Below the pieces are notes generated by a model. The model was not told the origin of the DNA and ran no database searches. It saw only the letters and a list, made by a program, of their open reading frames with translations. 64,000 bases of DNA from Strigamia acuminata (lineage: Eukaryota), in contig OX442314.1 of NCBI GenBank assembly GCA_949358305.1, forward strand, positions 22,196,001 through 22,260,000, in the 5' to 3' direction. Positions 1 to 64,000 of this stretch are shown here, piece by piece (within the stretch, counting starts at the first letter, position 1; every line of letters begins with the position of its first letter). The position numbers and the translations under genes were made by a program.

Positions 1-82
1 ACAGTTTATTTTGATAGGGTTTTTTTGTTTTTGTTTTTTGTTTTTGTTTTATTTTTTTTAAATTTGTTAATTATTTTGCCAG

Positions 83-3000
83 GATAAAGAAGGTGGGGAT
101 GGAAAAGAAGACTCGAAAAGTGCTGACGAGGAAAGTAATGTTCAGGTAATAATTCAGAAATGTTTGGGTGTGAAGTTTATCGTTCTTTAAGAGTAATGGC
201 CCGTATACAGATGCGTCATGATAACATCTATTAGGGCGGTCTACGGCAACTCGGTTATGCTTTTAACTTAGCGTAAATACTTCGGTGCGGATAAGTGTGT
301 TTGAGGTCCGATGTTTCGTCGACTCGGGCTTCTGTTAATTCAGGAGGGGCAGTTTGCACACACAAAGCGAAACAAGAGTGAAAGAAATGGCATTAACAAG
401 CATTTCGTTGCAAAAATGGCGACAAAATGATGTTGTGTTTGACGTTTAGCGCACCAAAGCGTTTAGGTTAAAATTGAAATGAACGTTTTGGTGCAGGATC
501 GCTTTTATAAAGCTACTCGTGTAATTGGAAGAAGTCGAGGCTAAGTTAGCACTTAAAATTTATTCTCAAGCTAGACACACTCCTTCCTTGTGAGGATGGA
601 TGTTCCCATGGTTAAAAATAACTGTGCAGTAAACAAGCGAGTCACATCTCTTCGGAAATCTGCGAACTGGCTCACTGGCTCGCTGCCATTTTCGGCTGGT
701 GCCCGCCAAACGAGCTAAATTTAATCTTCTCTTCTCAGCCTCCACCCGATGCCATGGCAAGTTGGGCGGGAGAAGGGAGGCTGGTGTGACGTCATCCGGC
801 CACAAACGCCTTGTGCTTGCGATTACTCAAGGTTCCCATTACATGTGCCTCTATTCTGGGTCCCACAGGGTGGAGCAAAGTCGAAAAAGTTTTTGGCTTT
901 TGTTTGCGCCGCACTGTTTTCTGCGCTTTTTCTTTGTTTGTTCTCGTTTGTGCGCTTCCGGTTACTGCCCTTAATGAACCGAGTGGCATTGCACTAATCA
1001 TGTCGTACGGTTATTCTGGATTCAACTATTACGGAAAAAGCCCGTATTCGTCGTACGCGAGTCCAAGTTCGTTGTACGGGTCTTCGTATTCGGCTTATTC
1101 TTCGCCGTCGACCTCGCTATATCCGTCCAGCTATGGGCGAAGGGAATCGTATTCTGGATATGGGTCGGGGAAAGGTGGTTATTCCCCTTACTCGTCGTTA
1201 AATCCGTTGAGTACTTCGGCCTCGACTTCGTACTTCAATGGGTTGGGCAATTCCGGCTCTTCTGGCCGCGGGTTGTCGCAGTCCGCTTCCATGTCCAATG
1301 TGGCGTACGGTTGTGGCGGAGCGAAAAGTCCGAGAAGTTCGAGTCCTATTAGAAATACATCTTCTAGTGTTGTTGTAAGATGGTTGTGCACTTGAAAATA
1401 ATTTTTGTTTTTATTTTTAAATTTTTTGTTTTTTTTTTGTTTATATTTTTGTTGAAGGTTCCGGAACGAACTTATAGGTCACGATTTGGCTCTGCTGGGT
1501 CTTTACCCGATGCGCCGACGAGGCTAGATAATTCTGCTTCCCGATACTCGGATCGGCTAAGTCGAACTTCGTCCGCTAGTAGCACAACAGGATTGGCTAA
1601 TGAGTCGGATGAAAAGGATTATAAAAAGGTGAAAATTATAATGGTTTTTGTTGTTTTATTTATTGTTTTAAATTTGAATTTCAGCTATATGAAGATGAAA
1701 AGTCTGAAAATGAAAGGTTACAAGAGAAATTACGCAAGGCGGAAGTAGAACTTGATGATACCAAACAGCAATTAGATAAAATACAAGTAAAATTGAGTGA
1801 ATTTTGAAAGAATTAGTTATTTATAGTTATTGTTTTTTAGAATCTTAATAGAAATAGCTCAAATGATACCGAGAAAAGGGTAAAATTATAATTTAATTTG
1901 GAATTTTTATTTTTTTTTAACGATTTAAAACCATTTTTTTTTTGTATTTTAGGAGCGAAGAGCTTTAGAAAGGAAGATTTCTGAAATGGAGGAAGAACTA
2001 AAGGTAAAATGTTTATATTTATTTGTAAAAAAAAAAATGTGCATCACAAAAATGCATGAGTTGAGTTTCTTATTGTTGAAATATTCTTTTCCTTGAGTAT
2101 TCTTCCTATGTCTATACATAAACAAAATCAACATTAAGTACAACATGAAAATTGTATTAACTAATGATTTACTAATCAATTTTGAATTGTTTATTGCGTT
2201 TGTAGTAATTTATTTAATATTTAATGGCATGGAAACCATATTTTAACATATTTTTGTGGTGTTTATTAACATGTTATTAGAATTAGAAGTTTTCTTCAAT
2301 TTGACACCATGCGCTGTGACATGCACAAAATTAATCGATTGGAGCCATTCTTTTCGCTATTTGAATTTGTTTGCATTTTCTAATTTAATTGTAGACGATA
2401 TCGTATATTTTTTCGTTAAGTTTTGAGCCTATATCTGACTGTTTGGTCTGGGGTTTCCAATGACCGGGACCTTTGGCTTCGGCCCAATTTTTCCATGAAA
2501 ACTTTCCACCGCCTCTGATCTAAATGAAATTAAGCCTAAACATTGAAACGTAATTTCGTATTTGGTAAAAATAATTGAAAATTAAACTGAAATTTAATTT
2601 TAGTGTTCGTTTGTTCAGGGGTTGTTGGGGGGCTCCCCGGAGTTCAAAGAGTTCACTATTTAAAGGAGTTTTGCTTGTACTCGATGTGGTGGACAGGTGG
2701 GTCAGTGGTTAGGGTGGAGCGTCATTAGTTGCGGGGAAGGTGAATGCATGAATGTGGGTTCGCCTCCCTAAAAGGTAAAAAATTCTCGAAATTTTTACAA
2801 CATTAATTTATCCACGTGCTATAATTTGGTAGGCCATGTTTAATTATAATGGTCGACTACGTGTACGGCACGGAAATTGATTCAATAACAGCATCCGATT
2901 GACGAATTACGTAAAAGTAGTCGCCAAATTGCTCGATATTGATACAGATTTTATTATTTTAAATAATTATTATTGAATCGACCGAATGGGTAGTGCAGAA

Positions 3001-4310
3001 ATAAACAAGGCGCGTGCATGGTGACAGATGTGATTTGGACTAAGCACTTTTGATTTGAATGTGTAACGAGTGATTGTATTTGAAGAATTTTTGTTCTCTA
3101 TATTTAGTTAATTTTTATTGGTAGTTGTAAATGATATTTTTGTCTTTTTACTGTTGTTTGTTAGTGGTTAATTAAGTGGTGTTGACTCTGCACGAGCATG
3201 GGTTAAATTTGAGCATAAATAAATGAAATTAAGATAACATTGCATGGAAATTTAATTTACGTACATGTGGGGGTGATTTTTACGTTGTTGTACATTTTTT
3301 CACTATTTTCCTTTCAGCATATGAATAAATTAAAACAGGAGAATGAAAAATTAAAAGCTGAAAATAGAGCTTTGACTCGTGTGGTGTCCAAACTGACAAA
3401 TAAATAGGTAAAAAAATGAATAAAATATGTAAAAAGTATTTGTTCTATTCGTCAAATTGCGAGTTGTAGGTTTAGGTTTGGTCTGGTCTGGTAGTACAAG
3501 TGGAATTATTCGTTTATTTAGTGCGTGTGTAGCATGTTTCATTTGTAGAATGGCTCAAGGAAAAGATTGAATTTTTTTTTTATTAAAATTTAATTTGAAA
3601 GATTAATTGGAATTGTAATGATTTTTGATTTTTGATTTTTTTTTGGTGTTAAATGGAACATGTGACATACCTTTTTGCACGTTTGTTGTAGTTCTGAATC
3701 TGCTAATAATTAATTTTTTTCACGTTTTAGTTGAAACTATTTTATTGGTTATTTGTAGCACTTTTTTGTTTTTGTTTACAACTAAGGTGTGCACGAGTTG
3801 AATTGAGGTGATTAATTTAAAGAAAATAACTTGTTTTTATAATGTTGCGTTTGGTGCAGTTTGCTTGGGCAGTTAAGGTCAAGTGCACTGAGTTTTCGTA
3901 CCAATTAAAATAAGACGTTTGTGTAACACACGGCCAAAGATAACAATCAACTTTGGACTTGTGACGTCACAGTTCGCAGATGTAAAAACGAGAAAAATAT
4001 AATTTTTTGTAAAATGTATTCCAATTGATGACAAGTTTAACACTCGGTGCACTTGACCTTTATGAGAGAAATTGCGGTTCTAAGTGGTTGTTAGCATCTA
4101 CTTATTATTTCAAACCCTAAATTTTAAAAAATATATTTAATTTGATTTTTTGGTCTACCATTTTTTTTTCTAATTTTTGTAACGAATTTACATTAATTTT
4201 GAATCGTTTCTCATTTCTCGCAGCAATTGGAGCAGCTAAGATCCGATAACCAAAGGCTAAGGGATGAAAATGGAGCTCTCATTCGTGTTATTAGTAAACT
4301 TTCAAAATAG
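83..4310 (+). CDS. PPP1R12A: 3' part of myosin phosphatase targeting subunit (MYPT/Mbs, PPP1R12 family); 5' end lies outside the window; two alternative terminal exons
   Basis: GT-AG exons, all phase 0: 83-145, 1458-1628 (..EKDYKK), 1685-1786 ([16 protein letters not shown]..), 1841-1879, 1953-2003 ([17 protein letters not shown]), then 3318-3407 ([29 protein letters not shown]) or 4224-4310 ([28 protein letters not shown]). These match the MYPT1 C-terminal coiled coil and leucine zipper. Confidence 0.88.
1000..1374 (+). CDS. Probable alternative first coding exon (Ser/Tyr/Gly-rich) of a short MYPT isoform
   Basis: ATG at 1000 opens [19 protein letters not shown]... and ends at donor GTAAGA (1375) in phase 0, in frame with exon 1458. 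GC-richer upstream DNA has TGACGTCA at about 787. Confidence 0.6.
3877..4058. mobile_element. Non-autonomous TIR element (MITE), Kolobok-like ends
   Basis: Terminal inverted repeats ggtcaagtgcactgagt / actcggtgcacttgacc (1 mismatch), flanked by TTAA on the left and TTTA on the right. Confidence 0.6.
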
Positions 4311-5938
4311 ATTTTTTCTTTTGATTTTTTGATTTTTTTTTGTTTAGAAAAATGAATTTCAATTTGCCCTTTTTTTAACAAATGAAACGTTTTGTTTTGT
4401 ACTTGGCATCTTTGTACTTGAAAAAAAAAATATTATTATTATTATTATAAAAAAACAGAAAAAAAAAAGTTACACTTTTCTTTTCTAGCATTTCCAATGT
4501 GTATGTTTTTTAATTATTTTTTTCTTATTTAAATTGCCAAATTGTGACAAAATTTGTGAAAAGTGCCTTTTGCTGATAATTCTGCTGTTAAAACCATCGA
4601 CTGAAGGCAGCTGAGAAACTGCCCGTTGTCTTATAATATTGTATAGATTTAAAAGAAAAAAAGAAAAAAAAAGAATTTTGTACTTACGGCACAGATTTGT
4701 TTTGCTTGTTTGTGCCTATTTATAGAAATATTTTAGGGATACCAAAATGTTTGATGTTGGGATGTTAAATCAGTTACCAGTTTGATGCAATACCTTCGAC
4801 TTATTCTTTCTGTACATAATTTCTCCGCTCGTGTCCTACGAAGTATGTTTTAAATAGAGAAATGTTTGTGTGCAAATGATGATAAAAAAAAGAAGAAAAA
4901 AAATTTTGTCCTCCATTTTTTTTTTTATACGAATCTCTTTTTCTACTTCTAATGTTTGTGTATTTTTAAAAGAAACAAAAAAGATGTTCTTACTAAACAT
5001 TCGGAATCTCCTTGTTGATCGTAGCTTTAGCTGTTTTCACAAACTTGCAGCTGTGATAGATTTGTTGTCGTGACAGGTTTAATTTATCTTGTCTGTTTTT
5101 AAATGTAATTTGCGAAAGTTGGAACCCACCAGACACCACATAATGTTGCTATGAGATAATAATTTGACTGTTAATGGAGTGAAATTGATGTATCATGTTG
5201 ACATTTCTTCAATTTCTTTTTTTTTTTTTGTTTCACAAAATTTAGGATTTTTTTATTTTATAATTTATAAAACTGTACATATCAAAGTTGACTATAGTTT
5301 TTTTTTGTTTCATTTAATATCAAAGTCCTCAGGTTTCTTTTCTGTTTTCGGCGAATTTAGAGGTGAAAATGTTTAGTTTTTGTTTGTTTTAGAACTCCAC
5401 GTGTCAAATTTGTGTGTGCTTTTATTTTTAGTTAAAAAAAAAACACATAAGAAAAAGGAAAATTAAGTTTGAATTGGATGTTTTTTCTGTATTTTTATTA
5501 TACATAATTAGACGTACAAATTGGATGCGTAAATAAAATATTAATTTTCTTCTGGTGTGATTTAAACGAAAGTATGCAAAAAATGAATGTACTTGCGTGT
5601 TTTTGCGCGGTTGAAACAGGAAAATTTTTATTACACACTCCATGAATTACATGAGCAATGCGAGATATTGCATCAATCAATCAATCAATCAATTTTATAT
5701 AAAACTACCCTTGAAATTGTTTGACCTTTAAAATACGTTTGCAAACGTTTTTTATTTAAATTTTTTTACACTTTTTTTTCGTTTAGCATTTTATTTTTTT
5801 CGCATCAGTTTTAAATGATTTTAGTACATGGTCCACCACAACATTGTATAATATATATATATTTCATTTCATTTCTATATAGTATATATATTATAAAAAA
5901 AATCAACGTCCATCTTTCTTTCTTTCTTTCATCTGCAG

Positions 5939-6716
5939 TCAACCCTTTGTATTATTCGTAATTAACGTGGCCTCCATCATGTGATCTTTACCCTTTTTAC
6001 AATTTTAAATACATCTTGAAATTATGATTGAAATGATAATTCATAAACCCATTGTTGAGTGAATCATCCCCATCTCCTTCAGGAGAATCGTCAAGCGTCA
6101 TAGCATCTAACTCGTTCGCCATGGCGTTTGCATCCTCCCACATTTCCATCGATGATGAAAACGAGTCCATGTCTTCCAAAAACGTCTCGTCGTCGATATA
6201 ACAGTCCTCAAACGATGGTTGATAGGGCACGTACATGGACTCCACGGGACATTCTGGAGGAACGTCGTCCAACACGGGTGAACTCGTAAACAACATGTGG
6301 CCTGGGTAACCCCATGGGAAATGGTCCGAATGTCTGCGGATAACCTCGTAATATCGATAATATCGACAGATATCCGACAAACTGCTCACGCGTCGTCTGC
6401 CTGAGCTCTCGGGCCAGTCTGCATCTACTGGACATCCTTCACCTTCCGGAAGTGACTGCGCGATGACGGACTCTTGCGAATTACTATTGACGAATACATT
6501 CTCCAGCTCTTCTTGGAGCCACGGTGGTGTTGGTTCCTCGGATGGGCAGTCTACCAGGGGATTGCTGTGAATGGAAACAATTCTAAACATATTTAATAAA
6601 TGTTCTATTTTCTCGTGTCTTTCAAAAGCTGCTTACGAATCTTCAGTTGCGAACGGTTTTTGCAATTCCAGTTGGTTAAGGGCCGGAAGGCTGCGGGATC
6701 GAAGTTTGGAAGCCAT
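5939..6716 (-). CDS. Acidic protein of unknown function (orphan), 2-3 exons
   Basis: ATG 6716 MASKLRSRSLPALNQLELQKPFATEDS, GTAAGC..TTTAG intron, long exon IVSIHSNPLVDCPSEEPTPPWLQEELE..DDSLNNG, probable short last exon VKDHMMEATLITNNTKG*. No family recognised. Confidence 0.6.
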
Positions 6717-7401
6717 AGATGATGTTGTGAAGATTCTTCTGGGTTTTCGCGTTTAGGTCATCTCTGAAAATTTTTACCCGTCATCTTTCAAGACGGATTG
6801 TGTTCCTGATACTACTTACAATGGAATGTGCCTCGTGGACGTCGGCACTGGCTCGTGATTGTTTGCTTTTGTTTTTACCGCTTCATGCCGCCATGTTGTT
6901 CCTAGAGTTTCCTCTGTTCAGAGTTTACGCTTTCAGACTGCAACTGCACGTGTGATTTCAATTTTCAAATATCGGAAGAAAAAAGATTAATTTTTAGGGA
7001 CATAACTCTTGTAAATGATGACATTTAATAATTTAGAAAATTGAAGAGGAAAATAAAATAAAATGCATCTCGGCGGTAAGTACTTTTTCCGATTATTCTT
7101 TTTATTTGGTTGTTATCAAAAATAATTCTTTATTAAATATGCATAATGGATTTTTAAAAATATTTATTTTCCGCGCTTTTACGTATGAAACCAGGTTTTA
7201 TAACGTTTGCGTGTGCGGCGCCATCTTGGAACCAAATTGAGAACTTGGATTCAGTTCTATGAATATTTGTCGTCTGATTAGGTCAGAAAGTTCGTTGTAT
7301 ACACACTCGTATCGTTCTCAATAAATTTAACAAACAGAAAAACAGATTTTAATGATGCAACTGTATGTTTTTAAAACCAGGTTTTGTAATTGCAGGAGAA
7401 A

Positions 7402-8887
7402 ATGTTTGGTCGTGAGTTTCGTTCGATTTTATCCATGTTCAAACGTCAACAAAACATTTCGCAGCGATTCTGTAAATGTCGGCGAATGAGCAATTACCAA
7501 GGACACGATGACGGTGAACTTCGGAAATGGCAGCTACGAAAACGTCTTTTCTGGACACTTATATTTGGCGGAACCCTGAGTGCTGCGCTTTTGGTCAAAC
7601 GGAAGCGAGCGGAGGAATCTGAAGAGTTTCTCAAACACTACGAAATGTTGCCCGTCGATCCGAATTTCAAAGACGGAGGCAAAAGTTTCCGATACAAAGG
7701 GCACGTTTTCCCAACTGCATTTGGAAAAAATGTTTTCAGAGATCTGGAACACTTCCATCCGCGAGACGACGATGTTTATGTTGTTTCATTTCCGAAAACA
7801 GGTGAAATAATTTGATTATTTTAATCCAATTATTTTGTTTTTAATTTTGTTTTCTAGGCACAACTTGGGTACAAGAAATTGTATACTTAGTTGGAAACAA
7901 TTTGGATTTTGCCACAGCTGAATCAACATCTTTAGAGAAAAGATTTCCATTCTTGGAGTTTATTTATCCGGGAGTTAATAGCATCGAGAAAATGGAGTCG
8001 CCAAGATTTATAAAAACTCACTTGCCTTATGTTTTATTACCCAAAGAAGTGAAAGAAAAAGACTGCAAAGTAACGCACAAATTCCTCATTAAATTTGTAA
8101 CTTTTATTAAATACATTTTTCTAAATATCTGCAGATAATTTATATAACGCGTAATCCGAAGGACGTAGCCGTTTCCTTCTTCCATTTTTTACAAATGTTA
8201 ACTATTACCGATTACCAGGGCTCGTTCAAGGATTTAGTTAACAAATTTGTTAAAGACGAATGTAATTTTATTCTAAACAAAAATATTTTTTATTTTTTTC
8301 TAATACTTAATTCTTTTTTTTATCAGTACCGTACTGTCCTTTTTGGAAACACGTTCTACCATTTTGGGAGCTAAAAGATAAGGATAACATATTATTTTTA
8401 AAATACGAAGACCTTCATCAAGTAATTTACACAAAATTAATCGAACCAAACAAATTGTCTAAATTTATTGATTTTTTTGAACAGGATCTGGCTGGAGTAG
8501 TGCGAAGAATCTCGAAATTTATGGGGAAAACTCTAAGCGAAGATGAAGTGAATCAGATCGTAGAACATTGTAATTTTAAATCAATGCAATCTAATCCGAT
8601 GATCAATTACGATCACTGGGAGGAACTTGGGCTCTGGAAAAAGGGCGAAGCTAAATTTTTACGCAAAGGTAAATGAAATTTTTATTTTTATTTTTGTTAA
8701 TATTCTATAAATTACCTGCACAGTATTCTAACAATTTGAATTGGGTGTAGGTGAAGTGGGTGATTGGCAGAATTATTTTACGCCCGGATTAAACGCGGTT
8801 TTTAATCACTGGATACAAGTAAACACTGCTGAAAGCGGTCTCTACTACGAGTATACGATTGATACATCAAAACCCGATGTTGAGTAA
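7402..8887 (+). CDS. PAPS-dependent sulfotransferase of the cytosolic SULT fold (SULT4A1/SULT1-like) with N-terminal extension
   Basis: Spliced exons give DVYVVSFPKTGTTWVQEIV (5'-PSB loop), SPRFIKTHLPY, IIYITRNPKDVAVSFFHF (3'-PB), LKYEDL and FLRKGEVGDWQNYF; stop at 8885-8887. Confidence 0.9.
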
Positions 8888-9019
8888 ACGGATGGGCGTT
8901 GTAAATAATGTACACATCGAAGTTTGACGTGATATTTCTGTTGCTGAAGTTGTTGTTGTTGTACATATATGTTTATAAAAATTATACAAGTCCTGCAAAT
9001 ATTTATAAAACATTTCTTG

Positions 9020-12000
9020 CTACGACTTGTGTTTGATTAATACAATTATGGCGATTATATGTAGGTAGAAATGAAGTGAAGGAGCTGTAAAAAAAAAAAT
9101 TACGAGTAAATTATTGTTTTTATTTTATTTTATTTTATATTATTTACCTTTAGATGGAATTTGCGTTACGTTTGACTCGATTAAATCCCAACCAATTTTG
9201 TATTTAATGTGTTTGAATCCCACAGTAGATAATCTAGAGATTTTTAAACGTTTTATGTTTTTGTGCGATCGATTTCACTATTTCGCGCTTGTTTTTCTTT
9301 ATATATACCTAAGGGATGTTGCCGGGAATTGCCCAGGAATAGTTATGTTTATTCTTGGGTTTCCGGAACAGAAAATAAAAGTACTGTTAACAGTTGTCAT
9401 GCTTGTGAGTGGTGAAATGGATATGTTGAAAGAGCTGCAGTTACCTGATGTGAGAGAGAGAGAGAAGATGAAAAAATGAATAAAAGTTTTTATTTTTTCT
9501 TTCTCATTCTATTCATTTTACCGTTTTGCAAAGCTGCCAAGTTGAGAGAAATGTGGTTGCTATGGTAACTATGTATGATCCAGGTGCATTTGACGAAGTG
9601 GAAACTGCTTTTTGTGACGGCGGGTGATGGAGGCTCATCCCTGGAGAAGATTATTCCGGGGGATTGGGTGATGTGTTCGTCGCCACATTCTGCGCTCACG
9701 AATCGCGAGAAACGATATTTATTTTGATTGATCATTTTCGACTTTGAGGGATTTGCTTTTTTTTATGTTTATACCGCTTTCATAGAATTCGTACGAAATG
9801 TCGACGTAACTTGCATTGAAATTTCGCGAGGTCAGAGACAAAGGTTCCGTTGATTTGATGGACATAGGGAAGTTTTCCTAGAAAATAAATTTTATAAAAA
9901 TGAATAATTATTTTTCGACGGATTTATTTTTTTTATTTTACCTGGAGTGATCGACAGAAACAAAGCAGTTGTTGTCCTTTTCCTCCGTGGATCAACAAGT
10001 GGCCACTTAAGGCCCAATAATTACACGTGCACGTCAAGTCGTTGCAAGTTGCTTTGCATCTGTTTTCAGTGCTTCTAATAGGGAAAGACGTTATTATATA
10101 AATGAAAAATGTTTTTTTTTTCTTTGTATTCTTTTTCTTTTATTCACATGTGCACTTTATGAATCGTAAGTAAAAGCATTTGGTTGTGTTTAGGAATAAA
10201 CCATAATTGGCAGCTGGAGTTGACATGCATCCGTGAACGTTGAAATGCATAAGTGGTGGACGGAATTGTAAATACGATTTGGCAATCTGAAATTTGAAAT
10301 TAAAAAAAGGAAAAACAAGTATGAATATAATTTTTTTTTTTTAATTTTTTTTTTTTATAATTAATTTAAAAAATATTTGTCGAACACTCGAAGAACGATT
10401 TGGTAAACAGAAAAAGAAAAAAATTAATTTTTGAGTTGATTTTATTTTTAGTTTTGAATAAGAAAAAAAAAAAAAAGAGTTTGTTTCTAATGAATGGGAG
10501 GCAGTTAACGGTGATGGGAGATTCGTGTCGTCCAATCAAAGGGTGCTTGTTGATATTGACTGGTAAAAAGTGATGGTGTTCGATTATGAGTTGAAACACG
10601 TATTTGGCGAGAAATCCAACTTCGAGCTTGGTCATGGAGGGATTTATATCTCATTGCAAGTAAAACAAGCGTAGGGATTATTATAAATACAAACATATAC
10701 TGAATCTTAATTGTTTGCATGGAAAATGATAAATAAAAATTGGAATTTTCAACTTTCTCAATATCTTTAACCATAATTATCGTACAAATATAAGTTTTGA
10801 ATCAATTTTCCTCGATTGCTGTATCGATCTCCACGCACAAATCCAATAACATAAAATTTTGATCAACATTCCGCAGAAGTTTTATTTGTATTAATTACCT
10901 AGAAACATCTATAAGTCCTGCTAACGATATATAAAACGATATATTTCATTCTTAATGTGATAAAAGAGGAAATAATTCCGTGTGCGTGACCAAATTTCTG
11001 TCCTACCACATTTTTCTTTCTTCATTTTAAAAAAATATTTTCTCATCAGAGATGAAATATCCATCCATTAAGTTAAATTTCAATAAAGAATAAACTTAAT
11101 TGGATAAAATAGTTTATTTAATAAGAAGTGAGTGGTGCATGCTTAATTAGTGCTGTGTTTTGGAGCCAATTGGGAATTAGAAGAGGGGGCAATAATTTCA
11201 AGTTTGCTTTGAACATGAGCTGAAGTTTATTAATTTTCTCTCCATTTTTTTATTTTTTAAAAAAAGAGAGGAGAGAAAAAAAAAAGAGAGAAATGTCACA
11301 TTTGGGAGAATAAAAATTTGCTCAGAGTGCATTTGCTTACTAACAACTTAATTACACGGCGCCACGTAATTTGATGGCCCACTACTTTAAAAGATCCGCA
11401 AAGAAGACACTATCAAATAGATGATTGCCATTCTTTCCTCTTGAAAATCCACTCAATATGCAAGTCGAGGCCTTGATTTCCTAAAGGTTTTTCCTTTCCT
11501 CTCTTTTTCGTAGTCGCAATATGAACATTCATTCCATGTGGGGGTTGAGTAAAAAGTAGAGAGAAATATGAGATTTTGGTGAGTACGTAAGTATAGTTTA
11601 ACTCAATTTAAACTTGTACCCAATGAAACATGTTGATCTAATTTTGTTCAACAAATGTCTGTTAGCTGTTAGCGTGTCGACCAAAGTCCATTTGGACTGA
11701 AGGGAATGAAGGGAGAGGACAATCTTGTCGCGAGATGTCATTCTAGGTTACCATAGCAACTGATAAAATGTATATAATGTGCGAATGGAATGGATGGCTG
11801 TAAGCAACTGAATATTTCGCATATTTTACAATGCGTTTTCTAGTTCTGGAACGTGCTCTGGCGTCGAGTTTAAGCTTCTCTCTCCTATGGAATAAATTTT
11901 TGTGCGCCCCAACTTGCAATCTTTTGTTTTTTTGAACAGAATATATTCAGGACCCCTCAAGGGCCCATGGAGGTCTTAAAACGACCCCTGAAATATAAAT

Positions 12001-12840
12001 TAGGTATAATTTTTTAAATGTATCTTCTAAGGGCCCCCAAAATATAGTTTTGTGCACCTCCTGGTGGTGGATTAATTTGGCCGTGTCAACTGCAAGGTAG
12101 TGCGGAATAGCTCTTGAGATGCCAACTTCCATCGTACCGAACTGTACTTGAATTTTTCTTTTATTTATTTTTTTTTATTCTGGTGGGACTGAGATAATTA
12201 AAACAGAATATCAGCTTGTCAGAAACAGATATGTGTTGTGCAGGAAAGCTTAGGCAGGGGGTCAATTTCGATTTGTGGGAAATGGTCAAGCCACAAGTAA
12301 TTTCCTGCGATGGAGGTCATTCTGGCGAAGAAAAGTTTTCTCGGTTTAATTAAAATGATTATCTTAATCTAAGAGGGAGGAAATGGTGGACTTTGCAAAC
12401 CACACCATTAAATCAGACACGTTTAATCTGGGATACTTAACGAGATTTGTTTGCTTGCGCAACTACAAGTTTTATTGAATTGAGTGGGGAAAAGTTTCGA
12501 ATTGAAAATAAACACGAGAAATTTTTTGAAATTTTTTTTTTTTTTTTTAAATATAATAAATATTTGTTTTGACCATGTGACCAATATACAAAATAAACAT
12601 CGTATTGTTTTCTTGTCATTCCAATTTTCATTTCAATCTTATTTTGATGTATTTGTTTACATTGAATTTGTTTTTATAAAAGTTTTGGCGGAAAATCAAA
12701 ATGTTTGGTCTATAATTAGATGAAAGTAAAAAAAAAAATAAAAAAAATAAAAAAAATGAATAAATAAAGATTTTACCTTGTGATTTGCAGATAGTTAAGA
12801 TGAAAAGAAAAACAATTTGATTAAAAGTGATTTTTGGCAT
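9020..12840 (-). CDS. Secreted or GPI-anchored protein with two divergent CUB-like domains
   Basis: Exon 1 is a signal peptide (MPKITFNQIVFLFILTICKSQ). After a ~2.5 kb intron, in-frame exons give NSSCQLWFIPKHNQMLLLTIHKVHI..LLCFCRS, ECGDEHITQSPGIIFS..KCTWIIHSYHSNHISLNL..FIFCSG, and a hydrophobic C-terminus LHFYLHIIAIIVLIKHKS*. An upstream in-frame ATG exists at 12921. Confidence 0.62.
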
Positions 12841-13362
12841 CTTTTCTCTTTCACTGTCAGTCGTGGTAAAGATGATTGAAGTTGTCTGTGTCACTTTGCC
12901 AGCATCTGGAGTCTGCTCCATGCCATGTGTCTCCAGTTTCCACCCAATGCGTTGATTATTTACCTCGGTTTGGTTACGCCCTGTTTCCCTCTGGTGACAG
13001 ATTGTTGAATTTTAAAATCAAACAAGTTTCTTGTTCTAAAATTTACATGACCATAAGCAATTTTGGGGTGTTTTTCAAACATTGGATGTTTAATTTTTGG
13101 AAATTCCTGTTTACAGTTGCTGATCAAAAAGATTTATGTTTTTAAATATTTTCTTTGTTAAAACAATTTTAAAATAAAAAAAAAAATAAAAACTCTCAAA
13201 GTGCATTTAAAATGGTATTCAAATTAATGTATACTAATGGTATTTACATATTTTATGCAAGTATCATCGCACACTTCCGTTTAAAAGTTTTCTTCGATTA
13301 AGTTTGGTGCGTATGTCAGTAGTTTGAAAAGTGGTTTATTCGTGTATAATCGATCTGAAACT

Positions 13363-13922
13363 ATGACTAATTTGTTAGAAGTCGCCTTCGCCGCCTTCAT
13401 GTCTGCTGCCGATGCCAAGGCCTCTGCTGCCGCTGCAACAGCCGCTTATGCGGCTTTTTTAGTCAACCCACCATTATCTGAACCGGATGATTTAAATTCT
13501 CTTGGACAAAATGATTTAATTCCTTGTGAACCTATTGGCATCGATGTAGATGTTAATTTGACGTATTTCGGTGAAGATGACATTCTACATTCCCTTGAAA
13601 TTGGGGTAAATTTGCTGTGCCACGATTGCGACTGGCTACCGGTAATAGCGGCGACTCATTGTTTCAAATGTACAAAATTTCAAAAATTTGCCAAAGTGCC
13701 TGGATTATACGTGGTGTTGTGCCCAAAATGTTCTCGGTTCATCTCTTTTACGGTATGTAGTATGTACCTAAATTTTATCATAAGTGAATTTTATTTATTT
13801 ATTTATTTTTATTTTTATAACTGATCCACGATTCAACGAATGGTCAAATCATCGTCCGTGATTTAACGGGAGTTACCGAATTACCAACAGCGGCACCCGA
13901 AGGCCAAGCAGATGAAATGTAA
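13363..13922 (+). CDS. Small orphan protein with Ala-rich N-terminus and three CxxC motifs (zinc-binding candidate); 3' structure uncertain
   Basis: MTNLLEVAFAAFMSAADAKASAAAA..CHDC..CFKC..CPKC; donor GTATGT at 13753; candidate last exon 13824-13922 lacks a canonical AG. Confidence 0.45.
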
Positions 13923-14484
13923 TTTAATTAAAGTCTGTAAAAAAAAAACTAACAAGTTCCGATGAAACTCTTTTATAATACTCGCTCTGTTGTTTTGAAT
14001 ATTTGATGTATATTCCAGTTATTATTTTCTTATTAATTTTTTTGTACGTATTTATTAAATTAATTGCAATTATGAATCGAACAAAACTTTGTTACCGCAA
14101 ATAACATCAATTATAGTTGTGAAATTAGGAAGAATTATTGGAGGATAGACAAGTGGAAATGAACGCGACGTGGAGACGAGAATCTATCGTCGTACAGAAT
14201 CGTGAATGGCCTTTGACTTTTTCTGCATTCGAGAAAGCATCTTTCGTTAGGGTACCGTCGTCGGGCGCAAATTCATACACTTCGGCGCGATGTAAAACGA
14301 TTAAAGTATCGAGAGAGCCGAGAGAAAGAGTTAGGTCTAAGTTTGTACAGTGATCGTACTACAAAAAGATATATGTTTTTAAATATTTTCTTTAAAATTT
14401 CTGACAGAATTTTTTATAGTCTGAAACTTTGCAAGTGTTGGAACACATGTTGTGTGAGTAATTAGAACTGAAAATTTTCGTGTT

Positions 14485-15218
14485 CCACAATTTAAAAACT
14501 GTTCTTTTTAACGTCATAAGTCGTCCCAACTAATCAGAAAATACGAGCGTCTATACAGTACAGACAAGATCCGCCTTACTGCAGCGCCATCTGCTGAGCG
14601 AACTTAATACTGTTGAATACTGACAGAAGGTCGCGTCGTGAGCTTATTTACTATGGCAGTTTCGCGTGTTTCGTGCGCTGTTCCGCTGTGTTTTAATAAT
14701 GGTAGAAAAGGGCCGATTGGGGTAACTTGGCATGCTTTTCTAAGTGTTACAGCTATGAGAAAAGAATAGATTGTAAAAATCAGACGTCATTTTGGTCCTA
14801 AATTTAAATGAGGAACAGCAAGCAAAGTTGAAGTTTTGTGTGGAGTGTTAGAGGTTTTGTTTAAAAATTCATTTTCTTTGCATAAACATTCATGTTTTTA
14901 ACATAAAAATTGACTTTTTTAACGTAAAAATTCTTTTTTTTAAACCTAACCATCCATTTTTTAATTATAACAATGTACAGTACTATTTTGTGCATCAAAT
15001 TTGCTTTTTTCTGTAAAAAAACTCCATATTTTCGCCTAAAAAGTTTAGAATACGAAATAAATTAATCTCATTTTTTGGGTAAAAATTTGCTTTTTTAACT
15101 CATAAAAACATATTTTTCCCATCTAAAATTGCTCCAATGACCACAATTTAAAAACGGTTCTTATTAACGTCATAAGTCGTCCCAACTAATCAGAAAACAC
15201 GAGCGTCTACGTACAGTA
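14485..15218 (+). repeat. About 75-bp direct duplication (14485-14560 and 15141-15218) upstream of NADSYN1
   Basis: ccacaatttaaaaac..aacgtcataagtcgtcccaactaatcagaaaa..cgagcgtcta..tacagta occurs twice with few differences. Confidence 0.85.
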
Positions 15219-15561
15219 TTGAGCTTCAAACTGACGGTGCCAGACAATTGTAATGTATCAATTCCGAGCTCATCTTTGACTAGGGAGAGATGAATAACGC
15301 GTAATATAATTAGTTAATCTTAAAATAAACAATCGTAAGTATTTAAGTCGAATTGTTTGTGCTTTGAAGTAGCTTGGAATTGATGAAATCAAACTTGATC
15401 ATTCGTCAATGAAATGAACGCGACTATTGACTACATTAGCCAGGAACTGCTTTTTTAACATGAAGTTTTATCCTGTCCCTAGATATTCAATCTAGGTCAT
15501 TGAGAGGTGGTAAGATTGATACCGTTATTACCGTAGCGGTGTTCTGCAAAATCGTAACACC

Positions 15562-18500
15562 ATGGGTCGAAAAGTAACAGTAGCTGTCTGCAGTTTAAAT
15601 CAGTGGGCGATGGATTTCCAAGGAAATTATCATCGGATTGTTGAAAGTAAGAAGTGTAGCGTACTTCAAGTATCGAATGTTGTGTAATGTTTATTTTTTG
15701 CACTTTTTACAAGGTATCGAAGTTGCCAAGGAGATGAAAGCAGCGTTTCGATCGGGTCCAGAATTAGAAATTTGGTAAAAATCAATTTTTTTGCAGTTTT
15801 CACAAATTAATTCCCAATATTTATTAGCAATTTAATTTTTATTTATTTACTTATTTTTTATTTTTTTATTTAGTGGCTACGGTTGCGGTGATCATTTTTA
15901 CGAAAGTGATACATTCATGCACTCTTGGGAAATTTTAGCCGAGTTGTTGAAAAATCCTGTTTGCCATGGAATGATCGTTGACATAGGAATGTACGGTTTT
16001 GTTTTTAAAATTTAAATGTAGTGAAAGAATTATTTACATTGAAATTAATTGATTTTAGGCCGGTAATGCACAAAAATGTCGCGTACAACTGCAGGGTCGT
16101 GCTTTTTAATAAGTAAAAAAAATTGTTTTTGTATATAAATCGACTACATAATGAAAATTTAAACGCATTGCAGGAAAATAATACTCATTCGACCTAAAAT
16201 GATACTTTGCGATGATGGAAACTATCGCGAATCACGATGGTTTACTGCGTGGGCCAAAACGAAGCAAGTGGAGGAGCATTTCCTGCCGAGAATGATAACT
16301 GATATAACTGGACAGGTGTGATATATTAATGTATATCAAATTAAAACGTTATTATTACGAAATTAAATAATTCGCAAATGTACTCGCAGAGATTTGTGCC
16401 AATTGGGGATGCAGTTTTAGCAACTATTGACACGTGTATCGGATTCGAAATTTGTGAAGAATTGTGGAATCCCAACAGGTAAAAATTATATATAAATTCA
16501 AAACCTGAGTGAATTTTAAAAGCAAATAAATTTTTTTAGTCCTCACATTCCTATGGGTTTGGATGGAATTGAGATTATTACTAACGGTAGCGCTAGTCAT
16601 CATGAATTACAAAAGGATTACGTCGCTTTCGATCTGGTTAAATCAGCATCAGCCAAAGTAATTACAAATCATTTAAATTAAATCGATCGAAAAAAATCAA
16701 AATTGTGTCGATTTTAGAGCGGCGGCATTTATATGTTTTCAAATATTCGCGGCTGCGATGGAGAGCGAGTTTTTTACAATGGAAATTCCATGATTGCAGT
16801 CAACGGTTTTTTTGTCAGTTTGTGCAAGCAATTTTCACTGGACGAAGTGGTGATAAATGATATTAAAAATTTTAAAAATGTATATTTATTTCTAAATATT
16901 TCTTTATATTATAGGAAGTAGCCACGGCAACGGTTGATTTAGAAGATATCCGCATGTACAGAAACAGCATTCGCAGTCGTAACGTTCAAGCGGCGCATTC
17001 GGAATCGTATCCCCGTATCAAAGTTGATTTTTCCCTTTCATCAGACGACGATGATTCGTGTTTAGCTTATCCGAGTCAAAAACCCATCAAGGAGCCTTAT
17101 TTTAGCCCCGAAGAGGAAATCAGGTATTGATAAAAAACGTTTTACTAAGTAATTTGTATAATTTAGTAACTTATCTTATTAAATTTTACAGTTTAGGACC
17201 GGCTTGTTGGTTGTGGGATTATTTGAGACGGTCGGGACAAGGTGGATTCCTTATACCATTGAGCGGGGGTGTAGATAGCGCCTCGACGGCGTGCATCGTT
17301 TCATGCATGTGTCATCTAGTGTTCGACGCGATTCAGAATGGCAATAAGAAAGTTCTAGCGGATTTACAACGAATTATTGGTGATTCTGCTTACGTACCGA
17401 GTAATGCTAAAGAAATATGTGATCAGATTTTAGTTACTTGTTATATGGCTACTGAAAATTCCTCTCGGGATACTCGAATGCGTGCGCAGCAATTATCTGA
17501 GGAGATTGGAAGTCATCATTTGAGTATTTCAATCGATTTAGCCGTTGCAGCCATTTTGGGAATTTTTACGAATTTATCGGGTTTAGTACCGAAGTTTAAG
17601 GCACATGGCGGGAGTGTTAGAGAAAATTTAGCTTTACAGAATGTTCAGGTAAAAATTAATCGCTTATTTTTCTTCAATTTTTACTATGAATTGTTTGTAC
17701 AGGCACGGTTGCGGATGATTCTTGCGTATTTATTTGCACAATTGATTTTATGGGTTCGTGGTCGATCAGGAAGTCTTTTAGTTTTAGGAACTGCAAATGT
17801 AGAAGAGGGGTAAATTAATTAATTCGAAATCGTTATTTATTTATTTATTAATTTTTTTTTTTTTTTTTAAATAAAGGTTGCGTGGTTATTTGACCAAATA
17901 TGATTGTTCGAGTGCCGACTTGAATCCTATTGGTGGAATTAGTAAACTAGATCTTAAGATGTTTCTTCGATTTATGAGAAAGCAATATGGATATAGTTCT
18001 CTCGATGGGTAAATGTTTGTTTATGTTTAAAGCTAATGTTGATAAAGTAAGTTACGATTAATTAGTATACTTTGTGCACCGGCATCGGCTGAATTGGAAC
18101 CATTAAAAGAAGGAACTTTAACTCAAAATGATGAAACCGACATGGGGATGACTTACGACGAACTAGCTTTGTACGGGCGATTACGGAAAATAGCAAGATG
18201 TGGCCCTTTTTCCATGTTTTGCAAACTGGTACATGAATGGAAAGATAAACATTGCCCGGACGAGGTTTGATTTTATAATTTTTTAAGTTAAAAGATATAA
18301 AATACAAATTTATCTTGAAATATTTGTATTTTTCTGTCTTGTACAAAGATTGCCGTGAAGGTAAAACATTTCTTTCGCTGCTACGCCATCAATAGACATA
18401 AAATGACTGTCATTACGCCTGCTTATCACGCTGAAACTTACAGTCCGGATGACAATCGATACGATCATCGACAATTTTTATACGATGTTACGTGGTCGTG

Positions 18501-19178
18501 GCAATTTATGAAAATAGACCAAGCGGTAAATGAAATAAAATAAAATAAAAACCGTTTTTTATTAATGATTTATTTCTTAGGTTCAACATTGGCAGAAATT
18601 TAAGAAATTTAGGAAAGATGCTGGTCAAGATGTGATCGAAAGTGGATCTACTGATAATAATACTTCATCAACTAAAACAAAACCGGCCGGAAATTTCTGT
18701 GAAAACATCACAGAAAACACACCAGAAAACAGACAAAGTATGCATACAGGCAGGGCCGATTTGCAAGGACAAAATTTACATTTTTTAAATCTCGTTTTGG
18801 TCATTTTTCCACTTCAAAATTTCTTTTCTGAAACGAAAAAGTACATTCTTGCATTTAATTACGGTATGCACATTTTCGAGTAAAATTAGTTTTTGTCTGA
18901 AGCTGGCTCTGCGCAAAATTATTTGCAATATAGTTTTTACATTTTAAAATTTATTATTTAATTTTGTTCAAGGATCGTTTGAAATCTCCCAAGCAAATAA
19001 CGAGTCAAATCAGCGAAATTGTGACACCGATATAGATTCAGAAAATTGTAAACAGGAAACGGAAGCAAATGAGCGGGAGAAACTGGATGCAGTGTATGAT
19101 TCAAAGAAAAACGAGAAGTTCGATGATACATTCGCACCTGTTAAGAAAAAAAAGTGCTTAGTTGTGTATGTGTCGTAG
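15562..19178 (+). CDS. NADSYN1: Glutamine-dependent NAD(+) synthetase
   Basis: [145 protein letters not shown] across many short introns. The last two exons (to 19178) are less certain. Confidence 0.96.
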
Positions 19179-19974
19179 AATATGAACTGCAAAACTCATT
19201 TTTAAAACAGTATTTTTTTTTTGTTGGTTTTTTTTTCTCCAGAGTTACGAATAAAAATTTGTTGACAAAAAAAATAATACAAAACCACGCTCGAACAATA
19301 CCTGATAACATTAAACGAAATCAATAACTCCAACAAACCAAGACGTTTATTTTCAATTCATTACAGAAAAACGTCATTCTTGACCCCAAAATAAAAAGAA
19401 ACTTAAACCAACGTAATACCCCATCAAACACTAAAATAATTCCCCAAAAATCCTGACGTCATCAAATATTTGTAGTCTTTTTCTCGTCAGATGTCGCATT
19501 GGATTCATTTTTAGACGCAGCCATTTTGTCTGTTTGGGTGGACTGGGGTTGTCATTCAGTCGTCTCGGAGTTGCAGACGCGGGAAAATCTCACGCCGGTT
19601 GTGGGGGTCTGGCCGAACGATGGCCCCTAAGGAAACCGGCTCTTCTTCTCCACATTATCACTGCCTCAATTTTGTTTTTCCGAATGCGTGATCGGGTTCG
19701 AGATGGGCTTCTCTGTATTGCCGTCCGAGTTGGATTCCGGTCGCGTGATAACGAGGTAAAATAACTCCCCGAGACAAAATTCAAACATCAACAATTCCTC
19801 AACAAATCTAATCGTTTTTGCAGCGCTTAATTGTCTCCGCAGCGGCCGTGCAGAGGCGATCTTAATAAGGTATTGAGTCGGTGCATGTGCATTGAATGCC
19901 GCACCCTCTTCGAAGGTCCACTCGTAGTTTTTGTCTTGCCTTTTTCCTCTTCCATTCAACCCCCTTCACCTGTC

Positions 19975-22900
19975 ATGGCCACCTGGGCCCGCCGCATGCA
20001 CAGAAGAGCTGCAACTTTGGGGAGCGTGGTCACTTCGTGCGGACATTCTACGGCCAGTCCTTATCCGAGACGGATTGAAAAGTAAGTGCGAATCGTGCGA
20101 TAAACAAAGCAAAACGTGTTGACACTAAGTCCATTGGTCGCTATTGCCTCGTCGCTGAATTATGCATTTGTGCATTCTAGGGTGAAATTATTAATATCCT
20201 GCTTTTTGTAATGTTGTGTAATTTTTTTTTTCGTTTGTTAAGATGTGGTAATTAGTGAAATTAATAAATAGAATTAAAAGTTTCTTCGCGGTGAGACGTA
20301 GGAAGTGAATCAGAGATTAGGAAATCGTTATCAATCAAATTCTTATCGCAGTCATTGTCGTTGTGCGTATCATTGAAGATTACAATTTGCAAGAAATTCT
20401 TTCTGGTTTTTTTTTTTTTTTGGTGCATTTTGAAGGGTTTCAAAATCGGATGATTTAATTATCCAAATATGTCCAGAGCTTTTAACTTCCTGCTCACTGG
20501 TAGCGAGCCTAAAGTGGATAAGTTGTGTCGTAACGATGAAAAACGTTTTTTAAAAATTTTATTTTATTATTTTTTGTGTTAAAAAACTTAAAAATCGTTG
20601 ATTTTTGTGATTTGCAGAGTGAAATTTGGTGCTTCCTTGGAGCAAGTGTGTAAAACAGGCATTCCGGGACCCCTTCTGGTAAGACTTTAGATTTTGATTG
20701 CATTTTTTACTTTTCTTTTACTAATCATTTGATTTGATATAAAATACGAGATTGGCTCTATGCACATTGTGGAAAAGCAACAAAAAAAAATGTATTTTGA
20801 AGATAAACAAACAAACAAACAAAGCCTAAGTTTAGTTTAATTCAATTTACTTTAGGTTACAGAGCTTGTTTATCTTGTTTTTATTTGTCTGATCAGCGAA
20901 CAGAAATGAAACACCTGCAGCAAAAGTATTTATTTATTTTAAATCGTTTCTAAATTTAACGAGAGGAATGAATCGAAAATTTAAATGAATGAACCGCATT
21001 TGTGCAAACCTAAAGTTGATGCATTATTTGTAAATAAATAATGGATTGATATTTCGCAAGTGAGAAGTGAGAAAGGTGCATTTTGGATTCTGTTTACCTC
21101 GAGCTCTATGTATGTGTTTGTGTGTGTGTGTGTATGTGTGTGTGTGTGTGTGTGTTGAGAGAATAGTGGGAAGCTGAGGGAACAGCTGACCCACTTTCCC
21201 CGGAGATGACACATTTCATTGATCGCTTCGGCTAAAAATAGCATTTGTCCTCTCCTCCGCTGAATAGGCAAGAAGGAGTTGGCGGATGAAAGCGGGTCTC
21301 AGCCAATGCATTTGTGAATGAAAATACTCCGCTCGCTCGCAACTAACCTGGCTATGCGGAGAAGTCCATTTTTAATAGATTTTGATGTTTGTGCAATTGA
21401 TGGCGATTTGGAAGAAATAAAATGTGCAAAATTAAAAAATGAGGGGAGAGGGGGGTGGGGAATTGTGTTTTTGATTTTTCTCGATAATTAATTTTTTGTT
21501 TACGATTTTTCTGATAATTAAATTTTTTGTTTACGATTTTTTTTCGATAATTAATTTTTTTGTTTACAATTCGGGTATCGATGGGGAAAATTGGAATTAG
21601 ATTGGGAGGGAAATAGGTGGGTTTTATTAATTATGTTTGTTAATTGGAGGAAATAAAAATTGGGAACGACGATGGCGGTTGTTTGATGTAGATACCGGTA
21701 TGTGTTTACGTTTACTGAGAATGAAATAAGATTTGAAAAGATTGAGTTGAGGCGGTCGGTTGTGCTTAGCGGGGTTTAAAAATAGATAAGAACGTAGCTA
21801 AGGTTGCAGCCATGCAATCATCCGACTTGTCAACAAGGTAATAAGAGTGAAATTTTAATTGAGCCAAAATGTGTCTCACACCTAATCGGGGCCAGATAAA
21901 TGAATGTTGAGGTCAATGATTCCTGATTTTTATTTTTTTTTTTTAAATTTTTTTTTTTTAAATTTTTTTTTTTTTTTTTTAGGTGCTCATCTTGAAACTG
22001 AACAAAGAAGGTCCCTATAAAAAAGACATTTTTCGTGCACCCGGTCATCAAGGAAATATGAAAAAGCTCATTCATTTTTTGCAAAACGGACGACTTGTTA
22101 ATATTGACAACTTCTCCACGTATACTATTGCGTCAGTACTGAAGGTAGATATTATTGTAATTATGTATGTATACAAATTGCAATTTATTTTTTTCTCAGA
22201 AATTTTTACGAAAATTGACTGATGGAATATTTGGTTCGGAAGGAGAGGAGAGATTATTTCAAATTATAGACTTAGCTGATGTAGAAGAACAAAGGGATCA
22301 AATTCATAAGTAATGATTTGCTTTAAGTTATTGATTTTTTTTTTTTTAATAATTTGATTTTTTTTTTGGTTAAATTTAGTTTGATTACATCATTGCCTAT
22401 TCATGCTCAGCGATTACTCGTCCTTTTATTTGGTACATTCCGAGTAATCGCCACCCATTCCGAACGAGCTCAAACAGGGATGACATCAGAGGCTCTTGGT
22501 GTGAGTGTCGCTCCGAGTTTTTTTCACTCTTGCGTGAGTGATGGAAAGCAAGCTAAAATGGCAGATGTGGTTCGTTTTAAGGTATAATTAATTAATATAT
22601 TTATTTATTTTATAAAAGAAAGTAAAAGAAAATGTTTTATTATTATTTTTATTATGGGTCTAATGACAAGTTATTAATTCTGGATCTGTCTGGGGATATT
22701 CTACGCCGAGAAGTGTAGAAATTGTTTTAATTGGTTTGTTTTTGTTCGATCGAGTGGAAAAATTCATTTTTTTTCTTTTCACTTTGGATGTTGCAATGTT
22801 ACACTTCGTATCTAGAAATCCGTTTAATTAAAATATTAATGACGAGAATGATTATAAAAGGAAATTTTTTAAAATTTAATTTTAAGTGGTGAAAGATGTG

Positions 22901-25900
22901 ATTGTGTAAAAAATTCCCTTAAATGTTAAAAAAAAAATGTCTAAGACGTTGTTGCTTTATTTCACTTGCCATTCCCTCGTACCAAAAGGCTGAAATCGAC
23001 GTAAGTAATGCGACCAAAGAATCAAAATAATTATTCAGTGCGGTGTCTACTATTTGCTTGCATATCTTTATGTCCTGGCATGAGAAATCAAAGTAATTTG
23101 CACGTTCCATGCGACCATTCAGCATGAATAAATGAATCAATTTTATTTAGAAATAAAATCAAAGCCATAATGGCTCCATTCATAAATGTTGACAAGTGAT
23201 GGGCTTTTTAAATCCAGGTTCAAAGTCCAGCATTGAAGCATATTGGTTTTTTTAAACTGTTTTATTTATTTATTATTATTGCATGATTTTGTACAGTGAC
23301 TGAGTCGTTTATTTTGTGGTTAAAATTGAAATTTGCTCGGTTATTTCATGCATGTGTCGGAGCATGAAACCTGAATTGTTTTTCCCATTGATTAATGCGT
23401 TTTATGTTGCACTACAGGTGGCTACGCGTATCATGAAGTTCCTTATTGATAATTTTGGCGTAACAAATTTATTCGGACGGGAGAATTACGAATACTACGC
23501 GAGGGTAACAGGAAGAGTTCTTCGAGTCGAAGAAGAATGGATTTTTTCCTTTCGCTACCCGCCCGATACGATGTTGCCACGTAAGCATGAATATTTATCT
23601 TGTACAGCGTGAGAGTTGCTCAAAACCTAATAACTTAGCAACTTGATGAATTGAGCAAAATTTCTAACTGCCAGAGCTTCAAAAACGTTTTTTAAAATTT
23701 TCTTCTTTTGTTTTTTTGATTTTCTTTTCTTTTAACTTTATTAGAGTTTGAATGTAAGTAGTGATTGTCCTTTTGCTGACTTTCTGTTTTATTTTTTAAT
23801 TAAACTGGGGTAATCAGAAGCTTTAATTGACTTTGGAGGTCCGCATTTAGTGGATTCCATCAAATCAAGGTTGTTTAATCAGTTTCTGAATACTCTTACT
23901 TGTTAGTGTTTATTTAGTTTGTGTAGTTGTTGTAAACCACAGTTGTCAGTCATTGCTTGTCCCGTATCGTAGGCCAGCAAGCATTAGCAGCTGAGAGGCT
24001 CTGGTTACAGCAAGAGAGTGAACGATGGGGACTTAGATTTAACTTAGAAGGTAAGGAGAAGAGCTGCTACTTTATATTCTAAGTATTTTATATTTTGTTG
24101 TTATCATCGTTATTATTATTATTATTATTATTTTGTCATTATTATCATTTCCACGCAACTTATAATTTTGCAGCTATTCTCCAATTTTATTTCCGTGCTT
24201 TAAATTTTTTTTAATTGCTTGTATGTTTGTGCGGCGGGGCTGTTTATGTTTTTCGTGTAATTAAATTAAATCGTTTAATAAATGAAAAATAAATAGAGTA
24301 CAAGAGTATTGTTTTATTTTGTTTAGCTTTGTCATCGCAAGAAGAAAGCCAAAGTACGCCCGCATTGCTACACATTCCAGAAGGAAGCGACGAATCACCA
24401 TCAATGCCCGGAACCAGTGCCAGTCTTGCGGTCATCCACGAACCTGCCCTTAGAGAGTCGTCTACTCGCTTGAGCATCTCCTTGGAGGAGAATGGGCTCT
24501 TCAAGGTATAATACGACTGAATAATGATCTTTAGTGATATTATTTTGTCGAATAACACTCGTGTTTTGCGGATAATCTGCGAAAATGTAATATTCTCTCG
24601 ATTATTCGCACGATATTTGTGATATAACTAATTGAGTACGTGTTTCTACAAGAAAAAGGATTGAATAACGTTTTGTGTTTGTTTTCCCTCTTTATTTGCC
24701 ACTTGAAATTGTTTAGGGTCTCCGTTCAGAAAGCAGGGTAAATATGGTATCATCTCATATCGACTTGTAAATGTGTATATTTGTTGTTTAGTTTTGTTTT
24801 TTGATTATTGTATTGCTAATTTCTTGATAGGTGTCATTTTGTAAGTGTTGTTTACTCGTTTTCTAGTTATTTGTGCGAGCTTGTTTTTGTAGCTGTCGTG
24901 CAGCGGCAGGTTGGAGTCAAGATATGTTTAATTAGTGGCTTTGTTTTTCTTGCTAGGTTTTCTTGAGCGTCTAGATGCGCTTTGTATCTCGCTCCAACTT
25001 TCTCTCGTTCTAAGATTTGCGCTTTTGTTTGCACTGCATGGTGTTGTCACTCGAATACCGAATGTTATTGTGTTTATTGACGTTAAGTCGACTACTCCTC
25101 GTCCTGAATATTGGTGGATTGATGTTGGTAATAGTTAACAAGTAGCGATTCGATCGAATAATCTTAATTTAAAAGTGAAACCCAAAGGGAGGAAATTAAA
25201 TGAACATAAGTCCATCATGAAATCCCAACCACAGTACAGTTTACTCCTTTGCCAGGTGGAACAATCACTATAGCGATGCACGTTGACCTTCCCAGCATGC
25301 CAATCCTCAGTTCAATCCATTCTCAGGTAGTTAGGTTTATTTTATATGAATTTTGCAAATTTTTCTAACCAGTAAATTTAATTTTTGCACTGCAAAAGCA
25401 ACGCTTGCTGAATGAATGAGCAATAATTATTTTTCTTAATACATACATATTTTAACTAAATTAAATTTAAATTTAATTTTTTTTTAAAAAAAAGTGCATG
25501 TTGCATTGCATGAAACACGAAACTTCACACTATAAGAGCATCTGCTCGTTTTCACTGTGTTCTCTGTATGTGTGCAATTTCTAGAAATCTTCGTCTACGA
25601 CTTCTTCATCTCACAGTGGTCACCACGCACTGACCCTGGAAGAGCTGAAGGCCATCAACTGGTACGCAGAGAGCACTAAGAGCCTCTCCTACCTCCCACA
25701 GGTGCATGAGCGCCAAACGGCACGCATGAGGACTCGTTCGGAATGGTTCCTGTCAGCACAAACAGCGCCGCCACCGACTTCTTTCATCGTAGTACCCATC
25801 GAGTTTGAGGAGAAACCCACACGCGTCTTCTTCGGGGAGAACGGCAACGCGACGAGTCGAGCACCGAGTTTGCCGGACACGCAAACCAACGGCGCGGGCG

Positions 25901-26193
25901 GCGATCGCTGGAAGATTCTGCTCAGGCGGACTTCGAGCAAGGAGAAACGACATTTGAGGCGGGGATCGAGCAAGAGCAAAAGGAACAAGGAAAACGGCAA
26001 CAAAGCGTATTCGGTCGAAGCTTTACATCAGACGGGAAGCGAACACACGTCCATGGCACCCAGTTCGGCGCTTGGACTCACCGTATCCCCGCCAATGAGG
26101 ACGCAGTCTGTGAGAAGCATCACGGATTCGGATTGTACGGAGTTGGACGTGCAGACTTTCCATATTACACTCACATACAAACCACGCATTTAG
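19975..26193 (+). CDS. RhoGAP-domain protein
   Basis: MATWARRMHRRAAT.., KFGASLEQVC, GPYKKDIFRAPG (arginine finger), IASVLKKFLRKL, MTSEALGVSVAPSFF; further in-frame exons 23419-23580, 23973-24050, 24328-24505 and 25585-26193 (..HERQTARMRTRSEWFLS..TYKPRI*). Confidence 0.88.
21119..21154. repeat. (TG)n microsatellite in a RhoGAP intron
   Basis: Run of tg dinucleotides with one interruption. Confidence 0.9.
21474..21570. repeat. Three imperfect tandem copies of a ~32-bp AT-rich unit
   Basis: gataattaattttttgtttacgatttt repeated three times. Confidence 0.75.
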
Positions 26194-28075
26194 CTGTTTG
26201 TGCAGCGACGATTATAAAAATTGCAATTATTAATGCAAAAGCAGTTTCTGTTGGGAGTTTCGGAGTTTCGGAGTTTCGGAGTTTTGGACGGAGTGGCGGC
26301 TGCTGGAGTTGTTGGGTTTTTTTTTTTTAATTTAAATTATTGTAAAAGACCCCTCTGGATTATTTTGTATAATTATTATTATTATTACTGTAATTGAAAT
26401 TTAGGCAACTCTTAGAGCAATATTCATCTAAAGACATTTGTTTCCGGAGTTTGTTACGATCTTCGTGTTGAATTTCTTCCTTTTTTTCCCAATTTTCTCA
26501 GGGTTTTTGTTTTTTATTTAATTACTTTTTTAAATTGTATTTGTAATGTTACATTCGTATTTATTCATCATTCAATTTAGTCGTAGCTTATAGGCGTATG
26601 ATAATACTTTTATCTAATTTTTAAATTTTTTTTTTTTTTTGGGCTATAAAATTTGATTAAGTTTGAGCTAATTTTTTTTAAATAGCCACCTAAATAAATA
26701 TGTACGGATTTTAGTTTTTAATTAACTTTTTGCTACTTAATTTTATTAATTTGCTTTCCATTAAGCAAAGCTGTGGTTGGAACAGTACAAATATTTCTAC
26801 TATGCAGAACAACATCCTTTAGAGCTGTGGTTGATAGTTTTAGTCTTTTTTTTCTCTCATTCTCGGTCAATATAAAATATCTCAAACTTAGAAATAAAAG
26901 TATTTAAAAACAGAAAAAAATAAATAAAAATAAAAGAATAAAAAAAAAATAGATATTAAAGAAAGGAAGTAATTTGTGCCTTGTAATGTCCAGTGAAAGT
27001 GTTCGTTTCTTACGTCCAAAAAAAGAAACGTTAAAAAAATCCTGGTGTTTTTCTATTTTTCCCAGCAGCAATTAATTCCCATGACAAAACTATTTTTCTT
27101 GACATATCAAGAATTAATTGCTGTTGTTATAATTAATAAGTTATTTTTCCTCACAGTTGTTTTTGTGACATAATTGAAAAAATAACGAAAATTGATGTTA
27201 GGTGGGAAAATAAAATCCTTGCTAACATTTTGTTGTTACAATGGCTTTTAACCACTGCCAACCACAAAGCTCATATCTAATCACTTCAGTTTTAATTTAA
27301 ACTACCGGTAATACATTCGTTTTAGTCATATTTTTCATGTTTAGAAACGTTGGTTGGTTAGATTGTCATCAGTTTATTTGCTGTTAGGAATGCAATCTAC
27401 AACCGCACTGCCAATTGGGGGAATTAAATGAATAAATGATATAAATAAATAATTAAATTCCATTTTAAAATATGTATAAAATTAATTACCACTGACAATT
27501 TTGGACTAAAATTGACAGTTTTGCAGGAATCGACACTGCCTTTTTCTAATAATTAATCGACACTTGATTTATAATGCTATTTGGCTTTGTAACGAACATT
27601 AATTCAAGTGACAAAACTGTTCTATCTGATATTTCCGCCAATGCCACGAAACTTTAAGTAGCTGGAGGTTTTTAAAAAGAAAATTACATTCCTTGTTCAA
27701 ACGCTTATTACTTTCCTCAGTTAGTATTTGAATGGAAATTTACATGGGCTTAGCGTATTTTAAGTGTCTGTAGGCCCTTAAAGACATTCCGTAATTTAAA
27801 CAAGATTTTTCCGTTTCTTAATTTTAAAAGGAAATTGAACTAAATATCAGTCCAATCATAGAGTACAAAGATGTGTAAATTTTTTGCGTATTATAAAAAA
27901 ATTAAGTAAAAAATGTGAATACGAGCGGAAAATAAAAGTGTGCATGTGTGAATAATAATAGAATAATATGAAAACTACAATTCTTGATTGAATGTGTTTA
28001 ATATTTCATGTATTAAAGTAATTAATAAAAAGTTAGGCTTGATTCTATATTACAATTTGTCACGTTTATTCAACA

Positions 28076-29665
28076 CTACGAATCGAGCAGAGCCAAAATC
28101 TTCTCTTTATTATTCTTGTAAGCTTTGTAATAATTTAAAACAAATCTATTTAAAAAAAAAAAAAAAATTTGAATTTTATCCTTTATATATTTCTATCAAT
28201 TGCGATCTTACTCGTTAGGTGAGCTCGGTAAATCTTCCGATAAATGTTCGGCCGTTTTGGCCATTATGGCTCCCAGTATTACCACAATATTGATGTACGC
28301 TACTAGTCTGAAGAATTCGACTTCCTTATAAAATTCATCAACTAGTTCATTGGTTACAACATGGCCGTGTTGCAATTCTGACCATTTTTCTAAATAGTCT
28401 CTTATGAATTGCATTTTTATTCCTTTAACCTTATCCGGATCTATAGTGGGTAGTTCAACTTCCGGCATTACCTCTGCAATATTTTGAATTGTGTAGTTTT
28501 AAGTTACGGCAAGTAATTGAATTGAGTATATTATATACGGTGCTGTAACTGTATACCTTTGCCCTTCAGAATGTCAAGGAAATATGCTATATCGTAGGCG
28601 GGATAACCGATAAATGCCACCTCCCAGTCGACAAACCTTGTTACTCCTAGATTTCAAATAATTGGGTATTAAATTGATTGTGGTATGTGGTAAACTTATA
28701 AACCTGATTTCTTATCCCATATAATATTGCCGGCATGTGGGTCGCCATGACAGAGAACGATATTTTGTCGAAACTTGTTATTCAGCTCGCAAAGTTGAGC
28801 TAATTCGTTCTCCAACTCGGAAATCGCGGGAAATCCCAGATCGGAATTCTTCGGATAGTCGTTTTTCAAAACAGTTTTTATTCGATCGAAAGTAGAATCT
28901 TTACTGAAATCTTCATCATCTAATTTTTCAGAATGAATTTGAGCCATAGCATAAGCGATTTTTCTATCAAATTAAATTAAAAGAATTAAAAGTTTAGAAT
29001 TGATTCCAGCTACCGGTAGTGGGCAAAACGAAAACTAACTTGAAAGGATATTCTTCTATCTGTACACTTTCATCTGGTTTAGGGATATTCAAAAGAGGTT
29101 TTCCAGCCAGAAATTGGTAGCAATAACCGTTTTTAAATACTGCATACACTTTAGCAAAGAGATTTGCTTTGGACACTGCCTAGAATATACGAGATATATG
29201 AGTATTATTTACAATTCTGCTCACATAAAATGTTCATGCTTTCCAGCTACCTAAGTTAGCTAGGTTAGCAGGAACATTTTTATGTGAGCAGGATTGTACT
29301 TTTATTAAAATGTTAAGACTGAGTTACCTCGACAACTTTATTTTCAAAATCAGGATTAGTTATGATATTATGCTCGGAAAAGAGTTTGCGAACTCTTACG
29401 ACGAGCACCTCATCATTATCTTGGTCTTGCAATTGCACCTTGTAAGTGGCACATGAGAATCCACCAGACAGATTCTGTTTTCAGGACACAATACGCTGTT
29501 ACAAGTATTGTACAAGCAATCAGTAAAATTTTTACCATAATTTCTTACCTTAATTTCTATTTTGTCTTCATTCCAATCAGGTTTTAAGGCTTGCATTAGT
29601 GTAATAATGTCAGTGTCAGGTGAGCCAAGATCAATGGCAAGGTCGTGTAAGTGCAGTACAGCCAT
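28076..29665 (-). CDS. Divergent choline/ethanolamine kinase-like protein (APH/ChoK fold)
   Basis: MAVLHLHDLAIDL..ALKPDWNEDKIEIK|NLSGGFSCATYKV..LVVRV, KVYAVFKNGYCYQFLAGKPL, IVLCHGDPHAGNIIWD, RFVDWEVAFIGYPAYDIAYFL, FIRDYL..FYKEVEFFRL; last exon ends ..ILALLDS*. Confidence 0.8.
29210..29298. repeat. 89-bp intronic fold-back (TA-flanked mini-MITE or hairpin RNA)
   Basis: ta-caattctgctcacataaaatgttc ... gaacatttttatgtgagcaggattg-ta; the inner segments tgct/agca and agcta/tagct also pair. Confidence 0.75.
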
Positions 29666-31078
29666 AATCTGCTGAGGTGAAAAAAATAACGGTAGAAATT
29701 GACAAATGTGTTCTGTAAGAGAAATGTGTGTCGTTTTGATGTGCAACGAAAGAACTATGTAAATGGATGTTTCCAAGTAACACAACTATTGCTAGAACGT
29801 CGGGGTTGGTAGAAACTATGTATTATTCCCCTACTTCCGTTCCATTTTTTCAATCATTATCATTACGAAAAATTTGACCATGACTTGATTTGAAAAAAAA
29901 AACTTTGAACAGGAAGTTTTCCATTTCTTCAACGGTTGCGTGAACTTACACAACGTTTCCAAGCGATGTGCATTGATTTCTTTTATTATGTGTGGTTTAG
30001 AAAAAACTCGTATAAATTAATGACGTTTGCATCAATTATTTTTACGCTATTTATTACATTCTCAAATTCCGATATTAAATAAATCGATCACAAACCTTTT
30101 GCTTAAAAAAATAGGCAGTCAAAGAGATCAATAAATACGTACTGTGCAATGGTTTATTATAAATAAAAATACACATTTTAGAATTATGGAATCTGTATTA
30201 ATCGATTCTAGAACCCTAGGTGCGTAAACAAACATTCCAAATTTACATAACATAATATAATAGGAGGAGGAATGGTTTTTGGGCGTGTAAAGAACTCATG
30301 TGCAAAAAGATGACATGACATAATACAGGTCCATACTATGTGATTACGTAGACGATGAGAACCTCTAGAGATCCTCTAATATAATAACGCAATATGTGTT
30401 TTAAGAGGAGCAGCAAGCGAGGCAGCAAGAGATCGAAGTATTTTCCTAACTGGACAGCCATCTATTATATTTCGTATGAACTTCGCAAGTTCATAAGAAT
30501 AGCCCAAGATGCCGCCAGTGCTCTGGAAGTCATACGAGGGCCAAAACCATATTTTTCCTTTCTTTTTTCATCTGCAGGAGTGAAACGTGATTGATCATTT
30601 TTTTATTTTTTATTTTTTATTCAACAACATAAAAAATGGTAACTCAACAACATTACTCATGAAAGATTATTCAAAATCAAAAAAAATGAAACTATAATCG
30701 ATATTTTTCGTTAGAAGTCCTGGTTATTGACGTTAAATGGCCGCACACGCGTATTCATTAAATATTTAATAGCTAAATAAATGACGCAAAGAAAAAATAT
30801 TTTCTTTTTTAATTAAACCTTGAATTAATGTGCATTGGGTGAATTTTCAAATCTCGAGCGGTATTTTCGGTTTCATTCTGCCATCTAGCGCCCTTAGGCC
30901 AAAGATTTACAAGTAAAACCGCTCCAAATCACGGTTTACCATAATAAAAAGTTTGCACATGCAATCGCATTAAAATTTCAAAAATTTAATAAGGAAAGCC
31001 AAAAATATATTCTGTTTGAAACATTTGGAGTTTATTTCTATCATTCCAGTACTCAAAATTCTTCCTCCATACTTCTTA

Positions 31079-31587
31079 CTAAAACTGAAACCAATACAAA
31101 AAATTCAACCTTTCCTCCTTTTCTATTTTGTTTTAATGTATACCTCGACATTTGCTAGAGCATCAAAATCATCATCATTTTCATCATCATTTTCAGCCAA
31201 TTGTTTTTGTTGCTCGTTTACTTTATTTATCGGAGCAGAAATTAAATTCAATCGATCCGAAATAGATTTCTGAACGGTGTATTTACTCGCATCCTGTAAA
31301 ATAGTTTAAACATAATCAAAATTGAAAACTTATAAATAAATTCCTCATATACCGTATCTTTCAATCGCAATGCAAGTCTGAATTCTTTTCTAAACTCATC
31401 ATTAATACTGTATTTGTAAATATCCGATAAAGATTCCGCCAGAATTTTCACGAGATCACATTTCCCTTTCTAAACAAAAAAAGGAATAAATAAATTTTCA
31501 ACATTTAAAATAAATAACAAACGAACAATTAAAAAAATAAATTCTGACATTTTGACTCGAACTTGATGCAGTTATAGCGTAAGCCAT
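31079..31587 (-). CDS. Small spliced protein of unknown function, head-to-head with GBE1
   Basis: MAYAITASSSSQN|KGKCDLVKILAESLSDIYKYSINDEFRKEFRLALRLKDT|DASKYTVQKSISDRLNL..ENDDENDDDFDALANVE| joined by phase-0 GT-AG introns; last exon ambiguous. Confidence 0.45.
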
Positions 31588-31767
31588 TCCGCCAAAAATA
31601 TCGAAAACTTAAAAAACAACCAACTCCAATCAATCTTTATCTTTATACTCTTCTTGCACCAACCGAAATTTTTCAAATTTATCCGACATAAAAGTTGCTG
31701 ATAAGTTGTTAAGATCTGTCACGGGGAAGCGACACCGCATCGTGTGAGTACGTCATCCAAAGAGGCG

Positions 31768-34641
31768 ATGGCAGAGGGTCTTCCTGTAGCAGCCGACGAA
31801 CCCAACGTAGAAAAACTCTTCCAACTCGACCCATATTTAAAACCATTCGAGAGAGAAATCAGACGAAGGTAATATTGAATTTTCCAAAAAATTCGTTCAT
31901 CCCACTCGATTACACGGTCATTCAAATCTCGTCCACGTAACACGTAGATGACCTACGAATAACCTTAAGATAATTTTTTCTTGTCAATCGAATAGATATT
32001 ACATCTTCAAATCGTTGCTGAACGCAATCACCGAAAATGAAGGCGGAATCAGCAAATTTACCAGAGGTTACGAAACCCATGGCATCCATCGAACAGCCGA
32101 CAACGGCATTTCGTGGTTGGAATGGGCCCCGAATGCTGAAGGAGTTTTTCTGCGAGGCGATTTCAGTAATTTTTTTTGCGTTGTGCATTACGTAATAAAA
32201 TAAAATATCTGAATTTATATCTATGCATGTTAGATAACTGGGAACGACTAACGCATCCGTTTAAGAAGCTTGATTTTGGTAAATGGCAAATAATTCTGCC
32301 GCCAAATCCAGATGGCACGTGTCCAATTCAACATATGAGTAACATTAAAGTACGCAAATTACCGTTAATTCGGTAGAATTGTACCGTGCATTTAATGCAT
32401 CGATTTATGCAAATATTGTATCTGTTATTCAGCTTGTGATGGTGACGAAGGAGGGAAAATTGGAGGATCGTTTGTCACCTTGGGCCACTTACGTGGGAAG
32501 AGCACCAGATTCTCCGCCTGTTATGCAACATTTTTTTTGGGATCCTCCAGAGGTATTTTATTATGTATGTAAATTACCACAATTATATAAATTTTTTTTT
32601 TGCGATTTTAGACGTATCAATTTAAACATCCGAAGCCAAAGAAACCGAAAAATTTAAAAATATACGAAGCGCATATAGGAATAGCATCGAACGATGGAAA
32701 AATTGCAACTTATAAAGAATTTGCTCAGAATGTTATACCGCGTATTAAAAAATTAGGTGCCGTCTTCTGTCGACATCTTTTTTTTGCTTTTTTAATAAAT
32801 TATTTACTTGATTTTGTTAGGTTATAACACGATTCAAGTCATGGCAGTGATGGAACACGCGTATTACGCGAGTTTTGGATACCAAGTGACGAGTTTTTTT
32901 GCCGCTTCTAGGTTAAAAATGAAATTCTGTTTCAAAAATTTAAATTAAAACATGAATTTTTTTTAAAATGTAGCCGTTATGGAACCCCGAATGATTTAAA
33001 AGAAATGGTGGATGTCGCACACTCCCATGGATTATACTTATTACTAGACGTGGTTCACAGCCATGCGTGCAACAACGTTATGGATGGATTGAATATGTTT
33101 GATGGGTCGGAAAGCTGTTATTTTCACGCTGGTAGTCGTGGTCAGCATTCGCTATGGGACAGTCGCTTATTCAACTATACAAGGTTATTAAAAAAAAAAT
33201 TGTTTTGTTTTTTCATATAACTTAATGAATTTGTCTCACCAGTTGGGAAGTAATGCGATTTCTTCTATCCAATCTTGTTTGGTACTTGGAAGAGTACCGT
33301 TTTGACGGATTTAGATTCGATGGCGTTTCATCTATGCTGTACCACACTCACGGCATCGGTCATGGATTTAGCGGCGATTACAACGAATATTTCAGTTTAA
33401 ACTCCGACACAGAATCATTGACTTATTTGACTCTAGCTAATTACATATGTCAATCGCTCTACCCGAACTACATTAGTATTGCTGAGGTAAGCATTACGAG
33501 TCACGTTTTTAACTTGACATCTTTTTAATTTTATTCGAATAGGATGTGTCGGGAATGCCGGGGCTTTGTCGACCAGTCTCTGAAGGTGGCTACGGATTCG
33601 AGTTTCGCTTGGGAATGGCCATCCCTGATAAATGGATCGAAGTAATTTACGAGTAAAAAAAACTTGTAAATAGAGAATTGATTTTTCAATTTTAAAAAAT
33701 GGCAGATGTTGAAAGAAACGAAAGATGAAGAGTGGAGTATTGGAAATATTGTTCACACGCTGAGCAATCGTCGCTACGGTGAAAAAACAGTAGCGTATAC
33801 CGAATCGCACGATCAAGCATTAGTCGGGGACAAAACAATCGCGTTTTGGTTAATGGACAAGGAAATGTACGACTTTATGTCAGTTCTAGCCCCGATGACC
33901 GGCATCATCGATAGAGGAATGGCCTTGCATAAATTGATCCGACTTATTACCCACGGATTAGGAGGAGAAGCGTATCTTAATTTCATCGGTATGTATTAAA
34001 AACACAAAAACTATCTCTCTAAGCTGAAATGACTCGTTAATTTGTTAGGAAACGAATTTGGGCACCCGGAATGGCTCGATTTCCCTCGATTGGGTAATAA
34101 CGAGAGTTATCATTACGCTCGACGACAATGGCATTTAGTTGACAACGAACTGCTGAGGTATAAATTCCTCAGTGGGTTTGATGCAGCATTGAATCATGCG
34201 GAGGAGAAATATGGATGGCTCAGTGCAGCACCGGTACGAAATTAATGGCTCAATTTAATGCGAATAAATGTATAATTTACTTACAATTCCAGGCTTATGT
34301 CAGTTGGAAGCACGAGGACGATAAAGTAGTTGTTTTCGAACGAGCGGGAGTCGTGTTCGTTTGTAATTTTCACGCGCACAAAAGTTTTTCCGATTACAAA
34401 ATCGGTATACAAGAAGCGGGCAAATACCGAATCGTTTTGGATACGGATGCGGAGGAATTCGGTGGTCACAAACGATTAAATCACGATACGGAGTTCTTTA
34501 CATTTCCACACGAGTATGCCGGTCGAAAAAATCACACTTTGGTTTGTACGAAATAGTCGTATTTAAAATTAATTATGTAATATGTTAATTTTACAGGTTT
34601 ATATTCCAAACCGAATGGGATTCGTGTTGGCCAAGTATTGA
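31768..34641 (+). CDS. GBE1: 1,4-alpha-glucan branching enzyme
   Basis: [111 protein letters not shown]; ends [14 protein letters not shown]. Confidence 0.97.
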
Positions 34642-34891
34642 AATTTATAACGAAATACTACTGCTATACAAATAACAAATTTAGTTTTATATGAATTTAC
34701 CATTGAATGTAAAAAATTAACAAATAAGGTTGTTTTTCATAGAAATTTAATGATATTATTGTTAAATTTAATTAATTGCTACGTTTAAAAATTGAAGTTT
34801 ATTTGATTTGTATTAAATACTGAAGAGTACATAAAAAAAAGGTTTCATTCTACAATATTAACTTGGCATTCTATTTTACAAAATCGTCGCT

Positions 34892-36773
34892 TTAAGGACA
34901 CTTTCTGTCCACTTGACTTTTCCCGCTTTCCTCGTACTCCTGTTTCGAAATCCACATTTGTTGAAACGAACCGAGAGATGCTAAAATGGATCCGCCAATC
35001 CACGCTCCGAATCGCCGTTCCGCCGACCCTCCCACGCTTATCACCTTCAAACGCATGCTCTGCAAACCGAATTTTCCATAGTTAAATAAACATTACTCAA
35101 TTTCTAAATCAAATAAAATAATTACAGGTGGCGTTTTATTGGACAAATCGCGATTAAGTCGTTCGGTGAACCCTTGAATGAGTGTATTACCGCCCGTAAC
35201 GATTATGCTACCGTACAAACTCTGGAAGAAAAAAACAACTTAATATTACACAATTCGTATATAATTTCGAGTACATACGGGTCTGATGTCTATGTCGCAC
35301 ATGCCGACACTCGTCGTGACGATGTGACTAATGCCCAGAACGGTATTACCAACTACGCCCTAGAAACAACACAATTTCTTATATCTCTTTCTTACATCTT
35401 TTTCAAATTCTAACCCAAATTTAATGTTTACTTTTACTTTTAAATTTGATGGGTCAAACAATCTCTCTGGAATTTTGAATCTTTCAGCACCGAAATCTTG
35501 ATTGTAGCCGTTGGGAAATTCATAGTGCACCGTTGGCATGTTTTCAACTTGCCTTTAAAACAAGAAATTATATTTAGAAATATTTATGCACCGATCTATT
35601 CAAAGCGCAATCTTACGTCTCTCCGTACGGAATGTCAGACACTTGTAGAACCGTCGCTTGAAAATCCTGAAGAACTTCTTTGACGGCATAACTGTGCCAA
35701 GATTTCGTCACTTCTGGTATAGTTGGCTTTCGCGTGTATTTCGGAATTTCGCATTCTTTCACCACTTCTTTAGAACCGATCATGTAGCCTGGAACGACTT
35801 CGATATTCGAATCCTCCAGCAACTGTTTACATTGCAGGCTTATAAAGTCGCCAGCTAACGGAGTCTTGACAATTGCTTCAAATAAATAAAGAAATTAATC
35901 AAATTAAAGATAAATATATCTAAGTGTTAATTAATACCTTGGGTTAATACATATCCATCGTGAACAGGCACAGCTGATGTGTGAGTGGCACCACTATCGA
36001 CAACCACACCTGTGGATCGACCATTAGCAAATGCAGCTAATACGGCATTTTTAACCAGAAAAAAAGCAGGAATGTTGTATTTTTCAAACATTAATTCCGT
36101 TAGTTTTTCCCGTTTGGATCGTGCATTCAGCTGAAATTAATTCACAAATTAATCTATTACCGGTAATTTTTTTTTTAATTTCTTCTTTTAATTACTGGCG
36201 CTTCGGACATGAGAACAGGGTGCAGATGAGATTCTGATTTGATGTGTCTACTGTAAATGTTGTCCAACATTTTCTCAAATAAATCCCAGTCTTCAACTGC
36301 AAAATTTGAACAAAATTACAATCAAAACACAAAGAAAAAATTTAAAAAATACTAAAAAAAAAAATCATACTCATTCCATCTTTCAAAAATGTTGACATTT
36401 CCATTCCTTTCCTGGCTACATGTATGCTCGTAGTGTCAATAAAATATTTCTTGTCAGAAGAGGCCGTTGGTATGGTTCCGTCTTTGATGTTTGTTTCCAT
36501 TGGTTCCACGATTTCTTCCACAACACCAGCGTGGCTTGGAATTTCCGCCTTGATAAAAAATATACAATATTAATAGAACTATTTCAAGGCATTTATGCAT
36601 TCGTATACTTTTGGTGAATCTTCTCCGGCATAGCCCGCTCGAATTGAGTAATGACCAATGTCAAACACCAAAGCGCCGACTTCATCTGAATAAATTAAAG
36701 ACAAAAGATTAATTTCGTTTCCGCAACAATTCTCAAACGACTACTTACCACCGCCATAAACTCCTCCGCTCAT
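34892..36773 (-). CDS. ACTL6A: Actin-like protein 6 (BAF53/Arp4)
   Basis: [113 protein letters not shown]. Confidence 0.95.
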
Positions 36774-37238
36774 TTTAAGTTAAGATAAGGTGTCAAAATA
36801 CGAATTAAGTCAGATTCAGCTGCCTTTTATACGCCCGCCGTATATTTTCCGCACTTCTAATTTCAATTGAAAATCGCTCGCGCCGTCTATTGATAAATCT
36901 TCAAACACGATCCATTGCTGCTTGCTTTATGCACAAACTTGAAACTTAAAAAATAAATAATAAAACAAAATATTATTTATATTTGACTTAATCTGTTATT
37001 AATAAATTAAATTACACAAAGATAAGCTGTGAATTACAATTTTAAAAAATAATAATAACAAAGGCGCTCCCCCAAAAAAGATAGGCATCTTGCAGGGTTT
37101 AGCTGTAATTGTATTACATAACTACCGTAGTTACACGTATGTTTACCATCTTTACGAGCTAAAATGGCAGATGTTATACATCATCATCATTTGAGGATCA
37201 GCTATACTTATGATTAACAATTACCATATATCTACAAA

Positions 37239-38682
37239 ATGTCTTGTGATATTCGGACGTTAAACAGCCAGATGGCGAACACAAAACATTTGTTAGTAGT
37301 AACTTTACTCGTTTTAGTGGTATTAGCTGCTTTGCTTGGTTTTGTGCGTGTAGTGACAATTAAAACCAAAACTCCGAATGGGTTATCGCATCCGTACTGT
37401 GCCGTATCATTATATGGAGTGGACACAATTGGTTGTATCGGATTCCAACACACTTCTAACTTAGAAAATAAACTCAAATATTTAGGTGTGAAATCAGCGC
37501 TAGAAAAGAGGAATCACGAAACCGAAAATTCAAGTAAATAATTCGCTAATTTTGCACTAAAATCACATAATTAATTAATTTTTTTAATTTTAAATAAATC
37601 TAGGTGCCGACGCCGAAGCTTTGTCGTCACTCCACGTCGCTTTAGAGATGAAATCTCGAGGAAAATTGGAAAAAGCGCAAAAACTATTTTCGCACGCTTT
37701 AGCATTACAACCGTTGCATCCAGACGTGTTAAATCACTACGGAGAATTCGTAGAAGAGTTGGAAAACGATGTGATACAAGCCGATCAATTATACACGAAG
37801 GCTTTGGTGTATAAACCCGGTCACAGCAAGGCATTAAGTAATCTTCAACGAACGCTTCCGCTCGTTGTTGAAATGGATCGAAATCGACTGCAACGTATTG
37901 ACGCCAAGAGGAATTTACTGACTAAAATTCCTAACACTTCGTCGAGTTTGAAACGTGTGAAACAAGAAGCGTATTTTCAACATGTTTACCACACCGTGGC
38001 GATCGAAGGCAACACAATGACGCTTTCCCAAACGAGACACATTTTAGAAACACGAATGGCTGTTGCGGGCAAAAGTATACTCGAACACAATGAGATTTTG
38101 GGATTGGACGCTGCACTGAGTTTTGTCAACAATACACTCGTGAGAAGAATCGGGAATCTTAAACTGGACGACATTTTGGAGATCCACAAACGGGTGCTCG
38201 GATTTAACGATCCGGTCGAAGCGGGAAAATTTCGAAGGACGCAAGTGTGGGTTGGGAAACACATTCCGGCGCATCCGTTGCACATGCGCAATTTAATGAC
38301 AGATTTTTTAGTATGGTTGAATGCCGAGGAATCGCTGTCTCTGCATCCGATCGTGTTCGCGGCATTGGCTCATTACAAATTGGCGTTTATTCATCCGTTT
38401 ATTGATGGGAATGGACGCACAGCCAGATTGCTCATGAACCTTATTCTAATGCGGGCTGGTTTCCCCGCTGTGATAATACCTAAAGGAGAAAAACTGCTTT
38501 ATTTTGAGAATTTAGAGGCAGCCGATGAGGGCGATATTCGGCCGTTTATTCGATTTATTGCCGACTGTACGGAGAAAACGCTGGACGTTTACTTGTACGC
38601 TACCAAAGAGTATCCAGACGAACTTCCGGAGCTTGAAGGAGATAAATATGTTTATCAATCGTCTAAGATTATAGAGGATTAA
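37239..38682 (+). CDS. FICD: Fic-domain protein adenylyltransferase (FICD/HYPE)
   Basis: N-terminal TM helix ([18 protein letters not shown]), one intron, TPR-like region, inhibitory motif TVAIEGN, Fic motif [23 protein letters not shown]. Confidence 0.95.
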
Positions 38683-39025
38683 AATACTGTATAATATAAG
38701 CTAATTTAAAATTGTAATTTATGCGCTATTTATGATTGTTTTTGATCTATGCTCATCTAAAAAAAAAAATTCGAAATTTATATTTGTTTTTTGTTCAATT
38801 ATCAATCACTACTACAAATAAAATAATAAATCGAAGATTAATTTTGAAAATACCGCCAAAATGCTTAGACCAATCGCAAGTTTCAATGACGAGTGAACTC
38901 ATTTCCGGCGTGTCCCAAAACAAAATGGTGCTGAAAGTACGCGGTTCGTATATCCTGCGTAGCTTTGCAGTCCAACGTGCTATTTAACTGTAGTGATCGT
39001 TGAATTTGATCAGATTTGAAAACCC

Positions 39026-39790
39026 ATGTGCAGCAATAGCAAACGTCGCTTACTATCAAATTTAATGGCCAGTAACTGTAACAGCGCAGACATTGTTAGT
39101 GGTGATAAGTTTTACGTGAAAGGCAATACAGGGGACTTTAACGACCGGCAACGAGATATTTTTGGACGTCTTTCCAGCTTGGAAGAGAAGCATATCGAAG
39201 TCCAAAAGGAAACTGTCCCGGACGAACCGGAAGATAAAACTGAGAATGAAATAGAAGCGCACGATTTCACTGTACCACAGCGTCCGCCGATCCGACGAAA
39301 ACCGCCGTTCTACTCGAGGAATGGACCAAACACAGCTCGGCGATGGACCGAATACAGCTTGGCCGACGTCAGTTCTGACCAGATGTCGGACAAATCGAAT
39401 ACAAGCGCTGCCTTGTCTTTCTTAACCGAAAGAAAGCGAAAGCGTGACGACGACGAGGGCGACGACGAAGATGATATGGCAGACGATAGCGACGGTTCAA
39501 TTAAATTCACTAAACCGAAAAGTAAAGGTGAAGAAAGTGACGAAAGTGATTCGTCTAAGGTCGAATTTCGATCCGGCAAGTGGAAAATGCCCGAATACGT
39601 TATCGGCCAAGAGAAGAAAAATACTCGTAAAACGGACACCGATCCTAAAAAAGGATTAAGTTGCAATAAAATCCAATTGGGTCATTTGCAAGATGAAGTT
39701 GACAGCGATGACGACGATACGGAAGAGAAAGAAGAAAAATCCTTTTCGAAATCGAGAAAAAACCTACGGAAAAGAGAAGAAAATGAGTAA
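39026..39790 (+). CDS. TSSC4: TSSC4-like U5 snRNP-associated protein (intronless)
   Basis: Motifs RWTEYSLADVSSDQMSDKSNTSAALSFL, IKFTKP and FRSGKWKMPEYVIG in an acidic/basic disordered chain. Confidence 0.8.
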   Translation: MCSNSKRRLLSNLMASNCNSADIVSGDKFYVKGNTGDFNDRQRDIFGRLSSLEEKHIEVQKETVPDEPEDKTENEIEAHDFTVPQRPPIRRKPPFYSRNGPNTARRWTEYSLADVSSDQMSDKSNTSAALSFLTERKRKRDDDEGDDEDDMADDSDGSIKFTKPKSKGEESDESDSSKVEFRSGKWKMPEYVIGQEKKNTRKTDTDPKKGLSCNKIQLGHLQDEVDSDDDDTEEKEEKSFSKSRKNLRKREENE

Positions 39791-40066
39791 ATTTTGTCAG
39801 TTAAAATTTTTTTTATCCTCAAAATTAGGATTTGTGTAGAAATATATAAACTGTAATTTGTTGAAATAAATTTCAAGATTGATGAAGTAAATTTTACTTA
39901 ACATATATACTGTTTTTACATGACATAATTATATAAACATCCGTTATTATACGTTATTAAGCGAACATAGTGTTAATTTCTTGATTTTATACATCTGGAA
40001 TAAATAGCTTCTATCACGTACGAGTGATTTCCAAATATATTTACAACTGGCATGATAGTTTTTCTT

Positions 40067-40451
40067 CTAACTTTGACGTCGCTTGTGTAGATAGAGTTGA
40101 CTAAGGGAAAATAATAAAGATACAACGTATAGGCCGGCGCACATCCAGCAGTTGCTCGCGTTCGAGTTGAAAGCATCTTCCATTTTTTCGAAATATTTCT
40201 GGTGCCACTCTTCATATTTTCCGGGTTCGGGTTCATCCATTTCGAATTCGGGAATATCGTCTACTAAGGCTGCACTTTTCACCCAGAACAAACCGCCCAT
40301 TATCACCTGAAGATTTTTAATTAAAACAATTTTTTTTTGTTTTAGAATATATCACTTTGTTTTCTTATTTTTAACGTCTTACCAATTGTACTATTCCCCA
40401 AACACTTATCAAGGTACAGCATATCGATAATTTAGGTCCGCAAATGGCCAT
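40067..40451 (-). CDS. RNASEK: Ribonuclease kappa / V-ATPase subunit f
   Basis: MAICGPKLSICCTLISVWGIVQL|VIMGGLFWVKSAALVDDIP..NASNCWMCAGLYVVSLLFS; two exons, two TM helices. Confidence 0.9.
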
Positions 40452-40722
40452 TTTTAACCAGTTATTAAAATACTTGTGACAAATGTTGCTCAACAACACG
40501 AACTCGACGCCATCATAACTTCACGTGACGAAATTATAACCTCTAACTAAGATCACAACACATTTTTAAAATTTAATTTATTTAATTCTTGGTATTACAT
40601 AAAATTATTATGTATGTTTGCATTTTGAAATTATTTATTCTGTTATTTTTAAAAAAAAATTATCTCTGAGAGGAGACTGCGAATCAAGACTTGGTTACGA
40701 TTCGTCATAGTTGGAGAAGAAA

Positions 40723-42383
40723 ATGGTGGAACGCCTCGGTAAGTTTAATAGAAAATTCGGTTTCAACAACAAACTCTCGTTAAACCGCTTTGAAATTAAT
40801 TCCCCCATATGTCAGCTTGTTGACACGTTAAAAATTTAATCCTATATTTATATGCCCACAATCAAACAAAAATGAAATTTAAAAGTTTATCCAGACTTTG
40901 ATTATCTTTGAAAAACTTTATTGCGCGAATCTAATTCATCCGAAAAAAACATTATCTGTCCGATTTATATTTTAAAAATTGCAATTTTAATTTAATCCTT
41001 CCCAAATAATTTTTGTGGTTTCCAAAATTGGATTGATTTACGCTAAAGAATTTAGTTTATCTAAACAATGTGACAGCAATCATTTATTTGATGACTGATA
41101 AAATAACAAAAGCGCTTCGAAATGCCTTTTAAAAAATTTAAAAAAAAAACAAAAAAACAGCCTATTATTTTATAGTAATAACGATTCATTGTATTTCCTT
41201 TCAGTTAACAGCGAGGCAAATGCCCGTCGAATCGCAATGGTGGAAAGTTGTTTTGGAACTTCGGGCCAAGTAATCAATTCACAATAAATATTTCAATTTA
41301 AATAAACAATTTTTAATTTTTTTTTCAGCCTTTATCCGTCCCTGGTCGGGTTCTTGTTGGCGAAGGTGTCCTGACGAAAATGTGTCGAAAAAAACCGAAA
41401 CCGAGACAGTTTTTTTTATTCAATGATATTTTAGTCTACGGCAACATCGTCATCAACAAAAAGAAGGTAATTTTGGTAATATTCCTAATTTACCGCTCGA
41501 AAATATATTAATGACATTAATTGTTATTTACAGTACAACAAGCAACACATAATTCCCTTGGAAGAAGTGATGTTGGAAAATATACAGGATCTAGGATCAG
41601 AGCGAAATGGCTGGTTGATCCGAACTGCTAGAAAGTCATTCGCTGTGTACGCAGCAACTGCTACGGAAAAATCAGAATGGATGGCTCATATTAACAAATG
41701 CGTGGAAGATTTGCTGAGAAAAAGTAACGAGTTAAAATTCGACTTTTGGCCAATTTGATGAATTTGATGAATTTTTAGGTGGGAAAAAAGCGAGTAAAGA
41801 ACACGCAGCTGTGTGGGTTCCCGATTCAGATGCTTCGATCTGCATGCACTGCAAAAAAACTCAATTTACAGTCCTTAATAGAAGGGTAATTTTTGTTGAT
41901 GTACATTTGGAATTAATTTTTGAATCAATTTTGCATTTCTTTTAGCATCATTGCCGTAAGTGTGGAGCAGTTGTTTGCAATCCTTGCTCGAATAAAAAGT
42001 GTTTACTACCAAATCAGTCTTCCAAACCGCTACGAGTCTGCCTGTCTTGTTACGATCAACTGTGGAAAGCTAAAGCTGACTTCAGTATGCCGTCGCAAGC
42101 GGATATCGCAAATAATGAAGCCAAATCGTACGAATCGTCGGGCGAAGATGACAGTGACGAAGACGATGATTTGAAGATGGATGCTGCGGATCAGGCTGAA
42201 AAAATTTCTCAAGAGGTATTACAATTTTGATTATTTAAAAAATATGTTTTGTTTATTTGTTTGTTTACTTTTTAGCCTAAATTTTACAATGATGATGACG
42301 ATGTGAAGATAAACACAACAGAAATGCAAGCACAGTCTGGTGACGGCAATCAGATAGTAAAGGAAGACGTAGAAAATGTTTAA
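40723..42383 (+). CDS. PLEKHF2: PH and FYVE domain protein (phafin-2/Rush)
   Basis: MVERLVNSEANARRIAMVESCFG, GRVLVGEGVLTKMCRKKPKPRQFFLFNDILVYG, KSFAVYAATATEKSEWMAHI, HAAVWVPDS..RRHHCRKCGAVVC..RVCLSCY, acidic SSGEDDSDEDDD tail. Confidence 0.94.
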
Positions 42384-43070
42384 AAGGCCACAAATATTTA
42401 CATTTAAAGATTTATAAAATTGCTTCTAGGCTAATTTTTCTCGTATAATTTACATTATTTGTTGATACGTTTAACACGAGTTATTTCAAAATTTTTTTTA
42501 ACTCGGAAGATTTAAAAATTACAAGTGTTCTTACACGTTAATTAATATATTTTTGAAAAAAAAGGAGGTTTTACTATTAAAAAATCATGTTAGTTTAATT
42601 AGTCGTTTATTTTTGAATGAAATCTGTCTACAAATGTGTCTACAAATGCGTGGCTCCTTGCTAATTTTTTGTTTATTGCTTGAAAAAACTAAAAATTTAT
42701 TAGAACAAACTAAATGACATTTGCATGTCGTCTAAACTCACTCACAGCAATAATGAATTTGTAACGGGTTTTTTATTTATTTATTTGCACTAATTATGTA
42801 TTAATAAACGGTATATTTTGCGGTGTAATGTAACCAAACACAACCTAAATTTTATACAATGTAAAATTTACCCAAAAAATATTTGGAAGTGGATTTTTGA
42901 GAATAAATTTTAACATTTATAAGATTATTTCATCAACTATCAAATCAGTTATTTAATATATCAATTGATTTATCGAGTTTTATGATGGGAATATATTACA
43001 ACGACCTTGAAGTGACTTCTAGTGGCAATAAAACGAACGAAAATCGCATCTCCGTTCATGTCATCCTAGC

Positions 43071-45585
<2,515 letters not shown>

Positions 45586-45773
45586 AAAACAATTGTTGTA
45601 AGATAAGTTAGCTTATGAATTTGAATTGTACACGGCATCCGAGTATGTGAAATGAATTCAGTGCTAAATAAAGGAAATACAAATTGCTCATTAAATGACA
45701 TATTTTTCGTATTAAACTTAAATTTAATATAAAAATTTTTCTTCTTTCTTCTATTTACAAATTTTTATTTTAT

Positions 45774-47214
45774 TTATTTCTGGGTTGATGTAATATCATT
45801 ATCCAAATTGACAAGTCCGAAATCCCCCTCTCTGAAAGCCTTGATCATAAGACTGGCAGCCGCTTCCAAGTTAGGCCTCACGTACCAAGATCCTAAAACC
45901 ATAGATTTAATTTTTCTTAAATAAAAAGTTGAAAATGTTGAGATGAAATAAAATTCTTCAATCTTTACCATCTGTCACTGCTCTCACTTTCTTCTGTTGT
46001 CCGAATTTCAAAGAAATCTCAAGTAGAACCTTTGTAACATCGTCGCATGGCTCGAGAAGATTGAAGTGGTCGACGTAACTGAATTGGGAAAAAATAATGA
46101 TGACTGACTTAACAAAACATAAAATGTTGATTAAATATATTATTTTTACCTAAAGTTATTGTTTTTATTCAGCCAATATAACAAATAATCCGCAATTAAA
46201 TGTTCACCTACAACATGGTCTTGAAGAACAGCTGAAATCAACAATTAACTGTCACAAATTGTTTGTTTGTTGACATTGAATAATTTGTACCACAAAGGGC
46301 CAGCTTCAAACCAGTTTCGACATCTTTTATGTCGGGTGCAGTTACACCGGGAGTGTCCAATAAATAAATATTAGGATTTTCGTAAATCTAAAAAAAAAAT
46401 TTTTATGTTTAAAAATGCATTATTTTTAATATATACATTTTTAAAAACAATTACCTTAATTTTTTCTAATACACTTTTTGTCACTCCAGGACTCGCGCCG
46501 ACTTGCGTAGCTTTGGCTAAATTAAAATATAAAATATTAGATTGAAGAACGATAAATAAGCTACATTTTACCCTTTTTTAGATGCCGAGCTCGTAAGCAA
46601 TTAATCAATGAAGATTTGCCTACATTTGGAATGCCAATTGTCATTACAGTGAAATCTTCAGTCTAAAAAAGCAGAAATAAATTATAAAAATTACTAATTT
46701 TTAATTTAAAAAATAAATCAATAAAGAATCACCGTTTGTCGGTTAAATCTATTGCTAGACTGAATTAAATCCAAAGCTGTAGGTATGATTTTTCTTATCC
46801 CTTTATCCTGATGACTTTTACAATTTACAAACAAAACTTCATTCAATCTCGACTCTTCCTTCAATTGTTTTCGTATTTGTGCTTTAGCTGATGTACTTGC
46901 TAGATCTATTTTGGTTAACACCAATATATGAGGTCGTATTGCAGTTAAAAGGTTATAAAATAGGGGATTTCTTCCTGAAAATGGAATTTATGAATTGTTA
47001 AGAAAAAATACCAAATGCCAGTTAATAAAAAATTAGCACATTTCAAGGATATTCTCGCATCATGAACTTCAATAATACAATCGACCGATTTTAACTTGAG
47101 TTGCATTTGTTTTAACCCTGAAAACATATGCCGAGGAAACCATCGTGATAATTCTTTACATTTTGTTGTAAAACTTTGTCTGAAAACCGGCGCAGACGAC
47201 ACGGTACTCGCCAT
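45774..47214 (-). CDS. MTG1: Mitochondrial ribosome-associated GTPase 1 (RbgA/YlqF family)
   Basis: [100 protein letters not shown]. Confidence 0.94.
46988..47052 (-). other. U12-type intron with non-canonical AT-AA termini in MTG1
   Basis: Minus strand: gat gcg aga|ATATCCTTG...TTTTCTTAAC aattcataa|att cca ttt tca gga aga, restoring [12 protein letters not shown]. Confidence 0.82.
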
Positions 47215-47602
47215 TTTGTTTGGTCAAAAAATAAAAAGCGACATCGTTTATCAAAATGCAGAACTACAACTCCGATAAGCTTATATTGATTGGAAGAAAC
47301 ATGGACCATGGTATAGTTGGCACCACATTCGCCCAGCACTACATTCGCGCTCAGGCCAGACTTTGGCGGTAGATAAGCGGTAACACTAAAAGGCGGCGCA
47401 ATGGTAGATTTGGAAGGAATTGAATTGTTTAGGTCTATTATTTATTATTTAAAGGTGGTTTAAAATAAGAAACAAAATAAAATAAAATAAAATAAATAAA
47501 TAAAAAAAATATAAAAAAAATTTCCAAAAATAAAATTTTTTATTTATTTGGTTTTACAAATGCGGTGTTTTGTCGGGTTCGATCGTCGGGTTCGATCGTC
47601 GG

Positions 47603-47767
47603 TTAGGTAGTCGGTGCGACTGCCCGTGCGACCGCCCGGGCGACAACCCGTGCGACAACCCGTGCAACAACCCGTGTGACATTAAATCTACCCCTCCCCC
47701 TCCCTCTTCCCCTCCCCCGACTTCGACCCCGATTGTTCCTGCCACCGTTGTTGCCGCCGTTGTTGCC

Positions 47768-47850
<83 letters not shown>

Positions 47851-48268
47851 GGCCGTGGTCGTTCCAGCCACCGTTGCCATGGCCGCCGTTGCCGCGGCCG
47901 CCGTTGCCGTTCCAGCCGTTGCCGCGGCCGCCGTTGCCGCGGCCGCCGTTGCCGTTCCAGCCGTTGCCGCGGCCGCCGTTGCCGTTCCAGCCGTTGCCGC
48001 GGCCGCCGTTGCCGTTCCAGCCGTTGCCGCGGCCGCCGTTGCCGTACCAGCCGTTGCCGCGGCCGCCGTTGCCGTTCCAGCCGTTGCCGCGGCCGCCGTT
48101 GCCGTTCCAGCCGCCGTTGCCTTGGCCGCCGTTGCCGCTCCAGTTGCCGTCCCAGCCGCCGTTGCCTTGGCCGCCGTTGCCGCTCCAGTTGCCGTCCCAG
48201 CCGCCGTTCGAGTTGCCGTCCCAATCGCCGTTCGAGTTGCCGTCCCAGCCGCCGTTTTGTGACTGCAT
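47603..48268 (-). CDS. Low-complexity GW/GN-repeat protein with RG-repeat tail (221 aa), intronless; coding status unproven
   Basis: ATG-initiated ORF over a GC-rich tandem array of mostly 30-bp units (GNGGRGNGWN) and (GGCAAC)n; 11 GW dipeptides; ends RGRSRGRGRGRGRGRFNVTRVVARVVARVVARAVARAVAPTT*. Other frames are also open because of the repeat. Confidence 0.5.
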
Positions 48269-48724
48269 CCTGATCAGTTGTGATCAGAATGTGTTCAGAA
48301 TGTGAAATGAGTTGACTTCAGATTATCTCTGCTTTAATCCAGTAACAATGCAATAACGTATTTATTGGAATTTAATCTTTGGAATGTGACCTACTTCTTG
48401 TTCTGTGACCCACTTCCATATTTTGACCCTTTTAATCCATGTCCCCCATTTGATTGGAGTGTGGGTATTTATGACATCATTGGCTATTCTAAGGAATAAT
48501 GTCAATTGTATTGTTCTTTTTATTTTCCTTGTTTTAACAACGATAATAAAAGTTAGTGTAAATTTTGCATCCATCGACTGTGTGTGCGCATGAGTTTTTT
48601 CCGAGATTTTTACATTCTTCAAGCTGCGACGAGCTTGAATCGGGTTTAAACAATTGGACTAAAAGATTTACAAGAGGCGACGCTCTTGTGTCGTTTTTGA
48701 TCACATTTTTGAGAACTTGCAGTG

Positions 48725-51326
48725 TGTTGGGGTACCGTTGTTCTCATGTACGTACAAAACGTAAACAAAAAAACAAACCGCACAGATAAATAATAATAAT
48801 TTGCCAAAAATTTACCCTAAATTCATTTTACATATGTGAATTTTTGTCGAAATTGGCTGAAATTTACTCAAAATATGTGAAATTGTGTCGAAATTGGCCG
48901 AAATTAGCCAAAATTTACCCTGAAAATCTGAAATTTTGCCGAAATTTTGCATAAATTTTGGAGAAATAATGTCGAGATGCATGAAATCGGTTAAAAGGGC
49001 TTGTAAATCAAGGTTACATTGCACGTACTAATTGTATTCAGCAAACAAGTTTTGTTGAAAATTGTAAAAAGTTCAATTTTTATAAAATAACAAAGAAATT
49101 AAATTGATGATGGTTTATTTTTTTAAAAAAAAAATCACTTTTTTGTTTTCAATTCTAAATCATTTTTCCAAATAAGTTCTTTCAACTGACGTAAGCCTGA
49201 AATTGCAAGTCGAGGAATTGCAGAGCGAAATAAAAAATTCTAGTGAAATTTGTCAAATATGAGGTAAACTGGTTAAATGGTTAAATAATAAAAAAAGGAT
49301 TATTTTATTTAGATAAAATATTATAATAAAACAAGTACAGTGTGCTGATCGCACGTGTTACGTCTTTGGTCAAAGACGTGTATGTTACACATACATTATT
49401 TCTGGATGTATACTGTAAAAACTGGCGTTTGTAGAGAGAGTGGAGTTCGTACGAGATCAACAGAACAAAACGAGGTCAAGCAGTGAAGTCGACTTCCAGG
49501 AGGTGTTTCTGAATGAGATTCGATGACGCGCAACAGGAAGCGTATGCAAAGTGTCATAAATTATCGTAATATTCTTTTGTTATCTTGATTTTGTATCTGT
49601 GAACCCCAAATAAAATCACAAGTGATCCTGTTTTTGTGAGTGAAGCAAGATTTTTTTCCGTCAAAGTTAGAATCCAGCAGAATCGTAATTATACATACTT
49701 TTTTCGGGTGGGTCCAAATGTGCGCAAGAACGTATACAAACGTTACAGCTTTTTTTGTAGACGCTAATTAAAAAAAACGGCTGCCAAACTGCCGGCCTTT
49801 GATAACTGCGAGATCTTATATTCATGTGCGGTTTAGTGCGCGCGTTTGAGATCATGTTTTTGTGGTAATTAATTTGGCCATGCATATTTTTACATACGTA
49901 CGTAAGAATAGCCGTACGCTATTTTCACGTATTTACGTGAGAATAGCCGTCCCTGTTGGGGTACATTGTTCTCATGTACGTACAAAACGTAAATAAAAAA
50001 CAAACCCCACATATAAATAATAATAATTTGCCCAAAATTTACCCTAAATATCTGAAAATTGACCGAAATTTATTTTACATATATGAATTTTTGTCGAAAT
50101 TAGATGAAATTTACTCAAAATATGTGAAATTGTGTCGAAATTAGCCGAAATTAGCCAAAATTTACCCTGAAAATCTGAAATTTTGCCAAAATTTTGCATA
50201 AATTTTGGAGAAATAATGTCGATATTTACAAAAAATCTCAAATTATGGCAAAATTAATTGAAAATTTCTGAAATTATTGTAAGTATATCCACAAATTGTG
50301 GAATTTAGTTGATAATACAGGAAAAATCTTGACAGTTAAATTGACATTTTAATTTCCTTTAAGGAATTGGTTACATTGCAATCCTCGTACTCGCTGCGAG
50401 ATCAGTTCGATGTTCAATCTTGGGATTTCTTCCTACACCATGCAGAAAGATTAAAGACGGAATGGAAAGTGATTAAACACTTAAAATATGAAATTTAAAA
50501 AAATATATAAATGTTTTTAAAGGCTTTTATTAAAGGCTTTTATTTAACTTGACATGAACGTTTGTGTGTGTGTGTGGGGGGTTCAACTTCCGGTTTGTGC
50601 AATACCTCAAGAAAATGAATTAAGAAATGAATGAATTAATTAATTAATTGACTTTTCTGGTGCAGTTTTTGGTTTAGTTTTCAACAAGATGATAGAATAA
50701 ACAGTTAATATAGTTAAAAGGAAGAAAATGGCAAATTACTGAAAAATTTTGACAAACCGGAGCGCTACCTGGCGGATTCCGTTTGCTACAATGTATGCCA
50801 AAATACGTTTTTTAATGTTTGCTATGTCGAAACCAAGCTCATTTTGAAGAGCGGACAATTCCGCACAAGCCTGTATTTATTCTATTGCGATTCGGTCGTA
50901 AAAGAGTATCGATTCGGCGATCTTAGCGGGCGATCGAATAGGAAATTTATGCAAAATTTGGATTCGACCAATAAAAAATCAAATATTTTGAAAAAAGGAC
51001 CAATTAGAATGTTTAAACAAAGTTTCCTGTGTAGATTTTGCCGCTGAAAACGATGGCGCTAATAACTTTTCGACCAGATTAACGGTTGACTTTTTATCAG
51101 CAAAAAATGATCTTATTTGTGTAATTTCATCCAAAGTGTACAACATAAAAGCCTTTTTCCAAAAACGTAGTTGTTTTACTTGTTCATTTCCAGGTGTTAA
51201 TGGTGTCTGACCTAGTTCTAAAACACACGGTACTGGGCGTTTTGTTATGTTCTGGTTCATAATTTCATTAAAATTCAGCTTATTTTATTTATCTGTGTGG
51301 TTTATTTTGTTTACGTTTTGTTTCGT
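48725..51326. repeat. Dispersed repeat family: direct copies 48725-48975 and 49954-50222, inverted partial copy 51281-51326
   Basis: tgttggggtac..ttgttctcatgtacgtacaaaacgtaaa..gaaattagccaaaatttaccctgaaaatctgaaattttgcc..ggagaaataatgtcga occurs twice. 51281-51326 is the approximate reverse complement of acgtacaaaacgtaaacaaaaaacaaaccgcacagataaata. Confidence 0.85.
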
Positions 51327-51667
51327 GAAGAATTGTGTGAATTTAATTTAATTTAATTATATTTTACTTTATTTTATTTTAATTTAATTTTATTTATTTA
51401 CAATGCGCCCAATCGCAATGCGCCCATTTGGTCCCTGCCCAGCTTTTTCATCAAAATTACTATGAATTGGGCTTGTGAATTTTCAAATATACATATATCT
51501 GTGCTCCAATTTCGCAGTTTATCACTGATCACTGATCACGACTAATACGGGCAAGTTCTACGACTACAACGAATTGGCAAGTTATTTGGTAAGTATTCTG
51601 TAAATTATTTAGTTATTTAGCAAGTTTAGCAAGTTTAGCAAGTTTAGCAAGCTTAGTTATAAAAAAA

Positions 51668-54600
51668 ATGGTTTTTAAATGTAAACAGACAAGAGATATC
51701 TCTGATCATGATTTATTATGTGCAATACAATCAGAAATTAAAACCAAGGCTGAAAACCCAATCTTTAACCAATGGACTAATGAAAATTGTTTTTGGGCCG
51801 ATATTCTTTTTAGACTTGATTATCCAAATAAATACCTGTTTCGAGAGCAGCTTTATGATAGGTGGTTTAGGAAAATTAAAAAACTCTTTGATGAGAGTGA
51901 GATTGAAATTGATTGTGCTTTACCTGTCATAATTCCACATTTAAGCAGTGTTGCTGAAATTGATAGAATGGATACTGTTTTGGCTTTAACAAACCCACGA
52001 AGCAAACTGAGAATACAACCACAAAAAAGTAGTAAAGTACTAGCCAACAAACTAGCCAATCAATCTAAGCTAAGAAAACATCCACCAAAAAATAGTAAAG
52101 TAATAGCCAATTACTCAGAGTTAAAGACATTCTGTTTTTGCAAAAAAGTTAATGATGATGGACATTATGTTGAATGCACAGATTGTAAAGATTGGTACCA
52201 CTTTAGTTGTTTAGGAGTGTCTGATAATGATTTGGATAGTATTAATGCTATAAGGACAAATGAGAAGTGGAAATGTTCTAAATGCAAATGGAAAAATGAT
52301 AAACCAAGAGGATTTGTTAATGGTTTTAGTAACTGTTGGCTAAGTAGTTTAATGCAGGCATTGCATTCAACAAATGCTATTGAATGCATCTTAAAAGTTG
52401 ATTCAACTAGTCCAAACAAGTGCTTGTTGCCTTTTCAATCACTGTTGAAAGAAATGGATAATAAAGTAGTGAAAACGGCAATTCCATGCAGTCTATTCCA
52501 AAATCTTTTGGTTAAAACTGATTTTCATATCTGGCAGTTTACAGATAAATCAGATCCAAGTAAGCAACAAGATCCAATAGAATTTTATAACGTTGTTTTG
52601 GCTAGATTTCTGGAATTATTGAACATAAATCCATTTACACACAGCACTGAAACTTATACATGTGAACCGTGTAAAATTAATAACGAAATGAATAGTCCTT
52701 TAGCTGTAATATATGTTGGAAAAAATTTAGATAACACCTTACGGTCAATCAATAAAGATTTCTTTTCAACATATACACAACCTGTTCAAAGTGAGTGTTT
52801 TCGTTGTTTAGAAAATACTTACTGGACAAAGAATGTTATAAAAGAAGTTCCAGAAACATTACTCTTCTCTTTTCCTAATAAAGTTACACATGTCTGCAAT
52901 GAGTTAGAAATCCAGTGTGAGAATGGTGATATATGGCAATACAGATTGCATTCTAATATTTTATATCGCAATATAGATGACAATGACAATAAAGGCCATT
53001 ATTTAACATGCAGATGGTTAGACTTTGAGTCAGTAGTTTTGTGTGATGATACAAAAGTAGAATTTGTCAGTGTGCCATGTGCTAATCAGCTTATTAAACA
53101 GGAAGGTGTTGCAGCAGTGTACAATCTGCAAAGTAAAAAACAAGCAACAGAAGAACGCACCAATTGTAGCAGCCTAGTTAAAGAAAATAAGATAACTATG
53201 GAAGAAACAGATAGCGACACAGAGTCTTACAATAGTCCTGAAGTGTACAATCTGCAAAGTAAAAAACAAGCAACAGAAGAATGCACCAATTGTAGCAGCC
53301 TAGTTAAAGAAAATAAGATAACTATGGAAGAAACAGATAGCGACACAGAGTCTTACAATAGTCCTGAAGTGTACAATCTGCAAAGTAAAAAACAAGCAAC
53401 AGAAGAATGCACCAATTGTAGCAGCCTAGTTAAAGAAAATAAGATAACTATGGAAGAAACAGATAGCGACACAGAGTCTTACAATAGTCCTGAAGGCACT
53501 GATTCAAATAGTGAAACAATGACCACCAATGCAGATGGTGGTGTTAACATCTGTACTTCTGAGCTGCAAAATGAGTTTTCAATAAAACAACATAAATGGG
53601 AAAAATTGACTGTAAAACAGAAGCGTAATACACTTACAAGTGATTGGACAAATGTTTTTGATAAATGGTTGCGTAAGCTAAATCCATACTGTACCCTCTG
53701 TTTTAAAAAGCACTATGTTCCTACCAAAAACAGTAGAAAAATAAAATCAAACACTATATTCCGGACAAACGGAAAATGTATTAATGAGGATTGCACATGT
53801 AAGTTTACTGTTGTAATGTCTCAAGATCTGTCCTGCGAGGTAAAATGGTTTGGTAAAATTACACATAAGCCCGGATCATATTCTGCCAGAAAGATATCAT
53901 CAAGTGTTCGCAGATCTTTGAAAAAGGAGTTACGATATAGTAAAAATCCAAAAGCTCTTTATTTTGAAAAGCTGAAAAATATTCCAGAGGAGAGTTTTAA
54001 CGCTGGAAATTTAACTGGGGTGGGCCTGAATGCTAAAATCTACAAGCAAATTGCGCATGAGGCAAGAAAAGAACATAGAAAAGATGACAACATTTTTGTA
54101 AGTTTAGATAAAATAAAAACATGTATAGATAGTAAAAACCTAGTAAAACCCAAACTAGATGGAATTTTTTTACAAGCCATCAGCATGCATCCTGCATATT
54201 ATATGGCATGGACTGATTATGGGATTGAACTTTTTCACAAATATGCAGTTACTGATGCAGTTTTTATTGATGCGACAGGAAGTGTTGCTCACAACATAGG
54301 TGGAAATAAGAATAAAAAATTTTATTATTACTCCATTATTATACGTAATCCAAAGGCTGTTAATACAATGCCATGTTCTGTAGCAGAGCTAGTTACAAGT
54401 CAGCATAATGGACCCATGATTACTAATTTTTTGTATAAATTCAGATATGATGAAAAACGTTTATATGGTCACAATGGTAATTGCAGCCCTAGAATGTTTT
54501 GTTGTGATCAAAGTTTAGTTCTGATAAATTCTGTACTTTTTGTTTTCAATCTTGAAACGCTCAACGAGTACTTGCAGAGGTGTTGGAAAATATTGAATGG

Positions 54601-57079
54601 TGATGCATCAACTGAAGAGTTGAAAAAGACAATAATTCATTGTGGTACTTGTCATATAATGAAAAATGTTAGCAAGCACTTAAACACATGGAATAAAGAA
54701 GTTAAAAAACCTTTTATGTACATGTTTAGTGCACTTCTGAATTCTACAACTCTTGATGAGTATAGGCGTCTACTGGAATGTATCATTACAATTCTTTTAT
54801 GTCCATCACAATGTGACTTTTTAACCAAATGCCTTTCGCACATGGTAGAGGTAGTCAACTGTTTAGGAATCAAACCTCTTCCAACAAATTTTGAAACAGC
54901 AGAAATTGCAGATGCCACGCACATAAATTCTAACATAGCTTGTGATGATGGTGATGATGATGATGAAACAGAAGAAGAGGCCTTACTTGCAAACAGAGAA
55001 TCACCTTTCAAACGGTTGGCAGATGATGTGACATCTAAAGTTAGAACAATTTTAAATAACAATATAAAAAACAATAACAATACAAAAAATTTGTACTATG
55101 ATGAGGACATATATAAGAAATTTAAGAAATGTTATTTTGCAATCGCACCTTTGTGGACAAATCTAATGATGGGAGATATTAGCAGGCATGGTAAAACTGA
55201 GCCATATGAGTCCTACTGTCCCATCAAGGATTCCCTTAGGAAAAGTAGACCAATAAATTTTCTAGATAAACCCCCAAATACCCAAGGGATCATTGAGGTT
55301 CACCAAAAAATATTTAAATATATTCATCTGCACAATCGTGTATTCCGATTAGATGAGTTAGCAGACGAACATTACAAAGCAGTTATAGCTATGCAAAGAG
55401 AATTTAAAAAAGAACTAGCCATAAAAAATAAGAAGAAAAACAATAAGAGAGTGATTACTAAAAAACAATCCAAAATGAGTAATGAAAATGAACAGTGCAT
55501 GTTAAAAGTTAAAAAGGCAACCCAACTTGTTGTAGAAACATGGGATAGATCGCCTGCACAGACTGCAAACGAAATGCAGTCTAGAAGTAATAAAAGAAAA
55601 GGTGCGTACCAACAACCACCACGAGGAAAGAAAAATATTTTCGATCTTACCCTGAGTGTTCCCAGAAAAAAAATAACACCTACCAATCCCAATAATGCCA
55701 ACAAAGTTGTGCCAATGGAAGGTTTATTGCCTAGAAGTAATAAAAGAAAAGGTGTGGACCAACAACCACCACAAGTTAAGAAAAATATAACACCTACAAT
55801 TCCCAATAATGCCAACAAAGTTGAGCCAATGGAAGATTTATTGGATCTTAATGATCCTGAATGGGTGGATATAAAAAATTCAAATGGAAAAAAACCATAC
55901 ATATTTCTGTGGGAGAACAGAAGGAGAGATGAAGCCGAGTGTATATTGAAAATAAACAATGTTTCAATTACACTTCTACAATTACAAACATTGTTGCCAA
56001 AACGGCATTTAGAAGGAGATGTACTAGACTGTTATCTCGAAGTATTGAAAGTAGACTCAAAGAATGCTATGTACGCTTTCAATAGTTATGTCTATACAAA
56101 ATCCAAAAATGCAAATGCAAATTGGAAAAATTGTCTACCAAATTTGTCGGTTACACAAAATGTAAGATTTTTTGTGCTACCTGTTTGTGAGAGAAATCAT
56201 TGGAGTGTAATTGTGGTTGATATTCAAGATGAAGAAAACTATTTGTTAAACTCATTAGGCCAAACCACTGAAACTGAGAAAAAAGCATTGGAGTTTTTAC
56301 AAAAAATCCCCAATCTTTGTTCAAGGAGCCAAACATTGAAAAACTTCTATAATATAGAAATGCAAAATTTGGTGAGAACACCATGTATCATTCAGAATAA
56401 CGATTGGGACTGTGGAATATTTGTTTGTCGCTATGTTCAACAATTAATAAAGCATGACAATTTGGAATTGGAAATAAAAGAAAGTAACACAGCACGGGCA
56501 GATATTCTGCAAGAGTTAATAACTTTCTCTTCAACAGCTGCAACTGAAGAAAGTAATAATAACAATCAAGCAATTTCCTTCAGAAAAGAAATTGTTTCAT
56601 TGCATGCTGAATTAAATGACTTAATGAAATTTGATCCAAAAGAAGAAAAAATTCTAAATCTAGAATTACATCTTCAAAACCATTCATATTTTTTAAGAAA
56701 TAGAAAACTAAAAAGGAAATTAAAGTTTCCTAATTTGGAACAGTCGGAAGAAAGTAAATTGCATTCACTAAGCGAGGAAGAAAAAGACAAAATATCCGAA
56801 GAATTGCACGAGATATACCTAACTCCCGATAAATGGCTAATTTCGCCAGTTGATGCAGAAAGTTTAAATGCATACCTAGATAAAGATAACGATTTTGATG
56901 GTGTTAATAAGAGAGGAAAATCATTAAGATATTTAGGTGAAGTTTTATTGCCTGAAGTATTAATATACATTACACACCAACGTTCCGGTCTTTGCATTAA
57001 AAAATGTCGGGTCTTACTATCTTTAGAAGTCATTGGACAACAAATCAATGTAGACAATTTAGCAACACAGAAAGTTTAA
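51668..57079 (+). mobile_element. 1803-aa intronless Mutator/NOF-like DDE transposase polyprotein: PHD finger - USP (C19) deubiquitinase - transposase - Ulp1/SENP (C48) protease
   Basis: PHD FCFCKK..YVECTDCKDWYHFSCLG..WKCSKC (52130-52285). USP Cys box GFVNGFSNCWLSSLMQAL, QQDPIEF, His box GHYLTC..LCDDTKV. Transposase VFIDATGS, PCSVAELVTSQH, CDQSLVLINSV, HCGTCHIMK, APLWTNLM, NTQGIIEVH. C48 TLLPKRHLEGDVLDCYL, VLPVCERNHWSVIVVD, IQNNDWDCGIFVCRY. Confidence 0.85.
53117..53494 (+). repeat. Three near-identical in-frame 126-bp (42-aa) tandem repeats inside the transposase ORF
   Basis: VYNLQSKKQATEE(R/C)TNCSSLVKENKITMEETDSDTESYNSPE starting at 53117, 53243 and 53369. Confidence 0.95.
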
Positions 57080-57097
57080 ATGCGACCAATTAACAGT

Positions 57098-57253
57098 AGC
57101 TGCATTCAATAACTTTAAAACGCCTCTAAAACTCATTTTGTGTCTGCACATGTGACGTCATTCCCATCCATGTTATTCAATGGGATTGATGTCACACGTC
57201 ACACGTCACACGAAACGAGTTTTAGAGGCGTTTTTGAGTTTTTGAATGCAGCT
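57098..57253. mobile_element. 156-bp fold-back MITE with 3-bp target duplication (PIF/Harbinger-Tourist-like)
   Basis: agctgcattcaataactttaaaacgcctctaaaactc.. pairs with ..gagttttagaggcgtttttgagtttttgaatgcagct; inner tgtgacgtcattcccat pairs with atgggattgatgtcaca; AGT directly flanks both ends. Confidence 0.72.
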
Positions 57254-58560
57254 AGTGAGATTTTTAGTGAACTTAAAGCAAATTTTGTTTTATAATCCAA
57301 ATATTATGTATTAAACAGACAGTTATTTCTTTTTTCCATATTTTATTGGTATATTTCTAAAAAAATAAAATTTTGAAAGTAAAATTGGAAATGTAAACAA
57401 ATTTGAGAAAAAAATAATTTAATATTTACACCAAATTTTTGATGCAAAAATACATTTTTTTGGCAAAAAACACGATTTTTTAGGCAAAAAAAGCAAATTT
57501 TTACTTTTTATTTTGTTAATCAATATAGTTTTTTTTCATACTTTTAACACAAGTTTGATTTGTTCTATACCAAACAAGAAAAACAAAACTCCTGTGATGG
57601 TTTGGGACCTTGACGTGGTACAGGAGCTTAGTTATAGTGAATTAATAAAATCATGGCTCCATTCTTAACTTTTAGTTAGGATTGTTGATTTTACTAACGC
57701 TATATGATACTAACACCAAACCGAGATTGCAGATTTTAAATCACTGCCAAAAACCACTATCGGCATGAAAGCCTTTTTTCAAAAACATAGTTTTTTTGTT
57801 TTACTTGCCTCATCTGAAGGCAATTTGAAAATAAAAAATAAAAAACGAGGATAACAAAATAAACAACCTTTTTATTCCACGGGTTAATGATAACGAAAGC
57901 AAAATACACACAAATCATTGGTTGTAGCAGAAGCCACGCATGCGCATATCCGAAAACGGCACGCGCCAAGCCTCTGTCGGCAAAATTATAAGTTGATAAC
58001 AATTCGTTGCTATGCAACGGAGGAAAGATGAAATCACAGCAAGTTTGGCATTAAACAGAAAATACACTAAATTACAGTTGAAATAGGTCAAAATGACCAC
58101 AAAGACACAGTGAATAAAAAACGCAATTGTTAATAGGTTCGAAAATAATTCTAAATACATGAAAAATGACAAGAACGGAGTTCGCACTCCAAAGATCGGG
58201 CGCAGCCAATCAGAGCGCAGCATCGAAGCGGTTGAGATCAAGTTTGAATTCAAACCTGACCAAACCAAACAAAATGTATTTTATAAACACACATAATCAT
58301 AAAAATCAAATAGTATTTCTAGCAGTTCAAAACAATAAAATGAAAAGAGAAAATTAAACTAAAAGCATTAAAAAATTAGCATTGGATCTGAAATGTAAAC
58401 AAAAGATTAAAGTCAATAATAAATATGAAATTAAAGAATAAATACATCTTAAATCACGAAAAAAAGAAGGATATTCCACTGAGAGTTGCCAGGAAGCCGA
58501 ATGGCCAAAGCAACCCACCGAGATACGCAGAGAAGCCCTTCACACAATTCTGAAAGCTGG

Positions 58561-59745
58561 AAAAAAATTCCAAACTTTTTCATTTTTGGTTTTTAAAAGT
58601 GCAGATGACAGACAAGGTCTGTTTGCACATTCTGGCCAATTTCCATGAATATTCTATGTAGGGGTCGTGATAAAACCCCGTTTTTCTGTTTTTTGGACCA
58701 AAAACAGGTGAAAAAAATTCCAAACTTTTTCATTTTTGGATTCATGGGGGTTTTTAAAAGTGCAGATGACAGACAAGGTCTGTGTGCACATTCTGGCCAA
58801 TTTCCATGAATATTCTATGTAGGGGTCGTGATAAAACCCCGTTTTTCTGTTTTTTGGACCAAAAACAGGTGAAAAAAATTCCAAACTTTTTCATTTTTGG
58901 ATTCATGGGGGTTTTTAAAAGTGCAGATGACAGACAAGGTCTGTGTGCACATTCTGGCCAATTTCCATGAATATTCTATGTAGGGGTCGTGATAAAACCC
59001 CGTTTTTCTGTTTTTTGGACCAAAAACAGGTGAAAAAAATTCCAAACTTTTTCATTTTTGGATTCATGGGGGTTTTTAAAAGTGCAGATGACAGACAAGG
59101 TCTGTGTGCACATTCTGGCCAATTTCCATGAATATTCTATGTAGGGGTCGTGATAAAACCCCGTTTTTCTGTTTTTTGGACCAAAAACAGGTGAAAAAAA
59201 TTCCAAACTTTTTCATTTTTGGATTCATGGGGGTTTTTAAAAGTGCAGATGACAGACAAGGTCTGTTTGCACATTCTGGCCAATTTCCATGAATATTCTA
59301 TGTAGGGGTCGTGATAAAACCCCGTTTTTCTGTTTTTTGGACCAAAAACAGGTGAAAAAAATTCCAAACTTTTTCATTTTTGGATTCATGGGGGTTTTTA
59401 AAAGTGCAGATGACAGACAAGGTCTGTGTGCACATTCTGGCCAATTTCCATGAATATTCTATGTAGGGGTCGTGATAAAACCCCGTTTTTCTGTTTTTTG
59501 GACCAAAAACAGGTGAAAAAAATTCCAAACTTTTTCATTTTTGGATTCATGGGGGTTTTTAAAAGTGCAGATGACAGACAAGGTCTGTGTGCACATTCTG
59601 GCCAATTTCCATGAATATTCTATGTAGGGGTCGTGATAAAACCCCGTTTTTCTGTTTTTTGGACCAAAAACAGGTGAAAAAAATTCCAAACTTTTTCATT
59701 TTTGGATTCATGGGGGTTTTTAAAAGTGCAGATGACAGACAAGGT
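58561..59745. repeat. 161-bp tandem array (about 7.4 nearly identical copies), interrupted by the Copia LTR
   Basis: Unit aaaaaaattccaaactttttcatttttggattcatggggg..gacagacaaggtctgtgtgcacattctggccaatttccatgaatattctatgtaggggtcgtgataaaaccccg..caggtg; the ORF track repeats at exact 161-nt offsets. Confidence 0.97.
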
Positions 59746-59968
59746 TGTTGAGTGTTATTGAGTTAATGCGTATACTCAGTATTGTCATGTTTAATTTTGA
59801 TGCCGACAGAGGTCGCATATTGTAAGTGTACGTCAAGATGACGTTTTTTCTGGATTCGACCTTACTAGGCCGTATTCAATGTCAGATGTAATTGACACGT
59901 TGCACCGAATAAATGCACATTGTTAAGTTTTCCTTTAAATCGTCTGGATTATTTAACACCAACCAACA
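59746..59968 (+). mobile_element. 5' LTR (223 bp) of Ty1/Copia element
   Basis: Starts TGTTG exactly where the satellite breaks, ends CAACA, contains AATAAA, and is followed by a primer binding site. Confidence 0.85.
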
Positions 59969-59969
59969 G

Positions 59970-59980
59970 TGGTAGCAGAG
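59970..59980 (+). promoter_or_regulatory. Primer binding site for initiator tRNA-Met
   Basis: TGGTAGCAGAG is complementary to the 3' end (CUCUGCUACCA) of metazoan initiator tRNA-Met. Confidence 0.85.
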
Positions 59981-60511
59981 AGGGTGGTTACGGATTATCG
60001 GCGATATCTGAGAAGAAACAACAATTGGAATTAGCGAGAGAGTTCCCGACGGTGAAAAACCACGCCGCAAGTGGTTCCGAGTGTGCCAAGGAAATAAAAG
60101 GCACCGTAAAAGCTAAGTTATCAATTGCTTGTCTTTAAATAACAGAATCGTTGATAAGGTTCTGTTTTCAGAATTCAATTATTCGTAAATAATCACCCGG
60201 AAACGTCCGACGAGCGTTTAGACAACACGTCGTCGAGACAAAGCGTGCATTTGGTTGAAACGTCGTAGCAACGTCGCAGCCACACGGGGTTTAACGAGCG
60301 GAATCGATTAGGAATCGTAAACGTCGCTGAAACGTTCGGAAACGTGTGACGACAGCCGCCATTACCGTGTAACGAGGAGAATCAACGTTGGAAACGAAAT
60401 TCCGTTGTGCCCAGGTTCTAAAGCGGCACAATAACAGCTAAGTATAATACTTTTTAGCTGTGAAACGTGAAATTTGATTCGCTCTATTATTGTTAGGTTT
60501 TTTGAGTAACA

Positions 60512-63500
60512 ATGGCCGCGCAAGACAGTGGTTTAGGCAACATTGGCAGCATTGAAAAGCTGAATAATAAGAACTTCTTTCTCTGGCGAATGAGAGTTCG
60601 AGGAATTCTCAAAGTAAAGGAAGTTTGGCAAGCTGCTATAATTGGGGATGCACCACCTGTTCCAGTAGTAGGGGCAGACGATTTTGCAGCAGCGACAGTT
60701 CTTTGGGATGCATGGGTCAAGAAAAACGACCAAGCACTGACAATTATCGCTCTCACTCTCTCATCTGAGCAGGCTATGCGGTATAGCAACGAGGAAAACG
60801 CCAAAACACTGTGGGCCAAAATAGAAGCTCACATGGCGGGCCGCGCGCAGCGTCAACAAATTACGTGTACGTTTGAACTTTCCCGGATCAAGATGACTAA
60901 GACGGAGGATATTGACACGTACATTGACAGGGCTGAAGCACTGTCAACCAAGGTCGCTGAATTAGGAAAGGTTTTGACGCCAGAAGAAGTCGGATTCTAT
61001 GTTTTAAATGGCACGAGGCCAGAATACGAACAGACAGTAAGAGCATTAAATGCGATTGCCGATTTAACTTTGGAAGAAATCCGGGCGCAATTAAAAATCG
61101 AAGAGGAAAGGATTCGAAGGAAATCGGGAGACGATTACCAGGGCAATGCTACTGAGAAGGCTTTTAAAGCCAAAAACAAAAAGGGCTCATTTACATGCTT
61201 CAATTGTGGCAAACCCGGGCATTTTGCTAGAGATTGCTGGCGACCGAAAAAGGACAAGCAAGAAAAAGAACGACAGGAACCAAGTCAAAAAGTGACTGGA
61301 CGTAGCCGTGCGAAAGGGAAGAATCAGGCGTCATTAGCGATGAAGCGAGAGAGCGAAGATGAATTCGAATTCACCTTTCTTGCCGAAGAAGAAGCGAAAG
61401 AAGATAAGGAATGTACTTTTTCGTGGGATTGGCTCCTGGATTCCGGCGCATCTAGTCACATGACGTCTCAAAAGGGAGTCATAAACGAATTGGAACAAGA
61501 CACCCAGAGTATAGGTTTAGCCGGCAAAGGCATCAAGTTGGAGTCGGAGGGTAAAGGAAATGTGGTAATTGAAACACAAACCGGAAAATTGAAATTGACG
61601 GAAGTGTTATACGTGCCCGAACTTAAAACACAGTTGCTCTCCGTGCCGAAAATTGTGGATAACGGCTACAGGGTTCTCTTTACGCGCGAATTAGCCTATA
61701 TTATTGATGAGCAAAATAAAAAGAAAATTAAAATTCAACGCAAGGGCAATAGCTATATCCTGCAAGGAACCAATGGGCAGGCCAAACAAGAAGTCAATTT
61801 AGTCACGCAAGAGATGTGGCACCGCCGTTTAGCCCATGTCAACTATCAGACTTTGAATGAAATGCGACGCGACAACATGGTGCGTGGTTTGGATATGCCG
61901 AAGAAAATTCCAGTAGAAGTTTGTCAATCATGCATTGCAGGCAAGATGGCGGCCCAACCTTTTGAATCGGTACTGAGTCAACAATCGTCGAGAGTATTTG
62001 AGTTGTTGCACATCGACCTAATGGGGCCGATAAATCCATCAACGTATTCGGACGGGAGCTACACATTGACGATGGTTGACGATTTCAGCCGCAAGATTTT
62101 CGTCCGAATCCTACAAACGAAGGCAGAAACTTCTCGCATATTACAGGAATTTATTCTTCAACAAGAGCGCCAAAAGGAACATAAATTGAAACGTGTTAGA
62201 AGCGACAACGGCGGAGAATTTATAGCCAATACGCTGAATGTTTTCTTCAAGAAGAAGGGAATTAAACATGAATTAACCACGCCCCACGCGCCCCAGAGCA
62301 ACGCCATAGCAGAAAGAGCCAACAGAACCATTATGGAGGCAACAAGGACATTGATTTTAGATTCGAAGCTGCCAAAACGTTTTTGGGGCGAGGCGCTGCA
62401 TGTCGCAGTATTAGGAAGAAATTACTGCAAGTCGTCCTTCCACGGCAAATCTCCGGAACAAGTATGGACAGGAAGGACCCCGACAGTTAAGTATTTAAGA
62501 AGATTTGGCTGTCAGGCACATGTTCTCAAAGCAAAAATTCACCAAACCAAGTTGGATTCAAAAACCACATTAGGGATTTTTGTGGGATATTCTCTCAAAC
62601 GCAAGGCGTACCGAATATATATGCCTGAAGTGTACAAAATATTAGAAGCCAGAAATGTAAAATTTAATGAGGAAATCTTGGGATATAAATTATTATCACA
62701 AGCTCAACTCGATGAAGATAAAGAAGACGAGGTAGACATTGATATTTCGCCCTCAAAACCTCAAGAGGACGATGTTCCACAGCCAGAAAGTGACCCCTCA
62801 TCCGTATATTCGTCGGCGGAATCCGAGAGCGAAACGAGTTCGGAAGAAGAGCTCCCGCCCCCGCGGAAAGTGGGACGACCGAAAGGAACAACCAAGGACA
62901 ACATCGCAGAACGCAAAAGGAAGTTATCCGAAGCCGAGAAGAACCAAGCAGCGGGTTTCGGTTTCAGACGTTCGAAGCGTACGCAGGAATCTCAACAAAA
63001 GAAGCCGAAAGCACACACAGCTTATCTGGCTTACCAAGCGCCCAAATCTTATAAAGAAGCCATGACATCTGCGCAAAGAACAAAGTGGCAGCGCGCGATG
63101 GATGAAGAAATGGCATCAATGAAAGAACACGAGGTTTGGGAAACTGTAGACTTACCAGAAGACGAGTGTACTGTCAAATCGAAATGGGTCTTTACAATTA
63201 AGACAAACAAGCAGAGAAACATTGAACGGTACAAAGCGCGATTAGTCGCTACAGGTTATTCACAGCGACCCGGCATTGACTTTGATGAAACATATTCACC
63301 GGTAATTCGGATAGAAACACTAAGAATGCTCATAAATATCGCAGCCAAATTGGGATTAACATTAGAGCAACACGACGTAAAAACTGCTTACTTGCACGGA
63401 CGGTTGGATAAAGTCATCTTTATGCTAGAGCCAGAAGGATACAAGAGTAAGAAAAAACGCAAAGTATGCAGGCTCTTGAAAAGCATCTACGGGCTCAAGC

Positions 63501-64000
63501 AGAGCGGTAGATGTTGGTTTGAGAAGATGGACGAAGAACTCAAGAAATTGGGTTTCCAACAATCGACGTGTGATCCGTGCTTGTATCTTGTCAGGCGAGG
63601 AAACGATTTCCTATTTTTGGGTATATATGTCGACGATACGGTGACATTGAGCAGCACACCAAAATTCAAGAAAGAATATTTATTGAGATTGACATTAGAA
63701 ATCGAATTGCTGGATTTAGGCGAGCTAGCGTTCATCTTAGGTTTAGAAATCGACCAAATGGAGGGAAAGATCCGTTTAAACCAAAACGGATATATCATAA
63801 AGATTCTAGAAAAGTATGGCATGGACGTTTGCAACCCATCCAAGACACCGATGGATGTTAGCCAGGATCTAAATGAGTACAGTGAAAGTCCGAAGGTTGA
63901 CCCAACCAGATATCAAGAAATGATTGGTTCACTCCTATACCTGGCGACTGGGTCACGCCCAGATTTGAGTTTCCCAGTCAGTTGTCTTGCGCAATACAGC
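60512..64000 (+). mobile_element. Ty1/Copia gag-pol polyprotein, apparently intact, truncated by the window end
   Basis: IEKLNNKNFFLWRMRVRGIL (gag), CFNCGKPGHFARDC (Zn knuckle), WLLDSGASSHM (protease), WHRRLAH..CQSC, ELLHIDLMGP, RSDNGGEF, AERANRTIME (integrase), then KARLVATGYSQRPGIDFDETYSPV, LLKSIYGLKQSGRCW, IYVDD (RT). PR-IN-RT order defines Copia. Confidence 0.95.

Follow-up and report, generated by a model that had tools for sequence, protein, structure and literature searches.

The window, a stretch of 64,000 nucleotides of Strigamia acuminata DNA, harbours an open reading frame that encodes 1803 amino acids without interruption (Table 1). An earlier note, made from the letters of this DNA, had claimed this frame together with the order PHD finger, USP, repeats, DDE transposase and Ulp1-type (C48) protease, and both the reading frame and the domain calls bore it out. 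Its expectations for the single segments stood in part: Pfam recognized the PHD, UCH and Peptidase_C48 domains, whereas the centre had no Pfam match and its RNase H fold was found by modelling. The first 150 residues gave no credible Pfam match (best phmmer match among the compared proteins, E 0.003); for the C-terminal 174 residues there was no family match in Pfam, and the best Atlas score was 0.76. Sub-threshold Pfam matches of the 1803-aa protein to Toxin_2, XPG_I and HNH_4 were regarded as noise.

Table 1. Features of the multidomain transposase gene and its 3' flank, in positions of the window
Feature	Position	Strand	Basis or remark
Multidomain transposase ORF, 1803 aa	51668..57079	+	CpG-depleted vs host exons
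N-terminal region, aa 1-150	51668..52117	+	weak similarity to N-termini of few relatives
PHD finger (C4HC3), aa 156-206	52133..52285	+	Pfam, E 6.6e-7 in whole protein
USP / peptidase C19 domain, aa ~213-486; N218, C223 (52334), H444 (52997), D460 (53045)	52304..53125	+	Pfam UCH and fold
Three tandem 126-bp (42-aa) acidic repeats	53116..53495	+	99% identical
Predicted WRKY-like zinc-finger DNA-binding domain, aa ~663-738	53654..53881	+	C675, C704, C709, H733 conserved
Predicted RNase H-fold DDE catalytic domain with helical insertion; D868 (54269), D947 (54506), H996, W1163, E1210 (55295)	54230..55417	+	alignment and model
Basic linker with degenerate two-copy repeat, ~70% identical	55581..55843	+	sequence repeat
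Peptidase C48 (Ulp1/SENP-fold) domain, aa ~1425-1618; H1511 (56198), N1528 (56249), Q1576, C1582 (56411)	55940..56521	+	Pfam and alignment
C-terminal domain, aa 1630-1803	56555..57076	+	Pfam and Atlas compared
~170-bp high-copy inverted-repeat element (MITE-like), directly after stop codon	57087..57256	.	inverted repeat I1
161-bp tandem array, 7.2 copies, 99% identical, copia-interrupted, 1.5 kb after stop	58588..59745	.	repeat search

The transposase core

The central region was modelled with a pLDDT of 89.9, and the best structural match to the core was the ISCth4 transposase (PDB 6XG8), which occupied Foldseek ranks 1-4 (E 2.7e-4) and is a member of the IS256 family. The comparison of the two (VIA) gave Z 12.5 and rmsd 5.1 over 273 aligned residues at 12% identity; Hermes followed with Z 9.4. 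ISCth4 shares the RNase H core with a helical insertion domain, but it is bacterial, about 400 aa long and devoid of accessory domains. In a 64-row alignment the DDE residues and H996 were invariant among the rows with a residue at the given position (D868 in 62/62, D947 in 64/64, H996 in 61/61 and E1210 in 39/39). The DDE transposase claimed for the centre was upheld.

Pfam MULE domain PF10551 had no match in the 1803-aa protein and a single weak, sub-cut-off match among the 60 relatives scanned. In Mutator/MULE transposases the second Asp is followed by a (C/D)xxH motif and the Glu is preceded by a conserved Trp; H996 and W1163 are present here, while position 993 is Gly in this protein and in its sea-cucumber relatives and Cys in 56 of 62 rows. 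The Atlas matches at 0.90-0.93 were mostly MULE clusters, with 141-164 shared features, that is fewer than the 170 typical of the same family. According to the in silico analysis the central region is predicted to be a Mutator-type DDE transposase, closest to IS256/Mutator. HMMER searches with the core found 1132 representatives at E<=0.001, so the lack of matches in word-index searches with the core alignment reflects the sensitivity of the index. Upstream of the core, the predicted WRKY-like finger matched WRKY with a middling Z of 5.5 (rmsd 2.9, 60 aligned residues).

The PHD finger and the two proteases

The PHD finger of the earlier note was confirmed by its Pfam match (Table 1). The H3K4me3-reading aromatic cage of BPTF consists of Y10, Y17, Y23 and W32; F155, N162, Y167 and W176 align with it, thus three of the four positions are aromatic and one BPTF tyrosine is Asn here. 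Among the 25 solved PHD matches there were the H3K4me3 readers BPTF, PHF2/8, DIDO, TAF3, Spp1 and CFP1, the first four being the closest, and W176 is kept in 15 of the 16 PHD fingers of the family.

The USP domain matched Pfam UCH only when the segment was scanned alone, with 34 bits (cut-off 23.9) against 61-130 for most full relatives. A phmmer search of this segment versus PDB sequences returned chance matches only, and its identity was settled by the fold search, where the model matched USP46-Ub (Foldseek E 2e-14, TM 0.70) with the palm-thumb-fingers fold, the Cys box (Asn, Cys) and the His box (His, Asp/Asn) all present. The best matches were USP46, USP12, USP30, Ubp8 and USP1, and since they are only 13-20% identical, this likeness does not indicate a substrate. 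C223, H444 and D460 are the catalytic residues that had been proposed from the SNCW, GHY and CDD motifs. At about 20% overall identity, N218, C223 and H444 occur in 17 of 17 domains and the third residue is D or N in all of them. The tree distances of USP and core are correlated in these 17 proteins (Spearman 0.66, permutation p 0.0005), which fits long co-inheritance of the two. The USP tree itself is of low resolution, and this USP does not fall together with those of the sea cucumbers; the tree therefore makes no case for a single shared rearrangement.

On the whole protein the Pfam Peptidase_C48 match spans residues 1446-1597 (E 5.6e-11). The triad and the oxyanion Gln are present, with Asn1528 as the third residue where Ulp1 and SENP1 have Asp; it lies in LLNS and aligns with the Asp of YVDS in Ulp1. 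In 14 of 14 domains the H/W/Q/C/G residues are invariant at about 20% overall identity, and column 1528 holds Asp in 12 of them and Asn in the other 2, the Asn being found also in the relative P0014. The His and Cys had been placed correctly by the earlier note, but the Asp of VVD, which it took as catalytic, stands in a column with Asp in only 7 of the 14 domains. The W-L-N-D motif of the Ulp1 substrate tunnel is H-L-E-G here, and its Trp is kept in 7 of the 14. Because of this degenerate motif and the Asn in the third position, SUMO specificity is only a best guess: of the claimed SUMO-type protease it is the C48 fold that was retained.

The USP, C48 and PHD alignments were built from sequences already chosen by Pfam matches, which favours conserved motifs; so read, the invariance of the active sites even in distant relatives speaks for functional proteases. 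In three pairs of relatives the protease domains were 56, 53 and 47% identical versus 46, 23 and 32% for the linkers. Neutral evolution among the copies had been named as a finding that would speak against the earlier interpretation. In the 3' third, the best-supported coding differences that separate this copy from the others number 30, and 6 of them were synonymous (neutral expectation 23.5%, p 0.83), hence the differences among copies look neutral, while the active sites are invariant across distant relatives; the 30 were drawn from 40 of 431 differences, and amplified dead copies may dominate them.

Copies, flanks and relatives

Two runs of the same species contained 384 and 470 contig pieces on 2.3 kb of the element (the summed depth is not a copy number), whose identity ranged between 99+% and values under 90%; frameshifts and internal deletions occurred among them. 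Such hundreds of pieces, diverged and in part deleted, point to a transposon family rather than to a single host gene. Mutator/MULE elements have terminal inverted repeats, except for the non-TIR MULEs, and target-site duplications of 8-11 bp; no such duplication was found here. No pair of terminal inverted repeats rose above the shuffled background when 44800-51667 was compared with 57080-60600 (best score 13, null maxima 12-15), thus the element ends and its current mobility are unproven. On the right, the element may extend past the copia element. Nine related metagenome loci are fragments of 1-4 kb, too short to show ends. The MITE-like element is missing in many other copies, where the joint skips 170 bases, and its summed depth is 20- to 40-fold higher. 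The 161-bp array is possibly the 3' minisatellite of the element.

At the codon junctions of the ORF, 25 CpG were observed against 55 expected (z -5.5), and TpG and CpA are increased, which suggests past methylation; neither the copia ORF nor four host exon stretches show such a depletion. Since the core of even the nearest relatives is just 30-35% identical, horizontal transfer as the source of the CpG deficit is unsupported.

Sea cucumbers, rotifers and environmental contigs contain relatives with this domain kit. USP and C48 occur together in 11 of 150 relatives and are joined by PHD in 4, mostly in another order; the order described here is common to the sea-cucumber elements. The core stands alone in 108 of 153 relatives, mostly short fragments. 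Many relatives are without one or both proteases, consequently neither protease is shown to be essential. As judged from the sequences, the PHD/USP/C48 combination is a recurring family kit with several orders and is not unique to this locus. None of the named relatives bears the label Rehavkus or NOF.

Discussion

An association of a DDE enzyme with an H3K4me3-reading PHD finger is known from the Transib-derived RAG1-RAG2, which is an analogy to this model; there, however, the PHD finger sits on a separate subunit and deconjugating proteases are missing. Each accessory domain of the present protein is already known singly on transposons. Rehavkus, a MULE-related group given for arthropods and annelids, has according to PMC6446971 a single ORF, a PHD finger, a minisatellite before the 3' TIR and a 9-bp TSD. 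It is similar in the single ORF, the Mutator-type DDE and the PHD, and the array downstream of our ORF may match its minisatellite, but its TIR and 9-bp TSD were not found here, and the comparison is by description; peptidase, ubiquitin and Ulp have no match in the main text of that source. Ulp1-bearing Mutator elements comprise Kaonashi/KIU-VANC of Arabidopsis and MuDR elements of melon, rice, hydra and lancelet (PMC2836005, PMC13317346). They share the Mutator element with a peptidase C48, and the VANC/KIU genes of plant MULEs have an anti-silencing link in VANDAL (PMC13317346); in the plant non-TIR MULEs, however, KIU has a gene of its own, whereas the transposase described here itself carries PHD, USP and C48 in one fusion, and no USP is described for such elements in the parts of these two papers covered. 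In Ginger1 a DDE enzyme is fused to Ulp1, sometimes with a PHD, or to an OTU deubiquitinase, never to both proteases, according to PMC2836005; its core is gypsy-integrase-like, and OTU is not USP. UCH or Peptidase_C48 on Helitron-like elements (PMC11417382) and a Trichomonas transposase_11-C19 fusion (cited in PMC2836005) likewise place USP/C19 or C48 on DNA transposons, but with rolling-circle or IS5-like enzymes instead of Mutator, and in the parts of these papers covered both proteases in one ORF do not occur. Concerning the novelty suspected in the earlier note, the combination is thus not confined to this locus, while no Mutator element with both USP and C48 was found in the literature covered, Repbase/Dfam and most subscription papers lying outside its scope.

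The explanation that we favour, with about even confidence, is a multi-copy Mutator-type cut-and-paste transposon whose transposase likely brings its own tools for reading chromatin and for removing ubiquitin and SUMO-like modifiers to its site of action. The WRKY-like finger would bind the element ends, D868, D947 and E1210 would cut and paste, and the PHD finger might dock the complex on H3K4-methylated nucleosomes, that is at active promoters. The transposase itself, together with chromatin or silencing proteins in its vicinity, could be stripped of ubiquitin by the USP, and C48 could remove a ubiquitin-like modifier from the same targets, SUMO being the best guess with NEDD8 or ubiquitin possible. 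Such removal of marks would slow the turnover of the transposase and leave the chromatin open at donor and target sites. The domain order varies among the relatives, hence the domains seem to work in cis in a modular fashion.

The same active proteases might instead steer host DNA repair or the disassembly of the transpososome at excision and insertion breaks, and not silencing or turnover. Such a role was proposed for Ulp1 and OTU where these domains are part of Ginger and Mutator transposases (PMC2836005), while the function of these domains, noted on transposons since 2006-2010, is called unknown in PMC2836005 and PMC13317346. The fusion to the catalytic domain would put the proteases at the break, and the USPs listed above as best matches to the model, which at their identity carry no indication of substrate, were also counted in its favour. 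The PHD finger would point to chromatin state more than to repair, and we consider this role rather unlikely as the principal one, although it is compatible with the favoured explanation. It is improbable that the accessory domains are captured host cargo which, in this lineage at any rate, has lost its importance. Gene capture is known from MULEs, the coding differences in the 3' third look neutral, the tunnel and third residue of C48 are altered and the UCH score is weak; nevertheless, the active sites are invariant in 17 USP and 14 C48 domains of low overall identity, the domains are complete and keep their frame through 5.4 kb, and the Asn of C48 recurs in P0014.

Cleavage of the 1803-aa product into separate proteins in the style of viral polyproteins, the alternative raised by the earlier note, has a very low probability. 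A Gly-Gly does occur in the linker that directly precedes the transposase (aa 624-625), but it is unconserved in linkers: among 12 multi-domain proteins 2 have no Gly-Gly at all and in the rest they are scattered; moreover, USP and Ulp1 enzymes normally require a folded ubiquitin-like domain. Equally remote, in our opinion, is the reading that a transposon gave rise to the gene, which was domesticated and serves the host as an immobile chromatin regulator: the long ORF is intact, adjoins host genes and has no TIR found in the window, but against this stand the hundreds of diverged, internally deleted pieces in the two runs, the absence of introns, which the neighbouring host genes possess, a codon and CpG composition that differs from that of host exons, and the retention of all DDE residues.

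It should be emphasized that in this family a single, apparently intact transposase bears a histone reader and two different deconjugating enzymes, the active sites of which are intact. SUMO is needed for piRNA silencing (bioRxiv 10.1101/533091). Only tentatively, we propose a widespread, undescribed animal lineage of Mutator type, in which a reader of H3K4me3, a deubiquitinase and a protease for SUMO/Ubl were fused to the transposase as a counter-silencing kit, kept for long and reshuffled into several orders, and may erase the ubiquitin and SUMO marks of the host piRNA/heterochromatin and proteasome systems. If true, this kit would be the enzymatic animal counterpart of the plant VANC anti-silencing. 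Natural variants with one, both or neither protease make the question of mark erasure, be it in silencing, degradation or repair control, directly testable, and the PHD finger offers a concrete basis for the insertion bias of MULEs near genes. A Holothuria relative is annotated in the databases as the host enzyme 'Ubiquitin carboxyl-terminal hydrolase 36', and through relatives annotated as host enzymes deubiquitinase counts are inflated.

Central region and accessory domains

The single continuous frame claimed in the earlier note was verified as one unbroken ORF of 1803 aa at 51668-57079 (+), and modelled fold and conserved residues support the assignment of its central region (core) as a Mutator-type transposase. 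No credible Pfam match was obtained for this region. HMMER with the core against 1.84 billion representatives gave 1132 matches at E<=0.001 (426 at 1e-10), and the best 150 were analysed as relatives. In the 64-row core alignment D868 (62/62), D947 (64/64), H996 (61/61) and E1210 (39/39) were invariant in the rows having the residue, W1163 was kept in 38 of 40 rows, and C704, C709 and H733 indicate a zinc finger, which in the model matches a WRKY domain at Z 5.5. The core model was confident (pLDDT 89.9, pTM 0.87); the ISCth4 transposase occupied Foldseek ranks 1-4 and scored Z 12.5 in a wide structure search (rmsd 5.1, 273 aligned), with Hermes (Z 9.4), foamy-virus integrase (8.6) and the P element (8.4) lower. 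ISCth4 is an IS256-family transposase, and that family is a relative of Mutator. This modelled fold and the invariant D868/D947/E1210 agree with the DDE transposase claimed for the centre. Atlas neighbours of the core, used as a lead only, were mostly MULE clusters at 0.90-0.93.

The PHD (aa 156-206) and Peptidase_C48 (aa 1446-1597) were assigned by Pfam on the whole protein, and UCH passed the cut-off only in a separate scan of aa 209-490 (34 vs 23.9 bits). The model of this USP segment (pLDDT 73, built from a 13-row alignment) is matched by solved USP domains, USP46-Ub being the top one (E 2e-14, TM 0.70). The three accessory domains previously claimed were recovered, as were the repeats between USP and transposase (three 126-bp units, 99% identical), and the per-segment check by Pfam and structure prediction yielded PHD, UCH, Peptidase_C48 and an RNase H-type transposase-like fold. 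Among 25 solved matches of the PHD the foremost were BPTF, PHF2, Pps, PHF8, DIDO and TAF3, whose fingers are H3K4me3 readers; aromatic residues stand at 3 of 4 BPTF cage positions.

Catalytic residues had been claimed for both proteases, and they proved invariant in alignment sets chosen by Pfam matches, a choice which favours conserved active sites: N218, C223 and H444 of the USP in 17/17 domains (third residue Asp or Asn in 17/17), and His, Trp, Gln, Cys and Gly of C48 in 14/14 (third residue Asp in 12, Asn in 2). The C48 His and Cys had been located correctly; the 'VVD' Asp had not, since alignment to yeast Ulp1 gives Asn1528 that position. The SUMO-type protease stands as a C48 domain but not in its specificity: the Ulp1 W-L-N-D motif reads H-L-E-G, and its Trp survives in 7 of the 14 aligned domains, which leaves room for a substrate other than SUMO.

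Relatives and known systems

By Pfam, UCH and C48 occurred together in 9 of 60 long relatives scanned; three of these nine have a PHD at E<=0.01, one over the cut-off. Our own profiles, built partly from the same relatives they score, found USP in 27, C48 in 17 and PHD in 16 of the best 150 of 1132 matches. Of these 150, 11 have the two proteases together and 4 have the PHD as well; of the 19 relatives of at least 1300 aa, 11 have both proteases; absences mean little because most matches are short fragments. The usual order was (PHD)-core-USP-C48, besides PHD-core-C48-USP, core-PHD-USP and core-PHD-C48. PHD-USP-core was seen in Holothuria (protein P0002) and Apostichopus (P0082/P0154), and core-C48 in Apostichopus (P0004/P0155). 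Since P0002 stops exactly at the start of the C48 of the 70% identical P0155, sea cucumbers would have a full PHD-USP-core-C48 form, pieced together from separate records, and would share the domain order of the Strigamia acuminata ORF. The core clusters with these proteins (FastTree 0.964 with 98 sequences, ultrafast bootstrap 97 with 17) at just 30-35% identity; bdelloid rotifers are the other named relatives. Judged from these sequences, the PHD, USP, transposase and C48 kit is a family trait.

Further cargo includes a Macro domain (P0048, E 8e-9), a BAG domain (P0086, E 4e-9) and a weak SprT-like match (P0036). In the relative at locus L009:1-3120, two tandem C48 domains come after the core, and a subsequent frame encodes a PHD. 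P0069, a PHD-core relative, is on a 7.6-kb contig assigned to a MAG of the bacterium Sedimenticola sp. and is likely eukaryotic contamination.

Ginger1 carries Ulp1, PHD or OTU, with OTU and Ulp1 as mutually exclusive options in the consulted part of PMC2836005; our ORF unites USP and C48. The same part reports Ulp1 on Mutators, as the earlier note had it, and a Trichomonas transposase that has a C19 peptidase. From the sections consulted, Helitron cargo includes UCH and C48 (PMC11417382), Rehavkus is one ORF with PHD and a minisatellite at its 3' side (PMC6446971), and rice has MULE-ULP fusions (PMC12903978). Term searches of PMC6431247, PMC13359780, PMC3417536 and bioRxiv 2021.09.26.461848 added nothing on PHD/USP/C48 combined with a transposase. 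No Mutator element with USP and C48 together was found in the literature searched; one could be catalogued in Repbase or Dfam, or described in a subscription paper or a supplementary file.

Copies in the species and CpG depletion

Of the words of 49500-58500, 66-83% occur in each of three public runs that share a species label; one of the three may be the source sample. For 55095-57425 there were 384 and 470 contig pieces in two runs; in the first, 65 were 99+% identical, 97 were 95-99%, 135 were 90-95% and 87 were <90%, and copies show joints skipping 179-1112 bases within the ORF plus 2- and 11-base deletions. From this spread and these deletions, the ORF belongs to a transposon family with defective derivatives in Strigamia acuminata. 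Summed depth over contig pieces, which is not copy number, reached 10,871 and 96,518 on the 170-bp inverted-repeat element after the stop, compared with values between a few hundred and 3,000 across the ORF, and many transposon copies skip this element, which is a separate high-copy insertion. Coverage continues beyond it to 57425, hence the transposon's 3' end lies further right. A search for TIR pairs within the window gave none over shuffled background.

CpG o/e was 0.41 in the ORF against 1.18 in the window. At constant amino-acid sequence and codon usage, codon-junction CpG numbered 25 vs 55 expected (z -5.5), TpG and CpA being over-represented (z +5); no junction deficit was seen in the copia ORF or in four stretches of host exon, and the C48-to-end part taken alone had no significant one (z -1.0). 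Deficit and excess together suggest past methylation of the transposon lineage, in Strigamia acuminata or an earlier host.

Proposed mechanism

The element behaves as a Mutator-type element carrying protease cargo. Which domains the protein contains, its fold, its conserved active sites and its presence in many copies were demonstrated, and from these we infer targets and activities as follows, with about an even chance of being right: the protein would be an autonomous cut-and-paste transposase anchored to active chromatin by its PHD, and the two proteases would take ubiquitin and a ubiquitin-like modifier off the transposase itself and off nearby chromatin or silencing factors. That piRNA silencing requires SUMO, as stated in the earlier note, is shown in bioRxiv 10.1101/533091; Ulp1-bearing VANC genes are tied to anti-silencing, the function of the Ulp1 domain being called unknown in the part consulted of PMC13317346.

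That the proteases steer repair instead is unlikely, and that the accessory domains are idle cargo is still less probable. Protease conservation exceeds that of the adjacent linker but is below that of the core in three pairs of relatives, and distances in the USP tree are correlated with those in the core tree (0.66, p 0.0005), with close pairs contributing and the USP tree weakly resolved. Coding differences between this copy and others lent no support to constraint, 6 of 30 listed being synonymous, as under neutrality (40 of 431 differences listed); amplified dead derivatives are suggested to contribute, because high-depth copies are frameshifted. Cleavage of a polyprotein by the proteases is very improbable, and domestication of the gene, to be set beside its many copies, equally so.

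Setting of the ORF

The surroundings are an AT-rich eukaryotic region with introns and FICD-, TSSC4- and NAD-synthase-like exons; the copia retrotransposon extends beyond the window end.

Features around the ORF
Feature	Position	Strand	Remarks
OXCT1-like gene (presumed)	ends at about 45586
GTPase gene with introns	45777-47340	-	MMR_HSR1 match; presumably MTG1-like, by its motifs; 5' end towards transposon region
GC-rich microsatellite-like region	47603-48268	-	reads as 221-aa Gly/Asn/Trp low-complexity ORF, GGWNGNGG repeats
~260-bp repeat, two copies	48725-48978 and 49954-50225		88% identical; internal periodicity 20-21 bp; probably another small mobile element
Short inverted piece, grouped with the ~260-bp repeat	51280-51321		close to ORF start
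Direct repeat, 51-57 bp	51144-51194 and 57764-57820		77% identical, E 5e-6; one copy on each side of the ORF, some 500 bp upstream and some 700 bp downstream; may be a subterminal motif
Inverted-repeat element, about 170 bp	57087-57256		just past stop codon
161-bp tandem array	58588-59745		3' of ORF
copia LTR retrotransposon	59746-64000		begins where 161-bp array ends; open gag-pol frame 60512 to window end
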